Assembly: GCA_963705235.1 (NCBI GenBank)
Contig: OY970059.1
Span: 1,589,209 to 1,653,208, forward strand
Origin: an uncultured Solirubrobacteraceae bacterium
GTDB taxonomy: Bacteria > Actinomycetota > Thermoleophilia > Solirubrobacterales > Solirubrobacteraceae
Length of the DNA stretch: 64,000 bases
Direction of reading: 5' to 3'
Shown: piece by piece, positions 1 through 64,000 of the stretch
Position numbering within the stretch: position 1 is the first letter of the stretch
How the letters are laid out: the number at the start of each line of letters is the position of its first letter
Translations under genes and position numbers: made by a program
Notes under the pieces: generated by a model
What the model was told of the DNA's origin: nothing
The model's database searches: none
The model's input: the letters and a program-made list of their open reading frames with translations, nothing else

Positions 1-1
1 C

Positions 2-265
2 GAGCATCTCCTGCCTGGTGTGGGCAGCGAGCGGGCGCGCGGCCTGGCCGAGGCCGTGTCCTCAGGCAGCCTGCCCCACAGCGCGTCCCCGACCGTCGTA
101 CATGCCGCGCGCGAGGGCTTTGCACACGGTTTCTCCACGATCCTGCTCGCCGGCAGCGCGCTCGCGATCGCCGGCGCCGTGCTCGCGTTCTTGCTCGTGC
201 GCGACAGCGGCCTGCGCCACGAGGAACCGCGCGAGGAGGCCGTACCCGAGCCGGTCGCCGCCTGA
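2..265 (+). CDS. C-terminal fragment of an MFS (DHA2-like) transporter, truncated by window start
   Basis: Open frame from base 2 with a final hydrophobic helix (GFSTILLAGSALAIAGAVLAFLLVR) typical of the last TM of 14-TM drug:H+ antiporters. Confidence 0.6.
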   Translation, partial: EHLLPGVGSERARGLAEAVSSGSLPHSASPTVVHAAREGFAHGFSTILLAGSALAIAGAVLAFLLVRDSGLRHEEPREEAVPEPVAA

Positions 266-303
266 TCTGCGCGCCCGCCTGCCCTACACGCCCCCGTCCT
301 GGC

Positions 304-948
304 TCACTTCAGCACGCGGTAGTGCAGGTGCGCCACGCGCGGCGCCGCGACGACCTCAATCGGCTCCAACCGCACATCCGCGTCCGCCAGGTTGTCCAGC
401 AGTCGCATGCCGCTGCCCAGCAGTACAGGAGCCACCGTCAGCCGCAGCTCGTCCACCAGGCCACCCGCCAGGTACTGCTGGGCTGTGCTGCCGCCACCAC
501 CGAGCGACACGTCCTTGCCACCCGCAGCCTGCTTGGCCTGCTCGAGTGCCGACTCGATGCCGTCGGTCACGAAGTGAAACGTCGTGCCGCCCTGCTTCTC
601 CAGCGGCTCGCGCGCGTGATGAGTCAGCACGAACACCGGCGTGTGAAACGGCGGCTCCTCGCCCCACCAGCCATCCCACGGGTCATCGCCCCACGGCCCC
701 GGCTCGCCGCCGAACATTTTGCGGCCCATCACCGTCGCACCGGTTTGCTCCAGCGCTTCCTCCATGACCCGTGTACTCGCGTTCACCTCGCCGCCCTCGC
801 GCCCATGCGACCTGCGCCACACTGCCAGCTCGAACGCCCACTCGTGCAGCTGCTCGCCACCGATGCCGAGCGGGTGCTCGACGCTCTGATCGGGCCCCGC
901 GATGAAGCCGTCCAACGACATCGACATGTCCAGCCTCAGCTTCGTCAT
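304..948 (-). CDS. Dihydrofolate reductase / RibD C-terminal domain family protein
   Basis: MSMSLDGFIAGP N-terminus, GATVMGRKMF, VFVLTH, GGGSTAQQYL..GLVDEL..PVLLGSG motifs. Confidence 0.9.
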   Translation of the reverse strand: MTKLRLDMSMSLDGFIAGPDQSVEHPLGIGGEQLHEWAFELAVWRRSHGREGGEVNASTRVMEEALEQTGATVMGRKMFGGEPGPWGDDPWDGWWGEEPPFHTPVFVLTHHAREPLEKQGGTTFHFVTDGIESALEQAKQAAGGKDVSLGGGGSTAQQYLAGGLVDELRLTVAPVLLGSGMRLLDNLADADVRLEPIEVVAAPRVAHLHYRVLK

Positions 949-966
949 GTTGCCTCCTGTGGTCGG

Positions 967-1836
967 TCAGCCCGCCGGCGGCGCTTCAGCGCTCGCGCAC
1001 GACAATCGTGCCAGTCGTGCGCGGTAGGTGTCCATGTCGGCGTGGTTCCAGTCGGAGTGCGTCTGGTGTTGGAACGCCGGCACGAGGTCGTGATGGTAGG
1101 GCGAGGACAGGCTCTCGTTGTGGCCGATCACATCGCCCAGCGGTATGCCGTAGCGACAGCGCAACCAGCTGGTCAGCGCCAACGATGCCTCCAGCTGTGC
1201 GCGGTCATCGAGGATCTCGTTGTCTGAGGAGCCCACGTTCTCGATTCCGATCGCCGTCCAGTTCAGGCCGGTCGTGTGGCGGCAGCGCAACGACAACGGC
1301 ACGAGCTGATCGATGCGCCCGTCCGGCTCGACCAGGAAGTGCGCGCATGTGTTCGGCAGCTCGTGGAACTCGTTGTCCGGCACGTCCGGCGCGAACGTGT
1401 CAAACGCCTCCCGCGCCGTCGCCGTCTCGGTGTAGTGCTCGACGATCACCTGCGGATCGCTCAGCGTCGAGGTGTCTTCGCCGTAGTGGCGCAGCGAGTA
1501 CTCGGCCATCTCCCGCCTGCGTGCGGAGCCGTACGGGATCGGCCACTGGTGTATCGGCGGCCGCGCGGGCGTCGCGTGTGACGGTCGCGTCGGCGGTGGG
1601 GGTTTGGGTGGCTGGGTTCTCGGAGCCGGCGGCTGGGTTGCTTCAGTCGATGGCTGGGCTGAAGCCGGCGGCGGCTGGGTCGCCGAGGCCGTCGACGATG
1701 CGAGCGGGAGCGCCGTCTGGCGCTCTGAAGCGGCGCTCCCCGGCGACTTGCCCGCGCACCCGGTCATCGCGGCGAGCGCGACCAGCAGCAGCGCAAGCAC
1801 AGGCGGTCGGGAGCCGGCGGCTCGAGCGCTCGCCAT
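967..1836 (-). CDS. N-acetylmuramoyl-L-alanine amidase (Amidase_2/PGRP-like) lipoprotein
   Basis: Lipobox-like AMTGC, Pro/Thr linker, VIVEHYT, AHFLVEPDGRIDQLV, RHTTGLN..AIGIEN, VIGHNE motifs. Confidence 0.85.
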   Translation of the reverse strand: MASARAAGSRPPVLALLLVALAAMTGCAGKSPGSAASERQTALPLASSTASATQPPPASAQPSTEATQPPAPRTQPPKPPPPTRPSHATPARPPIHQWPIPYGSARRREMAEYSLRHYGEDTSTLSDPQVIVEHYTETATAREAFDTFAPDVPDNEFHELPNTCAHFLVEPDGRIDQLVPLSLRCRHTTGLNWTAIGIENVGSSDNEILDDRAQLEASLALTSWLRCRYGIPLGDVIGHNESLSSPYHHDLVPAFQHQTHSDWNHADMDTYRARLARLSCASAEAPPAG

Positions 1837-1847
1837 CGCGCGACGCG

Positions 1848-2753
1848 TTACGTGCGCCCGAGCAGGCGCGCCTGCTTGAGCCCCTGGCGTGCCATGTAGC
1901 CGTTGGCCAGCAGCAGCAGCGTCTTGTTGGAGGGCGCGCGAAAGCCGCTCTCGGTGTGCGGCGCATACATGCCCTCCGCCAGCCAGCCGGTGTGCTGGCG
2001 CGACTCCAGACCGATCAGCTTCGGCTCGTAGCGGTGCCCCAGTAGTCCCGCCCGGCGCCCGTTCGTCGGCAGCGCTCCGGCCAGTGCGATTCCGGCGTCG
2101 CTGTCCGCGCCCACGCTCACCGGCACGACCTGCGGGAATCCGTCCTCGCCCTCGTACGCCACCAGCACGTGCGGAAGACCGCGCAGGCGGAGCGCCGCAC
2201 GCGATACGTCGATCCGTGGTCCCGTGCCCTTGCCCGGCGGCCTCTGCGCGGGCGGCGGCTGCGACGGCAGCGGCCGGCCGCTCACCGTTTGCTCACCGCG
2301 GCACTCGAGGTCCGGCCACGAGACCACGCGCTCGACGCGCACGCTCACGAGCACGCGATCGGCGTAGTAGGCCTTCAGCCAGCGGTCCCAAAACACGCCC
2401 CGACGGGGTGGTCCCATGAAGCGTGCCGACGCCGGCTGCACGCGCTCGAGCAGGACCGATTCGTCAGGGTGAGCGTCATAGCTGGCCGTGCCCTGCACGA
2501 GCACGAATCGCGGCTCGCTCGCAAACCCGTGCTCGCGTGCGTGATACGCCAGTGCAACGCGCGGGTTCTGCTTGATGCGGTCGAGCTTGCGTCCGAAGCC
2601 AAGCGACGTCGTAAAGGCGACCGTCTCCGCCTCGCGATCGCGCATGCCGATCGGCGCCACCGCCGTCACCACCGCCCCGCCCGCCGGCGTCACGTACGCC
2701 AGCGCCGCCGTCAGATCGCCACCGATGATCGCGTCCTCGGCATCGGACCACAT
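1848..2753 (-). CDS. Pyridoxamine 5'-phosphate oxidase-like (split-barrel) protein
   Basis: ALAYVTPAGG, FTTSLGFGRKLDRIKQNPRVAL, FVLVQGTA motifs; start set at MWSDAED. Confidence 0.75.
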   Translation of the reverse strand: MWSDAEDAIIGGDLTAALAYVTPAGGAVVTAVAPIGMRDREAETVAFTTSLGFGRKLDRIKQNPRVALAYHAREHGFASEPRFVLVQGTASYDAHPDESVLLERVQPASARFMGPPRRGVFWDRWLKAYYADRVLVSVRVERVVSWPDLECRGEQTVSGRPLPSQPPPAQRPPGKGTGPRIDVSRAALRLRGLPHVLVAYEGEDGFPQVVPVSVGADSDAGIALAGALPTNGRRAGLLGHRYEPKLIGLESRQHTGWLAEGMYAPHTESGFRAPSNKTLLLLANGYMARQGLKQARLLGRT

Positions 2754-2797
2754 CGCGCGACCATACCCCACCGCCGTCGCGGGCGGGCAGCCGCGCC

Positions 2798-4564
2798 TCA
2801 GCGCAACGTGAAGGTGCGTAGCGCCGGCGTCGCGTCCACGCCCACCGCGTTCACAGCGCGCACCAGGAACGTGTATCTGCCCGATCTCAGGTGCGTGTAG
2901 CCGTGTGGCGCGCGGCAAGGGCTGAACTTCGACCTTGGTCTGGTTGCTCTGGCGCGAGCCGGTCGGATCAGCTTGCACTGAAAACCGCTCGCGCCCACCG
3001 CCGTGAAGCTGAAGCGGGCTGTGTGCCCGCTGGCGCTGATCGCTGATCTTGCGATCCTCGTATGTGTCGGGCGCGCCGGTCCCGGCGCCGTCGCTGAGCC
3101 TGGGGTCGTGGCACCTGTCGCCGTGCCGGCCGGCGGGGAGTCCTCGGATGAGCGCGAGTCAGCCGATGGGGTCGAAGAACCCGAGCCCGGCGTCGGCGTC
3201 GGCTGTGTGCCTTCGCCCGCCGGTGGGCGGGCGGACGCTTCGCTGATCACCATCCCCTGTCGCGAGTTGTCGTTGTCGCCGTAGGTGCCCACCAGCACAC
3301 ACCGTCCCGAAGCCGGGCACGCAGCCGACCACAGCGCGTCGGCGATGCTGCCCTTGTTCGATGGCGGCAGGATCTGCTGGGAGGCAGTCCACACGCCTTC
3401 GGACTCGACCGTCGCCAGCGCGATCGTGCTGCCTTCGTAGGTGCCGCCCGCCACACACTCGCCGGCTCGAATGCACGCGAGCGCGTGAACGCGCGATCGT
3501 GGATCTCCCGGCGCGTTCGCAGGCGCGGTGATCCGGCGCTCCTGACCCCACGTCCCAGACGTTTCGGCGGCGACCATCGCCTGCTGGTGCTCGGAGTTGT
3601 CGGTGTACATCCCGCCCGCCACGCACGCACCCATCGCCGGGCACGCAATCGTCGAGAAGCCAGATTCGGCGCTCACGCCGCTGCCGTCGTCTGGTTCGGC
3701 GATCGTCGCCTGCGTCGCCGACCCCGATTCGCCCAGCACCATCGTCAGGTAGTCGCCCAGTCCGTCGGGATAGCCGCCGACTGCCTCACAGCCACCGGAT
3801 TGCACACACGAGATCGACACGAGCGATGGCAGCTTGGCCGTTTCCGCGTGTTCAGGGCGAACGGTGCCCGGCCCTTCCGGGTAGTAGGCACTCCCGGGTG
3901 TCGCCGCGCCCGCGGGCAGCGTCACCTCGCTCGCCTGCCCCCACACGCCGCCGCCCTCCGCCACGGCCATCGGACGCTGGTAGCCCAGGCCGCCACTTGT
4001 CGGCGAGTCGTCCTGGTAGAAGCCCACCGCCAGGCACGACCCCGGCGCGGTGCACCCCACCGACACCAGCGACGCCGCCGGTTCGCCAGCGGCGTTCACC
4101 GGCAGTGCGATCTTGCTTGCCCGTCCCCATACGCCGTTCTGCTCCTCGACCACCATCGGCTGCAGGCCGCCTTTCGCGGTGACCGTGTACGAGCCCACCG
4201 CCACGCACGAGCCGATGCCCGTACACGCCACCGATGTCAGGTACGCGGTGAACTGAACCGCGTCGGGCGGCAGTTCGATCTCGCTCGCCTGCCCCCACGA
4301 GCCCCCCGACTCACTCGCCACCATCGCTTGAGAGTCGATCGAGGCGTCCAGATATTCGCCCACCGCTACGCACTCGCCGTCCGCCGGACATGCGACTCCA
4401 TATAGCCCGCCCTGAGGATGGCTGTAGCCGTTCGACGGCGTGAAGATCTCGCTCGCCGGCGTCCATGTCGCGGCAGCGGCCGCCCCGCTGCCCAGCGCCC
4501 CCGCGGCAAGACTGAGCGCCCCCGCGGCCAGGAACGCCAACACCCGTGCAACTGCTGCTCGCAT
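2798..4564 (-). CDS. Secreted Cys-repeat beta-propeller-like protein with C-terminal FN3/Ig-like domain
   Basis: Signal peptide, seven repeats of (L)xx(V)xC-x4-C(V)xxGxY, P/T/S linker, C-terminal FQCKL..FSPC..YTFLVRAVN. Confidence 0.75.
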   Translation of the reverse strand: MRAAVARVLAFLAAGALSLAAGALGSGAAAAATWTPASEIFTPSNGYSHPQGGLYGVACPADGECVAVGEYLDASIDSQAMVASESGGSWGQASEIELPPDAVQFTAYLTSVACTGIGSCVAVGSYTVTAKGGLQPMVVEEQNGVWGRASKIALPVNAAGEPAASLVSVGCTAPGSCLAVGFYQDDSPTSGGLGYQRPMAVAEGGGVWGQASEVTLPAGAATPGSAYYPEGPGTVRPEHAETAKLPSLVSISCVQSGGCEAVGGYPDGLGDYLTMVLGESGSATQATIAEPDDGSGVSAESGFSTIACPAMGACVAGGMYTDNSEHQQAMVAAETSGTWGQERRITAPANAPGDPRSRVHALACIRAGECVAGGTYEGSTIALATVESEGVWTASQQILPPSNKGSIADALWSAACPASGRCVLVGTYGDNDNSRQGMVISEASARPPAGEGTQPTPTPGSGSSTPSADSRSSEDSPPAGTATGATTPGSATAPGPARPTHTRIARSAISASGHTARFSFTAVGASGFQCKLIRPARARATRPRSKFSPCRAPHGYTHLRSGRYTFLVRAVNAVGVDATPALRTFTLR

Positions 4565-4643
4565 CACCGTTGCAGCATCGGCTGCCGACGCCGGCTGCGT
4601 GAGCTTGCAAGCGTCCACCTGGAAAACTCAGGTGGTGCCGAGC

Positions 4644-5144
4644 ATGAGAGTCGCCACAGCAGCAGACGCCGAGGAGGTGGCGCGCCTGCACGTCCGCTCC
4701 TGGCAGTCCGCCTACCGTGGGTTGCTACCCGCCGAGTACCTCGATGGGCTGCGCTGGCGAGACCGCGCCGAGCGTTACCAGTTCGACGTCGTCGGCCCCG
4801 ACCAGCCGATGACCGTCGTCGCCCTCGACGGCGGCGCGATCCGCGGGTTCGCCACCACCGGTCCCGCGCGCGACGCCGACGCCGAGGGCAGCGGCGAGCT
4901 GATCGCGATCTACGTCGATCCCGATCGGTGGGGCGCCGGCATTGGGCGGCTGCTGATCGCGGACGCGCGCGAACGTCTGCACACACGCGGCTTCGTCGAA
5001 GCGATCGTTTGGGTTTTGGCCGGCAACCGGCGCGCCGAACGCTTCTATCGGATCGACGGCTGGGCCCCCGACGGCAGCGGCCGTGGCGAGGACCACTGGG
5101 GCGTGGCTGCCGACGAGGTTCGCTACCGTCGCCCGCTGCCGTGA
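4644..5144 (+). CDS. GNAT family N-acetyltransferase
   Basis: VARLHVRSWQSAY, ELIAIYVDPDRWGAGIGRLL, VWVLAGNRRAERFYRIDGW. Confidence 0.9.
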   Translation: MRVATAADAEEVARLHVRSWQSAYRGLLPAEYLDGLRWRDRAERYQFDVVGPDQPMTVVALDGGAIRGFATTGPARDADAEGSGELIAIYVDPDRWGAGIGRLLIADARERLHTRGFVEAIVWVLAGNRRAERFYRIDGWAPDGSGRGEDHWGVAADEVRYRRPLP

Positions 5145-5337
5145 GCCCGCGCCCGCGCAGATAGCTCCGCACGTACCTCCGCACGCCTTTGGACTGAACG
5201 CCGCATGAGTGTTTCTGGACGTTCGTTCTACCCCCGCCGAGCACCCTGCTCAACTGAGCGCCGCCTGCCGATCAACACGTGTATGCCTCGGTGCAGCGAC
5301 ACACGCCGCACACCCCGAGTTCCAGGAGGGGATGACG

Positions 5338-5745
5338 ATGCTCAGCCGCGCTGACAGTACAAACACTCCACTGCCGATCCCACCGGCGTTCGGGATCGCC
5401 CGACGCGATCTCGATGCCGGCACGAGCCTGATCTCTGTGCAGGGTGACCTCGATCTCTCGACTGCGCCGCGGCTGAAGTGGGAGCTGGTGGACTCGCTCG
5501 AAGCCGGACGGCGCCAGCTGATCGTCGACCTGTCCGCGACCACGTTCATGGATTCAACTGCGCTTGGCGTCCTGATCGGCGTCAACAGGGGCCTCGACGT
5601 TGGCGCTCGGCTGGCGATCGTGTGCTCGTCCTCCACCGTGCTGAAGATCTTCGAGCTGTCCGGCATGGACGGCGCGTTTGCGATCTTCGACACGCTCGAG
5701 CAGGCCGTCGCGCACGCTCAGCGCGAGGACCCCGACGCATCTTGA
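5338..5745 (+). CDS. STAS-domain anti-sigma factor antagonist (RsbV-like)
   Basis: ISVQGDLDLSTAPRL, LIVDLSATTFMDSTALGVL with conserved phospho-Ser; AGGAGG RBS at 5324-5329. Confidence 0.9.
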   Translation: MLSRADSTNTPLPIPPAFGIARRDLDAGTSLISVQGDLDLSTAPRLKWELVDSLEAGRRQLIVDLSATTFMDSTALGVLIGVNRGLDVGARLAIVCSSSTVLKIFELSGMDGAFAIFDTLEQAVAHAQREDPDAS

Positions 5746-5764
5746 GGAGGCGAAGGACGCGGGC

Positions 5765-7936
5765 ATGAGGACCGACAACGCCAGACCCAGGTCACCGGAT
5801 CACGCGAACTCGCGGCTGAGGTCGTTCATCGCCGGTGGCTGCTGTGTCATCTGTCTCGCCTCGATCCCCGTCACCACCGCCTCCTCCGCTCGCACTCGCG
5901 CCAACTCGACCTCCCCCGCCACGAGCCAGACGACGTCGCAGCCGTCGAGTTCACCATCGGGCGCGCACCGGGATGGCGAAGGCGCGTCAGGCACGCCGGC
6001 CGGCAACGGGCCGGCACCTTCCAGCGCCGGCAAGCGCGCGAAGGGCGCCCCCGCCGACGGTCACGCCACACACGGTCACGAAGCCCCCACGGGCGCCGGC
6101 GCGCCGCAATCTGGAGCCGGCGGTCAGGGAGCGCAAGGCGCGGAGGACGGCCAGCGCGGTGACGGCCGCCACCACGATGCGCACAGTCGTCAGGATGGTT
6201 CGAGCGCGGGCGGATCGGGGAGTCGCGCGGACGGACGCAAAATCGCCGGCGGTCGCGTCCGCTCCACGGGCGGCGTGTCCGGTCCAGCCGTCCGACAGGT
6301 CACGGGCGTGCTGCCGGCCGCGCGCACGAGCAAACCGGTCCGCGAAAAAGGCCCCGGCCATCAAAAAGAAAAAACCAAAGAACCCAAAGGCGGCAAACAA
6401 CCCAAACAGCACGAACGCGGCAACAAAGGCCACGAAACGCCGCCCGTTGAAACGCCCAAGTCGGGTGGCGGCTCGAGCGCCAGCTCGGACGCACCGCAGG
6501 CCACCGCCGCCGTCGCAGCCAACCCCGTCGGCGACAGCGCGCCGGCCGCGCCCGCCGCCGGCCAGGCGCCGGCCGGTGCGGACATCTCGACGCCCGCCGT
6601 CTCCCGTCGCGCGGCCCAGCATTCGACGCACGCCCGACGTGCGCGTGCCAACGCGCGCGCCGGTCGAGCGGGCTATGCGTTCGCGTCGGCGGCGCCCGTG
6701 CGGAGCATCGGCTCTGCCGGGGCCCAGCGGGTGCCTGCTGGGCACGGCCACCAGCGCGGGCACAAGTCCCCTACACAGGTCACCTCGCCGCTGACCACGA
6801 CCATCACGAAGATCGTCGGCGTCGTGCCGACGCCCGTGAGAGTCTTGATCGCGGGCCTGGTCGCGCTCGCGCTCGCGCTCGCCGCGCGCTCTGGCGCGAT
6901 GGCGTTGCGCGCGCGCCGGCTGGAGCGCCAGCGCGCGCAACTGCTCGAGGACGTCGGGTTGCTGCAGGCCGCGCTGCTGCCCGTCCCGCCCGAGCGGATC
7001 GGTCCGGTCGGAACGTCCGTGGCCTACCAGCCGGCGGCCGGGCCGGGAGCGGGTGGCGACTTCTACGACGTGTTCGCGCTCGAGGACGGACGCGTGGCGG
7101 TGATCGTCGGCGACGTCTCCGGCCATGGGCGGCGCGCACTGCCGCACACCGCGCTGCTGCGATACACGCTGCGCGCGTATCTCGAGGCGGGGCTGTCGCC
7201 GCGCGAAGCTGTGCAGACCGCCGGATCGGTGCTCGACCATCAGCTCGAAGGGCTGTTCGCGACGGTCGTGGCGGGTGTATACGACCCGCGCGAGCGGGTG
7301 CTCGTGTACTCCTGCGCGGGCCACCCGCCGCCGGTAATGCTCAGCGGCGAGGGCTGCCCGCCCTCGATCGCGCCGGTGACCGCCTGCTCGGCGCCGCCGA
7401 TCGGCGTGGGCATGCGCACGGGAACCCGCCAGACGTCGGTGTCGGTGCCCGGCGGCTCGCGGCTGTGCTTCTACACCGACGGTGTGACCGAGGCGCGCGT
7501 CGGCTCCGAGTTGTTCGGCTCCCAGCGGCTGGCCGACGCGCTCGTCCAACCGGCGCTCGCGTCCAGTGCTTCTGCGATCCTCGATCGCGTGGTGCATCAA
7601 GCGGACGCGCACCCCGACGACATGGCCGCCTGCCTGCTCAGCGTGGAGGGCGGCGATGGTGCTCCGAGCGTGATCGTCGAGGAGCTGGAGGTCGACCGCG
7701 AGCAGGCCGGCAGCGAGCGCACCGCACAGTTCCTGCACGACTGCGGCATGGCTGTCGCGGACGTGGCCGATGCGGCACGAGCGGCACGAGCCGCCGCTGG
7801 GCCGGCCGGCACCGTCGTGCTCGAGTTGCGGCGCAGCGCCTGCGGCCCGGCACTGACGCTACGGCGCGAGCACCTGGCCTTCGTTCACCAGCCACGCGAT
7901 CGTGAGCCGATCGCACAGGCGCAGGTAGCGTTGTGA
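5765..7936 (+). CDS. Membrane-anchored PP2C/SpoIIE-type phosphatase with long low-complexity N-terminal region
   Basis: LQAALLP, GGDFYDVF, VIVGDVSGHG, FATV, CAGHPPP, FYTDGVTEAR, DDMAACL motifs; TM before phosphatase domain. Confidence 0.9.
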   Translation: MRTDNARPRSPDHANSRLRSFIAGGCCVICLASIPVTTASSARTRANSTSPATSQTTSQPSSSPSGAHRDGEGASGTPAGNGPAPSSAGKRAKGAPADGHATHGHEAPTGAGAPQSGAGGQGAQGAEDGQRGDGRHHDAHSRQDGSSAGGSGSRADGRKIAGGRVRSTGGVSGPAVRQVTGVLPAARTSKPVREKGPGHQKEKTKEPKGGKQPKQHERGNKGHETPPVETPKSGGGSSASSDAPQATAAVAANPVGDSAPAAPAAGQAPAGADISTPAVSRRAAQHSTHARRARANARAGRAGYAFASAAPVRSIGSAGAQRVPAGHGHQRGHKSPTQVTSPLTTTITKIVGVVPTPVRVLIAGLVALALALAARSGAMALRARRLERQRAQLLEDVGLLQAALLPVPPERIGPVGTSVAYQPAAGPGAGGDFYDVFALEDGRVAVIVGDVSGHGRRALPHTALLRYTLRAYLEAGLSPREAVQTAGSVLDHQLEGLFATVVAGVYDPRERVLVYSCAGHPPPVMLSGEGCPPSIAPVTACSAPPIGVGMRTGTRQTSVSVPGGSRLCFYTDGVTEARVGSELFGSQRLADALVQPALASSASAILDRVVHQADAHPDDMAACLLSVEGGDGAPSVIVEELEVDREQAGSERTAQFLHDCGMAVADVADAARAARAAAGPAGTVVLELRRSACGPALTLRREHLAFVHQPRDREPIAQAQVAL

Positions 7937-8376
7937 GCGCTGGCGCGGCCGTCGCCCCCGACGCAGCGATCGTGCTTGGCATCGCCTCGACGGCGCTGCC
8001 GTTTGCGCGCACGCCCGAAGCCGAGGTCGAGCGCTGGTTGCGTCTGTTGCGTCTGCACGGCGAGGTCGGCAGCGCGCTGCAGTCGATCGGCGTCAGCGAG
8101 GGCGCGCTGCCCGAGCAGGAGCACCCCGCGGACCCCCAGCGCCAGGCGGCGCCCGCCGGCAGCGGCGAGCGCGACGCGGTCGCGCAAGTCACCGAGCAGG
8201 CTGTGCGCATCGCCGCTGATCGCGGCGTGCCGATGCTGGCCACCACCGACGTGTTGCTAGGCGTGATGGACGTGTACGGCGAGGACTTCGATCGCGTCCT
8301 GCGCGCGCATGGAACCGACCGCGAAGAGGTGCTCGAGCGGCTCGGTCTCCAAGACGGCGGTTCCGCTGAGGGCTGA
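7933..8376 (+). CDS. Stand-alone Clp N-terminal (double Clp_N repeat)-like protein
   Basis: Two degenerate Clp repeats (WLRLLRLHGEVGSALQSIGV; TTDVLLGVM..DRVLRAHGTDREEVLERL); GTGA overlap with upstream stop. Confidence 0.55.
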   Translation: MSAGAAVAPDAAIVLGIASTALPFARTPEAEVERWLRLLRLHGEVGSALQSIGVSEGALPEQEHPADPQRQAAPAGSGERDAVAQVTEQAVRIAADRGVPMLATTDVLLGVMDVYGEDFDRVLRAHGTDREEVLERLGLQDGGSAEG

Positions 8377-8471
8377 TCTGGCCCGCGCCGCATGTCTGCT
8401 CCTGTCAGTCACTGAGGCCGTCTAGATCCGTAGCATCGCCGGCGTAGGTGTCAACAGACCAGGAGGCCACC

Positions 8472-9185
8472 ATGCCCCAGCCGGTTACCTATCAGCTCGA
8501 CGGGCCGATCGCCACGATCACGATGGACGACGGCAAGGTCAACGCGCTGTCGATCTCGATGCTCCGTGAGGTCCACTCGGCGTTCGACCAGGCCGAGCGG
8601 GATGGCGCGGTGGTGATCTTCACCGGTCGAGAGAAGTTCTTCTCCGCGGGCTTCGACCTCAATGTGTTCTCCGCTGGCCTTGAGCCAACGCTCGAGATGC
8701 TGACGCTCGGCGCCACGCTCGCCGAGCGCATGCTCGGCTTTGCGCGGCCGGTGGTGGTGGCTTGCAACGGCCACGCCGTCGCCGCCGGCTCGTTCCTTAC
8801 GCTCGCGGCCGACCTGCGCATCGGGTGCGAGGGGCCGTTCAAGCTCGGCCTCAACGAGGTGGCCATCGGTCTGACCGTGCCGTGGTTCGCGATCGAGCTG
8901 GCACGCCAGCGTCTGACGCCCGCGCACTTCGATCGCGCGGTCGTCAGCGCCACCATGTACGGGCCCGACGAGGCGGTTCAGGCGGGCCTGCTCGACCGCG
9001 TTGTGCCCACAGCCCAGCTCGCGGACGCCGCACGCGAGGCCGCCGCCGGACTGGCCGAGCTGAACGTGCAAGCGCACACCGCCACCAAGCTGCGCGCCCG
9101 CGCCGGCGCGCTGGCCGCGGTGCGCAGCGCGATCGAGACTGAGCTGACCGCGGAGGGTCTGGGCGCGGCAAGCGCGCCCGTGTGA
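8472..9185 (+). CDS. Crotonase / enoyl-CoA hydratase family protein
   Basis: ITMDDGKVNAL, FSAGFDL, VVVACNGHAVAAGSFL, GLNEVAIG; AGGAGG RBS at 8461. Confidence 0.9.
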   Translation: MPQPVTYQLDGPIATITMDDGKVNALSISMLREVHSAFDQAERDGAVVIFTGREKFFSAGFDLNVFSAGLEPTLEMLTLGATLAERMLGFARPVVVACNGHAVAAGSFLTLAADLRIGCEGPFKLGLNEVAIGLTVPWFAIELARQRLTPAHFDRAVVSATMYGPDEAVQAGLLDRVVPTAQLADAAREAAAGLAELNVQAHTATKLRARAGALAAVRSAIETELTAEGLGAASAPV

Positions 9186-9225
9186 CGGCGCCTCGCCCAA
9201 GCGCCTCGCGCGGGCGCGTCGCGCG

Positions 9226-9573
9226 CTAGTCGATCACGATCGCGCGCATCGTGTGCTCGTCCGGAAGCTTGTCGAGGATCCGGTGAAGGACTTCACGCTC
9301 CTGCGCTTGTCCTCGTTGCAGGTCGTTGAGCAGCAGTCGCACAGCGCTGTGCGTGATCTTCATCTGCTGGGGCGCCAGCGACACCGTCACGACGCCGTGC
9401 TCGTTGCGAGGACCGTCGAGGCCGGCGAGCACCTCGCGTGCCAGACGGCGGATGGTCGGCTCGTGGGCCTCGTCGGAGATCAGCAGCCTCAGGGCGCTCG
9501 CGGCCACGGGCACCTCCACCTCATCCAGGAATAGGTGGTACGGGGGCTCGGGCTCCGACGTGGCGTCGCTCAT
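9226..9573 (-). CDS. Hypothetical helical protein with an internal duplication
   Basis: Normal high-GC codon usage; two similar halves (SALRLLISD / SAVRLLLND). Confidence 0.7.
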   Translation of the reverse strand: MSDATSEPEPPYHLFLDEVEVPVAASALRLLISDEAHEPTIRRLAREVLAGLDGPRNEHGVVTVSLAPQQMKITHSAVRLLLNDLQRGQAQEREVLHRILDKLPDEHTMRAIVID

Positions 9574-9639
9574 CGCAACCAGCCTACCTGTGCCGCTCGA
9601 CCGCTCGCCGCCGAATCGTGGCCCCGAGCGCCACGACGA

Positions 9640-10050
9640 TCACTCCGTAGACGTAGTCGCCCGCTTTGCCCGCTCACGCTGCATCCGTGCCAGGCGCCCG
9701 CCGAGCGAGCTCAACAGCATGCCGATGATCGCCGTGACCACGGCCAGAAACGGGGGGTGGTCGCCGAGCGAGACCTTCGCCTCAGTGCCCACGATCGCGT
9801 GCGTGACCAGCAGTGACACGCCATATACGAAGCCGCCCACGAGGCCTCTGTCGGCGCCACCCCACCCGTCCAGGTGCTCGAAACCGCCGATCACGGTGGC
9901 GGGTATGAGCAGTCCGGCCCAGGCCCAGTACAAACCGCTGGAGACGCCGATCAGGATCCCCGCGACAGCGCCTGCGATCGCGGGAACCACGCCACCCAGC
10001 ACGACCTGCATGGGGCGCTCGCGATCACGGAACAGCACTGGTTCAAGCAT
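9640..10050 (-). CDS. Small multi-pass membrane protein
   Basis: Three to four Gly-rich hydrophobic segments. Confidence 0.7.
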   Translation of the reverse strand: MLEPVLFRDRERPMQVVLGGVVPAIAGAVAGILIGVSSGLYWAWAGLLIPATVIGGFEHLDGWGGADRGLVGGFVYGVSLLVTHAIVGTEAKVSLGDHPPFLAVVTAIIGMLLSSLGGRLARMQRERAKRATTSTE

Positions 10051-10165
10051 CGTTCTCCTCTCGAAATTACTGTCAAACCCTACCGTGCGCGGCGGTGCGT
10101 GGGCGCCGTCCAGGGTAGTGCGTGGGCGCGCGCGTGCGACGAGTCGTCAATAACCTCTCAGGGAC

Positions 10166-11215
10166 GTGGCGAGCCAGGCGCCCTTCCGACTATCGGTTCT
10201 CGACCAGTCGCCGATCTCCAAGGGATCGTCGGGTGCGCAGGCGCTGCACAACACGCTCGACCTGGCGCGGCTGACCGACCGGCTCGGCTACCACCGCTAC
10301 TGGGTGGCCGAGCACCACGGCGGCCCGATGCTGGCCGGCCCGAGCCCGGAGGCGCTGATCGGGCCGATCGCGGCGGCTACGAACAGCATCCGCGTCGGCA
10401 GCGGCGGTGTGATGCTGCCCCACTACAGCCCGTTCAAGGTGGCCGAGACGTTCAGCCTGCTGGCAGGGCTGTTTCCCGGGCGCATCGATCTCGGGCTGGG
10501 GCGCGCGGCCGGCACCGACCCGCTGACCACGTTCGCGCTGCAACGCGACCGCCGCCAGGCGGCTCCCGATGACTTCCCCCAGCAGCTGGCCGAGCTGCTG
10601 GGCTATCTCGACGATCTGCTCCCGCCCGACCACGCCTTCGCGCGCCTGGCAAAGACGCTGCCGGGCGGCCCCGAGCGCCCGCAGCCGTGGCTGCTCGGCT
10701 CCTCGCCGCAGAGTGCCATCTGGGCGGCGGAGATGGGTCTGCCCTACGCGTTTGCGGACTTCATCAATCCAAACGGCGCGCAGGCCACCGCGCTTTACCG
10801 TGAACGCTTCGCCGAACACGAACACCCCGGCGCTCACCCGCGCACAGCCGTGGCGGTGTGGGTGATCTGCGCCGACAGCGACGACGAGGCCCAGCGCCTG
10901 GCAGCCAGCGGGCGCATGACCTTCACGCTGCTGCGTCGCGGACAGCTGATCGCTGTGCCGCCGCCCGATGAGGCCGTCAGGTTCTTGCAGGCCGACGACC
11001 GCGTGGGTGCTCGCCCGCGCTCTGAGCGCCGCGCCGTGCTGGGCGCGCCCGAGGCTGTGCGCGAGCAGTTGCGCGAGGTGGTGGATAATTACGGCGCCGA
11101 GGAGGCGATCATCGTCACCATCACATACGAGCACGAGGCGCGCCGGCGCAGCTACGAGCTGCTCGCCGAGGCGTTCGGGCTGGAGGCGCCCGGCGGGGCC
11201 GCGGTGACAGCGTGA
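10166..11215 (+). CDS. LLM-class flavin-dependent oxidoreductase (luciferase-like)
   Basis: LSVLDQSPI, GYHRYWVAEHH, IRVGSGGVMLPHYSPFKVAETF, GRIDLGLGRA. Confidence 0.92.
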   Translation: MASQAPFRLSVLDQSPISKGSSGAQALHNTLDLARLTDRLGYHRYWVAEHHGGPMLAGPSPEALIGPIAAATNSIRVGSGGVMLPHYSPFKVAETFSLLAGLFPGRIDLGLGRAAGTDPLTTFALQRDRRQAAPDDFPQQLAELLGYLDDLLPPDHAFARLAKTLPGGPERPQPWLLGSSPQSAIWAAEMGLPYAFADFINPNGAQATALYRERFAEHEHPGAHPRTAVAVWVICADSDDEAQRLAASGRMTFTLLRRGQLIAVPPPDEAVRFLQADDRVGARPRSERRAVLGAPEAVREQLREVVDNYGAEEAIIVTITYEHEARRRSYELLAEAFGLEAPGGAAVTA

Positions 11216-11820
11216 GCACGCTCCCGCGTGTGCGCCGGGCCGAGCCCCGCGACATCCCCGCGCTGGCGCGTATGCTCGCGCGCGCGTTTTTCGACGACCC
11301 GGTCGCGAGCTGGGCGTGGCCGCCCGACTCGCTGAGGCTGAAGGCGCTCGAGCGCTTTCAGGCGACGCGCATGCGCCAGCTGATCGGCGCCGGCGAGGTG
11401 TGGACGAGTGACGATCTGTCTTGTGCCGCGCTGTGGGCGCCGCCGGGGAGCTGGCACTCCTCGCCGCGCGAAACAGCCCAGCTGGTTCCGTCGTTTGCGC
11501 ACCCGCGCCTGATCGTGCGCCTGCCGCTCATCGCGCTCGGCTGGGACCGACTCGAACGGGCGCACCCGCGCCGCCCGCCACACTTCTACCTGGCGGTGCT
11601 CGGCACCGATCCTGAGCGACAGGGCGGCGGTCTTGGTTCGGCGGTGCTCGGTGGGGCACTCGAGCAGTGCGACAGCGATGGCGTGGCCGCCTACCTGGAG
11701 TCATCCAAGGAGAGCAACGTCGACTTCTACGCGCGCCATGGCTTTCGCGTACTCGAGCAGATGCGCCTGTTGCGTGGGCCGCCGGTGTGGAAGATGTGGC
11801 GCGACCCGCGGGTGCGGTGA
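11212..11820 (+). CDS. GNAT family N-acetyltransferase
   Basis: LARAFFDDP, FYLAVLGTDPERQGGGLGS, AYLESS..NVDFYARHGF. Confidence 0.9.
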   Translation: MSTLPRVRRAEPRDIPALARMLARAFFDDPVASWAWPPDSLRLKALERFQATRMRQLIGAGEVWTSDDLSCAALWAPPGSWHSSPRETAQLVPSFAHPRLIVRLPLIALGWDRLERAHPRRPPHFYLAVLGTDPERQGGGLGSAVLGGALEQCDSDGVAAYLESSKESNVDFYARHGFRVLEQMRLLRGPPVWKMWRDPRVR

Positions 11821-11846
11821 TCCGAGCGCCGATCGGCGCCGTAACA

Positions 11847-12467
11847 ATGAGTGCGATGTTCAGGCCGTGGCGCTCATCCCAAGGCAGCTCCTCCGCCAGC
11901 CTGCATGGCCTCGCCGATGAGGATCTGATGCAGCTAGTGCACAAAGGCCACGCGTCCGCCTTCGAGGTCGTCTACGAACGCCACGCCAACGTGGCGTTCT
12001 CGCTGGCCTATCGCATGTGCGGCCAGCGGGCGCTGGCCGAAGACGTCGTGCAGGAGGCGTTCTTGTCGCTGTGGCGCAGCGGCGCTCGCTACGACCGCAA
12101 CCGCGGCAGCGTGCGCACGTGGACGCTCGGCATCGTCCACAACCGCGCGATCGACGCCCTGCGTCGCCAGACCGTGCGCGATCGCGGGCTAGTCAGGGAT
12201 GAGGGACTGCCGGAGCGGCTAGTGGCGGACGAGCGCACCGAGGTCGAGGTCGCGCGTCGCGACGAGTCGCGCGAAGTGCGCGACGCGCTCGAGCGGCTGC
12301 CCACCGAGCAGAGCCGCGTGATCGAGCTGGCCTACTTCGGTGGCCTCACCCACGTGGAGATCGCCTCGATGCTGGACACGCCCGTGGGCACGGTCAAGGG
12401 GCGCATGCGGCTCGGCCTGGCCAAGATGAGGATGGCGCTCGGAGACCCCGCGGAGGTCGTGCGATGA
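11847..12467 (+). CDS. ECF RNA polymerase sigma factor (SigK-like)
   Basis: AEDVVQEAFLSLWR, HNRAIDALRR (region 2); IELAYFGGLTHVEIA..PVGTVKGRMRLG (region 4). Confidence 0.92.
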   Translation: MSAMFRPWRSSQGSSSASLHGLADEDLMQLVHKGHASAFEVVYERHANVAFSLAYRMCGQRALAEDVVQEAFLSLWRSGARYDRNRGSVRTWTLGIVHNRAIDALRRQTVRDRGLVRDEGLPERLVADERTEVEVARRDESREVRDALERLPTEQSRVIELAYFGGLTHVEIASMLDTPVGTVKGRMRLGLAKMRMALGDPAEVVR

Positions 12468-13168
12468 GCGGGGGGGCGGATATGGATCCGGCCGGCTGCG
12501 GCGGCAACGCGGCGCCATACGCGCTCGGCGCGCTCACCGACGAGGAGCACGGCGCCTTCCGAGCGCACATGGAGAGGTGTGCGGTGTGCCGTGAGGAGGT
12601 CGCCTCGCTGCAGGTCCTCGCCGCCGCGCTGGGCGAGGCAGCGCCACAGGTGCGCGCGCCTGCGCAGCTCAAGCGCAGCGTGATGTCTGAGGTGCACGCG
12701 GATGCAAACCGGCGCACGAGCAGCGAGTCAGAACGCATCACCCATACGCGCGGCGCCCCGCGGATGCGCTGGTGGCCGGCCCTTGCGAGCGCCGTCATCG
12801 TGGCCGCAGCGATTGCGCTGGCGCTGGTGGCGATCGTGCCGGGCGCTGGCGGCGGGACGCGCGTGATAACCGCGCAGGTGACCCCGGCGCACGCTCACGC
12901 GACGCTGCGAGTCAGCGGGGGTCACGGGCAGCTGAGGATCGCCGGGATGCCCCAGTCGCCGCCCGGGCACGTGTACCAACTGTGGATCAAACGCTCCGGC
13001 GGGCCGCTGCCCACCGACGCGCTGTTCACCGTCGCGGCCGGCGGCACAGCCACCGTCGGCGTGCCCGGCAGCGTCAACGGCGTCAAGGAAGTGATGGTCA
13101 CCGCCGAGCCCCTGGGCGGCAGTCCCGCCCCGACGAGCACGCCCGTGATCGTCGCGCGCGTCAGCTGA
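12464..13168 (+). CDS. Anti-sigma factor, RskA-like with ZAS zinc motif
   Basis: YALGAL, HMERCAVC (HxxxCxxC), TM, VYQLWI, VTAEPLGGSPAPT; overlaps sigma stop. Confidence 0.88.
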   Translation: MSGGADMDPAGCGGNAAPYALGALTDEEHGAFRAHMERCAVCREEVASLQVLAAALGEAAPQVRAPAQLKRSVMSEVHADANRRTSSESERITHTRGAPRMRWWPALASAVIVAAAIALALVAIVPGAGGGTRVITAQVTPAHAHATLRVSGGHGQLRIAGMPQSPPGHVYQLWIKRSGGPLPTDALFTVAAGGTATVGVPGSVNGVKEVMVTAEPLGGSPAPTSTPVIVARVS

Positions 13169-13244
13169 GCGCAGGTTGTGGCTCCGGGCGACGCCGCGAA
13201 GCTGGGAAGGCGCGACGCCACGACGCCGTGCTCAGGTCCTTGCT

Positions 13245-13268
13245 ACTGTTAACCACATGGCTAACAGT
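13245..13268. promoter_or_regulatory. Imperfect inverted repeat over ArsR start codon (probable autoregulatory operator)
   Basis: ACTGTTAACCA-CA-TGGCTAACAGT, one mismatch. Confidence 0.65.
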
Positions 13269-13607
13269 GAGGTGCTGGACCGCACGTTTGCTGCCTGCTC
13301 ACACCCGATCCGCCGGGGTATCCTCGAACGGCTGGGCGCGGGCGAGCTGAGCGTGGCTGAGGCCACCGGCGATTTCGGCGTGTCCAAGCCGGCGATCAGC
13401 CGGCATCTGAAGGTGCTGGAGGAAGCCGGCGCGATCGTGCGCGTGATCGACGGGCGCACACACCGCCTGCGCGTCCGCGAGCGCTCGCTCCAGGACGCTG
13501 CCGAATGGATGTCACGCCAGCAGCGGATGTGGGAGCGCAAGCTGGACACCGTCGAGCAATACCTGCGCGAGCAGCGAACCGGCAAGACCCGAAAGGAGCC
13601 GACATGA
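13257..13607 (+). CDS. ArsR/SmtB family transcriptional regulator
   Basis: FAACSHPIRRGIL, VSKPAISRHLKVLEEAGAI. Confidence 0.9.
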   Translation: MANSEVLDRTFAACSHPIRRGILERLGAGELSVAEATGDFGVSKPAISRHLKVLEEAGAIVRVIDGRTHRLRVRERSLQDAAEWMSRQQRMWERKLDTVEQYLREQRTGKTRKEPT

Positions 13608-14071
13608 GCGCCACCGATTCCACCCGCCTGCGCCTGCAGCGCACGTTCGACGCGCCCGCCGAGGAGGTGTTCGACGCGTGGACCAACCCCGAGGTGCTCA
13701 GACGCTGGTGGGTAGCCGATCCCACCTGGCGCACATCCGTCGCGGACGTCGACCTGCGCGTCGGCGGCGCCTACCGGCTGTCGATGGAAGACCCCGCCGC
13801 CGGCACCACGCACACGGTCGTGGGGGAGTACCGCGAGGTCAGTCGTCCCGAGCGCCTCGTGTACAGCTGGAGCTGGGAGGAGGACGGGCAGGCCGGGCAC
13901 GTGAGCACGGTCACCGTCGAGTTCGTCGGCGAGGGCGAGCGCACGACGGTCGTGCTCGAGCACACCGACCTGCCCTCCTCTGAGTCGCCCGACGGACACC
14001 GCAAGGGCTGGGAAGGGTGTCTGGGGATGCTCGGCGCCCGCGTCTTCACCGCGGTCGCGCAGCCGTCCTGA
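13604..14071 (+). CDS. SRPBCC / AHSA1 domain protein
   Basis: RTFDAPAEEVFDAWTNPE, DLRVGGAYRLSM, PERLVYSWSW, HRKGWEGCL. Confidence 0.9.
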   Translation: MSATDSTRLRLQRTFDAPAEEVFDAWTNPEVLRRWWVADPTWRTSVADVDLRVGGAYRLSMEDPAAGTTHTVVGEYREVSRPERLVYSWSWEEDGQAGHVSTVTVEFVGEGERTTVVLEHTDLPSSESPDGHRKGWEGCLGMLGARVFTAVAQPS

Positions 14072-14116
14072 ACGGCTGCGCTCCGCGAAACCGAAACAAC
14101 GAAAAGGAGGACCACG

Positions 14117-14428
14117 ATGGCGAATTACCTGTTTGCATACACGGGCGGCGGCATGGCCCAGACCGACGAGGAGCGCGAGGCCGCGATGGCGGCATGGGGC
14201 GGCTGGTTCGGCGCACTCGGCTCGGCGATCGTCGACGCGGGCAACCCGTTCGGCCCATCTGCCACGGTCGCCTCCGGCGGTGTCAGCGACGGCGCCTCAG
14301 CTGGGCTGACCGGCTATTCGGTGATCAGCGCCGACAGCCTCGCGGCAGCCGGCGAGCTGGCCAAGGGCTGTCCGGTGCTCGCCTCCGGCGGCAGCGTGCA
14401 GGTGTACGAGACGATCCCGGTGATGTAG
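14117..14428 (+). CDS. YciI-related (DGPF-like) small protein
   Basis: AWGGWFGALG, IVDAGNPF, LTGYSVISADSL..A..LAKGCP, VQVYE; AGGAGG RBS. Confidence 0.8.
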   Translation: MANYLFAYTGGGMAQTDEEREAAMAAWGGWFGALGSAIVDAGNPFGPSATVASGGVSDGASAGLTGYSVISADSLAAAGELAKGCPVLASGGSVQVYETIPVM

Positions 14429-14446
14429 GCAGGCGACACTTGGCCG

Positions 14447-14656
14447 TCAGCGGACGTGCAGCTCCTGCCCGGCGACGCTGACCACGTCGCCGGCGTGCAG
14501 CTGGCGTCCGCGGCGGATCTCGTGCTCGCCGTTGACCTCGACGGGCTCGCTCGCCAGCAGGACCTTGACCTCGCTGCCGCTGCCGACGATCCCGGCCAGC
14601 TTGAGCAGCTGTCCGAGTCGGATCGTCTCGCCTTTGATCGGGATGTCGGTGACCAT
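14447..14656 (-). CDS. S4-domain RNA-binding protein (YaaA-like)
   Basis: TIRLGQLLKLAG, VNGEHEIRRGRQLHAGDVV. Confidence 0.9.
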   Translation of the reverse strand: MVTDIPIKGETIRLGQLLKLAGIVGSGSEVKVLLASEPVEVNGEHEIRRGRQLHAGDVVSVAGQELHVR

Positions 14657-14678
14657 CGGCGGGCGAATACAGCCAGGC

Positions 14679-15539
14679 TCACACGTGCGGTGCGGTATCG
14701 GCCCCGTTGCGCCGCTCGGCCATGTCCGCTCCGGTGGTGGTCGTCATCACCGCCGCGCCGCGCCCGCCGAGCACGCGCCGCACGAGCCCCGGCGCGAGCA
14801 CGCGCAGCGCCGCGAACACGGCAAAGGGGCGCGGCACGTAGCGCTCGGGGCGGCGGCCGATGCCGGCCTCGTAGATCGCCTCGGCGGCGCGCTCGGGCGT
14901 GGAGACGATCCAGCGCGTGGCGGACCTGCCGGTCAGCTCGGCCTGAGGGAAGCCCTCAGTGGAGATGAAGCCGGGCAGCACCAGCCCGACGTGCACGCCG
15001 TGGGCGCGCTCCTCGGCCCACAGCGCGTCCGACCAGCCGGCGAGCGCGAACTTGGACGCGCTGTAGGCGCCGGTGCCCGCGCGCGCGACGCGACCGGCGG
15101 TGGAGGCCACGTTGACGATCGCCGACGGCGCGCTGGCGTGCAGCAGCTCCAGCAGCGCCTCGGTCAGTCGCACCTGCGCGTCGAAGTTGATCGCCATCGT
15201 GCGCCGCACGTTCTCGTAGCCGCCGTCGGCGAAGCGCGCGCGCCATGACGCGCCGGCGTTGTTGACGAGCAGGTCAAGCCGCCCGTGGCGCTCGATCACG
15301 TGGTCGCGGATGCGCGCGGGGGCGTCCTCGTCGATCAGGTCGGCGGCGACGTAGCTGACGCGCCGCTCGCCCAGCTCGCCGGCCAGCTCACGCAGGCGCT
15401 GCTCGCGCCGCGCGACCAGCACTAGCGATGCCCCCGGCTCGCGGATCAGCCGGCGCGCGGTGGCTTCGCCGATGCCGCTGGAGGAGCCGGTGATCAGCAT
15501 CACGCGGGAGTTGCCTGGAGTGTGGATGCGCTCGGCCAT
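14679..15539 (-). CDS. Short-chain dehydrogenase/reductase
   Basis: ITGSSSGIG, LVNNAG, IVNVAS, YSASK catalytic motif. Confidence 0.92.
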   Translation of the reverse strand: MAERIHTPGNSRVMLITGSSSGIGEATARRLIREPGASLVLVARREQRLRELAGELGERRVSYVAADLIDEDAPARIRDHVIERHGRLDLLVNNAGASWRARFADGGYENVRRTMAINFDAQVRLTEALLELLHASAPSAIVNVASTAGRVARAGTGAYSASKFALAGWSDALWAEERAHGVHVGLVLPGFISTEGFPQAELTGRSATRWIVSTPERAAEAIYEAGIGRRPERYVPRPFAVFAALRVLAPGLVRRVLGGRGAAVMTTTTGADMAERRNGADTAPHV

Positions 15540-15612
15540 GACATCCTCGCTTGGATCGGGGGCGGCGATGGGCTCAGAGCGCCCGGCGGTTAGCCTTTCA
15601 GATCGGCACACG

Positions 15613-16419
15613 ATGAGCGAGTCCACTCCCAGCGATCTGCACGGCGTCGCGTCGAGCGCCGCAAGCTCGCCGCGCAAGGATCAGGCGCTGGAGCTGTTCC
15701 GCGAGTTGCCGCGCCGCTACGACGCGCTGTCGGCTGCGCTCAGCTTCTGGCAGGACCCCCGCTGGCGGCGCGCGTTGGTCGATGCGCTGGCGCCACGCGA
15801 CGGCCAGCGGGTGCTCGACGTGGCGACCGGCACGGGGATGGTCGCGGCCGAGCTGCTCGCGCGCGCGGACTGCTCGGTGGTCGGGCTCGACCAGAGCCCG
15901 CAGATGCTCGGCGCCGCCCGTGCGCGCTTTGCCGATGAGAGGGGCTCGCGGGTCGAGCTGATCGAAGGCCAGGCTGAGCGACTGCCGTTCGCGCAGGACA
16001 GTTTCGACGCGTTGACGTTCACCTATCTGCTGCGCTACGTGGACGATCCCGCCGCGACGATGCGCGAGCTGGCACGCGTGGTGCGCCCGGGCGGGCGCGT
16101 GGCGAGCTTGGAGTTCGGCGTGCCGCCATGGGCGCCGGCGCGCGCGGCGTGGCGGCTGTACACAGCGGTCGGGCTGCCGGTGCTCGGACGCGTAGCCTCG
16201 CGCGAGTGGGCGGAGGTCGGGCGTTTCCTGGGGCCGAGCATCCGCGGCTACTACGAGCGCCACCCCGTGCCGGCGATCGTCGGCTACTGGCGCGATGCGG
16301 GCCTGGAGCGGGTGAGCGTGCGGCGGATGAGCCTCGGCGGGGGTGTGGTGATGTCTGCGACCAAGCATGGCGGTGGGGAGGGGCAGGCGCGCCCACCCGG
16401 CGCGAGCGGCGGGGGCTGA
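15613..16419 (+). CDS. UbiE/MenG-like class I SAM-dependent methyltransferase
   Basis: YDALSAALSFWQDPRWRR, VLDVATGTG, LPFAQDSFDALTFTYLLR, ELARVVRPGG. Confidence 0.88.
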   Translation: MSESTPSDLHGVASSAASSPRKDQALELFRELPRRYDALSAALSFWQDPRWRRALVDALAPRDGQRVLDVATGTGMVAAELLARADCSVVGLDQSPQMLGAARARFADERGSRVELIEGQAERLPFAQDSFDALTFTYLLRYVDDPAATMRELARVVRPGGRVASLEFGVPPWAPARAAWRLYTAVGLPVLGRVASREWAEVGRFLGPSIRGYYERHPVPAIVGYWRDAGLERVSVRRMSLGGGVVMSATKHGGGEGQARPPGASGGG

Positions 16420-16425
16420 ACGGGG

Positions 16426-17157
16426 ATGGGGGCGACGCGCGAGCGCCCGGCGTTCTACGCGCGCGGGCGCGGGCGCGCGAGTGAGCTGGTGACGCTGCTA
16501 CACCCGCCGTACACGGCGTGGCACCTGAGCTACTTCGCGATCGGTGCGGCGATCGCACCGCACCTGTATGTCGGGCGGCTGCTGTGGGGCCTGGCGGCGT
16601 TCGCGCTGGCGGTGGGCGTGGCGGCGCACGCGTTCGACGAGCTGCACGACCGGCCGATGGGCACCGGGCTGACCGACCGCACGCTGATCGCGCTGGGCGT
16701 GGCGGGGTTGGCGGGCGCGGTGGCGATCGGCGTGGCCGGCGCGATCACCGTGTCGGTGTGGCTGGCGCCGCTGGTGATCGCGGGCGCGCTGTTCCTGCCC
16801 GCGTACAACCTCGAGCTGGCCGGCGGGCGCCTGCACAGCGACCTGTGGTTCGCGCTCGGCTGGGGAGCGTTCCCGGCGTTCACCGGCTACTTCGTGGAGG
16901 CTGAGAAGATCGCGCTGCCGGGGCTGCTGATCGCGGCCGGGTGCATGGCGATGAGTGTCGCGCAGCGGCGTCTGAGCTCGCCCGCGCGGGAGCTGCGCCG
17001 GCGCACAGCGGCGGTGCAGGGGACGCGCACGCTTCACGACGGCGCCACCGAGCCGCTGTCGCTTCGTGCGCTGCTGGCGCCACTCGATGGCGCGCTGGCG
17101 GCGATGTCGCTGGCGATGGTGGTGACCGCGTGCGCGCTCGTGGCGGCGCGCCTGTGA
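16426..17157 (+). CDS. UbiA-like prenyltransferase-family membrane protein (atypical)
   Basis: About 7 TM segments, LHPPYTAWHLSY, AHAFDELHDRP (degenerate Asp-rich motif), AYNLEL, GWGAFP. Confidence 0.55.
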   Translation: MGATRERPAFYARGRGRASELVTLLHPPYTAWHLSYFAIGAAIAPHLYVGRLLWGLAAFALAVGVAAHAFDELHDRPMGTGLTDRTLIALGVAGLAGAVAIGVAGAITVSVWLAPLVIAGALFLPAYNLELAGGRLHSDLWFALGWGAFPAFTGYFVEAEKIALPGLLIAAGCMAMSVAQRRLSSPARELRRRTAAVQGTRTLHDGATEPLSLRALLAPLDGALAAMSLAMVVTACALVAARL

Positions 17158-17229
17158 GCGTGCGCCCGATACAGGCGTGAGCCGATTGCGCCGTGGCGCG
17201 GCGGGGCTGAGCGGGGCCGGCACGCCGGC

Positions 17230-18301
17230 TCAGCGCTCGAGCAGGCGTGCGCCGGGACCGGGGCGCACCTGCAGCGCGCCGGCGGGGTAGGCGGCGTCGG
17301 GCGCGAACAGGCCGAGCACGCTGCCGCCGAATCCGCCGCCGATCACGCGCGCGCCGGCGGCGCCGGCCTCGCGCAGGCTCGCGACGGCCGCCTCGACGGC
17401 TGCAGTGGAGACCTCGTAGTCCTCGCGCAGGCTCGCGTGCGACGCGTCTAGCAGCGCGCCGACGCTCGGCATGTCGCCGGCTTGCAGCGCGCCGACGGTT
17501 TCGCGAACGCGGCGGTTCTCGCCGAGCACGTGTCGCGCGCGCCGGCACAGCGGCTCGGGCAGCGCCGCGACGGCATCCTCGTTGGCGTCGCGCAGCGAGC
17601 GCACGCCGAGCAGCGTGCACGCGCGGGCGCACTCGGCGCGGCGCTGGTTGTAGGCCGAGGCGGCCAGGTCGTGGCGCTCGCCCGAGTCGAGCACGACCAG
17701 ACGCCAACCGTCGAGGCGCAACGGCACGGGCTGCGCCTCGAGCGTGCTGAAAGTCGATGCACAGGGCCGTGTCGGGCGCGCCGTACAGGCAGGCGAGCTG
17801 GTCGAGCATGCCGGTGCGGGCGCCCACCCAGTCGTTCTCCACGCGCGAGCACAGGCGCGCGATCCGCGTTCGATCCCATGCCTCGACCGGGCCGCTGTCG
17901 CCGCCGGCGCCCAAATCGATCAGCGCCAGCGCAAGCGCGACGCCGAGCGCGGCCGAGGAGGACAGGCCGGCGCCGCGCGGTAGCTCGCCGGCGATCTCCA
18001 GGCTGGCGCCGGTGAGCGGGTATCCGGCGCGCGCCAGCTCGGCGACGGTGCCGCGCACGAACGCGCGCCAGCCGCTCGCGGGCGCGGGGTCCGCCAGGGC
18101 GAACTCGTCACGCTCGCCCAGATCGCGTGCGTAGGCGAGCACGCGCGCCTGCCGCGGGGGCTCCTCAGGCCAAGCGGTGGCGCGCACGGTGACGCCGGCG
18201 AGGATCGCGAACGGCAGTGCGAGCCCACCGTTGTAGTCGGTGTGCTCGCCGATCAGGTTGACGCGGCCGGGAGCGAACGCGACGCTGCGCTCATGCGCCA
18301 C
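17230..18301 (-). pseudogene. galK: Galactokinase interrupted by a 1-bp frameshift (pseudogene or sequencing error)
   Basis: PGRVNLIGEHTDYNGG and GAGLSSSAA in one frame; YNQRRAEC and GARVIGGGFGG in another; removing one A from the AAA at 17750-17752 restores CIDFSTLEAQPVPLRLDGW. Confidence 0.88.
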
Positions 18302-19226
18302 GGGCGATCGCCTCGCGCAGCCGCACGGCGGACTCCTCGGGGAGCGTGTCGGAGATGAACGTGCCGGCGCCCTGCTCGGATCCGGCCAGGTACTTGAGCT
18401 TGTCGGCCGTGCGCAGCGGCGGGTAGAACTCGATGTGCAGGTGCCCGCGCGCGGTGGCGGGTGCGCCGGCGGCGCCGGCACCCGGTGTGGGCGCCTGGTG
18501 CACGGCCATCACGTAGGGGAACGGTCGCTCGAACAGCGCGTCGTAGCCGCGCACGAGCGCCTGGAGCGCGCCGGCCAGCATGCGCAGCTCCTGAGGTTCG
18601 CACGCGAGCAGGCTGGGGCGGTGCTCGCGCATGACCACGTGCGCTTCGTAGGCCCAGCGCGCGGCATACGGGACGTAGACGACGACGCTGTCGTTCTCGT
18701 AGACGACCCGCTGCCCGTCCTCTAGCTCCCGTGAGAGCAGCGTGCACGGCGCGCAGCCGCCGAGGCGCTCGTCGGCGGCCAGCTCGAGCTCGGGGACGGG
18801 GGGCAGGAACGGGTAGGCATAGATCTGCCCGTGCGGGTGGTGCAGCGTGACACCGACCTCGACGCCGCGGTTCTCGAAAATGAACACGTACTGCACGTCC
18901 TCGCGTTCGCCCAGCTCCTGGTAGCGCTGGCGCCAGACCCACATCAGTGCGTCGGCGCGCTCGGGCGCGAGCGTGCCGAGCGAGGCGTCGTGGTCGTCGC
19001 TGTAAACGACCACCTCGGCTGTCCCGTCGGGCGCCTGGAAGGCCGGGAAGCGATTGTCGAACACCGCGATCTGGAAGGACGGGAACGGGATCTCGGTCGC
19101 GGGCTGCCCTGGTCGGGTGGGACACAGCGGACAGTGCTCGCGCGAGGGCAGGAACGTGCGCTGCTGACGGTGGATCGCATACACGACCTCCTCACCGCGT
19201 AGCTCCTCCAAGCGGCGCTCGCTCAC
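18291..19226 (-). CDS. galT: Galactose-1-phosphate uridylyltransferase
   Basis: [36 protein letters not shown] (HxHxQ), HLHIEFYP; overlaps galK start. Confidence 0.92.
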
Positions 19227-19434
19227 CCGCCGCCTCCCTCGACGCGCTCGAACAGCGCCAGCGCGCGACCGTCGTCTTTGACGTGGCGGCTTAGCGCGAG
19301 CGGCCCGACGCGCTGCTCGCCGTCGTCCGCTGCGTCGTGCGCGGGACCCGACTCGCGCTGGGGCGTGCGGTCGGCTTGCGACTGGCGCGGCTGCGCGGGT
19401 TTCCCGGGCATCGACGGAGGGTATACCCAGCACA

Positions 19435-19450
19435 TGTGATTGCTGACACA
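19435..19450. promoter_or_regulatory. CRP/GlxR-like binding site in the galT / ABC divergent region
   Basis: TGTGA-TTGCTG-ACACA, one mismatch to TGTGA-N6-TCACA. Confidence 0.55.
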
Positions 19451-19603
19451 ACATTCTGATCGGTCGACGCAGTGCGTCACCCCGGATTGAAACGCCGCAG
19501 TTTGCGTGAAACACGGGCATTGACTACTGCGGCGGATCGAGCGAAGGTAGACAGGATGCTGCGCTGGTCTAACGCAGCACGGTCGAGCAAGAGGAGGCCA
19601 CTG

Positions 19604-20740
19604 ATGTCGGACACCGACCAGGCACACGAAGCCGTGGAGCGTCTCGATCATTCAGACAGGGGGCTGCTGGACACGCCGGGGTTCGACCGGCGCGCATTCC
19701 TGAGACGCACGGCGATGACCGGGGTCGCCGCCGGCTCGGTCAGCACGCTGCTGGCGGCATGCGGGTCGAGCGCGTCGAGCAACGGCGGCTCGGTGGCCGT
19801 GTTCGGCTCCGTGCCGAAACTCAAATTTGTGTTCGTCAACCACGTGACGACGAACCCGTTCTTCGTGCCCACGCAGTACGGGGCGGCGGACGCGTCGAAA
19901 CTGCTGGGCTGTAGCTACCAGTGGACGGGCTCAGAAAGCAGCAACGTCAACCAGATGGTCAACGCGATCAACAGCGCGATCACCGGCGGCGCGAACGGCA
20001 TCGCGGTGTCGCTGATCGATCTGCACGCGTTCAACGGGCCGGTCGAACAGGCGTTGAAAGCGGGGATCCCGGTGGTCGCCTACAACGCCGACGCGCCGGG
20101 CAACAAGCGCCTGTCATACATCGGCCAGGACCTCAAACTGGCGGGCGAAAAGATGGGTGAACGGATCGTCGCGGCGGTCCCCTCGGGTGACGTGGCGCTG
20201 TTCATCGCGACGCCCGGCTCGGCCAACCTGCAGCCCCGCATCGAAGGCGCGGAAAAGGCGATCAAAGACTCGGGCAAGCCGATCAACGTGCACACGGTCG
20301 CCACCGGCGCGGCGGTGCCGGCGGAGCTGTCGGCGATCGAAGCGTATTGGCAGGGCCACCAGAGCACGAAGGGCATGTACGCGGTCGATGGCGGCAGCAC
20401 GGAAAGCCTCGCGAAAGTCATGCAGAAGTTCGGGCTGGCCGGCAAAGGTGTGAAGGCCGGTGGCTTTGACCTGACCGAACAGACGCAGAAGCTGCTGCTG
20501 GAAGGCAACATCGAATTCACGATCGACCAGCAGCCCTACCTGCAGGGCTTCCTGCCGGTCCTGCAGTTGTACATGTGGCACGCCTCGGGCTCGCTCACCG
20601 GGCCCGCGGAAACGGACACCGGACTGAAGTTCCTGAACAAAGAAACCGTCGTCCCGTACGTCGAATCGAAGACGCGCTACGAGGGTACGTCCTCGGCGGT
20701 GACGGTCGTCGCGATCAAGGCGGGCACTCCCGCCCAGTAG
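19604..20740 (+). CDS. Sugar ABC transporter substrate-binding lipoprotein with Tat-type signal
   Basis: RRAFLRR twin-Arg, LLAAC lipobox, NPFFVP, GIPVVAYN, YIGQD, IDQQPYLQG. Confidence 0.92.
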   Translation: MSDTDQAHEAVERLDHSDRGLLDTPGFDRRAFLRRTAMTGVAAGSVSTLLAACGSSASSNGGSVAVFGSVPKLKFVFVNHVTTNPFFVPTQYGAADASKLLGCSYQWTGSESSNVNQMVNAINSAITGGANGIAVSLIDLHAFNGPVEQALKAGIPVVAYNADAPGNKRLSYIGQDLKLAGEKMGERIVAAVPSGDVALFIATPGSANLQPRIEGAEKAIKDSGKPINVHTVATGAAVPAELSAIEAYWQGHQSTKGMYAVDGGSTESLAKVMQKFGLAGKGVKAGGFDLTEQTQKLLLEGNIEFTIDQQPYLQGFLPVLQLYMWHASGSLTGPAETDTGLKFLNKETVVPYVESKTRYEGTSSAVTVVAIKAGTPAQ

Positions 20741-20742
20741 CG

Positions 20743-21876
20743 ATGGCGAGCGTCGAAGGGGGATCGGCCCCTCCCCGGCAAGCGACCCCGGCGGGAGGCC
20801 CGGCGCAGGCGCGCCCGGCCTCCCCGCCGGAACGCAGCAGCGCGCTGGAACGTGTCCTTGCGCTGCGCGAGGGCAGCATCATCGTCGTCACGCTGATCGT
20901 GGCGATCTACTTCTCGATCAACACGAGCACGTTCTTCACGGGCGCGAACTTCAAGACGCTGCTGCCGTACGTGGCGCCGTTCGCGATCCTCGGCGCGGGC
21001 GAGGTGTTCGTGATGATCCTCGGCGAGATCGACCTGTCGATCGGGGCCACGTACCTGCTGGCGCCGTACCTGTTCTACAAGGTCGCCAGCGGCGGCTTTC
21101 CGCTCGTGCCGAGCGTGATCGTGGCGCTGCTGGCATGTGTGGCGGTGGGCCTGGTCAACGGCTTCTTCGTGGCGGTCGTGGGGATCAGCTCGTTCGTGAC
21201 GACGCTGGGCATGCTGTTCACGCTGGAGGGGCTGACGTTGGTGATCTCCCACGGCGCGCCCAAGGAAACACCGGGCGCGCAGGCGCACTCGACCACGCAC
21301 GCGGTCACGCGCGTGGTCAACGGCGTGCACGTCAAACTGAGCGAGACGGTCAACCACATCAGCACGTTTGCGAAAGTGTTCGGCGGCGGCGTGTACTCGG
21401 AGATCATCTGGGCGGTGGTGATCGTGGCCGTGCTGCAGGTCGTGCTGACGTTCACGCGCTGGGGGATATACACGGTCGCGGTCGGCTCGAACAAGCTCGG
21501 CGCGGCCGAGGCGGGCGTGCGCGTCAAGCTCGTGATGGTCCGCAACTTCGTGATCTGCGCGATGGCCGGCGGCCTGGTCGGCATCCTCGAGGCGGTGCGC
21601 TCGGCGACCGTGCAGCCGGACACCGCGGGCGCCAACGAAATCCTGTTCCTGGGCATCGCCGCGGCGGTGATCGGCGGCACGCTGCTGGCGGGAGGCTCGG
21701 GCACGGTCGTGGGCGCGCTGATCGGCGCGCTGTTCCTTGGGATCCTCAGGGACGGTCTGATCCTGCAGGGCGTCAACGCCAACTACCTGCTGCTGTACAC
21801 CGGCCTGGCGATCCTGGTGGCGATGACGATCAACGTGTACGTGCAGCGTCTTCGCAGGGGGACCCACCGTGGCTGA
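20743..21876 (+). CDS. Sugar ABC transporter permease (RbsC-like)
   Basis: GEIDLSIG, FVTTLGM, YTVAVGSN..AAEAGV, IAAAVIGGTLLAGGSG. Confidence 0.92.
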   Translation: MASVEGGSAPPRQATPAGGPAQARPASPPERSSALERVLALREGSIIVVTLIVAIYFSINTSTFFTGANFKTLLPYVAPFAILGAGEVFVMILGEIDLSIGATYLLAPYLFYKVASGGFPLVPSVIVALLACVAVGLVNGFFVAVVGISSFVTTLGMLFTLEGLTLVISHGAPKETPGAQAHSTTHAVTRVVNGVHVKLSETVNHISTFAKVFGGGVYSEIIWAVVIVAVLQVVLTFTRWGIYTVAVGSNKLGAAEAGVRVKLVMVRNFVICAMAGGLVGILEAVRSATVQPDTAGANEILFLGIAAAVIGGTLLAGGSGTVVGALIGALFLGILRDGLILQGVNANYLLLYTGLAILVAMTINVYVQRLRRGTHRG

Positions 21877-22687
21877 TCAGGTATCCGCGCAGACGATCGT
21901 CGGGCCGACGTCTGCGCCCGACGACGTGCTGCGCGTCGAACACATCTCCAAGCGCTTCGGCCCGGTGACGGCGCTGCGCGATGTCAACCTGCACCTCAAA
22001 AAGGGCGAGGTGCTGGGGCTGCTGGGCGACAATGGCGCGGGCAAGTCGACGCTGATCAAGATCATCAGCGGCTTCCAGAAGCAGGACGGCGGCGAGATCT
22101 TCCTGCACGGGCAACCGTACGAGCCCAAGGGCGTCGACGACGCACGCGCGAAAGGGATCGACACCGTCTACCAAGACCTGGCACTGATCGACGAACTGTC
22201 GGTCTACCACAACCTGTTTTTGCGTCGCGAGAAAGTGCACCGGCCGCTGCCGTTCCTGGCCAACCGCGAGATGAAGCTGCAGGCGCGCAGGGCACTGGAT
22301 GAGATCGGCATCAACATCCCGCGGATCGACGTGGCGGTGGCGCGGCTGTCGGGCGGCCAGCGTCAGGCGATCGCGGTCGCGCGCACGGTCAACTCGGACG
22401 CGGACATCATCCTGCTGGACGAGCCGCTGGCGGCGATGGGCGCGAAGGAGGGCTCGATGATCCTCGACCTGGTCGCCCGTTTGAAGGCCGAGGGGAGCGT
22501 GTCGATCATCATGATCCTGCACAACTACGTGCACGTGCTGGAGGCGTGCGACCGCGTGAGCATGATCCAGGACGGTGTGATCGCGCTGGACAAGCCGACG
22601 GCGGAGACGTCAGTCGAGGAGCTGACGGAGATCGTGGTCAACGAATATCGCCGTGCGCGGCTGGAAGGCGACCACGGGTCGAGCTAA
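21869..22687 (+). CDS. Sugar ABC transporter ATP-binding protein (single NBD)
   Basis: Walker A GDNGAGKST, LSGGQRQ signature, ILLDEP Walker B. Confidence 0.93.
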   Translation: MADQVSAQTIVGPTSAPDDVLRVEHISKRFGPVTALRDVNLHLKKGEVLGLLGDNGAGKSTLIKIISGFQKQDGGEIFLHGQPYEPKGVDDARAKGIDTVYQDLALIDELSVYHNLFLRREKVHRPLPFLANREMKLQARRALDEIGINIPRIDVAVARLSGGQRQAIAVARTVNSDADIILLDEPLAAMGAKEGSMILDLVARLKAEGSVSIIMILHNYVHVLEACDRVSMIQDGVIALDKPTAETSVEELTEIVVNEYRRARLEGDHGSS

Positions 22688-22700
22688 GTTGTAGTTCTGG

Positions 22701-23783
22701 ATGGTGGCGTCTTCGCTAGACCGACCGGATGCGCGTCCGCGTCGCCGTGTGCTGCCGATCGTGGCGATCGTCTTGGTGGCGGTGCTGGCGATCGTGGCTT
22801 TGGGCGCGTATCTGTACGACCACTCTCGGCGTGAGGTGATCGCCAAGGGCGTGACGGTCGACGGGGTGGCGGTGGGCGGGCTGCATTCGGCCGCCGCGCG
22901 CAGCAAGCTCGAACACGATCTCGTGACCTCGCTGCAAAAGCCGGTGGTGGTGCGCTCGGGCGGGCACGCGTGGGTCCTGCACACGCACGAAGCGGACGTG
23001 AACGTGGACGTGGCGAACATGGTCGATGAGGCCGTCAGCGTGAGCCGAGAGGGCTCGATCGTGACGCGTACGACACGTGGGCTGTTCGGCGGCAGAGTGC
23101 ACCACAACGTCCCGCTGGTGGTGACCTACTCCCACCAGGCGGTGCGCAACCTGACCGCGCACGTGCGCGCGGCGGTCAACAGCGCACCGCGCGACGCGAC
23201 CGTGCAGCCGAACTCGAGCGGTCTTGCCGCGGTGCCCGGCCGCGATGGGCTGACGGTCGACAACGACAAGCTGGGCGGGCGTGTGGAGGGGGCGCTGGTG
23301 GCGGCGGGGGCGGCGCGTACGGTGACGGTGCCCACGCACAAGCTGGCGCCGAAGGTCACGACGGCCGAGCTGGCGGCGCAGTATCCGGCGTACATCGTGG
23401 TCGACCGCGACGCGTTCAGGCTGCGCTTCTACGAACACCTGAAACTGGCGAAAACGTATGAAATCGCGGTCGGCATGGAAGGCCTGGAAACGCCTCCGGG
23501 TCTGCACCACATCGAATGGAAGCAGGTCGATCCGCCGTGGTACGTGCCCAAGAAAGCGTGGGCGGGATCGCTCGCGGGCACGGTCGTGCCGCCGGGCCCG
23601 GGGGACCCGCTGAAGGCGCGCTTCATGTCCTTCGAAGGCGGCGCGGGCATCCACGGCATCGACCCCAGCGAGTACTCGTCGATCGGCCATGACGCTTCGC
23701 ACGGCTGCGTGCGCATGCGCATCCCGGACGTGATCGCGCTGTACAGCAAGACGCCCGTGGGCACCCCCGTCTACATCATGTAA
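22701..23783 (+). CDS. L,D-transpeptidase (YkuD) with N-terminal TM and PG-binding-4-like domain
   Basis: IAVGM..LETPPG, GIHG..SHGCVRM catalytic His/Cys. Confidence 0.9.
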   Translation: MVASSLDRPDARPRRRVLPIVAIVLVAVLAIVALGAYLYDHSRREVIAKGVTVDGVAVGGLHSAAARSKLEHDLVTSLQKPVVVRSGGHAWVLHTHEADVNVDVANMVDEAVSVSREGSIVTRTTRGLFGGRVHHNVPLVVTYSHQAVRNLTAHVRAAVNSAPRDATVQPNSSGLAAVPGRDGLTVDNDKLGGRVEGALVAAGAARTVTVPTHKLAPKVTTAELAAQYPAYIVVDRDAFRLRFYEHLKLAKTYEIAVGMEGLETPPGLHHIEWKQVDPPWYVPKKAWAGSLAGTVVPPGPGDPLKARFMSFEGGAGIHGIDPSEYSSIGHDASHGCVRMRIPDVIALYSKTPVGTPVYIM

Positions 23784-23810
23784 GGGCCGTTCGGCCCGGG
23801 GTCGCGCCGC

Positions 23811-23981
23811 TCAGACCCTGGGCGGCTGGCGAGATTCGCGGTATTCCTTGTTCTGGCGGCGCTCGCCGTGGATCTGCACGGCGATGTAGATCAGGATGAT
23901 GTTGACGACGATCCCGATCCCGCCGAACGTGAGCAGCAGGCCGAAGGACTTGACGAACGCTTCGCTGGTGGCGAGGAGCAC
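23811..23981 (-). CDS. 56-aa single-TM small protein (not in the ORF track)
   Basis: GTG start, VLLATSEAFVKSFGLLLTFGGIGIVVNIILIYIAVQIHGERRQNKEYRESRQPPRV, strong G/C third-position bias. Confidence 0.7.
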   Translation of the reverse strand: MLLATSEAFVKSFGLLLTFGGIGIVVNIILIYIAVQIHGERRQNKEYRESRQPPRV

Positions 23982-24068
23982 GGCGTGAGCCTACCAAGCC
24001 GTGCGAGCGCCCGGTGTCGTACGCTGGAGCGCACCGCCACCGACCGTCCGGCCGGTGGACGAGCACCC

Positions 24069-24157
24069 GGAGAGGTGCCGGAGCGGTTGAACGGGCGCGA
24101 CTGGAAATCGCGTAACGGGGGAAACCTCGTTCGAGGGTTCGAATCCCTCCCTCTCCG
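24069..24157 (+). tRNA. tRNA-Ser (GGA)
   Basis: GGAGAGG/CCTCTCC acceptor, CGCGA-CTGGAAA-TCGCG anticodon arm, long variable arm, GGTTCGAATCC T-arm; CCA not encoded. Confidence 0.97.
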
Positions 24158-24320
24158 TTTTTGCTTTCCGCCGAGCGTGCCACTGCGGGACAGCACGTTT
24201 GGGTGCCCAAGGACATCGGCGGAGGTCGTTGCCCTTGGGCGAGACCGACCTTAGCAAGGCTTAGAGTCCTAGTACTGGACACCCTGGACTTTGACCCTAG
24301 CACTCCGACATGTTTCTCGT

Positions 24321-24548
24321 GTGAGCGAGCAACCGGATCCAGTCCTGGCAGCACTACTGAAACGCATGCGCGAGAACCGGGAGATCACTCAGGAACAGCT
24401 GGCGTTCGACGCCGGCATCACAGTCTCCGCGCTATCGCGAATCGAACGTGGACTGACCAGCCCTGGCTGGCTGACCGTCAGAAGGCTCATCAACGCTCTG
24501 GGCGTTAGCCTCGCGGAGCTCGTCGCGGGCATCGAAAAGCCCGCTTAG
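24321..24548 (+). CDS. XRE/Cro-C1-type HTH regulator
   Basis: LKRMRENREITQEQLAFDAGITVSALSRIERG. Confidence 0.88.
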   Translation: MSEQPDPVLAALLKRMRENREITQEQLAFDAGITVSALSRIERGLTSPGWLTVRRLINALGVSLAELVAGIEKPA

Positions 24549-24795
24549 GCGACTCGCTGGCACTGTCTGTCCGAGCAGGGGCCTGGTGCCGGGCGGCGCC
24601 TCGTCAGCCCATATCGAACGCTGAGCGTGCAGCTCCCTAACACGCTTCCACGCTAGGCATGTGTTCGAGCTTCGTCCCTCGATCCCCGTAGACCCCCATA
24701 ACGCCGGGGTTTTCGAGAAGTGCGGGGGAACGAATGCGCTCAGGCCTCGTCTCCGTGCGCCATCGCGAGCGTCTAAGCGAGCTGGTCGATCGATC

Positions 24796-25113
24796 CTAAG
24801 CGAGGTCGAGCACCAACAGCAGCGCGTCCTCTACGGCGCGCATTTCATCGTGCGTGAGGTGTCCGACGTGTCGGCCGAGTGCCCGAGCGTCAACTGCGCC
24901 GACCATCTCGCAGAGCACCTGCGTTGGCTGGTCGACGACTGTTATCTCTGGGTGGAAGCTCGCTTCGAATGCCGAGCATGATGTGGGGCAGACGACGACG
25001 GTGGAGAGAGCGAGTAGATCGTCGGCTTGGATGACCACCGCGTAGCGGCGCCCCATCTGAACGTGGCCGCGTTTGCCGGGCAACTTGATCTCGTGTACAT
25101 CACCACGGACCAC
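24796..25113 (-). CDS. mazF: PemK/MazF-family toxin
   Basis: RGDVHEI, GRRYAVVIQAD, VVVCPTS, LCEMVGAVD, GHL...MRAVEDALLLVLDL. Confidence 0.88.
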   Translation of the reverse strand: MVRGDVHEIKLPGKRGHVQMGRRYAVVIQADDLLALSTVVVCPTSCSAFEASFHPEITVVDQPTQVLCEMVGAVDARALGRHVGHLTHDEMRAVEDALLLVLDLA

Positions 25114-25351
25114 GCAGTTGCTCCATCAGGTCGGCGACCTCGTGGGCTTCTCGCACGTAGCCGTCGTTCTGCATGAGGCGTCTTGCCTCGTCTGCCAGTC
25201 CGCCGCGGTGGCGCTCACGCTCCGCCGTCTCGGTGATCGCCTGCCGCGCTGCCTCGGCGCGGCTCAGTCCACGTCGCCTTGCGATCTCGTCCAGAGCGGT
25301 CAGCCCGTCGCGGCCTAGTCGCAAGGAAAGCGGATGGGGAGCCGACGCCAT
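25100..25351 (-). CDS. Ribbon-helix-helix (CopG-like) antitoxin
   Basis: LSLRL..LDEIARRRGLSRAEAARQAI; directly upstream of and overlapping the toxin. Confidence 0.82.
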   Translation of the reverse strand: MASAPHPLSLRLGRDGLTALDEIARRRGLSRAEAARQAITETAERERHRGGLADEARRLMQNDGYVREAHEVADLMEQLRGPW

Positions 25352-25360
25352 GAAAGCAGC

Positions 25361-25379
25361 GTAGCGCAAAATGCACTAC
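25361..25379. promoter_or_regulatory. Inverted repeat upstream of the antitoxin (probable TA operator)
   Basis: GTAGCGCA-AAA-TGCACTAC, one mismatch. Confidence 0.55.
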
Positions 25380-25497
25380 TCATCTGCAGGAGTGTTTGAT
25401 CTGTACGCATCGCGTGCAGCTCCCGGATGCGCCGCCACGTCGGGCTTCTGGTCTGCTCGAGGAGCACCGCGATCGTCGTCTCATCGGCTGGGCCGCA

Positions 25498-25521
25498 ATA
25501 CTTAAGTGGATGCTTCAGTAT
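25498..25521. promoter_or_regulatory. Inverted repeat over second ArsR start codon (probable operator)
   Basis: ATACTTAAG-TGGATG-CTTCAGTAT, one mismatch. Confidence 0.65.
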
Positions 25522-25917
25522 GCGCCCACCCGGCTGACGCCCCCCGAGCCTCCGATCGACGTGGTCTTCCATGCGCTCTCAGATACGAACCGACGCGCGA
25601 TGATCGACCTCCTGATCGACGGGCCCGCATCGGTGAGCGAACTCGCACGGCCGCTCGCCATATCGCTATCGGCGGTCGTCCAGCACCTGCACGTGCTCGA
25701 GTCGAGCGGTCTGGTGCGCTCACACAAGGCAGGGCGCGTGCGCACGTGCGAGATCGAGCCGATCGCGCTGAGCACGGCCGAGCGCTGGATCAGCGAGCGG
25801 CGCGCGACGTGGGAGTCCCGGCTGGACCGGCTCGGCGCTTTTCTCGCCAAGGAGACCGATGAGCCGGAGTCCTCCACGCAGTCCAAGAAGACAAGACCGA
25901 AAAGGAGATCGAAATGA
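25510..25917 (+). CDS. ArsR/SmtB family transcriptional regulator
   Basis: VFHALSDTNRRAMI, ISLSAVVQHLHVLESSGLV, GRVRTC. Confidence 0.9.
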   Translation: MLQYAPTRLTPPEPPIDVVFHALSDTNRRAMIDLLIDGPASVSELARPLAISLSAVVQHLHVLESSGLVRSHKAGRVRTCEIEPIALSTAERWISERRATWESRLDRLGAFLAKETDEPESSTQSKKTRPKRRSK

Positions 25918-26375
25918 GCGACAGGTCAGCGACACACGCGACGTTCGTGATCGAGCGCGACTACGACGCATCCCCCGCACGCGTGTTCGCGGCATGGGCC
26001 GACGTGAATGCCAAGGGCCAGTGGTTCGGGCCGGGCGGTGACCAGGGGCACGACCTCGACTTCCGCGAGGGTGGCCGCGAGCGTTTCGAGGCGGCAGTTG
26101 CGGGCGCGGTCTACTCCTACGATGCGCTCTACGAAGACATCGTCCCCGACGAGCGGATCGTCTACACCTACAACATGCACCGCAACGGCGTACGGATGTC
26201 CGTTTCCGTGACAACAGTGGAGCTGCTCGCCGACGGCGGTAAAACGCACATGCGCTACACCGAGCAGGGCGTGTTCCTCGACGGCGAGGACACGCCGCAG
26301 CTGCGCGAGCACGGCACGGGGGAGATGCTCGACAAGCTCGGCGCAACGCTCGCACAAGGGGCTGCGACGGTATGA
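25914..26375 (+). CDS. SRPBCC / AHSA1 domain protein
   Basis: FVIERDYDASPARVFAAWAD, DFREGGRE, DIVPDERIVYTY, EQGVFLDG, REHGT. Confidence 0.9.
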   Translation: MSDRSATHATFVIERDYDASPARVFAAWADVNAKGQWFGPGGDQGHDLDFREGGRERFEAAVAGAVYSYDALYEDIVPDERIVYTYNMHRNGVRMSVSVTTVELLADGGKTHMRYTEQGVFLDGEDTPQLREHGTGEMLDKLGATLAQGAATV

Positions 26376-27910
26376 GCGCGGAGGCCGGCACAATCGGTGG
26401 CGCGCGCACGACCTCGCGCCCGATCGAGCACAGCGCCACCGAGGGCGGGAGCGATCGCTCGCGCTGGCTCGCGCTCTACGTGCTGTGCACGGGGATGCTC
26501 ATGATCGTGCTCGACGTGACGATCGTGAACGTCGCGCTGCCGTCGATCCAGGAAGATCTGCACTTCTCGACGTCGAGCCTCGCGTGGGTCGTCAACGCGT
26601 ACCTGATCGCGTTCGGAGGGCTGCTGCTGCTGGCCGGACGCCTGGGCGACCTGGTCGGCCGCCGACGCATCTTCCTCGCGGGCGTCGTGCTGTTCACGAG
26701 CGCTTCGCTCCTGTGCGGCGCCGCTCAGGCGGCATGGTGGCTCGTGGCCGCGCGCTTCGTCCAGGGCGTCGGCGGCGCGATGACCTCGGCGGTGATCCTC
26801 GGGATGATCGTGACGATGTTTCACGACGCTCGCGAGCAGGCGAAGGCGATCGGCGTGTTCGCCTTCGTCGCCTCGGCGGGCGGCTCCGTCGGCCTGATCG
26901 CGGGCGGCATCCTGACGCAGTCGCTCGACTGGCACTGGATCTTCTTCGTGAACCTTCCGATCGGCATCGCCACGGTGCTCGCGGCGCGGCGGCTGGTCCC
27001 CGACGAGCCGGGCATGGGCCTGCGCGAGGGCGCGGACGTCCCGGGCGCGGTGCTGATCACGAGCGCGCTGATGCTCGGCGTCTACACGATCGTTGGCCCG
27101 GCGGCGAAACACGGCTGGGGCTCAGGGGAAACACTGCTGCTCGGCGCCGGCTCGATCGCGCTGCTCGTCGGGTTCCTGCTGCGTGAGACGCGTGCCGCGA
27201 GCCCGCTGATGCCGCTTCGGATCTTCCGCTCGCGTCCTGTCGCGGCGGCGAACGGGATCCAGATCCTGTCGGTCGCCGGGATGTTCGGGATGTTCTTCCT
27301 CGGCGCGTTGTACCTGCGTCGCGTGCTCGGCTACGACGCGCTAGAAATCGGCCTCGCGTTTCTCCCAGTGACGATCGCCATGGGGACGCTTTCAATTCGC
27401 TACTCAGAGCGCATCCTGATGGCGCTGGGAGCGCGGCGTGCGCTGCTGTTGGGCCTCACGCTTGTGCTCGCCGGCCTCGTCCTGTTCGCGCTCACGCCGG
27501 TGCACGCGAATTACGTGATGCAGGTCGCGCCGTCGATGCTGCTGCTCGGTCTCGGTGCCGGTATCGCGTTCCCGACCCTGATGAACCTCGCGATGTCGGG
27601 CGCGACGCCGCAGGATGCGGGTCTCGCCTCGGGGCTCGTCAACACCACCGCGCAGATCGGCGGGGCGCTCGGGCTGGCGGTGCTCGCGACGCTCTCGACC
27701 TCGCGCAGCAACGCGCTGATCGCGGCCGGACATCCGCTCGCCTCAGCACTGACCACCGGCTACCACCTCGCGTTCTGGGTCGCCGCAGCGCTCGTCGGCT
27801 GTGCGCTCGTCGTCGTGCTCGTCGCGGTCGAGCCCGGTCGGGCGTCTGCGGGAGCGCACGACGATCATGCTGCCCGAGGAGGTCCTGTAGTCGATGTGGC
27901 CGAGGTCTGA
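26372..27910 (+). CDS. MFS transporter, DHA2 (14-TM) family
   Basis: MIVLDVTIVNVALPSI, WVVNAYL, GRLGDLVGRRR, WHWIFFVNLPIG. Confidence 0.93.
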   Translation: MSAEAGTIGGARTTSRPIEHSATEGGSDRSRWLALYVLCTGMLMIVLDVTIVNVALPSIQEDLHFSTSSLAWVVNAYLIAFGGLLLLAGRLGDLVGRRRIFLAGVVLFTSASLLCGAAQAAWWLVAARFVQGVGGAMTSAVILGMIVTMFHDAREQAKAIGVFAFVASAGGSVGLIAGGILTQSLDWHWIFFVNLPIGIATVLAARRLVPDEPGMGLREGADVPGAVLITSALMLGVYTIVGPAAKHGWGSGETLLLGAGSIALLVGFLLRETRAASPLMPLRIFRSRPVAAANGIQILSVAGMFGMFFLGALYLRRVLGYDALEIGLAFLPVTIAMGTLSIRYSERILMALGARRALLLGLTLVLAGLVLFALTPVHANYVMQVAPSMLLLGLGAGIAFPTLMNLAMSGATPQDAGLASGLVNTTAQIGGALGLAVLATLSTSRSNALIAAGHPLASALTTGYHLAFWVAAALVGCALVVVLVAVEPGRASAGAHDDHAARGGPVVDVAEV

Positions 27911-27923
27911 CCTCGGCCACATC
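27893..27923. terminator. Perfect 15-bp inverted repeat with 1-nt spacer at the MFS stop, between convergent genes
   Basis: GATGTGGCCGAGGTC-T-GACCTCGGCCACATC. Confidence 0.6.
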
Positions 27924-27945
27924 AGTCTTCGAGCGAAGAGCAATA

Positions 27946-28845
27946 TTACGGTGTGGGTGTTATTTCGTCCTTGATGGTCGTGCCTTCCTCTGACAGCTCG
28001 AGTTCACCATTGTAACTACCATTGGTACTCGTACCCGCACAGGCTCCACCGCTGCCTTCGGCGTTGATGCCTTTCACACTCATAAACGCCGTAGTTGCCG
28101 TTTCTTTCACTGAATCCTCTGCATATATTACGGGTTCGAGGTTTTTGTTGTTGCCTCCTGTTACAAGTTTGACGCTACAGTTCGCTGTCGGAAATGTGAT
28201 GACTACTGGTTTCCCAGTAATACCTAGGGCATCTCCCGCCCATAGATCGTATTCCGCATTGGAGATGGTCACCGATTCTTTCGATGATGCTTCACACCCA
28301 CTGTATTTGAGGGTGATCACCTTGACCGTTTTTGCACTCGATGCCGGACCGCCGCCAGTCGCCGTCGAGCAGGTGATCTTTTTTTCTTTGATATTGAATT
28401 CCGGTTTAGATGCACTGGCGGCTTTCACCACGCTGATGCCCGACCAGCCTGGTTCCGCATACACCAGGGTATACCGATTCAGCCCTTCGAACCCTTCGAC
28501 AGGATTTGTGCAGGTGTAGTTGGAGAACCAGCCGGTACCTTGAGCTTCTGCTTGTGTGCATACTTCTTTATTGGTGCCTGAGCGTAATGTCCACACAGAT
28601 TGCCACCAATACTGCCAGGTTTCCGCTAAGACAAATGCTCTTGTGCCGCCTGACGTTTTGCAGTTGCTATCTTCCCAGTCCCCATATAGTCTTTTGTCCG
28701 TTGTCGCGCCTGTATTTTTAACAGTCGGTACAACCTTGAAGCATTTCGTGGCAGATGCCGGAGTCGCTCCGATTGCCGACCACGCTGGAAGAAGAAGAAG
28801 AATTAGCAGCCCCAGTGTCGTCGTAGTCCGTCTCATTTGACTCAC
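27946..28845 (-). CDS. Low-GC secreted Cys-containing beta-rich hypothetical protein
   Basis: Signal peptide (LGLLILLLLPAWSA), many Thr/Ser/Gly/Cys, A/T-ending codons; one sampled 60-bp line is 43% GC. Confidence 0.8.
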   Translation of the reverse strand: MSQMRRTTTTLGLLILLLLPAWSAIGATPASATKCFKVVPTVKNTGATTDKRLYGDWEDSNCKTSGGTRAFVLAETWQYWWQSVWTLRSGTNKEVCTQAEAQGTGWFSNYTCTNPVEGFEGLNRYTLVYAEPGWSGISVVKAASASKPEFNIKEKKITCSTATGGGPASSAKTVKVITLKYSGCEASSKESVTISNAEYDLWAGDALGITGKPVVITFPTANCSVKLVTGGNNKNLEPVIYAEDSVKETATTAFMSVKGINAEGSGGACAGTSTNGSYNGELELSEEGTTIKDEITPTP

Positions 28846-28879
28846 CGTCTCCTCAGGTCACAGGATTACCAGTTACGCG

Positions 28880-28908
28880 ACCTTAGGATGCCTAGCCTGG
28901 ACGGTCAA
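28880..28908 (-). promoter_or_regulatory. Sigma70-type promoter for the low-GC gene
   Basis: Minus strand TTGACC-N17-TAAGGT about 35 bp upstream of start. Confidence 0.6.
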
Positions 28909-29017
28909 GGTGACAGAAACAGTGCCACGTTTCCATGTGTGTTACGCACGTCTGGGAATCCGGGCTTCGACGACAGTGGATTCACGAGAGCGCCCGCCGT
29001 CGGGCGATGGCGTCCTG

Positions 29018-29899
29018 TCAGCGGCGTGAGACGTCTTCCAGGTAGTTCTGGACCCAACTCTCCGATAGGTCGTCCGACTGGCGGCTCATCGGCTGCGCGA
29101 CCGGCGCCGAGGCGGCGGGGCGCTTGAGTGCGAGTGCACCGAGGACGCGATCGACGGTCGCGTCGAGGTCGCCGGCGACTTCCTCGTAGAGCACCGGCAG
29201 CGGCTGTCGACCGATGCGGAAGAAGAACCCCCGCCATGCGTCCTCGTGGCGGCGGAGCTGGTCGAGAAGGTGATCGATTGCGTCAAAGGAGTAGACAGCA
29301 CGCCTGTCTGGCAGCGGCTCATCGGCGGAATGGCCTTCGGCCTTGCGCCAGACCCAGGTCTGCAGCGCACGCCACAGTGAGACTGCCTGGCGCACCTTGT
29401 CGCTGCGTGAGACGAACACATAGTCGAGGTTGGGGAAGGCGGCGGTGAGGAGGGATCCGTCACCCATACCCCCGAAGCGTGGTATGCCGCGGGTCAACTC
29501 GAGAAAGTCGTCGAAGTAGCCCCACATCATCTTCGCTCCGAAGACGCCGTTGGCGGTGGTGCCCTCGTGGATCGCGGCGTCGAGATGGCGAGCGTAGTCG
29601 TCCCTGCTCCACGTCGCCACCCGTTCGGAGTCGCGGTCGAGCTGCGCATCGTGCGGAAGCAGGCGCAGTACTTCTGGGCTGCGCAGGCCCCAGAAGTACT
29701 CGCGTGGGCGTCGTGGTACGCCGGTCTCCTTGAGCGCCTCGAAGTACTCGCGTGGACGCCCCGCGACGCCGGTCAGCTCGAGGCTTTCACACAGCAGCGT
29801 GCTGCCGCTGCGCGGCGTTGCACAGACGAGATATGAGCGCTGCGGCTCGACTGCCTCCGATCGGGCGGCGGGGGCGGTGGGCAGGTCGTGTGGGCTCAT
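29018..29899 (-). CDS. Stf0-family sulfotransferase
   Basis: YLVCATPRSGSTLLCESL..TGVAGRPREYF, FGAKMMW, RSDKVRQAVSLWRALQT, YEE. Confidence 0.88.
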   Translation of the reverse strand: MSPHDLPTAPAARSEAVEPQRSYLVCATPRSGSTLLCESLELTGVAGRPREYFEALKETGVPRRPREYFWGLRSPEVLRLLPHDAQLDRDSERVATWSRDDYARHLDAAIHEGTTANGVFGAKMMWGYFDDFLELTRGIPRFGGMGDGSLLTAAFPNLDYVFVSRSDKVRQAVSLWRALQTWVWRKAEGHSADEPLPDRRAVYSFDAIDHLLDQLRRHEDAWRGFFFRIGRQPLPVLYEEVAGDLDATVDRVLGALALKRPAASAPVAQPMSRQSDDLSESWVQNYLEDVSRR

Positions 29900-31194
29900 G
29901 CGATCACGATCGTCGGTTCGCTCGCCGAGATCTGATCGGGATCGTTCACTTCGGCTCCCGGCGGCGGCGCCGGGTCGCCGTGGAGCAGCGGGTCGCTCGT
30001 TTCGAGCATCCACCGATGCAGGCGATCGGAGAGTTCGCGCCGGACGCTCTCGCAGCTGGGGTCGTCGGCGAGGTTGGCTGCCTCATTCGGGTCGAAGGCG
30101 AGGTCGTAGAGTTGCTCGAACGGAATCGAGCGCTCGCCCCAGCCGAGCTCGATCAGCAGCGTCTTGCTCGGCGAGTCATCGCAATTGGCGAGTACGGGCG
30201 TGGTGCGCTGGCCGAAGCGGCGGATGTACTTCCAGCGTTGGGTGCGGATTGCGCGTTGCGGCTCATACGCGGCGTGCCAGGTCATCTCGGCAAAGAGCTC
30301 CTCGCGCACCTCGTTGGTTTCGCCACGAATCAGTGGCAGCAGCGAGGTTCCCTGCAGGAAGTCTGGGCGCTCGATCCCCGCCAGCTCGCACAGGGTAGGG
30401 TAAACGTCGATGTGCGAGACCAGCGCGTCGCTCACCTTGCCCCCGGCAAAGCCGTCGGGGCCGCGGAGTATCAGCATGACGCCGAGACCTCTGTCGTACA
30501 GCGTCGCCTTGGAGCCCGGGAACGCGAGCCCGTGATCGGTCGTGAAGACGATCAGCGTGTTGTCCGCGAGGCCGTTTGCGTCGAGCGCCTCGAGCACTGA
30601 GCCGACGCCTTGATCTAGCGAGCGTGCGCTCGCCTTGTAGGCAGCCATGTCGCGCCGCGTCTCCGCAGTGTCGGGCAGGTTTGGTGGCGGGCTCGAGTAG
30701 AGAGCGTCACGAAGCGACGGCGGAGCGAGGAAGTCGCGGTGAGTCTCAAAGAACCCGACCGACAGGAAGAACGGCTGGGGCGGCGGCTCGGCGAGAATCG
30801 CGCTCGCCACTGGTGCGACCGTCTCCACGCGGGTGGTCTCGATCTTCACCACCCGATCGAAGCCGATGATGTCGGGGCGCTTGGCGATGTGTTGCTCGCC
30901 GATCAGGACCGAGTGGTAGCCCGCCTCATGCAGGGGGTGGACCAGATGCTGGCTGTAGTCGTTCAACGACCAGCCACGATGCGCCAACCCGAGCATGCCG
31001 TTGTTGTGGCCGTACTGCCCGGTGAGCAAGCAGGCGCGCGACGCCGAGCAGGTCGGCGCCGCACAGAACGCCTTGCGGAACAGGACTCCCTGATCAGCCA
31101 AGCGCTGGATGTTCGGGGTCGGAACGGGGTGGCCGTAGGGCTGGACGAAGCGGCCGGTGTCGTGCGAGTGCAGGTAGAGGATGTTGGGTTGCAT
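29896..31194 (-). CDS. Cytoplasmic sulfatase (Cys-type, CSASR variant motif)
   Basis: PNILYLHSHD, CAAPTCSASRACLLTG, LIVFTTDHG, SKATLYDRG, EQLYDLAFDPNE; no signal peptide. Confidence 0.9.
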   Translation of the reverse strand: MQPNILYLHSHDTGRFVQPYGHPVPTPNIQRLADQGVLFRKAFCAAPTCSASRACLLTGQYGHNNGMLGLAHRGWSLNDYSQHLVHPLHEAGYHSVLIGEQHIAKRPDIIGFDRVVKIETTRVETVAPVASAILAEPPPQPFFLSVGFFETHRDFLAPPSLRDALYSSPPPNLPDTAETRRDMAAYKASARSLDQGVGSVLEALDANGLADNTLIVFTTDHGLAFPGSKATLYDRGLGVMLILRGPDGFAGGKVSDALVSHIDVYPTLCELAGIERPDFLQGTSLLPLIRGETNEVREELFAEMTWHAAYEPQRAIRTQRWKYIRRFGQRTTPVLANCDDSPSKTLLIELGWGERSIPFEQLYDLAFDPNEAANLADDPSCESVRRELSDRLHRWMLETSDPLLHGDPAPPPGAEVNDPDQISASEPTIVIA

Positions 31195-31325
31195 GAGCGT
31201 CGTCGGGCCTCGGTTGAGCGACAGCCTAAACGTTTGTTCAGTCGATGGGTCCGGAATCCTCGAAGATCGCGCAGAGCGACGCAGTGATGCACTGGGCCGG
31301 TGTGGCTCTGAGAACATGGGCCACC

Positions 31326-32696
31326 GTGGACGCGCCGCCAGCGACATCCGAGACGGGCCTGGCCTCACGGCGCCCGTGGACGCGGCGCACCGCCGCGATC
31401 GTCGCGCTCGCTGTGCCCGTCGCGATGGTCGTTGTGGGCGCAGTCTCGCTGGCGGGGGATGTCGCGATCGCCGTACTGGCAGCTGTGCTGATACTGGTGG
31501 CGAACGCCGCTGTCTGGCTCGCCCTGACGGAGCGCGGCTTGGCGCGTGCGCTTGGCGTAGTGTCCGCGGCTCTCGCGGGTGGGGGCCTGATTGTGGTTCT
31601 GGCAACTCACTGGCAGGGACTGATGGTGCTGGTCGTTCTGCTCCTGTTGCTCGCGTTGTTCGGGTTGGCCGCGCGCTACGCGCTGGAGCGAACGGGTGAG
31701 AGGGCGGCAGCTGAGGCGTTTGCCGCCGTCGTGTCGGCGAGTGACCCAGACACGGCGGCGCTGATCATCAACCTGAGATCGGGGGGTGGCAAGGCCGAAC
31801 ATTTTGACCTTGCCGAAGAGGCCCGGCGCCGAGGCGTCAAACCAATAGTCATGGGCCCCGGGGATGATCTGCTCGAGCTCGCCGAGAGCGCCGTCGCGCA
31901 CGGTGCGCAGATCATCGGGATGGCCGGCGGTGACGGGTCGCAGGCGCTCGTGGCGACCGTCGCCGCACGGTGCGACGTTCCCTACGTGTGCATCCCGGCG
32001 GGAACGCGAAACCATCTCGCGCTCGACCTCGGCCTGGACCGTGACGACGTCCTGGGTGCGCTGGACGCGTTCACCGACGGGATCGAGCGGCGCATTGACC
32101 TCGGGTGTGTGAACGACCGCGTGTTTGTCAACAACGCTTCGCTCGGCGTCTATGCGAAGGTCGTGCAATCCGAGTCCTATCGCGATGCCAAGCTCGAGAC
32201 TTGGACGCGCATGCTGCCGGATCTGCTCGGATCCAACGCCGAGCCGATCGACCTCGAGTTCACCGGGCCGGACGGGAATATCCACGACGACGCCCCGCTC
32301 GTGCTGGTGTCGAACAATCGCTATGCGCTCACGCACCTGTCGGGCGCCGGCACGCGCGAGCGGATCGACAGTGGCACGCTCGGCATTGTTGCCGCCCGGG
32401 TGCGCAGCACCGAGATCTCCAAGCTCGTTGCGCTCGAGCTGGTCGGTCGGGCAGAGCGCTACCCCGGCTTGTTGTCCTGGTCGGCGACGGAGCTCGAGGT
32501 CCGCTCTGGCGGCCCGGTGGAGGTGGGTCTCGACGGCGAGGCGGTTGTGCTCGACCCGCCGTTGCGCTTCGCGTCACTGCCCGGCGCACTGCGTGTGCGA
32601 CTGCCCCGCGGTGCAGGCTTGTCGCCGGCGGCCCGTGGGGTGGCATTGACGACCGGCAACCTGGGCACGCTTCTGCGAGTGGCGGCTGGCCGGTAA
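31326..32696 (+). CDS. Diacylglycerol-kinase-family lipid kinase with N-terminal TM helices (start uncertain)
   Basis: LIINLRSGGG, GMAGGDGS, IPAGTRNHLALDLG, FVNNASLG, GLDGEA. Confidence 0.85.
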   Translation: MDAPPATSETGLASRRPWTRRTAAIVALAVPVAMVVVGAVSLAGDVAIAVLAAVLILVANAAVWLALTERGLARALGVVSAALAGGGLIVVLATHWQGLMVLVVLLLLLALFGLAARYALERTGERAAAEAFAAVVSASDPDTAALIINLRSGGGKAEHFDLAEEARRRGVKPIVMGPGDDLLELAESAVAHGAQIIGMAGGDGSQALVATVAARCDVPYVCIPAGTRNHLALDLGLDRDDVLGALDAFTDGIERRIDLGCVNDRVFVNNASLGVYAKVVQSESYRDAKLETWTRMLPDLLGSNAEPIDLEFTGPDGNIHDDAPLVLVSNNRYALTHLSGAGTRERIDSGTLGIVAARVRSTEISKLVALELVGRAERYPGLLSWSATELEVRSGGPVEVGLDGEAVVLDPPLRFASLPGALRVRLPRGAGLSPAARGVALTTGNLGTLLRVAAGR

Positions 32697-32748
32697 GTCA
32701 CCCGCCCGCGCGGCTGGCGCTTAGCCTAACCATCTGTGTGCGCCGCCC

Positions 32749-32967
32749 TCACCATTTCAGCTCGATCTCCAGCTCGCGCTCGTCGCTCTCCACCTCGAGC
32801 TCGACCTTGAGCTGCAACTGATCGGGGACATGGACTGTGAAGTGCATCCCGCCGCGGTCGAACTCGATGTCGTTGTGTCGGGCTAGCATGTCCGCGAGGA
32901 GCCGCAGGCGCTCCGCGATCTCCTCTCTGCTGAGCGTTTCCTTCTGCTTGATCTCAAAGATGTCCAT
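32749..32967 (-). CDS. Amphi-Trp domain protein
   Basis: LSREEIAERLRLLADML, VELEVE..ELEIELKW with terminal Trp; GGAGG RBS. Confidence 0.85.
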   Translation of the reverse strand: MDIFEIKQKETLSREEIAERLRLLADMLARHNDIEFDRGGMHFTVHVPDQLQLKVELEVESDERELEIELKW

Positions 32968-33072
32968 GTAGCTCCTCCGTCTCGATTGGGTTCGCGAGAT
33001 CTTAAGGTCAGGTTGGCGAGCGTGTATCCAGGACCGGCCCCGTCCGAATTGGCTTGGCCGTATGATCGATGC

Positions 33073-33870
33073 GTGGCCGAGGGACATTTGCTGGCCAGCG
33101 CTACGGGCGCTCCCGATCCAGATCGTCTGGGTGGCCTCGGATGGGCTCGGCGCACCGGCGGGAAATTGACCGCGGGCGAGCGCAGGCGGCTGCTTGCGGC
33201 GATCGGGATCGGTCAATGGGAGAACCTCATGGGGCGCGCCAAGCTCGCGCTCGGCCGGCTACCTCGGGGCGCCTCGGCGGTCGATGTGACGACGTTTCAC
33301 CCACCTGATTCCGCGTTCGCGCGCGAGGCCGAGCAAGCGTGCAGCGAACAGCCGCCGGCGATCATCGGTCACTCCTACAGAACCTGGCTGTTCGGATGTG
33401 CGCTGGCAGCCCTCGACGGGGATGCGCTGGATCGAGAGCTGTTCTATTGCGGCGCGCTCGTTCACGACTTCGGCATCGCGCAGCCCACACTCGGGCGCGA
33501 TTTCACGTTGGCCAGCGCGGATCGCATGCTCGCTTGTGCAGCGAGCGTCGGCCTTGCCGAGGACCGCGCGGAAACGGTCGCCGACGCGATCTGTGTCCAT
33601 ACGACACCTGGTGTGTCACCCGAGCGGGACGGCTCGCTCGGCTGCTATCTGCAATGGGGTGCGATGGTCGACGGCGCCGGGCTTCGCATCTGGGACATCG
33701 CTCCCGGGAACGTCAGCGAGATTCTGCAGAAACATCCACGGATGGACTTCAAGCGTCAGCTGATCGAGCTGATGCGAGCTGAGGCAGCCGCGGTCCCCAA
33801 GGGGCGCTTCGGACTGCTGGTTCGCTGCGGCGTACCGCTGGCGGTGCGCATGGCTCCGTTTGAGGATTGA
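33073..33870 (+). CDS. HD-domain protein (start uncertain)
   Basis: GHSYRTWLFG, LVHDFG, ADAICVHT, DGAG. Confidence 0.8.
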   Translation: MAEGHLLASATGAPDPDRLGGLGWARRTGGKLTAGERRRLLAAIGIGQWENLMGRAKLALGRLPRGASAVDVTTFHPPDSAFAREAEQACSEQPPAIIGHSYRTWLFGCALAALDGDALDRELFYCGALVHDFGIAQPTLGRDFTLASADRMLACAASVGLAEDRAETVADAICVHTTPGVSPERDGSLGCYLQWGAMVDGAGLRIWDIAPGNVSEILQKHPRMDFKRQLIELMRAEAAAVPKGRFGLLVRCGVPLAVRMAPFED

Positions 33871-33921
33871 CGCTGCGAGAAGGTTGCCGATGCGATCGAG
33901 CGGCGCAACCGCGACGCAGGC

Positions 33922-34209
33922 TTACGCCTCCCCGATCACCTCGCAGACGTCGACGCTGAGAAACGTCGCAGGCGCGTCGGGCATCTCGCGGAGTCGATTG
34001 AACGTAGCCTCGGCGGCTCGCGCGTTCTCCTCCGTATCGAATAGCCAGAACGAATGCTGGATGATGTCGCCGTCGAGGGTTCGCGCCCAATAGCCGCCGC
34101 TCGCGCCGGCCATCCCCTGGAGCATCGCGACACCCCTCTCGCCGACCATCGCAAGCGCTTCGTCTGCGCGGTCGGGCTTGATCGTGACTCGTCCGATGAC
34201 TGCGTGCAT
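33922..34209 (-). CDS. Small dimeric alpha+beta barrel (ABM-like) hypothetical protein
   Basis: HAVIGRVTI, GGYWAR, SFWLFDTEENARAA pattern. Confidence 0.65.
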   Translation of the reverse strand: MHAVIGRVTIKPDRADEALAMVGERGVAMLQGMAGASGGYWARTLDGDIIQHSFWLFDTEENARAAEATFNRLREMPDAPATFLSVDVCEVIGEA

Positions 34210-34233
34210 TGATTCCCCCTCGCCGTGGTCCAC

Positions 34234-35634
34234 TTATCGACCACCCATTGTCTCAAGGTTCGCGATCGAACCGAATGGTGAAACAGCGTCGTGCGAGACG
34301 CACGCGAGCAACCCTCCGGCGGCAATCGCCCACAGCACGCCGCTGCCGGTGAGCTCCCACGGCCAGTCGAGTAGGTTGGCCAGCGGGAACGCTGCGACCG
34401 CGGGAATCAGCACCCAGGCGCCACTGGCACGCCGACGTGTGAACACGGCGCGGGCGACTGCTGCGTACCACGCAAGCACAGCGAGCAGGCCGGCGAGGCC
34501 GACCTCGACCCAGGATTCGAGCGCGAGGTCGTGAGCGTAGCGGGTGGGCACTGGTCGCTGCGTGAGCTGGTGCGAACGCGACGAGGTCAGGAACGTGCCC
34601 GCGCCGAAGCCCTGCAGCGGGCGCTCGCCGGCGGTGTCGATCGCGGCGCGCCATATGCCCAGGCGCCCGTGACTGAGTTCGCCACCGCAGCCGGTCGGTT
34701 CGGCAAGCACGCCGGCGGTCGCGGCCAGCAGTGCGGCGACGGCGACGATGGCGCTCCAGCGCCCGCGCGATCTGCGTGCGCGCGGGCGCTCAGCGAGGCT
34801 CGGGAGCAGCGCGGCGCCGGCCACGCCGAAGGTGATCGCTATTGCCACGTGCAGCGCATCCGCGCGGGCGAGGTCGCCGGCGAGCACGAGCGTGCTCGCG
34901 CTCGCTGCGGCGAGCACGCCCAGGCAAAACGGTGCCACCGCTCGCTCGCGCGGCGCCAGCACGGCAGTGGCGGCGATCGCGAGCGCGCCCAGCGCGATGC
35001 CGGTACGGTTGGCCGTCAGCGCGATCGTGGTCGCGAGCAGCCAGGCGGCGAGCACTCCGATGGCGGCGAACGCGCGGCGTCGATCGCCCGCGATCGCGAG
35101 CGCTGCGGGCAGCGCGCCGACGCACACGAGCGCGAGCGTCGGCGGATACTCGAACGGGCCGGCGGGCCGCCACGTGCCGCAGATCGGCAGCGCGTGCGGA
35201 GCAGTCGTGGCGATCGTGGCGAGCAGTCCGCTGACGGCGCAGCTGAGAGCTACCACGAGCAGCAGCCCGGCGTGTCCCCACGGTGCCGGCTGGGCGGCGG
35301 CGACCACGACGACCGTGGCAAGCGCGAGTACCACGGCTGCGTCTCGCAGCGCAGTGTTGGGCGCGCCGATCGTCCATGCGGCGCTGAGCGCGGTGACGGC
35401 GGCGAGCGCGGCCAAGGCCAGCACGATCGGCTCGCGACACGCCCGCGCAGTGGCCTCCGGCGCTGTCCACAGCGCGCACACCAGCGCCAGCCCGGCGAGC
35501 ACGACCACGGCGCTGCGGGAGTCGGCGCTGTAGCCGCCGCGCCAGCCGACGGCGAGGACGGCGAGGACCGCCAGCGCCAGCCAGCGCCAGGTGACATTCC
35601 GGCTCGCGCGCGTGTCGCCAGCCGCGCTGTGCAT
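34234..35634 (-). CDS. O-antigen ligase / Wzy_C-like membrane protein
   Basis: About 12 TM, GPFEYPPTLA, NRTG, GRLGIWRAA..PLQGFGAGTF, AHDLALESWVEVGLAG. Confidence 0.8.
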   Translation of the reverse strand: MHSAAGDTRASRNVTWRWLALAVLAVLAVGWRGGYSADSRSAVVVLAGLALVCALWTAPEATARACREPIVLALAALAAVTALSAAWTIGAPNTALRDAAVVLALATVVVVAAAQPAPWGHAGLLLVVALSCAVSGLLATIATTAPHALPICGTWRPAGPFEYPPTLALVCVGALPAALAIAGDRRRAFAAIGVLAAWLLATTIALTANRTGIALGALAIAATAVLAPRERAVAPFCLGVLAAASASTLVLAGDLARADALHVAIAITFGVAGAALLPSLAERPRARRSRGRWSAIVAVAALLAATAGVLAEPTGCGGELSHGRLGIWRAAIDTAGERPLQGFGAGTFLTSSRSHQLTQRPVPTRYAHDLALESWVEVGLAGLLAVLAWYAAVARAVFTRRRASGAWVLIPAVAAFPLANLLDWPWELTGSGVLWAIAAGGLLACVSHDAVSPFGSIANLETMGGR

Positions 35635-35646
35635 CACGTCTGGGCC

Positions 35647-35697
35647 CCGGTCGTCCGGGCTCCGGTCATCCGGGCTCCGGTCATCCGGACCCCGGTT
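35647..35697. repeat. 15-bp tandem repeat (about 3.4 copies) in the intergenic region
   Basis: CCGGTCGTCCGGGCT / CCGGTCATCCGGGCT / CCGGTCATCCGGACC / CCGGTT. Confidence 0.85.
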
Positions 35698-35707
35698 GCT
35701 TGGCCGA

Positions 35708-36202
35708 TCAGGCCTGGGCTTTGGTCAGGCAGGCGCTCTCCACGGCGCTGATCTGCGAGATCTTTTGGCTGTATTCAGGGTCTTCGGTGTTGAGCTTGGC
35801 GAATTCCGCGTTGAACGCTTCGCTGCACACTTTTTCAGCGGACCGCTGCTTGGCGATCTTCGCGCGTTCCTTGGCGTAAGCGGTCGCCGCTGCTTTCTTA
35901 CACGCCCTCTGCGCGGCGCCGTGCTTCTTGGCACAGCGGGCGAGCGCTGCGTGGCGCGTCGCCAGCGCACCGCATTCGCGCGCGTCGGCGGCTTTGCTGG
36001 GCCCGTAGTACTTGGTGCATTCGGTCTTGTTCTTCGGGTTGGTGGGCTTGGTCGGCGTGGCTGTGCCGTAAGCGTCGGCCTTGTTGCTCGCGGGGTTCGA
36101 TCCGGGAGCGCTGAGCGTCAGCAGAACCCCTCCGGCGACGAGCACTACCGCGACGGCCAACAGCAGCTTGCGCTGAGGACCCCTACGCTCGGTCGACACC
36201 AT
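35708..36202 (-). CDS. Secreted Lys/Ala-rich helical protein with six Cys
   Basis: N-terminal hydrophobic segment, CAKKHGAAQRACKKAA-type motif. Confidence 0.75.
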   Translation of the reverse strand: MVSTERRGPQRKLLLAVAVVLVAGGVLLTLSAPGSNPASNKADAYGTATPTKPTNPKNKTECTKYYGPSKAADARECGALATRHAALARCAKKHGAAQRACKKAAATAYAKERAKIAKQRSAEKVCSEAFNAEFAKLNTEDPEYSQKISQISAVESACLTKAQA

Positions 36203-36366
36203 CGTCTTCTCCAATCCCGCTCGAGGTGAGCAGCTGAATGCTCTGGACGGCTGCAGCGCCACACTAACGCCAGTGCGCCCGCACGGCAAGGGGCGGTGTC
36301 CGCGCCCGGCCGGATCGGTCCGCTGGTCGTGCCGCGGCCTCCTCGAGTAATAGGCTGACGCTAGCG

Positions 36367-37089
36367 ATGGCGGTCGCCCACCACATGGCCTGGGCGCGCG
36401 GGCGCGTCGCCCAGGCGCTTGCGCAGGGGCCGAGCCGCAGAGTGGTCGCTGTGCTTATCGGGTCGACCGATCTCGTTGCCGCCGTCGACGGGCGCACGGC
36501 AGGGCTTACCTCCGAAGCGGACAGAGCGCTACTGCGCGCCTGGCGTGAGTCCGCGGACGCGCTTTTCGTTGGCACTGGAACGCTCATGACCGAGCTTTAC
36601 TCCGGTTCGATCGTGTCCGACGAGGGCCGCCGGACACGCGTTGCCAACGGCATGTCGGCGCTGCCGCCGATCGTCACCGTCGATCGCTCCGGAGCGATCG
36701 ACCTCGACGTCGCTCTACGTGGCGCCGACCCGCCGCCGTTGATCGTCTATGTAGGCGTTGGTGAGGCGCGGGAGGATGATCGTGCGACCTGGGTGGAGGT
36801 ATCTGACTTCAGCGTCACGCGCGTGATCGACGACGTTCACGATCGGCTGGGTGCTCGTGTGATCGTCGCTGAGGGTGGTCCTCGTCTGCTGCGCTCCGCC
36901 TTCGCCGCCGGTGCGGTCACCGATCTCAGCTTGACCACCGCCCCGCTGGTCGTCGGCAGCGGCCTGCGTCTGGAGATCGGCATGCCGTCGCCTCGCGTCG
37001 AGCTGCTCCCCGCCGAAGTGATCGACGGCTACGTGTTCGAACATTGGCTGCTGGATCCCACGGGGTCCGCCGGCGCAAACAACCCGTGA
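36367..37089 (+). CDS. RibD C-terminal / pyrimidine reductase-like protein (degenerate)
   Basis: ADALFVGTGT, IVAEGGPRLL, DLSLTTAPLVVG. Confidence 0.75.
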   Translation: MAVAHHMAWARGRVAQALAQGPSRRVVAVLIGSTDLVAAVDGRTAGLTSEADRALLRAWRESADALFVGTGTLMTELYSGSIVSDEGRRTRVANGMSALPPIVTVDRSGAIDLDVALRGADPPPLIVYVGVGEAREDDRATWVEVSDFSVTRVIDDVHDRLGARVIVAEGGPRLLRSAFAAGAVTDLSLTTAPLVVGSGLRLEIGMPSPRVELLPAEVIDGYVFEHWLLDPTGSAGANNP

Positions 37090-37108
37090 TCACGCGCCAC
37101 GCCTGACG

Positions 37109-37585
37109 TCAGGTGTCGGCGAGCCAGCGACCGTCGTCCATGATCGTCCTTCCAGGCAGTTCGCGCGCCTCGCGCCAGGCCTGTATGCGGCGAGGCACGA
37201 GCACGAAGTAGTGCGAGGGAAGGTCGGTGCCGGTGCGCGGATCCCAGTCGGATTGCTCGGCGTAGGCGTCGGCAAGCTCGGGCGGCGCTGTCGCCACCGG
37301 GATCGCGTCGTCGAGGATGGCCTCGATCAGCACGACGTCGTCGGTGGCTCCGACTGCGAGCCGCGCGAGTTTCGACGCGAACAGATTCTTGGCGGTCGGG
37401 CTGGCCGTCGAGGTCGCGATGGTGAAACTGTGGCCCGACCACGCATAGCTGACGGGCACGAGATACGGGCTCGACAGCTCCGCTGACGCCGTCGCGATCC
37501 ACAGGTGGTTGTGCGATGCGAGACTCGCCAGGGTGTCGCGTCGTCGCTGAGCCCTCGGCCGAATCGGGGTAGCCACGAACCTCAT
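37109..37585 (-). CDS. Pyridoxamine 5'-phosphate oxidase-like protein
   Basis: LWIATAS, PYLVPVSYAW, TAKNL..ARLAVG..DVVLIE, PRRIQAWRE. Confidence 0.8.
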   Translation of the reverse strand: MRFVATPIRPRAQRRRDTLASLASHNHLWIATASAELSSPYLVPVSYAWSGHSFTIATSTASPTAKNLFASKLARLAVGATDDVVLIEAILDDAIPVATAPPELADAYAEQSDWDPRTGTDLPSHYFVLVPRRIQAWREARELPGRTIMDDGRWLADT

Positions 37586-37679
37586 CTTGGCAGAGACTCT
37601 CGTGCTGTCTAAGGAGTACGGGCGTCGTCTCGAGTGTGCGGCGGTGGTAGCGTCGTACTCCCCCAAGTGAAGAGGTCGT

Positions 37680-38273
37680 ATGAGGCTCCCGAACGCGGTG
37701 CACGAAGAGCGGCCCTGGGTAATCGCCCAAATCGCGCCCGACTTCCAGCTCCTTGATGTGTGGGCGCTCCCCGCGACCGGCGGCCCCGACGAGTTCCCGT
37801 CGCTGCTGGAGCTGATCGCGTCGCTTGATCCGGCGAAGGCGGATTCACATGTGACGCGCGCGCTGTTCGCGTTGCGGTATCGCATCGGCGGCTGGCTCGG
37901 TTGGGATGACGGCCGTGAGCGTGCGGTGTCTGACCGTGGCGAGACGACGCTCAGCGCGCGACTTCCAGTGAATCTACAAGGCGGCGCGAGTGCGACCAAT
38001 CTCAGCGCGACCGATTTCTCGCCGCTCTACCGAACCGACGACGAGTGGGCTGCGGAGATCTCCAACCGCACGGTTCACGGCGTCGTGCAGCTGGCATGGG
38101 TCGAGGAGGGCAAGGGCATGTACCGCGGGCGAATGGCCGTATATGTGAAACCCCGGGGCACCCTCGGCGAGGGTTACATGGCGTTGATCGGACCGTTTCG
38201 ACATCACATCGTCTACCCCGCGCTGATGCGCCAGATCGGGCGTGCGTGGGAGCATCGTCAGCCGAAGGCGTAG
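37680..38273 (+). CDS. DUF2867-like protein
   Basis: IAPDFQLLDVWALP, LFALRYRIGGWLGWD, NRTVHGVVQLAW, YMALIGPFRHHIVYPA. Confidence 0.7.
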   Translation: MRLPNAVHEERPWVIAQIAPDFQLLDVWALPATGGPDEFPSLLELIASLDPAKADSHVTRALFALRYRIGGWLGWDDGRERAVSDRGETTLSARLPVNLQGGASATNLSATDFSPLYRTDDEWAAEISNRTVHGVVQLAWVEEGKGMYRGRMAVYVKPRGTLGEGYMALIGPFRHHIVYPALMRQIGRAWEHRQPKA

Positions 38274-38304
38274 GCCGAGCGGCGGGCGGTCGTCTGCGTC
38301 TGCC

Positions 38305-38937
38305 TCAGGCAGACTCGGCGGTGCCGGCAAGGCCGGCGAGCAGGCGTGCGGCGCCAGTCTGAAAGCGCTCGACCTGACCGTAGGAACGCGCGAGCAGCAT
38401 CGCTCCCTCTAGCCCACTGACGATGCTGCTCGCCGTCTCGCCGGCCGGGCCGTCGAAATCCAGACTGCCGTCCCGGCGACCCTGCTCGAGCACCCGCGCG
38501 AGCCACGTCTCGTTTTCGTCGAGGAACGAGACGACCGCCTTTCGGATTGGTAGCGACAAGGTCTCGTGCTCGGCTGCGAGCATGCCGCACAGGCACATGC
38601 GCCCGTCGCGCAGCACGTCCATGTACAGGCCGGCGTAGGCGTCGAGCTTGGCCGGCGCCCAAGTGAGGCGTGCGTCGATCGCCCTTAGGGCCTCGGCGAA
38701 GCGCTCGGCGTAGCGCGCGATTAGCGCCTCGCCGAGCTCCGCCTTGCTCGGGAAGTGGTAGTGCAGGCTCGCCTTGGTGACGCCCAGCTCGGCGGCGACG
38801 TCGGCGTAGCTAAAGCCGTTGAAGCCGCGGACCTGAACGAGGCGTTCGGCGACATCGAGGATCTGGGTGCGTGTGTTCGACGGCGGCGCTTTCGCTTGTG
38901 CGCCGTCCGTTGCGCTGGTCGTGGTGCCGGTCGTCAC
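38305..38937 (-). CDS. TetR family regulator (NemR-like)
   Basis: ILDVAERLVQVRGFNGFSYADVA..ASLHYHFPSK; MCLCGML. Confidence 0.92.
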   Translation of the reverse strand: MTTGTTTSATDGAQAKAPPSNTRTQILDVAERLVQVRGFNGFSYADVAAELGVTKASLHYHFPSKAELGEALIARYAERFAEALRAIDARLTWAPAKLDAYAGLYMDVLRDGRMCLCGMLAAEHETLSLPIRKAVVSFLDENETWLARVLEQGRRDGSLDFDGPAGETASSIVSGLEGAMLLARSYGQVERFQTGAARLLAGLAGTAESA

Positions 38938-38965
38938 GGTGATCGTGTCATTCTCGCAGCCCTAC

Positions 38966-38994
38966 TTGACATGCTACTTACTAGTAGGTAGGTT
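38966..38994 (+). promoter_or_regulatory. Sigma70 promoter with TetR-type operator in the spacer
   Basis: TTGACA (38966-38971)-N17-TAGGTT (38989-38994); near-perfect palindrome CTACTTACTAGTAGGTAG at 38974-38991. Confidence 0.8.
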
Positions 38995-39033
38995 AGCGAC
39001 GTTCGAGCCAACCGGCATGCACCAGGAGGACTG

Positions 39034-39387
39034 ATGAGCTTCAAGCTTTGCCATCGCGACGAGTGTGAGACGGCCGGCAACTGGCAGTTGGTGCGCCGCA
39101 CGCTCGACCTGCAGGCGTTCGGCGTCAACGTCGTCGAGCTCGCTCCCGGTGAGCAGATACCCGAACACGACGAGACCGGCCGCGATCAAGAGGAGGTCTT
39201 TTACGTCATCGACGGCAGCCCCACGCTGGTCGTCGACGGCGAGGACCATCACACGCGGGCGGGGATGTTCGCTCGTCTGGACCCGGCACACTCACGCACC
39301 GTCCGCAACGACGGTCAGGAGACCGCCAGCGTGTTGATCGCCTCGGCGCCCGTCTCCAGTGGCTACGAGCCGATGGGTTGGGCATGA
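39034..39387 (+). CDS. Cupin domain protein
   Basis: GVNVVELAPG, PEHDE..QEEVFYVIDG. Confidence 0.85.
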   Translation: MSFKLCHRDECETAGNWQLVRRTLDLQAFGVNVVELAPGEQIPEHDETGRDQEEVFYVIDGSPTLVVDGEDHHTRAGMFARLDPAHSRTVRNDGQETASVLIASAPVSSGYEPMGWA

Positions 39388-39809
39388 GCGCCGTCGTGGA
39401 GAGCCTGCGCGAGACGATCGACGCGTACAACGACGCGTGGAACGCCCACGACGTCGACCGGATCGGGTCGATGCACGCCGCGGACATGGTGTTCGAGAAT
39501 CACACCGCCGGCGAGCGGGCCGAGGGTCAAGCGGCGCTCGCTCACATTGCCGGCATCTTCGAGTCCTGGCCCGACATCAGGTTCGAGACACGCAGGCTGT
39601 ACGTGCGTGAGGATCTGGTCGTGCAGGAGTGGACCGCCTCTGCGACGCACGTCAAGCCGCTCACTCGCGGCGAGATCGTGGCCAGCCCGTCAGGCAAGCG
39701 CATCGAATGGAACGGGATGGACGTGATCCCGTTCGAGGACGGCAAGGTCAAGCGCAAGGACGTGTACTCGGACTCGGTCTCGATCCTGCGTCAGGTGGGT
39801 CTGCTCTAG
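39384..39809 (+). CDS. SnoaL-like / NTF2-family protein
   Basis: YNDAWNAHDVD, WPDIRF, EWTASATH, PSGKRIEWNGMD. Confidence 0.88.
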   Translation: MSAVVESLRETIDAYNDAWNAHDVDRIGSMHAADMVFENHTAGERAEGQAALAHIAGIFESWPDIRFETRRLYVREDLVVQEWTASATHVKPLTRGEIVASPSGKRIEWNGMDVIPFEDGKVKRKDVYSDSVSILRQVGLL

Positions 39810-39869
39810 CTGGTCGTGGGCGATGTCCGCGTGCGTCCGGCTGGAGCCGACGCGATCTAAACTGTCCCC

Positions 39870-41231
39870 ATGACGCTCCCGCCCGGCCCTCGCAGCCCGG
39901 CAGCGATCAACATGCTGCGCTTCGCCCGTCGCCCGGTGGACTGCCTGCGCGCGTGGCAAGCTCGCTACGGCAACGTCTTCACGGTCAGCCTGACGGGTTT
40001 TGGGACCGGCGTGTTCGTCGTCGATCCCGACGCCATCCGCGAGCTGTTCACGGGCGACCAGTCGGACCTGCGCGCGGGCGAGGCAAACTCGTTCATGGAA
40101 CCTGTGCTGGGGCCGCACTCGGTGCTGGTCCTCGACGGGCCCGAGCACCTACGCCAGCGCAAGCTGCTGCTGCCGCCGTTTCAAGGCTCGAGGGTGGCGG
40201 GGTTTCGCGAGGTGATTCGCGACGTGGCCGAGCGCGAGATCGCACGGTGGCAGCCCGGCGAGCGGCTGGTCCTGCGCGAGCGCATGCGCGCGTTGACCTT
40301 CGAGGTGATCTGCCGAGCGGTGTTCGGCGTGACCGAGCCGTGGCGCGTCGATCGCCTGCGCGCGACGCTGAGCGCGGTGATCGACAGCAGCCCGCTGTAC
40401 CTGCTGTCGGGCGCGGTACGCGCGGACCTCGGCCCGCTCAGCCCCGGCGGGCGCTTTGCGCGGCGGTTGCGTGCCGCCGATGCGCTGCTGAACGAGGAGA
40501 TCGAACGCCGCCGTCGCGAGCCCGATCTGGACGAGCGCAGCGACGTGCTGTCGCTGCTGCTGCGCGCGCGCGACGAGGACGGCCGCGAGATGACGCTGGC
40601 GGAGCTGCGCGACGAGCTGTTCACGATGCTCGCGGCCGGGCACGAGACGACAGCCACCGGCCTGGCTTCGGCGTTCGAGCTGCTGCTGCGCAACCCGCTC
40701 GTGCTGGAGCGTCTGCGCGAGGAGATACAAGCCGGCCAGGACGACGCCTATCTCGACGCGGTCGTCAAGGAGTCCTTGCGGCTGCGTCCGGTGATCGACG
40801 GCGCCGAGCGGACGCTGACGGTTCCCCGGACCTTGGCCGGGTGGGAGCTGCCTGCGGGAGTGAAGGTCTATCCGGGGATCGTGCTGGTTCACCTGCGCGA
40901 GGATCTGTACCCACGAGCTGAGGAGTTCCTGCCCGAGCGTTTCCTCGAGGAGGGCGTCGAGTCCTACTCGTGGCTGCCGTTCGGGGGCGGCATTCGGCGC
41001 TGCATCGGCGCTGCGCTCGCGCAGGCGGAGATGGCCGAGGTGCTGCGCGTGGCCGTCACGACGGTCGAGCTCGATCCTGTCCGCGCGCAGCCGGACCCGA
41101 TCGTGCTGCGCGGGATCACGCTCGCGCCCAAGCACGGCGTGCAGGTGCGCGTGCGCCGTCGTCTGCGCTCAGCTCGGCCCGGCGCCGACGGGAGAGCCCG
41201 TTCGGTGGTGGGACAAGAGATGGCGCTCTAG
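39870..41231 (+). CDS. Cytochrome P450
   Basis: AAGHETT I-helix, ESLRLRP ExxR, FGGGIRRCIG heme motif. Confidence 0.95.
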   Translation: MTLPPGPRSPAAINMLRFARRPVDCLRAWQARYGNVFTVSLTGFGTGVFVVDPDAIRELFTGDQSDLRAGEANSFMEPVLGPHSVLVLDGPEHLRQRKLLLPPFQGSRVAGFREVIRDVAEREIARWQPGERLVLRERMRALTFEVICRAVFGVTEPWRVDRLRATLSAVIDSSPLYLLSGAVRADLGPLSPGGRFARRLRAADALLNEEIERRRREPDLDERSDVLSLLLRARDEDGREMTLAELRDELFTMLAAGHETTATGLASAFELLLRNPLVLERLREEIQAGQDDAYLDAVVKESLRLRPVIDGAERTLTVPRTLAGWELPAGVKVYPGIVLVHLREDLYPRAEEFLPERFLEEGVESYSWLPFGGGIRRCIGAALAQAEMAEVLRVAVTTVELDPVRAQPDPIVLRGITLAPKHGVQVRVRRRLRSARPGADGRARSVVGQEMAL

Positions 41232-42068
41232 GAACTCGAGCTGGTCGGCCAGGAGCGCTTCGTGCGCCGGGCCGTCGTAAACATCGAAGTGGTCGACGCC
41301 GGGGTATGTGCGCAGCTCGCCCAGCGGCGCACGGCGCGCCGCGGCGATCGCGGGGCCGGGTTTGGCGACGCGATCGGCCTCGCCCACACACACGAGCCAC
41401 GGGCAGTGCAACTTCGCCGCATGGCGTCCAGGCTGGAACGGACGGTGCAACAGCCAGCGCGCCGACACGCGGTCACGCCAGCGCGAGTCCTCGCCGCCGG
41501 CCACCACGCGGCGCCAGCCGTCCTCGCTGCCGGGCGCGTTGACGAACGCGGCCTCGTGTGGCTGACCGACTGCGGGTAGGTGGCGCCCGAGGACAGCGGC
41601 GAGCAGGGATTGGGCGGCGACGCGGGGCGAGGGACGGTGCGCTTGACGCACGATGTCGAGGAACGGCACCTGACTTATGACGGCGGCGACGCGAGCGTCC
41701 TGGGCGGCGGCGGCGAGGGCGTTGCCGCCACCCATCGACGACCCAAACGTGGCCACGCGATCGGCGTCGACGTCGGGGAGCGAGCGAGCGAAGGCGATCG
41801 CCGCGCGCCAGTCGGCCAGCTGGCGCGTAGGCTCGAACAGGTCCGGCTCACCGGCGCTGTCGCCGAACCCGCGGTGGTCGAACACCAGCGCCGCGACACC
41901 GGCCGCGGCAAAGCGCTCGGCGAACGGGCCGAGCCGGTCGCGCCGGGTTCCCGACAGGCCGTGTGCCATCACCACGATCGGGGTTGGCTGATCCTGGCCG
42001 GCGGCGGGATAGAGCCACGCCGCGCACTGGTCCGCTGCCGAGGTGAAGCGCAGGTCTTGACGGGTCAT
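41169..42068 (-). CDS. Alpha/beta hydrolase
   Basis: VMAHGLSG, FDHRGFGDS, GSSMGG nucleophile elbow, GEADRV, DHFDVY. Confidence 0.9.
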   Translation of the reverse strand: MTRQDLRFTSAADQCAAWLYPAAGQDQPTPIVVMAHGLSGTRRDRLGPFAERFAAAGVAALVFDHRGFGDSAGEPDLFEPTRQLADWRAAIAFARSLPDVDADRVATFGSSMGGGNALAAAAQDARVAAVISQVPFLDIVRQAHRPSPRVAAQSLLAAVLGRHLPAVGQPHEAAFVNAPGSEDGWRRVVAGGEDSRWRDRVSARWLLHRPFQPGRHAAKLHCPWLVCVGEADRVAKPGPAIAAARRAPLGELRTYPGVDHFDVYDGPAHEALLADQLEFLERHLLSHHRTGSPVGAGPS

Positions 42069-42135
42069 GTGCATTGAACGACCGGACTGGCGAAAACGTG
42101 AGGTACGCCGGCTCGAAGGTGCGCGTCGACCACAG

Positions 42136-42819
42136 CTAGAGCCGTTTCAGCGTGAGCTTGACCGTGATGGTCGTCGTGCCTTGACTGGCGTACGCTCCTT
42201 CGCCACTGAACGTGTGCGTGCCGGTCGCGACAATCGTCTGCTTGTGCCGGTCGAGCAGCATCCGCTTGGGAACGACCAGGTCAACGCCGTCGCCCGGCGC
42301 GACCTGCGGAAAGCGGCTCGGCGAGACGGATGTGCAGTTCTCGAACACATCTTTGGCTTCCGGTGCGAAGTCGACCACGGCAAAGCTGTGCCAGCGCCCA
42401 CCCGAGAGATGGTCGCCCTCCTCGAGTGCCATCTTCAGGGACGAGAACGACTTGGTGGCGCAGTCGCTCGGGCGCGTGCGATCGTCGTGACAGCTCACCG
42501 CTCCCGCGTTGGAGCGCGTGGTGGTCCCGTCGACGCGAAACAGTGTCTGACCGTTGCCTACGGTGAGTGTGCGGCGATAGCTCGTCACCTTGACGCGAAA
42601 CGGCGCGGCGCTGGCAAAGTCGATCGTGTCCGAAGACGTGCCCGGCCCGCATTCGCCGCCCGGTTCTTCCAGCGTCGCGGTGCTCGTCTGTGTGCCCTGA
42701 ACTGTCGCGACGAACGATGCCGAGGGCACGCCAACGGCACCGGCTGCGGTTGGGAGCACGAGTACCACGCCGAAAACCGACAGGACAGCCCCCGTGCGTT
42801 GCAAGCGGTCTTTTCGCAC
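42136..42819 (-). CDS. Secreted hypothetical beta-rich protein
   Basis: Signal peptide (VFGVVLVLPTAAGA), Thr-rich, four Cys. Confidence 0.7.
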   Translation of the reverse strand: MRKDRLQRTGAVLSVFGVVLVLPTAAGAVGVPSASFVATVQGTQTSTATLEEPGGECGPGTSSDTIDFASAAPFRVKVTSYRRTLTVGNGQTLFRVDGTTTRSNAGAVSCHDDRTRPSDCATKSFSSLKMALEEGDHLSGGRWHSFAVVDFAPEAKDVFENCTSVSPSRFPQVAPGDGVDLVVPKRMLLDRHKQTIVATGTHTFSGEGAYASQGTTTITVKLTLKRL

Positions 42820-42910
42820 CAGCCCCCCAGTGGAAAGTCGTTGCGGTCGTTCGCTGACGGCCGTGCGGGCGATGCTAACAGCCGTTCGCGGGCGCTGTTA
42901 GGGTCGCGCC

Positions 42911-43345
42911 ATGTGGCTCCAGCGCGGGCTGACGCTCGATTCTCGACCGCGGGGCTTCCACCTGATCACCGGAGAGGTGCTCGCGGCGCTGCCGAAGATC
43001 TCGACGATCTCGATTGGGCTGCTGCACCTGCTGCTGGGCCACACCTCAGCGTCGCTGACGCTCAACGAGAACGCCAGCCCGGACGTGCGCCGGGACTTCC
43101 AGGCCTGGTTCGACGATGCGGTGCCCGAGCACAGCTCGCTGTGGACGCACACGCTGGAGGGCAGCGACGACATGCCCGCGCACATCAAGGCATCGCTGCT
43201 CGGGCCCACGCTCACGCTGCCGATCAGCGCCGGTCGCGTGACGCTGGGGACCTGGCAGGGGATCTACATGTGCGAGCACCGCGACCGCGGCGGGCCACGC
43301 TCGCTCGTGGCGACGGTGTGGGGGGAAGCGCAGGAGCGGCGATAG
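42911..43345 (+). CDS. yjbQ: YjbQ / UPF0047 family protein
   Basis: RGFHLIT, HTSASLTLNENA.PDVRRD, HTLEGSDDMPAHIK, LGTWQGIYMCEHR. Confidence 0.92.
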   Translation: MWLQRGLTLDSRPRGFHLITGEVLAALPKISTISIGLLHLLLGHTSASLTLNENASPDVRRDFQAWFDDAVPEHSSLWTHTLEGSDDMPAHIKASLLGPTLTLPISAGRVTLGTWQGIYMCEHRDRGGPRSLVATVWGEAQERR

Positions 43346-43358
43346 ACTACGGCGCTCT

Positions 43359-43432
<74 letters not shown>

Positions 43433-43448
43433 TCGCTCGCGGTCAACT

Positions 43449-43472
43449 CCGGCCCCAATGAAAAGGGGTCGG
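43449..43472 (+). terminator. Hairpin downstream of tRNA-Arg
   Basis: CCGGCCCC-AATGAAAA-GGGGTCGG. Confidence 0.5.
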
Positions 43473-43684
43473 GATTCGGCCGTTGTCTAGCCCGCCAAAG
43501 CGCCGCCGCCCTGGCTGAGGAGCTGCTGCAGGGTGGTCTGCTCCCGCTCGATGCGCTCGGTTTGGCGTCTCATGACGTTGACAGAGACCCTCCCCGGTAC
43601 CGGCCCACGACGCGAGCGCTTAGCTTGTGAGGGCCAGGGCGGCTGGCTGCGCGGCCTCAAATGCGCATGCGGAACGGTACGGAG

Positions 43685-44347
43685 ATGATCCTTCCCGACG
43701 AATTAGGAGGCAAGTTGCGAAAACGACGTAGGAGTCGGCAAGAGAAGCTGAAAGTTCTCTACTGTGATGATGACGCTCGCTATATAGACGCCTTTCGGGC
43801 ACGCCACGCCGATAATTTCGATGTAGAAGTGCAGTCCAGTATCAGCGGCGTCTACCGTGACATTTCTGGTCGCCGGGATCGGGAGCTTCCCGACGTTCTA
43901 CTTCTCGATCTCTATCACCCTACGTCGCAGGTGACTGCGGACGCACTTGTAACTCGCGAGGCGGCCAAGGCGAAGCTGGAGGCCTTGTCCGCCATGATCC
44001 GAGAAGTTCGAGAACACGTCGACAGAGCTTGGACTCCGTCGGCGATTAGTGTCCTTGAGGAGCTTCGCGCGGAGTATCCCGAGTACAAGCTCCCCGTGAT
44101 GATCTACACCCAGCGTGGGCTGCTAATGCTCACTGACGCCGAGATCCGGCGGATCGAGGACGCCGACGCCGACTGGCTGCTGAAGGACCCTGAGCGGATC
44201 TCTGACGCGACAGAGGCAGCTTGGATACGGAGGTACGTTCGAGTGGCCAACGCCGAGCGGCACCTCCCACGGGACATGCGGCTGACAATCGGATCGGTAG
44301 TGGCGTCGACGGCACTCGGCGTAACCGTTACGCTGCTAGTGACGTAG
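43685..44347 (+). CDS. Orphan receiver-domain protein with helical insertion and C-terminal TM anchor (alternative TTG start at 43715)
   Basis: VLYCDDD, VLLLDLY, PVMIYT, WLLKDP; C-terminal IGSVVASTALGVTVTLLVT. Confidence 0.75.
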   Translation: MILPDELGGKLRKRRRSRQEKLKVLYCDDDARYIDAFRARHADNFDVEVQSSISGVYRDISGRRDRELPDVLLLDLYHPTSQVTADALVTREAAKAKLEALSAMIREVREHVDRAWTPSAISVLEELRAEYPEYKLPVMIYTQRGLLMLTDAEIRRIEDADADWLLKDPERISDATEAAWIRRYVRVANAERHLPRDMRLTIGSVVASTALGVTVTLLVT

Positions 44348-44448
44348 TCGTTTGCTGGAGTGAGCCTCTGCTCGCGCAACGCGGATTGTGCGACGGGCTG
44401 AGCGGTAGTAGGCTATTTCGTTCCAGCTGATGGACTTTGGAGGATCAA

Positions 44449-45033
44449 ATGGCTAGCTTTGAGGATTCTGCGGGCGAATATGTCGGACAGGTTGTGGTCG
44501 ACGCATCAATCGTCCTCAGTGAGGACCCCGGCGGCGAGCGCCAGGACATCACAATGACCGGCATGGTTCGTATTCGTGAGTGGCCTTCCAGAGACGATGA
44601 GCGTCGGACGTTGGATGATGGCCGCACGCAGATCGACCTCGAGATGGTTGAGTCCAGAGTAGAGGGGCTACTTGCGGCTGGAGACGACGCCATTCACATC
44701 ACCGAGACGACCGGCAACCGTAACTACGGAACGCTGACGCAAGAGGTCGCCGGACAGGACTTTCCCGCACACTTCAAACTTATGCGTCTTATCTCGGTTG
44801 AGACACCTATCGGCCGGCTCCATAACGACCAGCCGATCGAGATCGAGGCGACTCTAACCGCCATCCCGCCTGTTGTATCCGCTGAGGTCCGTGAGGGGCC
44901 TAACGTTTTTGAAGCAGTAAATACTCCGGTACCGCTCCTGAACGATGCTGGGGACGTGGTTGCCTACTTTTCGGGTGATCCCGCTACTAGGAGTAATTGC
45001 GTTGTTCGTATGGTCTCTGCCGAGTCGGCATGA
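44449..45033 (+). CDS. Acidic beta-rich hypothetical protein
   Basis: GGAGGA RBS at 44439; QDFPAHF..VETPIGRLHNDQP..TLTAIPP; lower GC than flanks. Confidence 0.75.
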   Translation: MASFEDSAGEYVGQVVVDASIVLSEDPGGERQDITMTGMVRIREWPSRDDERRTLDDGRTQIDLEMVESRVEGLLAAGDDAIHITETTGNRNYGTLTQEVAGQDFPAHFKLMRLISVETPIGRLHNDQPIEIEATLTAIPPVVSAEVREGPNVFEAVNTPVPLLNDAGDVVAYFSGDPATRSNCVVRMVSAESA

Positions 45034-45108
45034 GGTACGGGCGTCCATTGCCGCCTGTGCGACGTACTCCTCAGCGCATCTGAGATATCTTCGCTCCCGA
45101 TGCGCCTA

Positions 45109-47112
45109 TCAAGGCGCACCTTTGACTTGCTCGACCTCGGTCATCATCGCGACCGCTGGGCCACGGGGCTGGTTCAGGTCGGCTGCCGCATACGCCGCAC
45201 GCCAGTCGTCGCCTTCCCGGCGAATCACCTCGGCGGTGTCCTGGGTTGCCCAATCGTCGCTCGCACCCGCCTCGCCTGGGATTGGCTCAGGTGCCGCCGG
45301 TCCCGACTCGCCCGTCGTCGCGGAACGCTGCGCACGCGCGGCTGGCACGACATTCTCCGGCTCGACCCCATCGGCGTAGGCGCTCGCCATCGCCGTGCTG
45401 AGGAGCCCCTCACCCGGTGCAGGCGCAGGCACGGGAGCAGCCGTGGGTGCAAGTGCAGGAGCGGGTGCGGACGCAGGAGCGGGTGCCGGCACAGGCGCGG
45501 ATGCGAAGGTGCTCGGGGGCGAAGCGACCGAGTAGCGGAACTGCCCGCTCTCGTCGGTCACCCAGAATGCCTCGCCGTCCTCGGTCACCTCGTGCAGGAT
45601 CGAGCGGTCGTAGCGTTCGGCGATCCCGACCAGCGCCTCCATGTCGGCCACGTCGATCACCGCCACGCCGGGCTCCTGCCACACGCGCGCGACCGGAACG
45701 ATCAGACGGGCGTAACGCGATTGGATCGCCGCGGTCTCGTCGCGGCGGCGCGGGCGGACGAGCACCAGGATCACGGCCAGCGCGCACGCGATCAGGACGA
45801 TCCCCGCGAGCGCAATCGCACGCGCGGTCGCGACCGACACGCGGGCCGGCCCTATCGACACGTACAGCGGCTGGTAGCGGCGCCCGCTGGCTGAGCCGGA
45901 GGTGGTGGTGGCGAACTGACTCGGCGGCGGCTTGCCTTCGAGGCTCGCCGAGGATGCGCCGGTCGAGCTGTCGCTCGCCGACACCGCAGGCTGCACCTCG
46001 AGCTGATTGACGGTGAAGCGGATCGGCGGTGAGAACGTGGTGTGCAGTGCCAGTCCGCCGAGCGTGCCGGTCGCGCTGACGTGCGGCATGACCGTGAGCG
46101 TGTAGGAACTGCGCACCGCGGTGCTGGCTTCCACGCGGTGGATCAGCGCCAGCATCGAGGACAGGTCCAGCGTGCCGGTGACGAGCGCGTGATTGCCGCG
46201 GAAGTATGTGACATGCCCGAGCGGGAGCGTCGCGTGCCAGCCGCTCGTCGATCCCACCAGCGCCGACAGCCACGCCTTGCCGGCGATCGCATGCTGCGCG
46301 TCGGTGTGGAACCCGTAGCCGAAGCGCAGGTTGACCTTGTCCACGACGTGTGTGAATAGCGGGTCGCCGGTGACGGCCTGGCCGCTCGGGTAGGCCGGCC
46401 CCGGGTCGGCGTTGGCGGTGTATGAGAGTGCGCCGCTCTGCCGGTAGGGGATGCTCGCCGGCAGCGGCGCGCTCGACGCGCGTGTGAACGCCAGCAGCGC
46501 GAGCGCTACGAACGGCAGCATCGCCACCAGGCCGACCGCCAGCACGCCGACCATCTGCTCGGAGGGTCCCCCGAACGACGACGTGAGCGCGCCCTGGGAC
46601 TCCGCGGCGCGCCGCTGGCGGCGGCGACGGCGATGCCTGCGCGCAAACGCTGCCCCCGCGAACAGGAGCGTGCCGAGCGCCACGAGCATGCCCACCAGGG
46701 CCGGCGAGCGAATCGACTGCAGGCGCCCACCGGCGGCGGGCACGTGCAGCCACAGGGCGCCGATCAGCTGGCTGCCGGCCGGATGCTCGAAGTCGACGAA
46801 GTTGTTGTGATCGCCCTTGAACACGTAGCGGTCGCCGCTGCGGCCGATGATCCGGTGCAGGACGATCGTGTGGAAGACCTTGCTGTGGTAGGCGACGATC
46901 TCGCCCACGTGGTAGCTGCCCTGGCTACGTACCAGCGCCAGGTCACCTGAGTGAAAGCGCGGCTCCATGCTGACCCCGTCGGTCACCACGTAGGTGGCGG
47001 AGCCGCCGAGCCCGGTCGGAGCGAAGAAGAGCCATAGGCACGCTAGCGCGATCAGCGCTAGACCGCTTGAAACGAGCTTCGTGGTGTGACGAGTTCGTCG
47101 CATGGCGGCCAC
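45109..47112 (-). CDS. SipW/ER-type signal peptidase I fused to a membrane-bound DUF5305-like domain
   Basis: GVSMEPRFHSGDL (Ser), IVLHRII (His), VFKGDHNNFVD; further TMs, extracellular beta domain, LIVPV motif, PA-repeat tail. Confidence 0.82.
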   Translation of the reverse strand: MAAMRRTRHTTKLVSSGLALIALACLWLFFAPTGLGGSATYVVTDGVSMEPRFHSGDLALVRSQGSYHVGEIVAYHSKVFHTIVLHRIIGRSGDRYVFKGDHNNFVDFEHPAGSQLIGALWLHVPAAGGRLQSIRSPALVGMLVALGTLLFAGAAFARRHRRRRRQRRAAESQGALTSSFGGPSEQMVGVLAVGLVAMLPFVALALLAFTRASSAPLPASIPYRQSGALSYTANADPGPAYPSGQAVTGDPLFTHVVDKVNLRFGYGFHTDAQHAIAGKAWLSALVGSTSGWHATLPLGHVTYFRGNHALVTGTLDLSSMLALIHRVEASTAVRSSYTLTVMPHVSATGTLGGLALHTTFSPPIRFTVNQLEVQPAVSASDSSTGASSASLEGKPPPSQFATTTSGSASGRRYQPLYVSIGPARVSVATARAIALAGIVLIACALAVILVLVRPRRRDETAAIQSRYARLIVPVARVWQEPGVAVIDVADMEALVGIAERYDRSILHEVTEDGEAFWVTDESGQFRYSVASPPSTFASAPVPAPAPASAPAPALAPTAAPVPAPAPGEGLLSTAMASAYADGVEPENVVPAARAQRSATTGESGPAAPEPIPGEAGASDDWATQDTAEVIRREGDDWRAAYAAADLNQPRGPAVAMMTEVEQVKGAP

Positions 47113-47162
47113 ATGGGAGGGGGCGGCCTCGCGGGCCGCCCCCGTTTCCCAAGCTGGTGTGA

Positions 47163-47600
47163 CTATTCGATGGTGACCGTGCCGCTGCTCACTGCAGCCA
47201 CGGACAGCTTCAGACCTTCCCCGTCAGGGACGGGTGATTTGAAGGTGCATTTGACCGCGTACGGCGCCGATCCTTCCGAAGCGCCGCAGTCGGCCCAGTT
47301 CGCCGTTTCCGGCGTGCCCGGCGTCAAGGCCACGGCCACGTCAGTCGCGGCCTTGTCCAGTTCAAACGTGACGCCGACCATCGTCAGCCCATCGCCGCTG
47401 AAGATGTAGTTGGCGGGAGATGAGACGGTGTAGCCGCTCACTTCCGCCGCACCTGCACCTGCTGAGTGGCTGGCGACCGTGTTGCTCGCGGTAAACGCAT
47501 AGGCGCCCACCCCGATCACAGCCGCAATGGCGAACGCCAAAGCGCCCGCCGCCTTGCGGTTGCGGCCCAACAGGCCGCGCTTGCCAGTAATTCCGAACAC
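47163..47600 (-). CDS. Small secreted TasA/CalY-like fibre subunit candidate with SipW-type signal peptide
   Basis: Long basic n-region, h-region, GAYA/FTASNTV cleavage pattern, Gly/Ala/Ser beta-rich body, two Cys. Confidence 0.65.
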   Translation of the reverse strand: MFGITGKRGLLGRNRKAAGALAFAIAAVIGVGAYAFTASNTVASHSAGAGAAEVSGYTVSSPANYIFSGDGLTMVGVTFELDKAATDVAVALTPGTPETANWADCGASEGSAPYAVKCTFKSPVPDGEGLKLSVAAVSSGTVTIE

Positions 47601-47733
47601 GTCAAGCCCCCTTTTTGGATTGTGGACACTTGCGTGTCCTCCCGGGGCAAATCGGAGCCGTCTTTATGAATCTTTACGTCTGCAGATCCAGTTGCACGAA
47701 TTTTCCATCGAGGCTGGTGGGCACGATCCGGCG

Positions 47734-48450
47734 TTAGCCGGTCGGCTGCTGGGCGGGCGAGCGCTTGACCTCGTGTGAGATGCGCCGTTGCAGGTTTGCG
47801 GCGAGCAGCTTTGCTCGGGCTAGGCTGATCCTCCCGTTGGCGACGGCCGTGGTGAGCGTCTCCTCCCGTTCGTGAACGATCGCCGCGATCAGCCCGGACG
47901 CCGACTTGCCGTTGCTGGCCTCGGCCAGTTGGGCTAGCGAATGCCCGTGCTGCTGTTCGCTGTGGACCCGTGCCACCGACATCCCCAGGTATTTCGCTGC
48001 GCCCGCCAGGTCCGCGTTGCCGCTGCTCACGTGGCGAACCCGACGCACCCAAGCCGCTACGCGCGCGTGTATCGCGGCCAAGCTGTCCGATTGGCTGGTA
48101 GTCGTGGCGCCGGCGCTCGGACCGGTCTGCGTGCGTGCCGCTTTCGCGCCCACGATCGCCGCGATCAGTCCCGCGGCCGACTTCCCGTTGGTGTGGTCGG
48201 CCACCGCTGCAAGCGTCCGGCGGGTCGAGAGCTGCTGGCGTATCTGGGTCGGCGTCAGGCTCAGGTAGCGCGCTGCCACCGCCATGTTGCCAGCCGGCTG
48301 CGTGTGCCCAGCCCCGGCCCGCCCCGCGCGTGGGCGCTGGCTGCTGTGGTCGCCGTCGCCGCCGACCGCGAGGATCGCGATCACGACTCCGATGACGACC
48401 GCCGCAACGGCTACAGCGATCATCGTCCTGCGGTTGACGTTCGGCTTCAT
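47734..48450 (-). CDS. Secreted/membrane-anchored protein with two helical repeats
   Basis: N-terminal TM; YLSLTP..TLAAVADHTNGKSAAGLIAAIV and YLGMSV..SLAQLAEASNGKSASGLIAAIV. Confidence 0.75.
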   Translation of the reverse strand: MKPNVNRRTMIAVAVAAVVIGVVIAILAVGGDGDHSSQRPRAGRAGAGHTQPAGNMAVAARYLSLTPTQIRQQLSTRRTLAAVADHTNGKSAAGLIAAIVGAKAARTQTGPSAGATTTSQSDSLAAIHARVAAWVRRVRHVSSGNADLAGAAKYLGMSVARVHSEQQHGHSLAQLAEASNGKSASGLIAAIVHEREETLTTAVANGRISLARAKLLAANLQRRISHEVKRSPAQQPTG

Positions 48451-48725
48451 CCCCTGGCTCCCACCGAAAAGCGTATCTACCAAGCTTGTCTCCAAGTGTA
48501 GTTTGGCGCTCGCGCATAAGCCGCCGCTAAGCTGGAATCGCGGCTCAGCCGGGCGTCTGAGTGGCGATTTGCTGTGCTAATCTCCCGGCTTCGTTGATGA
48601 GTGTCGCGCTGCGAGACGTGTACGCAGACGTATCCTGGCTGTCTGGCCAAAAAGACGCGTCCCGCCTGCGCTGCCGGTACCTCGCAACCGGGCGCTTCCT
48701 GCTGCTGTAATGGGACCGTCAATCG

Positions 48726-48734
48726 TGGTATTCT
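48726..48734 (+). promoter_or_regulatory. Extended -10 element upstream of the 48840 gene
   Basis: TG-G-TATTCT. Confidence 0.45.
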
Positions 48735-48839
48735 CGCGCCTCGACTCTCGGAGGGCGGCGGAGGGGTGCCCTGTGAACTCGCCGGTCGACGATGACGAGC
48801 TCAATCTAGCCTTCCAGGCGAAAGCGAGGACTTAGGAGA

Positions 48840-49658
48840 ATGAGGAGCACTAGGGTCAAACTAGGCGTTGTTGTCGCGGTGGTGTGCGCATTCGGTGCGC
48901 TGGCCGCGCCGGCGTTCGCGAAAATCGAAAAAGAACCAGTCGTGTTCGGCAAATTCATCGCGAGTCTTCCGGGGGGCACGATCTCCGAAGGTAGTCCGGC
49001 CAAGGCGACTGGCATCGGGGAACTCTCGGAAGCCAAGCTCGGCCCGCTCGAACTAAGCGAAGGCTGTGAAAAGGAACTCAAATCGGTGTCCAGCGTGACA
49101 TCGGAATCCTCGAACACGTTCGCAGCCGAGATCACCTTCAAGAAGTGCCCTGTCTACATGAACTGGGAAGGTGGCAGCAAAGAAAACAGGGTCAAGACCG
49201 AAACGAGCTTCAAGCTTGACATTACGTTCCACTCGAACGGCGCATTGGTGTTTGGCGAAGAAGGCGGGGAATTCGAAATCTCCAAAGCCACGCAGCCGAT
49301 CAAGATCAGGAAGAACTACTGCACCGGACTGGTCGTGATTCCGGCGCAGGTGATCCCGTTCCGGGCGGTGAAAAACCCCGAAGATGAATTCGAAGCCGCC
49401 AGCTACGGCACTGAACACGAAAGTGTGTCCGGCGGAAAGCTGAAAAAGTTCCCGAGCGGTTTCCAGGAAAAGCTCGACGTTGAATGGGAACTGAAAAAAA
49501 TCAAAGTCGAAGCAACTGAAACCGAACACTGCCAGTGGGGCGCCCAGCCCATCAACACTGAAACTGGTCGCAGGGAATGGAAAACCGGCACGATGGAAGC
49601 CGAACTGGAAGAAATTACGATTTCAGGTGGCAACATCGGCTTCGAACCGAAAAAATAG
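48840..49658 (+). CDS. Secreted Glu/Lys-rich beta protein with Cys pairs
   Basis: Signal peptide (VVVAVVCAFGALAAPAFA), AGGAG RBS, GAA/AAA-rich codons. Confidence 0.82.
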   Translation: MRSTRVKLGVVVAVVCAFGALAAPAFAKIEKEPVVFGKFIASLPGGTISEGSPAKATGIGELSEAKLGPLELSEGCEKELKSVSSVTSESSNTFAAEITFKKCPVYMNWEGGSKENRVKTETSFKLDITFHSNGALVFGEEGGEFEISKATQPIKIRKNYCTGLVVIPAQVIPFRAVKNPEDEFEAASYGTEHESVSGGKLKKFPSGFQEKLDVEWELKKIKVEATETEHCQWGAQPINTETGRREWKTGTMEAELEEITISGGNIGFEPKK

Positions 49659-49673
49659 GAACCTGAACGTGTG

Positions 49674-49756
49674 AGCCGGGCCCGTGCAGCGGGCTCGGCT
49701 TGACTACAAGGGCGGGGATAGACGCGGGCTGCGTCGGCTCCCCGCCCTTTGTTTTC
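49674..49756. terminator. Two tandem hairpins, the second with a T-tail, between convergent genes
   Basis: AGCCGGGCCCG..CGGGCTCGGCT and AAGGGCGGGGA..TCCCCGCCCTT-TGTTTTC. Confidence 0.7.
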
Positions 49757-49844
49757 TGAGTGTGGCTGGCGCGCTCCGCCCGGCAGCTGGCGGGATCAGG
49801 CTCCCGCGCCGGCCGGCGCCGGGCACGTCGTCGGTGCTCGGCCG

Positions 49845-50822
49845 TCAGCCGTCGGTGAACGCGGCGATCGGCACGCCATGGTCGCGCTCGCGCATACCCA
49901 GCTCGTAGGCGACGCCGTGGTCGCTGCGCAGGTCCACCGGCGCCGAGCCGTCGGCGTGAACGACGCTCAGATCGAGCGAGGCGACCGAGCAGTTGACGAC
50001 ATCGTGGAGCCCGCCGTCGGGGTCCGCATAACGCCAGCCGGCCGCCGACTCGCCAGGTACCTCGACGGCCGCGTGCAAGCTCAACCCGTCTTCCCCGGCC
50101 AATCGCAGTGAGCAGCCGGTGGCGCTCTCGTCCACCGAGGTCCCGCGCGCGCCAAGGCCGCCGATTCGCCAGCGCCGCCCGCCCACCGAGAGAGCGCCGT
50201 TGGCCACCCACGGCGTCAGGCGCCCCGCCAGCTTGATGCGCCCCAGCGCGACGTCCAGCCACGCATCGGGCGCGTCGTGGAAGTCGACTCCATGCAGCCA
50301 GATCCAGCGCTCGGCGTGCTCGGCGCCCCAGTTGTGCCCGACCATCCCGTGCCAGTCCTCCAGCATCAGCGGCTCCCGTCCGACCAGTTCGAGGACGCCG
50401 CTGAAGCGCGCCGCGGGTGCGGGGCTGGTGAGCTTGGTGCGCGGCAGCGGCAGCCGGTAGAGCCAGTGCGGCGAGAGGTGCAGCAGCTCGGGCTCGTTGG
50501 AGTCAAAGCGCAGCGACCAGCTGGCCTGCCCGCAGCGGCCCTCGGCGCGGCCGGGTCCCATCGTGCTCTCGCCGACTCGGATCCAGTCGCCGCCAGGCGC
50601 GGACAGCTCGTCGGTGCTCAGCTTGTGCATGTACGGGCGCCCGCGCGAGGCGTCGAACACGGTGCACCACACCGACCCCTGCGGCCGCTCGCCGGGCGCC
50701 TTATGGACGGTGTGGCGCAGCCACACGCCGACCGGCTCGGTCGGCGAGACCGCCCGCAGGTAGAACGACTCGTACATGCCCGTGCGCGCTCGCGCGCTGG
50801 GGAAGATCGCGTGTGCGGCCAT
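49845..50822 (-). CDS. Trp-rich hypothetical protein, tocopherol-cyclase/AttH-like fold suspected
   Basis: YESFYLRA, GVWLRHT, ASWSLRF, GMVGHNWGAEHAERWIWLHG. Confidence 0.6.
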   Translation of the reverse strand: MAAHAIFPSARARTGMYESFYLRAVSPTEPVGVWLRHTVHKAPGERPQGSVWCTVFDASRGRPYMHKLSTDELSAPGGDWIRVGESTMGPGRAEGRCGQASWSLRFDSNEPELLHLSPHWLYRLPLPRTKLTSPAPAARFSGVLELVGREPLMLEDWHGMVGHNWGAEHAERWIWLHGVDFHDAPDAWLDVALGRIKLAGRLTPWVANGALSVGGRRWRIGGLGARGTSVDESATGCSLRLAGEDGLSLHAAVEVPGESAAGWRYADPDGGLHDVVNCSVASLDLSVVHADGSAPVDLRSDHGVAYELGMRERDHGVPIAAFTDG

Positions 50823-50866
50823 GACCGCGATCCTAACCCGCCGTGGAGCCTGGAAGGATGCCCGCG

Positions 50867-51895
50867 ATGGATCGCCAGCCACTCGTCCAGCTGCCCGCAC
50901 AGCTGACCGTTGCGCAGCCGCGCGCGGACGTCCGCTTCGTGCTCGGTGTTGACGGCGGCGCGACCAAGACGCTCGCGGCCGTGCTCGACCTGCAGACGCG
51001 CTCGCTGCACCTCGGACACGGCGGTCCCAGCAACGAGGACGCGGTCGGCGCTGATGCCGCCGTGCAGGCGCTGTTGGGTGCATCTGATGAGGCGATCGAA
51101 CGCGCCGGCGTCGGCCCCTCGCAGCTCGGTGGCGCCGTGCTAGCGGTCGCCGGCACCGACACCGCGTCCATCAGTGCGCACGTGCGCCGCGCGCGCACGG
51201 ACGGATGGATCGTGGTCAACGACGTGGTCGCCGCTTGGGCGAGCGCGACCGGCGGTGGCCCGGGTGTGGCCGTGATCGCCGGCACCGGCTCGAACGTGTT
51301 CGGCGTCGGTCCCGACGGGCAAGCGTGGCGCGCCGGTGGCTGGGGGCATCTGCTCGGCGACGAGGGCTCGGGCTACTGGCTGGGCTTGCATTCGATCAAG
51401 GCCGCGCTGCGCGACCGCGAGGGCTCGGGGCCGGCGACCGCGCTGAGCGAGGCTGCTCCGGCGTTCTTCGCGCAGTCCACCGTGGAGGCGCTCGCCGCGC
51501 ACGTATACGCCAAGCCGCTGACGAAGGGCGAGATCGCCGCGTTCGGCATCGAGACGGCCAAGCTAGCCGACGATGGCGATGCGGTCGCGCGTGAGCTGTA
51601 CGAGCACGGTGCGCGCGAGCTCGGCGAGCAGATCGCCGCGGTGATCGATCGCACCGGTCTACGCGATGAGTTTCCCGTGGGCCTGATCGGCAGCGCGTTC
51701 AAGGCCGGCGCCGTGTACGTCGATCCGCTCCTGCGAGTCATCCACGCGTGCGCCCCGGCGGCGCAGGTACAGCCGGTGCGGATGGCTCCGGTCGGCGGCA
51801 GCCTGCTGCTCGCCGCGCGCGTGTGCGGACACGACCAGGACGTGGCCGGGATGGATCTGGCGCGGCTGCTCGAGGACGCCGCAGGGCAGCAGTAG
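50867..51895 (+). CDS. BadF/BadG/BcrA/BcrD ATPase family kinase (GlcNAc kinase-like)
   Basis: LGVDGGATKT, VVNDV, VIAGTGS, GGWGHLLGDEGSGYWLG. Confidence 0.9.
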   Translation: MDRQPLVQLPAQLTVAQPRADVRFVLGVDGGATKTLAAVLDLQTRSLHLGHGGPSNEDAVGADAAVQALLGASDEAIERAGVGPSQLGGAVLAVAGTDTASISAHVRRARTDGWIVVNDVVAAWASATGGGPGVAVIAGTGSNVFGVGPDGQAWRAGGWGHLLGDEGSGYWLGLHSIKAALRDREGSGPATALSEAAPAFFAQSTVEALAAHVYAKPLTKGEIAAFGIETAKLADDGDAVARELYEHGARELGEQIAAVIDRTGLRDEFPVGLIGSAFKAGAVYVDPLLRVIHACAPAAQVQPVRMAPVGGSLLLAARVCGHDQDVAGMDLARLLEDAAGQQ

Positions 51896-51913
51896 CTGTT
51901 CCTGGGCGCGTTG

Positions 51914-52570
51914 CTACGCGCCAGCGGCCACCGGGCGGCGGGCTCTCAGGTTCACCTGCCAGTTGGCCAGCTGAAGCAAGAGCAGGATGGTGCCCAAGGC
52001 GATCATCAGATAGCCGGCCAGCGTGGCGATCGTGCCGACGAGCGACCATCCCCATGCGTTGAGCAGGAGGCCGCGCAGGGTCTCGCCTTGAAACAGCGTC
52101 GCCTTCTCTTCGGCCAGCTTGGCGTTTGTCGGCGCGGCCAGCGCGGCGGTGCTGACCTGGGCGTAGGTCTGGCCAGCGGCGATCTTGGAGAGATGCACGT
52201 TGATGAAGTTGTTCGCGTACGCCTTGGCTTGCGCGCCGTTCACGAGCCGCTGGCCTGCGTACTGCTTTATGCCTGGGAGCAGTGCCGGACTGCCGGCGGC
52301 CGGGAAGAAGATCTTCTGCGGCACGAGTTGATCGTGTACGACCTGCTTGTCGTAGCTGCCTCCCACCACAGCGAGGATGCCGACGACGATGATGCCCGCG
52401 GCGGCGACGGCGGCGATCGAGGTCAGGCCGGTGATCCTCGCCAGCACGCCGTTGCGTGGCGCGTGCTCGGCCTGGTGGCCTGCGCTGGATACGGGACCGG
52501 CGACAGCAGTGGGAGTTACGCCGTTGCCGGTAGGTCCGGCGGGCGGATTCTGGATGACTGAACTGGGCAC
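51914..52570 (-). CDS. Conserved actinobacterial membrane protein
   Basis: TM, QLVPQKIFFP, AKAYANNFINVHL, TYAQ, TLFQGETLRGLLLNAWGW, TM. Confidence 0.75.
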   Translation of the reverse strand: MPSSVIQNPPAGPTGNGVTPTAVAGPVSSAGHQAEHAPRNGVLARITGLTSIAAVAAAGIIVVGILAVVGGSYDKQVVHDQLVPQKIFFPAAGSPALLPGIKQYAGQRLVNGAQAKAYANNFINVHLSKIAAGQTYAQVSTAALAAPTNAKLAEEKATLFQGETLRGLLLNAWGWSLVGTIATLAGYLMIALGTILLLLQLANWQVNLRARRPVAAGA

Positions 52571-52693
52571 GGTGAACCCTCGTTTCGGTAGGTGCGCATG
52601 AGCGCCAGCGACCGAGCAGCACCGCGGACCTGAATAGCATAGCATGAAGTAGGTTTCTAGGAATCTGAATCTAGATATGATATTCTTGGCAGT

Positions 52694-53044
52694 ATGGTTG
52701 AGGATGCCACTCCGCGCTGGAAGTTCTTGACGAACCACGCACACGTCCTCGTTTGTATCGCCCACGATCCTGGGGTGCGTCTGCGGGAGATCAGCGAGCG
52801 AGTCGGAATCACCGAACGCGCCGCCCACCGGATCGTCACCGAGCTCGCGGCCGGCGGTTACATCGAGCGGGAACGCAACGGACGGCGCAACCGCTACACG
52901 ATCCAATCCGGCGCTGCGCTTCCCGACCGCCTCGGCCGCATCGAGCGCATCGGCGACCTGCTCTCGATTCTCGCCACCACAAACGGCGAGACTCCCGATT
53001 CGACGGTCGCGCCAGCAGTGCTGAGCGGCGGGACCGGTCGGTAG
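52694..53044 (+). CDS. Winged-HTH regulator (MarR/ArsR-like)
   Basis: WKFLTNHAHVL..DPGVRLREI..VGITERAAHRIV..GRRNRY. Confidence 0.85.
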   Translation: MVEDATPRWKFLTNHAHVLVCIAHDPGVRLREISERVGITERAAHRIVTELAAGGYIERERNGRRNRYTIQSGAALPDRLGRIERIGDLLSILATTNGETPDSTVAPAVLSGGTGR

Positions 53045-53046
53045 CC

Positions 53047-54219
53047 GTGTCCGGCAACCCTGACCCCGACGTGCCAGGCACCTCATATCAGGGCAACCTC
53101 CGAGTGGTCATCGTCGGCGGAGGTGTCGCCGCCTTGGAGGCCGCGCTGGCGTTGGCCGATCTTGCGCCCGGCCGCATCGATGTGAGCGTCATCGCTCCTG
53201 ACGCCGAGTTCGTCTATCGGCCGATGGCCGTCCGCGAGCCTTTCGCCTATGGCGCGGCGCACCGCTACCCGCTGGCGCCGATCGTCCACGATGCCGGGGC
53301 AACGCTGATCACAGACAAGCTGGCCTGGGTCGACCGGACCACGCGGACGATTCACACCGAGGCCGGTGAGTCGCTCGAATACGACGCGTTGCTACTCGCG
53401 CTCGGGGCGAGCATCAACAAGCGCTACACCCATGCTCTGACGATCGACGACCGCGATCTGGATGAGACCATGCACGGCCTCATCCAGGACATCGAGGGCG
53501 GCTACGTCCACAAGCTCGCATTTGTTGCGCCCGGACGTATCGCCTGGCCGCTGCCCCTGTACGAGATGGCGCTGATGACGGCCGGTCGCGCCTACGACAT
53601 GGGCATCGAGTTGCAGACGACCATCGTCACGCCCGAGGACAGTCCGCTGGCCATCTTCGGGTCAACGGCGAGCGACGCAATCGCCGAACTGCTCGACCGT
53701 GCGAAGGTCCAGACGATCACCTCCGCCTACGCCGAGGTCCCCAGCTCCGGCGAGGTGGCCATCAGTCCCGGTGAGCGCCACCTGAAGGTGGACCGGGTGA
53801 TCGCGCTGCCTGAACTCTCCGGCCCTGCCATACGCGGCGTGCCTCTCGGTGAACACGGCTTCATCCCGGTAGACCTGCATTGCCGGGTGCGCGATGGCGA
53901 GCACATCTACGCAGCGGGCGATGCGACCGACTTCCCCGTCAAGCAGGGCGGCATCGGCGCGCAGCAGGCCGACGTGGCCGCTCAGTCGATCGCAGCGCTG
54001 GCCGGAGCTTCCGTGACACCCGAACACTTCAAGCCCGTGATCCACGGCATGCTGCTCACAAACGACACGCCGCGATATCTCACCGCTCACATCACCGGAG
54101 GGCAGGGGTCCAGCTCGGAGATCACTGACACGCCGACCTCGTCGTCGCCCCCCAAGATCGCCGCGAAGTACCTGGCCCCGTACCTGCAGAAGCGCGACCG
54201 CGAGGGCGCCCCGGCATAG
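53047..54219 (+). CDS. FAD-dependent oxidoreductase, sulfide:quinone oxidoreductase-like fold
   Basis: VVIVGGGVAA, FVYRP, YDALLLALG, YAAGDAT, KQGGIGAQQA. Confidence 0.85.
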   Translation: MSGNPDPDVPGTSYQGNLRVVIVGGGVAALEAALALADLAPGRIDVSVIAPDAEFVYRPMAVREPFAYGAAHRYPLAPIVHDAGATLITDKLAWVDRTTRTIHTEAGESLEYDALLLALGASINKRYTHALTIDDRDLDETMHGLIQDIEGGYVHKLAFVAPGRIAWPLPLYEMALMTAGRAYDMGIELQTTIVTPEDSPLAIFGSTASDAIAELLDRAKVQTITSAYAEVPSSGEVAISPGERHLKVDRVIALPELSGPAIRGVPLGEHGFIPVDLHCRVRDGEHIYAAGDATDFPVKQGGIGAQQADVAAQSIAALAGASVTPEHFKPVIHGMLLTNDTPRYLTAHITGGQGSSSEITDTPTSSSPPKIAAKYLAPYLQKRDREGAPA

Positions 54220-54235
54220 CCAGCGGCGCTCGCCG

Positions 54236-55090
54236 CTAGCCGGCGGGCGCGGTGGCGGCCAACCGTGCGGCGATCGCCGCCGTGTCGCCGATCGCGCCGG
54301 CGCCGGCGCCCCGCATCCGCACCGCCGCGGCCGCGGTGGCGAAGCCGGCGGCCTCCCGCGGCGTCTGCCCCTCGCCCAGCGCCACGAACAGCGCCGCCGC
54401 GAACACGTCACCGGCGCCGAGGTCCTCGACGGGATCCTCGAGCGCCGGCACCGCCAGCTCGACGTCCCGGCCGTCGGGCGCCAGCAGCCTGCTGGGCCGC
54501 TCGGCGGCGGTGATCGCCACCAGCGCGCCGGCCTTGCGGGCGCGGGCGATCAGGCTCGCGCAATGCTCGTGCTCCAGGTCGCTGAGGACGATCGCGTCGC
54601 AAACGTCAGCCACCCGCTCGACCGCGGGCGCGGGCGCGGTCAGGCGCACCTGGCCACCGGGCTCGCTCCACGCGCGCAGCAGACCCTGTGGGGTCAGCCC
54701 GACGAACTCGACCGATCCCCGCCAGTCGACGGGGGTCTCGCGCGCGACCGGCGCCAGGTGCAGGATCGAGCAGTCCACGCTGGGGGCGGCGATCGGGCCG
54801 GCCCACGCCAGCATGCGCTGGCTGCGCGCCGCGCCGCTGCCGGCGGTCAGCAGCGTGGTCGTCTCCCGCGCGGGGGTCACGTGCAGCTCGACCTCCGGGC
54901 GGTATGGCTCGAGCAGCTCCTCCAGCTCGCGGGGAACGCCGGCGGTCACGATCAGCGCGCGCCGGCCCAGCCGGGCGGCCTGCAGCGCGCTGTACAGGGC
55001 ACTGCCGCCGGCTCTGCGCGAGCCGTCCTGCAGGACGTCGATCGTCACGTGCCCGACCGTCGTGTAGTCGAAGTGCAAGGAGCCGTTCAC
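54236..55090 (-). CDS. PfkB-family carbohydrate kinase
   Basis: GHVTID, AGGSALYSA, EDLGAGDVFAAA. Confidence 0.85.
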   Translation of the reverse strand: MNGSLHFDYTTVGHVTIDVLQDGSRRAGGSALYSALQAARLGRRALIVTAGVPRELEELLEPYRPEVELHVTPARETTTLLTAGSGAARSQRMLAWAGPIAAPSVDCSILHLAPVARETPVDWRGSVEFVGLTPQGLLRAWSEPGGQVRLTAPAPAVERVADVCDAIVLSDLEHEHCASLIARARKAGALVAITAAERPSRLLAPDGRDVELAVPALEDPVEDLGAGDVFAAALFVALGEGQTPREAAGFATAAAAVRMRGAGAGAIGDTAAIAARLAATAPAG

Positions 55091-55216
55091 CCTCTCCGCG
55101 GCCTTGTGGGACGATGGCGCGGGACATGCCGGCGGCGAGAGGCTCCCGTGCGTCTGGACAGGCGTATCCGTATACCAAATCGAATGCCGCGGTCGCTTGT
55201 TGTCCTGTGTGAGTCG

Positions 55217-56560
55217 ATGACTTCGAGCTACGTCCACAGACGGGTTTCGCTGGTGCTGTGCGGGGTGATGGCGGCGTTGTGGCTGGCGCTGAGCGCCGGC
55301 CCGGCGCACGCGGCCTCCGCCGCCACCCGGCACGCCGCCGGCCAGCGCGCCGCCCGATCGCCCTACCCGGCCGCCGCCACGCGTGCGCTGCCGCGCCCAC
55401 GCGCATCGGACTTCGCGCGCGCGGCTGCCTCCAGCGGTGGCTCGGCTGCGCCGGGCTCCTCGCCGAGCAGCAAGAAGCCGGCCAAGCCCGCCAAGCCGGT
55501 CCTGCGCGGGAACCCCGCGCGCGCTCTGGTCGCCTTCCAGGCGATGCAAAAGCGCTACTACGTGCGCGGCCCGGGCCTTTACTTGGGCGAACCGTTCTCG
55601 TATCTGTGGCCGTTCTCGCAGGCGCTGGCGGCGACCGTCAGCGTCGCCAACATCCCGCGGCTGCCGGTCTCACTTACACGCGAACTGAAAGCGCGGGTGG
55701 TCGGTCTGCGCTCCTATCTGGATACAAACAACGCGGCGGCCGCCGAAGGCACTTACACGAGCACGCTGGCGGCCTTCGACGGCACCGTCGCGCCGCCGGT
55801 CGGCCCGGGCGGCCCGAAGTACTACGACGACAACGACTGGGTGGGCATCGAGCTGGCGCGGCTGTACCGCCTAACGCACAGCGCCGCAGAGCTGGGCACC
55901 GCCGAGGCGATCATGGCCTTCGAGATGGGCGGCTGGGCGACCAGCCCGACGCTTGGATGTCCGGGCGGCATCCCATTCTCCAATGCCGCCGAAAACTCCC
56001 AGCGCAACACCGTCACCACGGCGCCCGCTGCCGAGCTGGCGGTGCAGCTTTACCGCATCACCCACAACCCTCAGTACCTGGCGTTCGCCCAGACGGCCTA
56101 TGAATGGGTGCGCCGCTGCCTGCTGCAACCCAATGGCATGTACGGCGATCACGTCAACCGCAGGGGCATTGTCGAACCGATGCTTTGGAGCTACAACCAG
56201 GGCACGATGATCGGCGCCGGCGCGCTGCTGTACCAGGCGACGGGCAACGCTGCCTATCTCTACCAGGCGCGCCAGACCGCGAAGGCCGCGCTGTCTTACT
56301 TCACGCCGGAACGGCTCGCCGGCGAGCTGCCGTTCTTCGCGTCGGTGTACTTCCGCAACGTGCTGTACCTGGACTCGATCACGCATGACCCGCCGGGGGC
56401 CAAGCTTGCGCAGGCGTACGTTGACTACGCGTGGCAGCACCGGCGCCTGACGGGCTACCTGTTCGTGGCCGGCTCGCCGCCGTCGGCGCAGCTGCTTGTG
56501 CAGGCGGCGATCGTGCAGATCTACGCGCTGCTGTCCTCGCCCCCGAGCACGTACTTCTGA
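55217..56560 (+). CDS. Secreted glycoside hydrolase family 76
   Basis: Signal peptide, YYDDNDW catalytic DD, GGIPF, WSYNQGTMIG. Confidence 0.85.
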   Translation: MTSSYVHRRVSLVLCGVMAALWLALSAGPAHAASAATRHAAGQRAARSPYPAAATRALPRPRASDFARAAASSGGSAAPGSSPSSKKPAKPAKPVLRGNPARALVAFQAMQKRYYVRGPGLYLGEPFSYLWPFSQALAATVSVANIPRLPVSLTRELKARVVGLRSYLDTNNAAAAEGTYTSTLAAFDGTVAPPVGPGGPKYYDDNDWVGIELARLYRLTHSAAELGTAEAIMAFEMGGWATSPTLGCPGGIPFSNAAENSQRNTVTTAPAAELAVQLYRITHNPQYLAFAQTAYEWVRRCLLQPNGMYGDHVNRRGIVEPMLWSYNQGTMIGAGALLYQATGNAAYLYQARQTAKAALSYFTPERLAGELPFFASVYFRNVLYLDSITHDPPGAKLAQAYVDYAWQHRRLTGYLFVAGSPPSAQLLVQAAIVQIYALLSSPPSTYF

Positions 56561-56640
56561 ACCCTGTCCGACGCGGGGGCGCGCCCCGCGCGCTGCTGGT
56601 GGCGGCGGCCGCGAGCGGGCGCGAGGAGTAGGCTGGGCTG

Positions 56641-57105
56641 GTGCAAGAGGGTGCCAACCTGACCACCGTCGAGGGACTGCGCGTACTCGAAGCTGAATTG
56701 GCCACGCTCGAGGGTGAGGGGCGTCGCGAGATCGCCGGGCGGATCAAGACCGCGCGCGAATGGGGCGATCTAAAGGAGAACAGCGAGTATCACGACGCCA
56801 AGAACGAGCAGGCGCACCTAGAGACCAAAATCGCGAGGCTGCGCGAGAAGATCGCTGACGCGGTGGTCGTCGAGGAGGCGCCCGGCGACGTCGTCGGCTT
56901 CGGCTCGACGGTGGTCGTGCGCGACCAGGACGGCGCCGAGCAGACCTGGCGGATCGTCAGCTCGCACGACGCCTCGCCGCGCGAGGGGCGCCTGTCGGCC
57001 GAATCGCCGGTGGCAGTGGCGCTGCTCGGACGCGCTCCGGGCGAGCAGGCGTCGGTGATGCTGCCCAAGGGCGAGCGCACACTGACGATTCTCAGCGTCA
57101 GCTGA
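56641..57105 (+). CDS. greA: Transcription elongation factor GreA/GreB family
   Basis: AREWGDLKENSEYHDAKNEQ, VGFGSTV, LSAESPVAVALLG. Confidence 0.88.
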   Translation: MQEGANLTTVEGLRVLEAELATLEGEGRREIAGRIKTAREWGDLKENSEYHDAKNEQAHLETKIARLREKIADAVVVEEAPGDVVGFGSTVVVRDQDGAEQTWRIVSSHDASPREGRLSAESPVAVALLGRAPGEQASVMLPKGERTLTILSVS

Positions 57106-58204
57106 GCCGAGCGCCGCCGGCGTAGGTCCGGCGCACGCGGCGTACGAACCGTCGCGGCTTGGTTGCGTACAGCCGCCGGCCGTCCCGCAGCGCGCGCTTG
57201 CGCAGCTGGCGCCGCCGCTTGGCGATCAGGCCGAGCAGGGTCTTGCGGGTGCGCCGTCGGACTTGCCAGGTGTGTCCCTTGCCGCGGCGCTGCGCGGTCA
57301 CCAGGCGCTGCGCGAACACCGCCAGGTCGTGGTCCTCGCCGAGCAGTTCGCCGAGATCGTCGGCGCGCGTGGCCACGCTGTGCAGCCAGCGTGCGTCCTG
57401 CTCGGCCCGCTGGCGCGAGCGCCGGCCGGCGCTCTTGCCCGCTGTGCTCGCGGAACCCCGCCGCTCGAGCATTTCGGCGGTGTAGCGCAGGTCCTTGACG
57501 CGTTTGCGCCAGCGGTGCATAGCGTTGGTGTGTAGGCCCTTGCGCGAGGCCAGGCGCCGGTGGCGGCGGCGACCCTGTCGATACAGGGACGTGAGGTCGC
57601 GCTCGATCAGCTCGATGCCGCCCTGCTCGGGCAGCCGCCAGGCCGCTACGCGACAGCGCAGCGCGCGCAGCTCGCAGAGCACCTCGCTGCGCGTCTGTGG
57701 GTCCCCGAGCGCGCGCCGGCGCATCCTCGCGTGCTCGGCCTTCAGGTTCCGTCGCAGCTTGGCCACGCCGCCTCGCCCCAGCTTGCGCGGATGACGCTCG
57801 ATCAGCGTGTCGAGGGTGTTCAGCATCACCTGCGCGTCGCGCGCGCCGGACAGCCGCTGGGCGACCTCGCGGAGCGTCGCGTCCTCGCGCTCGAACGCGG
57901 CGTCCCCCAGCTCCTCGGCCAGCAGCCCAAGCAGGGCGCGCAGCCGCTTGAGCGCCTTGCGCGTGTCGTGCACGGCCTTCTCCTGGGAGGCGTCCTCGCC
58001 GGCGGTGTCGATCAGCTCGATCGCCAGGTCGAGCTGACCGAGCGCCATCCGCGCTAGCCCTTCGGCGAGGTGCTCGTGCGCGGCCAGGCCCAGGCGCCGG
58101 TCGCGCCCGCGTCGGCGTGCGTGGCGACGCTCGCGGTCAGCTCTCGCCACGACCAGCCCGACGCCGAGAGCGACGGTTGCGACGGTCGCGGCCAGCGGCG
58201 CCAC
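57098..58204 (-). CDS. CHAD-domain protein with N-terminal hydrophobic segment
   Basis: VHDTRKALKRLRALL, LSGARDAQV, MHRWRKRVKDLRY, LLGEDHDLAV. Confidence 0.85.
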   Translation of the reverse strand: MAPLAATVATVALGVGLVVARADRERRHARRRGRDRRLGLAAHEHLAEGLARMALGQLDLAIELIDTAGEDASQEKAVHDTRKALKRLRALLGLLAEELGDAAFEREDATLREVAQRLSGARDAQVMLNTLDTLIERHPRKLGRGGVAKLRRNLKAEHARMRRRALGDPQTRSEVLCELRALRCRVAAWRLPEQGGIELIERDLTSLYRQGRRRHRRLASRKGLHTNAMHRWRKRVKDLRYTAEMLERRGSASTAGKSAGRRSRQRAEQDARWLHSVATRADDLGELLGEDHDLAVFAQRLVTAQRRGKGHTWQVRRRTRKTLLGLIAKRRRQLRKRALRDGRRLYATKPRRFVRRVRRTYAGGARLS

Positions 58205-58213
58205 AATGGAGCG

Positions 58214-58489
58214 ATGCCGAGCCTTCCGCCCGCCCCATGGTGGTCGGTGCGCCGTGCCGCCAACCGCAAGCCTGCGACGTATCGCTGTCCGATTTGTGGT
58301 CATCTGCTGCCCGCTCTAAGCGAGCATATGCTGATCGCGCCCGAAGGAGATACCCGGCGGCGGCGACACGCCCACACCGAGTGCGTGCTGGCGGCTCGCG
58401 CGCGCGGGCAGTTGCGGCTGCGCGAGGACTGGCAGCGCACACAGCCGCGTGCGGCCTCGCTGTGGGCGCGGCTGCTGCGCCGCGGGTAG
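58214..58489 (+). CDS. Small putative Zn-binding protein
   Basis: YRCPICG and RHAHTEC motifs. Confidence 0.7.
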   Translation: MPSLPPAPWWSVRRAANRKPATYRCPICGHLLPALSEHMLIAPEGDTRRRRHAHTECVLAARARGQLRLREDWQRTQPRAASLWARLLRRG

Positions 58490-58501
58490 TACCCGAGCGC
58501 C

Positions 58502-59155
58502 CTAGTTTCTGCTGAGCGTCTTGGTGGAGTTCGCCGGCGGGATCGGGTTCAGCGGCGTCAGCTCGCCGTTGTTGAGCTGGAAATGCACGACCGACTGTCC
58601 ACCGGTGGGCGAGGACAGCGGGTCGCCCGGCCGGTAGAGCTGGTAGGCGAGCGTGACTTCGGTGTCGCCCTGGGAGACCACGCGCACGGTGGCGCTCGGC
58701 TGCTTGGTGTCGGTGCCGATGAAGCGTCCGCCGACGAAGAAGAACGCCTGCTGGCCGTAGCCGTCGCCCGCTCCGTCGCGACTACCGACGAGCACGCGCA
58801 GCGTTTGTCCTGAGTGGTACTGCGAGCCGTCGGCGGCGGTGTAGCCGTGTGCGCGCAGCACCGCTTCGGCTTCGCCCGCCCCTTCGCCGTGCGCTTCGTG
58901 CTGGGTGAACGCCGGCTCGGTGGCGGTGCGCGTGGTGCTGGGGGCCGAAGTACCACCGGCGGCGCCGGTCGGCGCCGGCGTGGTGGTAGCGGTGCTCGTC
59001 GTTGTTGCGGGTGTTGTACTGGTGCTCGACTGCGTCGGCGGCGGGGTTTCGGCGACCGATTCGGTCTTGGTCTGTGAGCCGCAGCCGGCGAGCAGCAAAC
59101 CGCTGACGAGCGCCGGCGCGAGCGCCAAACGACGGATGGGCAGGTGGCGTGGCAT
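58502..59155 (-). CDS. LppP/LprE-like lipoprotein
   Basis: LLAGC lipobox, Thr/Pro linker, QQAFFFVGGRFIGTDT, VTLAYQLY. Confidence 0.75.
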   Translation of the reverse strand: MPRHLPIRRLALAPALVSGLLLAGCGSQTKTESVAETPPPTQSSTSTTPATTTSTATTTPAPTGAAGGTSAPSTTRTATEPAFTQHEAHGEGAGEAEAVLRAHGYTAADGSQYHSGQTLRVLVGSRDGAGDGYGQQAFFFVGGRFIGTDTKQPSATVRVVSQGDTEVTLAYQLYRPGDPLSSPTGGQSVVHFQLNNGELTPLNPIPPANSTKTLSRN

Positions 59156-59264
59156 GCAGCCATGGTATTCGCCGTGCTCGCGTCGACCACCCGCTTCCCA
59201 ATTATTATTAGTGACTGCTAAGATAGCTCGCTTACATCGGTGGCTGACAAAGGAGCGTTGTGGC

Positions 59265-60725
59265 ATGAGCGGGTCGCGCAGGAACAACTGGACCTTGGCA
59301 ATCGTCTCGGTGGCTCTGTTCATGGTCGTGCTGGACAACCTCGTGGTGAGCGTCGCGCTGCCGACGATCCACCGCGACCTGGGGGCGTCGATCCAGGAGC
59401 TGGAGTGGACGGTCAACGCGTACGTGCTGGCCTACGCGGTACTGCTGCTGACGGGAGCCGCGCTCGGCGATCGGTTCGGGCGCAAGCGCATGTTCTTGGC
59501 GGGCATGGCGCTGTTCACGGCGGCCTCCGCGGCGGCCGCGCTGGCGCCGAGCACCGGCGCGCTGGTGGCCGCGCGCGCGGTTCAGGGCGCGGGCGCGGCG
59601 GTCGTGACGCCGCTGACCCTGACGCTGCTGGCGGAGGCGTTCCCACCAGCGCGCAGGGGCTTGGCGATCGGCGTGTGGTCGGGCGTCAGCGGCGTGGCGG
59701 TGGCGCTCGGGCCGCTGGTCGGCGGCGCGGTCGTGCAGGGCATCTCCTGGCACTGGATCTTCTGGCTGAACGTGCCGATCGGCCTGGTCGAGCTGCCGCT
59801 GGCGATGCGCTGGCTGAGCGAGAGCCGCGGCCCGTATGGGACGCTCGATTTGCCGGGGCTTGTGCTGGCCAGCACGGGCGCGTTCGGCGTCGTGTTCGGC
59901 CTGGTGCGCGCGCAGTCGTTGGGTTGGACGAGTGCGACAGTGCTCGGCTGCTTGATCGGCGGCGCGCTGCTGCTGGTGGGCTTCGTGCTGCGCGAGCGCG
60001 CCACCAGCGAGCCGATGCTGCCGATGCACTTCTTCGCTGAGCGCTCGTTCAGCGTGACCAACGTCGCGTCGCTGAGCATGTACTTCGGCATGTTCGGGTC
60101 GATCTTCTTCCTGTCCCAGTACATGCAGAACGTGCTCGGCAACACGCCGCTGCAGGCGGGGCTGAAGCTGCTGACGTGGACGGGTGCGACGCTGATCGTG
60201 GCGCCGCTGGCGGGCGTGTTCTCCGAGCGGCTGGGCAGCCGCCTGTTCATGTTCGCGGGGCTGTCGCTGCAGGCCGGGGCACTGGCGTGGCTTGCCAGCC
60301 TCACCGCCCTGCAACTACCGTACGCGCATATGATTCCCCCGTTCGTGATGGCCGGCGCAGGCATGGCGCTCGTGTTCGCGCCGTCGGCCAATGCGATCCT
60401 GGCGTCGGTGCGCGCCGAGCAGGCTGGGCAGGCGTCGGGTGCCAACAACGCCATCCGCGAGATCGGCGGAGTGCTGGGCGTGGCGGTGCTGGCGACGGTG
60501 TTCACCTCGGCCGGCGGCTACAGCTCGCCGCAGGCGTTCATCGACGGCCTGCGTCCGGCGCTGTGGGTGGGCGTGTCGGTGCTGGCCGCGGGTGCGTTGA
60601 TCGTGCTGGCGCTGCCATTCGGGGCGCCGGTGGTCGAGACCTCGACGGATGAGGGGACCGGCGCCGAGGACGCTCGCGAGCACGGCGAGCAAGCGGTGGG
60701 CGGGCTGGCGGGCGAGGCGGCATGA
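59265..60725 (+). CDS. MFS transporter, DHA2 family
   Basis: FMVVLDNLVV, WTVNAY, ALGDRFGRKR, WHWIFWLNVPIG. Confidence 0.93.
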   Translation: MSGSRRNNWTLAIVSVALFMVVLDNLVVSVALPTIHRDLGASIQELEWTVNAYVLAYAVLLLTGAALGDRFGRKRMFLAGMALFTAASAAAALAPSTGALVAARAVQGAGAAVVTPLTLTLLAEAFPPARRGLAIGVWSGVSGVAVALGPLVGGAVVQGISWHWIFWLNVPIGLVELPLAMRWLSESRGPYGTLDLPGLVLASTGAFGVVFGLVRAQSLGWTSATVLGCLIGGALLLVGFVLRERATSEPMLPMHFFAERSFSVTNVASLSMYFGMFGSIFFLSQYMQNVLGNTPLQAGLKLLTWTGATLIVAPLAGVFSERLGSRLFMFAGLSLQAGALAWLASLTALQLPYAHMIPPFVMAGAGMALVFAPSANAILASVRAEQAGQASGANNAIREIGGVLGVAVLATVFTSAGGYSSPQAFIDGLRPALWVGVSVLAAGALIVLALPFGAPVVETSTDEGTGAEDAREHGEQAVGGLAGEAA

Positions 60726-61330
60726 GCGCCAGCGATACGGCCGTCGGCGGGCGGGCTCGCAGGCGCGTGCCGGCGGCCGAGCGTCGCGAGGAGCTGATTG
60801 CGGCGGCTGTCCACGAGTTTGCCCACGGTGGCCTGCACGGCACACCGGTCGACCGTATCGCCCGCCGCGTGGGCGTCGCCCAGCCGTACGTGTTTAGCCT
60901 GTTCGCCAACAAGCGCGAGCTGTTCCTGGCGGCGTTGGAGCGCAGCTTCGAGCTGGTCGCGGACATGTTCGCGCGTGCGGCCGCGGACTTTCACGCGGGG
61001 CGCGCGCCGGCCGATTGCGAGGACGCGCTGCAGGCGATGGGGCGCGCCTACCGCGAGCTGCTGAGCAGCGACCGCGACTACCTGATGCTCCAGCACCAGT
61101 CCTACGCGGCGTGCGACGACGAGGTCGTGCGCACGCGCGTGCGCAACCGCTACGCGCGGCTGGTGGCGCTGGCCGGTGAGCTCTCAGGCGCTGACGGCGA
61201 ACGCCTGGATGACTTCTTCCGCCACGGCATGGCGCTCAACGTCGCCGCCGCGCTCGGCGTCGAGGACCTGTCGGTGGGCTGCGAGTGGGTGCGTGGTGAG
61301 CTGAGCTACGATGACCCGCAGAACGCGTGA
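60722..61330 (+). CDS. TetR family regulator
   Basis: LIAAAVHEFAHGGLHGT..IARRVGVAQPYVFSLF. Confidence 0.9.
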   Translation: MSASDTAVGGRARRRVPAAERREELIAAAVHEFAHGGLHGTPVDRIARRVGVAQPYVFSLFANKRELFLAALERSFELVADMFARAAADFHAGRAPADCEDALQAMGRAYRELLSSDRDYLMLQHQSYAACDDEVVRTRVRNRYARLVALAGELSGADGERLDDFFRHGMALNVAAALGVEDLSVGCEWVRGELSYDDPQNA

Positions 61331-61590
61331 TGTCCGCTCAGTCAGCACAGCAGTCGAGCAGGGACGGTCGGCCTCGACGCGGTACCAGCGATCGGATGCG
61401 CGCCGGCGGCATGATCGCGCTGGCGGCCGTGTTCATTCTGTTCGCGCTGCTCAACCTCAACGAGGTGAAGGTCAACTGGATCGTCGGGTCGGGCCACGTG
61501 CCGCTGATCATCGTGATCGTAATCTCGCTGCTGGTGGGGATCGTGCTCACGTACTCCGCTGAGCGCCTGGGCCGTAAGCGTCGCCAATAG
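61330..61590 (+). CDS. LapA/DUF1049-like small membrane protein
   Basis: Two TMs, LNLNEVKVNW..VPLIIVIVISLLVG, basic tail. Confidence 0.75.
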   Translation: MSAQSAQQSSRDGRPRRGTSDRMRAGGMIALAAVFILFALLNLNEVKVNWIVGSGHVPLIIVIVISLLVGIVLTYSAERLGRKRRQ

Positions 61591-62953
61591 GCGCCCGGCG
61601 CTCGGTGACGATCTCGACGGCGCCGTCGGCGCCGATGAACGGCGCGAGCACGACGTAGGAGAGATGGTCGGAGAGGGCGGCGAGCACCTGCGTGCGTCCG
61701 GCGAGCACCTGGCAGCGCAGCGTGTGCCAGATCGCGCCGGCGACGGCATCGGTCGTGAGCCGCGTGTCGGGTTGTACGGGCGCGCCCTCGGTCAGCAGCG
61801 TGGCGATGCTGTGCGACAGCTCGAGCGTGCGATCGAGCGCTTCGTCGCCGGCGAAGAACGCCTCCTGCGCGAGCGTGCGCGCGTGCAGCGGATGGTCGGC
61901 CATGTAGCGCAACAGCGATGCTGTGACGCGGCGCACCGCGCGCGGCCAGTCTGAGGAGACCAACTCGGGGTCGGCGGCGATCGCCAGCAGCTCGTCGGCG
62001 ATCATGTCCAGCGCCGCCAGGAAGCACTCGTCGCGCGTGGCGAATTGCTCACAGAAGGCGTCGATCGAGACGTTCGCCTCATCGGCGATCTGCGGCCCGG
62101 TCAGCTCGCGGTAGTCCTCTTGCGTGGCCAGCCGCAGCACGCCCTGCATTAGCCGCGTGCGCTCGTCGTGTGCGGGCGCTTCGGCGCCGGTTAGTCCGTG
62201 TCCGTAGGCGGCGGAGACCTCGCGCATGCGCACGCTCAGCATGTCGGCCATGCGCTGAGCGTCGGAGGTATCGAAATGCAGTGTCCAGCGCAGCAGCTCC
62301 TCGGCCAGGTCGACGTCGGCTGCGTCGCTGCGCAGGTAGCTGGACGTGGCTCCGAGCAGTCCACCGGCGATCCCGGTTACGACCGGCATCGGCAGCGGCG
62401 TGGCGCCCGACTGGGCAAAGCTCTGGGCGAGCATCTGCTCGCAAACACCGCTGGCGCGGCGCACGCGCGCGACCCCGGACGAGCCGACGCGCTGTGCCTC
62501 CTGCACGACCAGGACGGTCGCGTTGCGATCCTCTTCGACCGATTGCGCAAAGCGCCGGAACGCTGCCTCGAAACGATCTTCTAGTGAGCCGTCGGCGGCG
62601 GCGTATGCACGCCTGGCCTCGCGGATCTCGCGGCGTGCGAGCAGGTCGAAGGTGGCAAGGAAGCAGCCCTCCTTGTTGGAGAACTGCTCGTAGAACGAGC
62701 GTCGCGAGACGCCCGCCAGTCCGATCACCTGCTTGACGCTCGTGCCTTCGTAGCCGCCACGCCCGACCGCCTCGACCATCGCTCCGTGGATGCGTGCGCG
62801 CTGGTGTCTGATCACCTCGTTGCGCTCGAGGCGGTGGGGTCCGTGCGGTAGGCGCTTGTAGAGGGGCGCGATATATCCCGCGCTCCCTGAGCGCTTGCTC
62901 CGCTTGGTGTGATCGTTGCGCGCGGACAACGACGATCTCCCTCCTGATGCCAT
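61547..62953 (-). CDS. Tandem double-TetR regulator
   Basis: Two HTH domains: HQRARIHGAM..GVSRRSFYEQF and ERTRLMQGV..NVSIDAFCEQF. Confidence 0.85.
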   Translation of the reverse strand: MASGGRSSLSARNDHTKRSKRSGSAGYIAPLYKRLPHGPHRLERNEVIRHQRARIHGAMVEAVGRGGYEGTSVKQVIGLAGVSRRSFYEQFSNKEGCFLATFDLLARREIREARRAYAAADGSLEDRFEAAFRRFAQSVEEDRNATVLVVQEAQRVGSSGVARVRRASGVCEQMLAQSFAQSGATPLPMPVVTGIAGGLLGATSSYLRSDAADVDLAEELLRWTLHFDTSDAQRMADMLSVRMREVSAAYGHGLTGAEAPAHDERTRLMQGVLRLATQEDYRELTGPQIADEANVSIDAFCEQFATRDECFLAALDMIADELLAIAADPELVSSDWPRAVRRVTASLLRYMADHPLHARTLAQEAFFAGDEALDRTLELSHSIATLLTEGAPVQPDTRLTTDAVAGAIWHTLRCQVLAGRTQVLAALSDHLSYVVLAPFIGADGAVEIVTERRAPIGDAYGPGAQRST

Positions 62954-63188
62954 CTACCTCTCCCTGACGAATCTTTTCGAATCAGCGGACTGATGTCATG
63001 TGATCGATCGACTTAGATCATTCCATGTCAGCGATTTTTTGTCTACAGGCAACCGTCGTCGAGCGGTCCATTACGTCGGACGGATCGGTTCATCGGTGTT
63101 CCTGAAGCCTCCCTGGGGTTGTGTCCAGGGCTGGCCGGCGGCGTCCGCACAGGCGTCCGCACGCGCACTTCGCCAGGTGTAGGCGGGG

Positions 63189-63671
63189 CTAGTGCGTGAC
63201 GATCTTCAGCGCGAGAATCGCCAGGCCCATGGCGGCGCCGACGCCGACCTCGAGCGCCATCTCGCCGCCGCTGGCCTGCGAGCGCACGCCGGCAGCCAGC
63301 TCGAACGCGATCAGAGTGGCGATCGCGCTCCACAACGCCACGGTCAATGCCGTTTCTAGGCTGGCGCCAACGATCCAGCAGGTGACCAGCGCGAGCAGCG
63401 GCAGCGCGGCGCCACGGATGATCGCCCAGTCATAGGCGAGGGCCCGCATCAGCGCCCTCAGCGTCAGGCCTTCGCGCAGCGCGATGCGTCGTCCGAGTGC
63501 GGTGGCGTACGCGTGCGCCAGCCAGAACGGAGTTGCTGCGAGCACGGTGGCGGCGAGCGCCTCCAGGTAGGTCTCGTGGCGCCCACTCTCGACGGCCAGC
63601 ACGGCGGCGATCACGATCGTGCCGTAGACGACCCCGCCGGGGTTCTCGGCGGGCACCATCCAGCTGGCCAC
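63189..63671 (-). CDS. Four-TM membrane protein of unknown function
   Basis: VYGTIVIAAVLA, FWLAHAYA, hydrophobic helices. Confidence 0.75.
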   Translation of the reverse strand: MASWMVPAENPGGVVYGTIVIAAVLAVESGRHETYLEALAATVLAATPFWLAHAYATALGRRIALREGLTLRALMRALAYDWAIIRGAALPLLALVTCWIVGASLETALTVALWSAIATLIAFELAAGVRSQASGGEMALEVGVGAAMGLAILALKIVTH

Positions 63672-63764
63672 GCGTGCGCTCCAGCTCCCCGCGACAGCAG
63701 TCGGCGTGGCCTGTGTTGGATCGGGTGCGGTGCTCGACTGGATGCAGCGATTATCCGCCAGCGC

Positions 63765-63998
63765 TCAGCGGATCAGGATCGGCGGGCTGTAGCTTGACAC
63801 GTGCGCACCGTCTGAGACCTTGATCAGCGCGCGGTACAGGCCCCGGTGTCGCACGCGCACGACCCGGCTGAAGCGCGACACGGTGGGCGTGGCTGATTTG
63901 ACGACGGTGCCGCCGACGTTTACCGAGCGCCCGCGCTGCAGCAACTGGAAGCCGACCAGCGCGCCGACCTCGGCGGGGGTGACGGCGCCGTACAGGCG
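63765..63998 (-). CDS. C-terminal beta domain of a gene running off the window end
   Basis: Open frame RLYGAVTP..VGFQLL..GLYRALIKV..SPPILIR-stop. Confidence 0.6.
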   Translation of the reverse strand, partial: RLYGAVTPAEVGALVGFQLLQRGRSVNVGGTVVKSATPTVSRFSRVVRVRHRGLYRALIKVSDGAHVSSYSPPILIR

Positions 63999-64000
63999 CA

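Follow-up and report, generated by a model that had tools for sequence, protein, structure and literature searches.

A two-gene cassette of Solirubrobacterales pairs a fused signal peptidase-DUF5305 protein with a small secreted protein that may form fibres

Introduction

In archaea and Firmicutes, cassettes with a dedicated SipW-type peptidase have recently come to be seen as the mark of fibres that assemble by donor strands without chaperones (TasA, ABP, Tafi, AbpX). Two adjacent genes of this appearance lie in the 64,000-nucleotide stretch of DNA analysed here (the window, whose numbering is used throughout), which comes from an uncultured Solirubrobacteraceae bacterium, and a first-pass annotation had read them as a TasA-like fibre system. 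The question raised by the locus is whether the small secreted protein of the pair is a substrate of the peptidase encoded beside it and, if so, whether the product builds a fibre.

Results

A small secreted protein of an unannotated family

The first gene of the pair (47,163-47,600, reverse strand) was delimited from its open reading frame and upstream sequence, and has a GTG start with a Shine-Dalgarno sequence (AAGGGGG) 6 nt upstream. Its 145-aa, subunit-like product is, as judged from its sequence, a Sec-exported pre-protein: a single N-terminal hydrophobic segment (residues 18-36) was observed, residues 1-35 form the signal peptide, cleavage is predicted at A-Y-A/F36, and FTASNTVASHSAGAG is present. 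The mature protein would comprise 110 aa (10.8 kDa, pI 4.3) and contains a Cys pair (C105 and C118) that is invariant across homologues. Every part of the layout described in the first-pass annotation, a secreted protein with a GAYA site and two Cys encoded 50 bp upstream of a 667-aa protein, was present.

We found 335 close homologues of the small protein (65-81% identity), while a deep profile search extended the family to 844 clusters at 50% identity; it probably occurs in Chloroflexota as well as Actinomycetota. The window protein had no match in Pfam and NCBIfam at E <= 0.1, and among 24 family members compared with the same collections the only relevant match was a weak one, of a single distant member to the SipW-dependent-type signal model TIGR04088 (E 0.0017). 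The small protein is a member of an unannotated family with no Pfam or NCBIfam model. By eye, its G-x-Y-A/F-T motif resembles the TIGR04088 signal region. Across the family the cleavage site has A or G at -1, a small residue at -3 and F at +1, and within its type the small protein is more conserved than its peptidase (71% versus 56% identity).

A signal peptidase fused to a DUF5305-type module

The second gene (45,109-47,112, reverse strand) encodes the 667-aa fusion protein with four transmembrane segments (TMs), as established from family matches, homologues, alignment and topology. Gene callers place its start three codons later, giving 664 aa. The protein consists, in order, of an ER/archaeal-type signal peptidase I, a DUF5305-type module and a low-complexity tail, and has more than 570 homologues, mostly with PF17231 and PF00717. 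The extracytoplasmic peptidase domain (residues 33-136; 46,705-47,016, reverse strand) was recognised by TIGR02228, which scored 62.7 bits on residues 20-145 (cut-off 51.85), and by alignment of human SEC11A to residues 15-130, with matching SMEP and HR motifs. The Ser and His proposed earlier as catalytic (GVSMEP, S48; LHRI, H86) lie in the motifs shared with SEC11A; across 25 homologues neither they nor D101 and D107 vary. We assign the domain from its sequence to the Ser-His ER/archaeal-type signal peptidases I, the Sec11/SipW class of S26. It shares the class of SipW without being a SipW orthologue; the SipW equivalog model NF046067 gave 21.8 bits against a cut-off of 190. The fusion protein is the sole TIGR02228-type enzyme of the genome, while a canonical Ser-Lys LepB was found at a separate locus in an rplS-lepB-rnhB context. 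The presence of LepB elsewhere marks the fused peptidase as a specialised second peptidase.

Hydropathy placed the TMs of the fusion protein at residues 13-31, 134-152, 190-208 and 433-451, and hydropathy and charge together indicated an Arg-rich inside loop. The DUF5305-type module (residues about 187-525; 45,538-46,554, reverse strand), delimited by PF17231, topology and alignment, is made up of TM3, a 218-aa Ser/Ala/Thr-rich ectodomain, TM4 and a cytoplasmic domain. PF17231 scored 23.2 bits on residues 401-521 (model positions 89-211), below its gathering score of 29, and 27.8 bits on a distant homologue over model positions 3-217. As predicted from hydropathy and charge, the topology matches the published DUF5305 architecture (TM, extracellular beta domain, TM, cytoplasmic alpha/beta domain; bioRxiv 10.64898/2026.01.04.697558). 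The cytoplasmic domain is highly conserved (RYxRLIVPV...FWVTDESGQFRY), with residues invariant in the alignment, and is followed by a Pro/Ala-rich acidic cytoplasmic tail (residues 526-667; 45,112-45,537, reverse strand) that varies in length and sequence among homologues. Hydropathy and alignment thus bore out the earlier description of three further TMs, an extracellular domain, a cytoplasmic LIVPV domain and a PA tail.

The anchoring or nucleating role that the first-pass annotation gave to the DUF5305 part is unsupported; DUF5305 is treated in the literature as a signal-peptidase accessory subunit (bioRxiv 10.64898/2026.01.04.697558). DUF5305 is sometimes fused to SPase I, as in Anaerolinea E8MZY1 (bioRxiv 10.64898/2026.01.04.697558), and bacterial peptidase-DUF5305 fusions have been noted in two reports (PMC11821415; bioRxiv 10.64898/2026.01.04.697558). 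The earlier statement that the lineage has no characterised example stands for Solirubrobacterales but not for the bacterial fusion. The fusion itself is already in the literature; the subunit family is what current models fail to recognise.

Linkage and distribution of the two genes

In all 80 related loci the small and fusion genes were direct neighbours in the same orientation, with 31-223 bp between them (50 nt in the window). The same adjacency was observed in seven distant loci (five genomes of other classes and two metagenome contigs), whose small proteins are 32-40% identical to that of the window. Most loci apparently have one small gene per peptidase gene, and in some genomes two small genes flank one peptidase. 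A universally linked third gene was sought in the 80 loci and none was found, nor is a tip, adaptor or anchor subunit gene encoded with the cassette, unlike most Tafi, AbpX and TasA loci. Occurrence is patchy, with the cassette in three of seven genomes of the genus, and the window shows a GC dip from 43.5 to 50 kb. In a congener lacking the cassette other genes fill the same interval between tRNA-Arg and the gene p412, which supports an accessory cassette in a variable spot. By sequence and comparison the cassette is accessory and self-contained, and belongs to uncultured Solirubrobacterales and to other Actinomycetota. The core of the earlier proposal, a dedicated SipW/Sec11-type peptidase fused to a DUF5305-like module and strictly linked to a small secreted protein with a SipW-substrate-like cleavage region, is upheld, as is its minimal two-gene extent.

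Several neighbouring genes were considered. A 253-aa single-TM protein with two helical repeats of about 45 aa (47,734-48,495, reverse strand) is a facultative neighbour: in 30 of 80 loci its gene directly precedes the small gene in the same orientation. Its Pfam matches were weak, HTH-like and all below cut-off. Synteny was seen for p272 and p412 in about 30 of 80 loci. Because the congener without the cassette likewise has a p272-like gene beside p412, p272 was not counted as part of the system; a BLASTP comparison of p272 with the protein of 27,946-28,845 gave no similarity. The receiver and DUF6004 genes (43,661-45,033) were rejected as components, being linked in 0 of 80 loci. The flanking high-GC DNA is rich in shadow-frame open reading frames, which swamped all-against-all clustering.

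Conserved elements around the small gene

The 50-nt spacer folds at -40 kcal/mol and contains a GC-rich hairpin, GGGGGCGGCC-CGCGA-GGCCGCCCCC (47,119-47,143, reverse strand), without a U tract, identified by folding and conservation. In 77 of 81 loci the small gene is followed by a stem of 10 bp or more without interruption (range 10-15 bp, median 12 bp); among control windows inside the peptidase gene, 11 of 234 contain one. Stem sequences differ between loci. The hairpin is likely a terminator/attenuator or an mRNA 3' stabiliser that would hold subunit expression above that of the peptidase; its retention in 77 of 81 loci is as expected for a protein made in excess. A second element, the palindrome GGACAC-N4-GTGTCC (47,624-47,639), was recognised by conservation about 24 nt upstream of the small-gene start codon. 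Of 79 loci, 70 have it, with a 4-5-nt spacing, in the equivalent place; it was found nowhere else in 1.8 Mb of those loci, and one locus carries a symmetric variant (GAACAC...GTGTTC). It may serve as an operator or as a 5'-UTR hairpin that controls the small gene. Neither the spacer nor the leader matched an Rfam family.

The mature N-terminus and the predicted fold

Conservation of the small protein is highest in its first 15 mature residues (FTASNTVxxHSAGAG), where F1, T2, A3, N5, T6, V7, A12, G13 and G15 are invariant in 77 sequences with identity down to 38%. AlphaFold2 gave the mature protein as a confident 90-residue beta-sandwich (pLDDT 82, pTM 0.74); the core reached pLDDT 84-91, while mature residues 1-11 had no secondary structure (pLDDT about 60). 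The full-length model had a pLDDT of 66. Conserved N-terminal residues lying outside the sandwich fit a donor-strand fibre subunit like those of Tafi, TasA and Mth60. From conservation and AlphaFold2, residues 36-56 (FTASNTVASHSAGAGAAEVSG; 47,433-47,495, reverse strand) are a candidate donor strand, peptidase recognition element or both; the conserved N-terminus could also serve recognition by the peptidase or DUF5305 alone.

A Foldseek search of the PDB with the full-length and mature monomer models returned generic Ig/FN3-like matches at best (E 0.1 and 0.13), and the chains of TasA, AbpA and TafE were missing from the top 50 for both. In the absence of a significant match, a TasA-like fold could not be claimed. 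Sequence searches of the PDB with the single sequence and the family profile gave chance matches only (amylase, HiPIP, nanobody), and the window protein did not match the Peptidase_M73, DUF1102, Fimbrial, TIGR04088, TIGR04089 or TIGR04090 models. The label TasA-like given earlier was accordingly dropped: membership of the TasA superfamily (TasA/camelysin Peptidase_M73, AbpA, AbpX) found no support in family models, PDB profile search or Foldseek.

Discussion

We infer, with moderate confidence, that the fused peptidase releases a donor-strand subunit that forms a cell-surface fibre. The peptidase would cut the pre-protein after A-Y-A35, leaving an acidic beta-sandwich of 110 aa with a disulfide bond. 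Its first ~15 residues lie outside the monomer fold and would enter the next subunit as a donor strand. Subunits joined in this way would give a thin homopolymeric fibre, or a matrix, at the cell surface without the help of chaperones, as for Tafi, Mth60 fimbriae and TasA. The hairpin 3' of the small gene would hold subunit expression well above peptidase expression, and the upstream palindrome may place the small gene under a dedicated regulator.

One of the closest comparisons is with the archaeal Tafi (Tat-fimbriae) and Sec-type taf-like clusters, which encode the signal peptidase I TafD, the DUF5305 protein TafG and the pilins TafA and TafE (PMC11821415; PMC12337348). In both, genes for an ER/archaeal-type signal peptidase and DUF5305 lie beside those for small Ig-like subunits that are secreted. 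Mature subunits have Phe as their first residue (predicted here, and determined by mass spectrometry for TafA; PMC11821415), the donor strand, proposed or shown, is an N-terminal extension, and no chaperone or usher is needed for assembly, a point proposed for the present cassette. The present cassette differs in that peptidase and DUF5305 form one polypeptide, that it has one subunit gene without a TafC-like tip, TafF-like anchor or TafB regulator, that export is by Sec rather than Tat, and that its host is bacterial (Thermoleophilia); neither sequence searches nor Foldseek linked its subunit to TafE or DUF1102.

In AbpX loci of the TasA superfamily, too, the gene of a secreted subunit with a Cys pair precedes that of a dedicated TIGR02228 signal peptidase, and in P. 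abyssi the locus is a minimal two-gene one (bioRxiv 10.64898/2026.01.04.697558). However, the AbpX peptidase has about ten TMs versus four here, and AbpX itself (163 aa mature) has a TasA-superfamily fold, not detected here, with Ca2+-mediated strand complementation. The Bacillus subtilis tapA-sipW-tasA operon also couples a fibre protein with the specialised Ser-His signal peptidase that processes it, and the donor strand is the N-terminus of mature TasA (A-F-N...; PMC9674648). TasA, in contrast, is a jelly-roll of ~230 aa with Peptidase_M73, a family not matched here, SipW has no DUF5305 fusion, and a TapA-like nucleator is absent from our cassette. The Mth60 fimbriae of Methanothermobacter are built from a single ~15-kDa Sec-exported self-assembling subunit (as summarised in PMC11821415), in whose AlphaFold monomer the N-terminal strand points away from the globule (PMC11821415). 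In our model of the mature protein the extension beside the sandwich resembles this 'open' Mth60 model as described (PMC11821415); a linked peptidase-DUF5305 fusion has not been reported for Mth60.

It is possible, though rather unlikely, that the peptidase and its substrate are dedicated to one another but that the mature 110-aa product does not polymerise, acting instead, as a monomer or an oligomer, as a factor that is secreted or associated with the wall (e.g. a surface coat, adhesin or binding protein). The invariant N-terminus would then serve only for recognition by the SipW-type peptidase and its DUF5305 ectodomain. Such a product would be consistent with the lack of fold and sequence links to known fibre subunits, with the lack of conserved tip or anchor genes, and with a sandwich that is compact, apparently complete and high in pLDDT. 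However, some 15 invariant residues past the cleavage site far exceed the needs of a type I signal peptidase, the hairpin implies bulk production, and fibres are what is made by the known systems (Tafi, AbpX loci) in which a SipW-type peptidase and DUF5305 occur together (PMC11821415, PMC12337348, 10.64898/2026.01.04.697558).

We consider it improbable that the N-terminal segment of the small protein stays uncleaved, so that the protein, anchored in the membrane, would belong to the peptidase-DUF5305 complex as a partner or regulatory subunit and not be its substrate. Eukaryotic signal peptidase complexes do contain small membrane subunits, and strict linkage, with an apparent one-to-one ratio of subunit and peptidase genes in most loci, would suit such a partner; yet the family as a whole keeps the A-x-A/F site, the hairpin points to unequal expression, and two small genes can flank one peptidase. 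That the fused peptidase is the general secretory signal peptidase and its neighbourhood incidental is very improbable even for the genome's only TIGR02228-type enzyme, given a canonical LepB, a cassette missing from most congeners and relatives, and adjacency in 80 of 80 loci and across classes.

Within the fibre reading, a more far-reaching version is put forward tentatively. The mature 110-aa protein may found a family, so far unrecognised, of minimal fibre subunits that assemble themselves and either have no relation to the TasA/Tafi fold or have diverged from it too far to be recognised. Such subunits would donate the FTASNTV strand and need no machinery other than the fused peptidase-DUF5305 protein, the cytoplasmic domain coupling processing or assembly to the cell interior. 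If true, this would be the smallest known complete fibre system, with two genes, one hairpin and one operator.

The locus carries the SipW-type cassette signature into the abundant uncultured Thermoleophilia of soil, in a form stripped down to one 10.8-kDa subunit and one fused peptidase-accessory protein. Should the small protein not polymerise, the pairing of a SipW-type peptidase with DUF5305 would not be diagnostic of fibres, which matters for annotation. If it does polymerise, the cassette would offer a very small and tractable model for chaperone-free strand-exchange fibre assembly, for the function of DUF5305 and for the building of biofilm matrix in soil Actinomycetota.

A secreted-protein gene paired with a fused signal peptidase gene

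Both open reading frames proposed by the first-pass annotation are present on the minus strand, the small gene at 47163-47600 (145 aa) and the large-protein gene at 45109-47112 (667 aa, or 664 aa from the ATG used by gene callers), with a spacer of 50 nt between them. The small gene starts with GTG, preceded by AAGGGGG, and its product has a basic N-terminus and a single hydrophobic segment (residues 18-36). The A-Y-A↓F site, the string FTASNTVASHSAGAG and the two Cys described earlier were all found in the translated frame.

The large protein scored 62.7 bits over residues 20-145 against TIGR02228 (NCBIfam, archaeal/ER-type signal peptidase I; cut-off 51.85), and its scores with the bacterial LepB model and with the equivalog model for Bacillus SipW were both far under the cut-offs. 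Human SEC11A was its top match among PDB sequences, with S48 and H86 aligned to the SMEP and HR motifs. Both residues, like D101 and D107, show no variation across 25 aligned homologues (52-62% identity), bearing out the Ser-His peptidase originally proposed. Hydropathy indicated four TMs (13-31, 134-152, 190-208 and 433-451), placing the peptidase domain outside together with a 218-aa domain rich in Ser, Ala and Thr; inside are an Arg-rich loop (RRHRRRRRQRR) and a strongly conserved domain (RYxRLIVPV...FWVTDESGQFRY), after which the protein ends in a variable Pro/Ala-rich tail. Pfam DUF5305 matched residues 401-521 at 23.2 bits, under the cut-off of 29. PF17231 appears in the precomputed annotation of most homologues, and one distant homologue matched nearly the whole model. 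The layout predicted for the large protein's module agrees with that published for DUF5305 (a beta-sandwich outside the cell, two TMs and an alpha/beta domain in the cytoplasm), and the same preprint reports occasional fusion of DUF5305 to SPase I (bioRxiv 10.64898/2026.01.04.697558).

Besides the fused peptidase, the host genome (2.82 Mb, one contig) has a single further S26 enzyme, a 219-aa protein (SGSMEPTL...KRV...GDNR..S.DSR) which, because of its motifs and its position between rplS and rnhB, is the housekeeping LepB. The fused peptidase is a specialised second signal peptidase.

Linkage and distribution of the cassette

Scanning one genome per species, we identified 190 loci that code for small-protein relatives, almost all of them in uncultured Solirubrobacteraceae/Solirubrobacterales, with a few in Gaiellaceae and 'Actinomycetes' MAGs. 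In each of the 80 loci fetched, the small gene is followed after 31-223 bp by the fused peptidase gene in the same orientation. Two metagenome contigs and five genomes belonging to further families and classes within the phylum show this order too; small-protein identity there was only 32-40%. The assignment of the cassette as a dedicated peptidase-substrate pair of the SipW/Sec11 + DUF5305 kind is secure. At one locus in another family of the phylum (L093; genome G040, contig 12, 16050-18965) the peptidase gene is flanked by two small-gene copies, which differs from the single small gene preceding it elsewhere.

No universal third gene was observed among the 80 loci: a gene for a 253-aa single-TM protein preceded the small gene in 30, a divergent gene for a 272-aa secreted protein was found in 33 and a 412-aa protein gene in 26, and the downstream receiver and DUF6004 genes were linked in none. 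The 253-aa protein (47734-48495, minus strand), encoded directly upstream of the small gene, contains two ~45-aa repeats (AA.YLxxxxxxxxxxxxxGxSLAxxAxxxNGKSAxGLIAAIV) and gave weak HTH_8/wHTH matches and nothing else; its role may be accessory or regulatory. The 272-aa protein (48840-49658, plus strand) is Lys/Glu-rich, of lower GC, with a classical AFA↓K site and no family assignment. Its gene is syntenic with the 412-aa gene (33 of 80 loci), and a compositionally similar gene holds its position in a congener lacking the cassette.

The cassette is accessory, being present in 3 of 7 sampled genomes of the genus, 3 of 201 of the order and 12 of 401 of the phylum. In the congener without it, the interval from tRNA-Arg(ACG) to the conserved 412-aa gene is occupied by regulator genes instead. 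The window's tRNA-Arg(ACG) (43358-43434) and tRNA-Ser(GGA) (24068-24158) are 19 kb apart, compared with only 1.2 kb in congener L099, and the DNA between and after these tRNAs is therefore a variable region of accessory genes. Among these is a sulfatase/sulfotransferase pair, also seen 3-6 kb from the cassette in other relatives (L004, L006).

Conservation and predicted fold of the small protein

No Pfam or NCBIfam family was found for the small protein. Searching 1.84 billion representatives with a profile (E <= 0.001) yielded 844 clusters, mostly of 120-145 aa, sharing the pattern (Y)AF(T/A)AxNTV...AGxG..SGYxV...W..C...C...LxVxA. Residues before the Phe are small (A, V, T, G or S at -3; A or G at -1) and thus fit a predicted type I cleavage site. 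Across 77 sequences with identity down to 38%, the invariant mature positions (F1 being F36 of the pre-protein) were F1, T2, A3, N5, T6, V7, A12, G13, G15, G36, P62, W67, C70, C83 and A101, so that the first 15 residues hold 9 of the 15. The mature protein is 10.8 kDa, with a pI of 4.3 and zero Arg. At least two subunit types were observed on comparing loci L056-L086 with L007-L050, one of ~110 aa and one of 118-145 aa with insertions (mature lengths). Within its type the subunit is 71% identical versus 56% for the peptidase; the second type is only ~43% identical to the first, with the peptidases staying ~55% identical to the window's. Three close homologues (P0017, P0018, P0414) are labelled 'type 1 fimbria pilin' in JGI automatic annotation, and no Pfam Fimbrial match backed this label in our scans.

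AlphaFold2 modelled the mature protein (pLDDT 82, pTM 0.74) as a six- to seven-strand sandwich (pLDDT 84-91), with residues 1-11 lacking secondary structure and the first 20 averaging a pLDDT of ~60; the full-length model agreed. Foldseek searches of these models against the PDB gave a best E of 0.1; the hits were FIP/FN3-like and FlgD Ig-like domains, with no TasA, AbpA or TafE chain in the top 50. The first-pass annotation had named the lack of a TasA/AbpA-like fold as refuting its proposal, and formally this result goes against the proposal as far as family membership is concerned, without deciding the mechanism.

Conserved elements flanking the small gene

In 77 of 81 loci the small-gene stop codon is followed by a perfect GC-rich stem 10 bp or longer (median 12), a length reached in 11 of 234 equal-sized control windows within the peptidase gene. 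Stem sequences vary between loci and a U tract is absent. The hairpin, the subunit conservation and the mature-protein properties point to a structural protein expressed at a high level.

The palindrome GGACAC-N4-5-GTGTCC lies ~37 nt upstream of the small-gene start in 70 of 79 loci and is absent from the rest of their 1.8 Mb, with the symmetric variant GAACAC...GTGTTC at one locus; the leader element had no Rfam match. Three sites were observed in the 2.8-Mb host genome against ~0.7 expected: window 47624-47639, and positions C1:1654279 (~1.07 kb past the window end) and C1:1960907 of the genome contig. The second is ~45 nt upstream, in the leader, of a gene for an FN3-like secreted protein, and the sites may define a small regulon of surface proteins. 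The FN3-like protein has 'FQYG..Y...TP...TYHYR' repeats and is encoded divergently from a paralogue, of which the window contains the 3' part (~63765-64000).

Discussion

By analogy with Tafi (PMC11821415, PMC12337348), AbpX (10.64898/2026.01.04.697558) and TasA (PMC9674648), the characterised systems with the same SipW/Sec11 + DUF5305 signature, we regard a chaperone-free donor-strand fibre as the likeliest product, at even or slightly better chances, in which the FTASNTV... start of the mature protein would be the donor strand. Mature TafA likewise starts at Phe, as the small protein is predicted to, and the Mth60 fimbrin is a single 15-kDa self-assembling subunit, comparable to the one subunit of the cassette (PMC11821415). 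The main rival is a secreted, non-polymeric protein whose conserved N-terminus would be a recognition element only, a reading we consider rather unlikely.

Both the peptidase-DUF5305 fusion and cassettes of this general type have been published, bacterial fusions being listed in the tafi paper (PMC11821415). Previously undescribed are the subunit family, its presence in Solirubrobacterales, and the minimal form of two genes accompanied by a conserved hairpin and palindrome.
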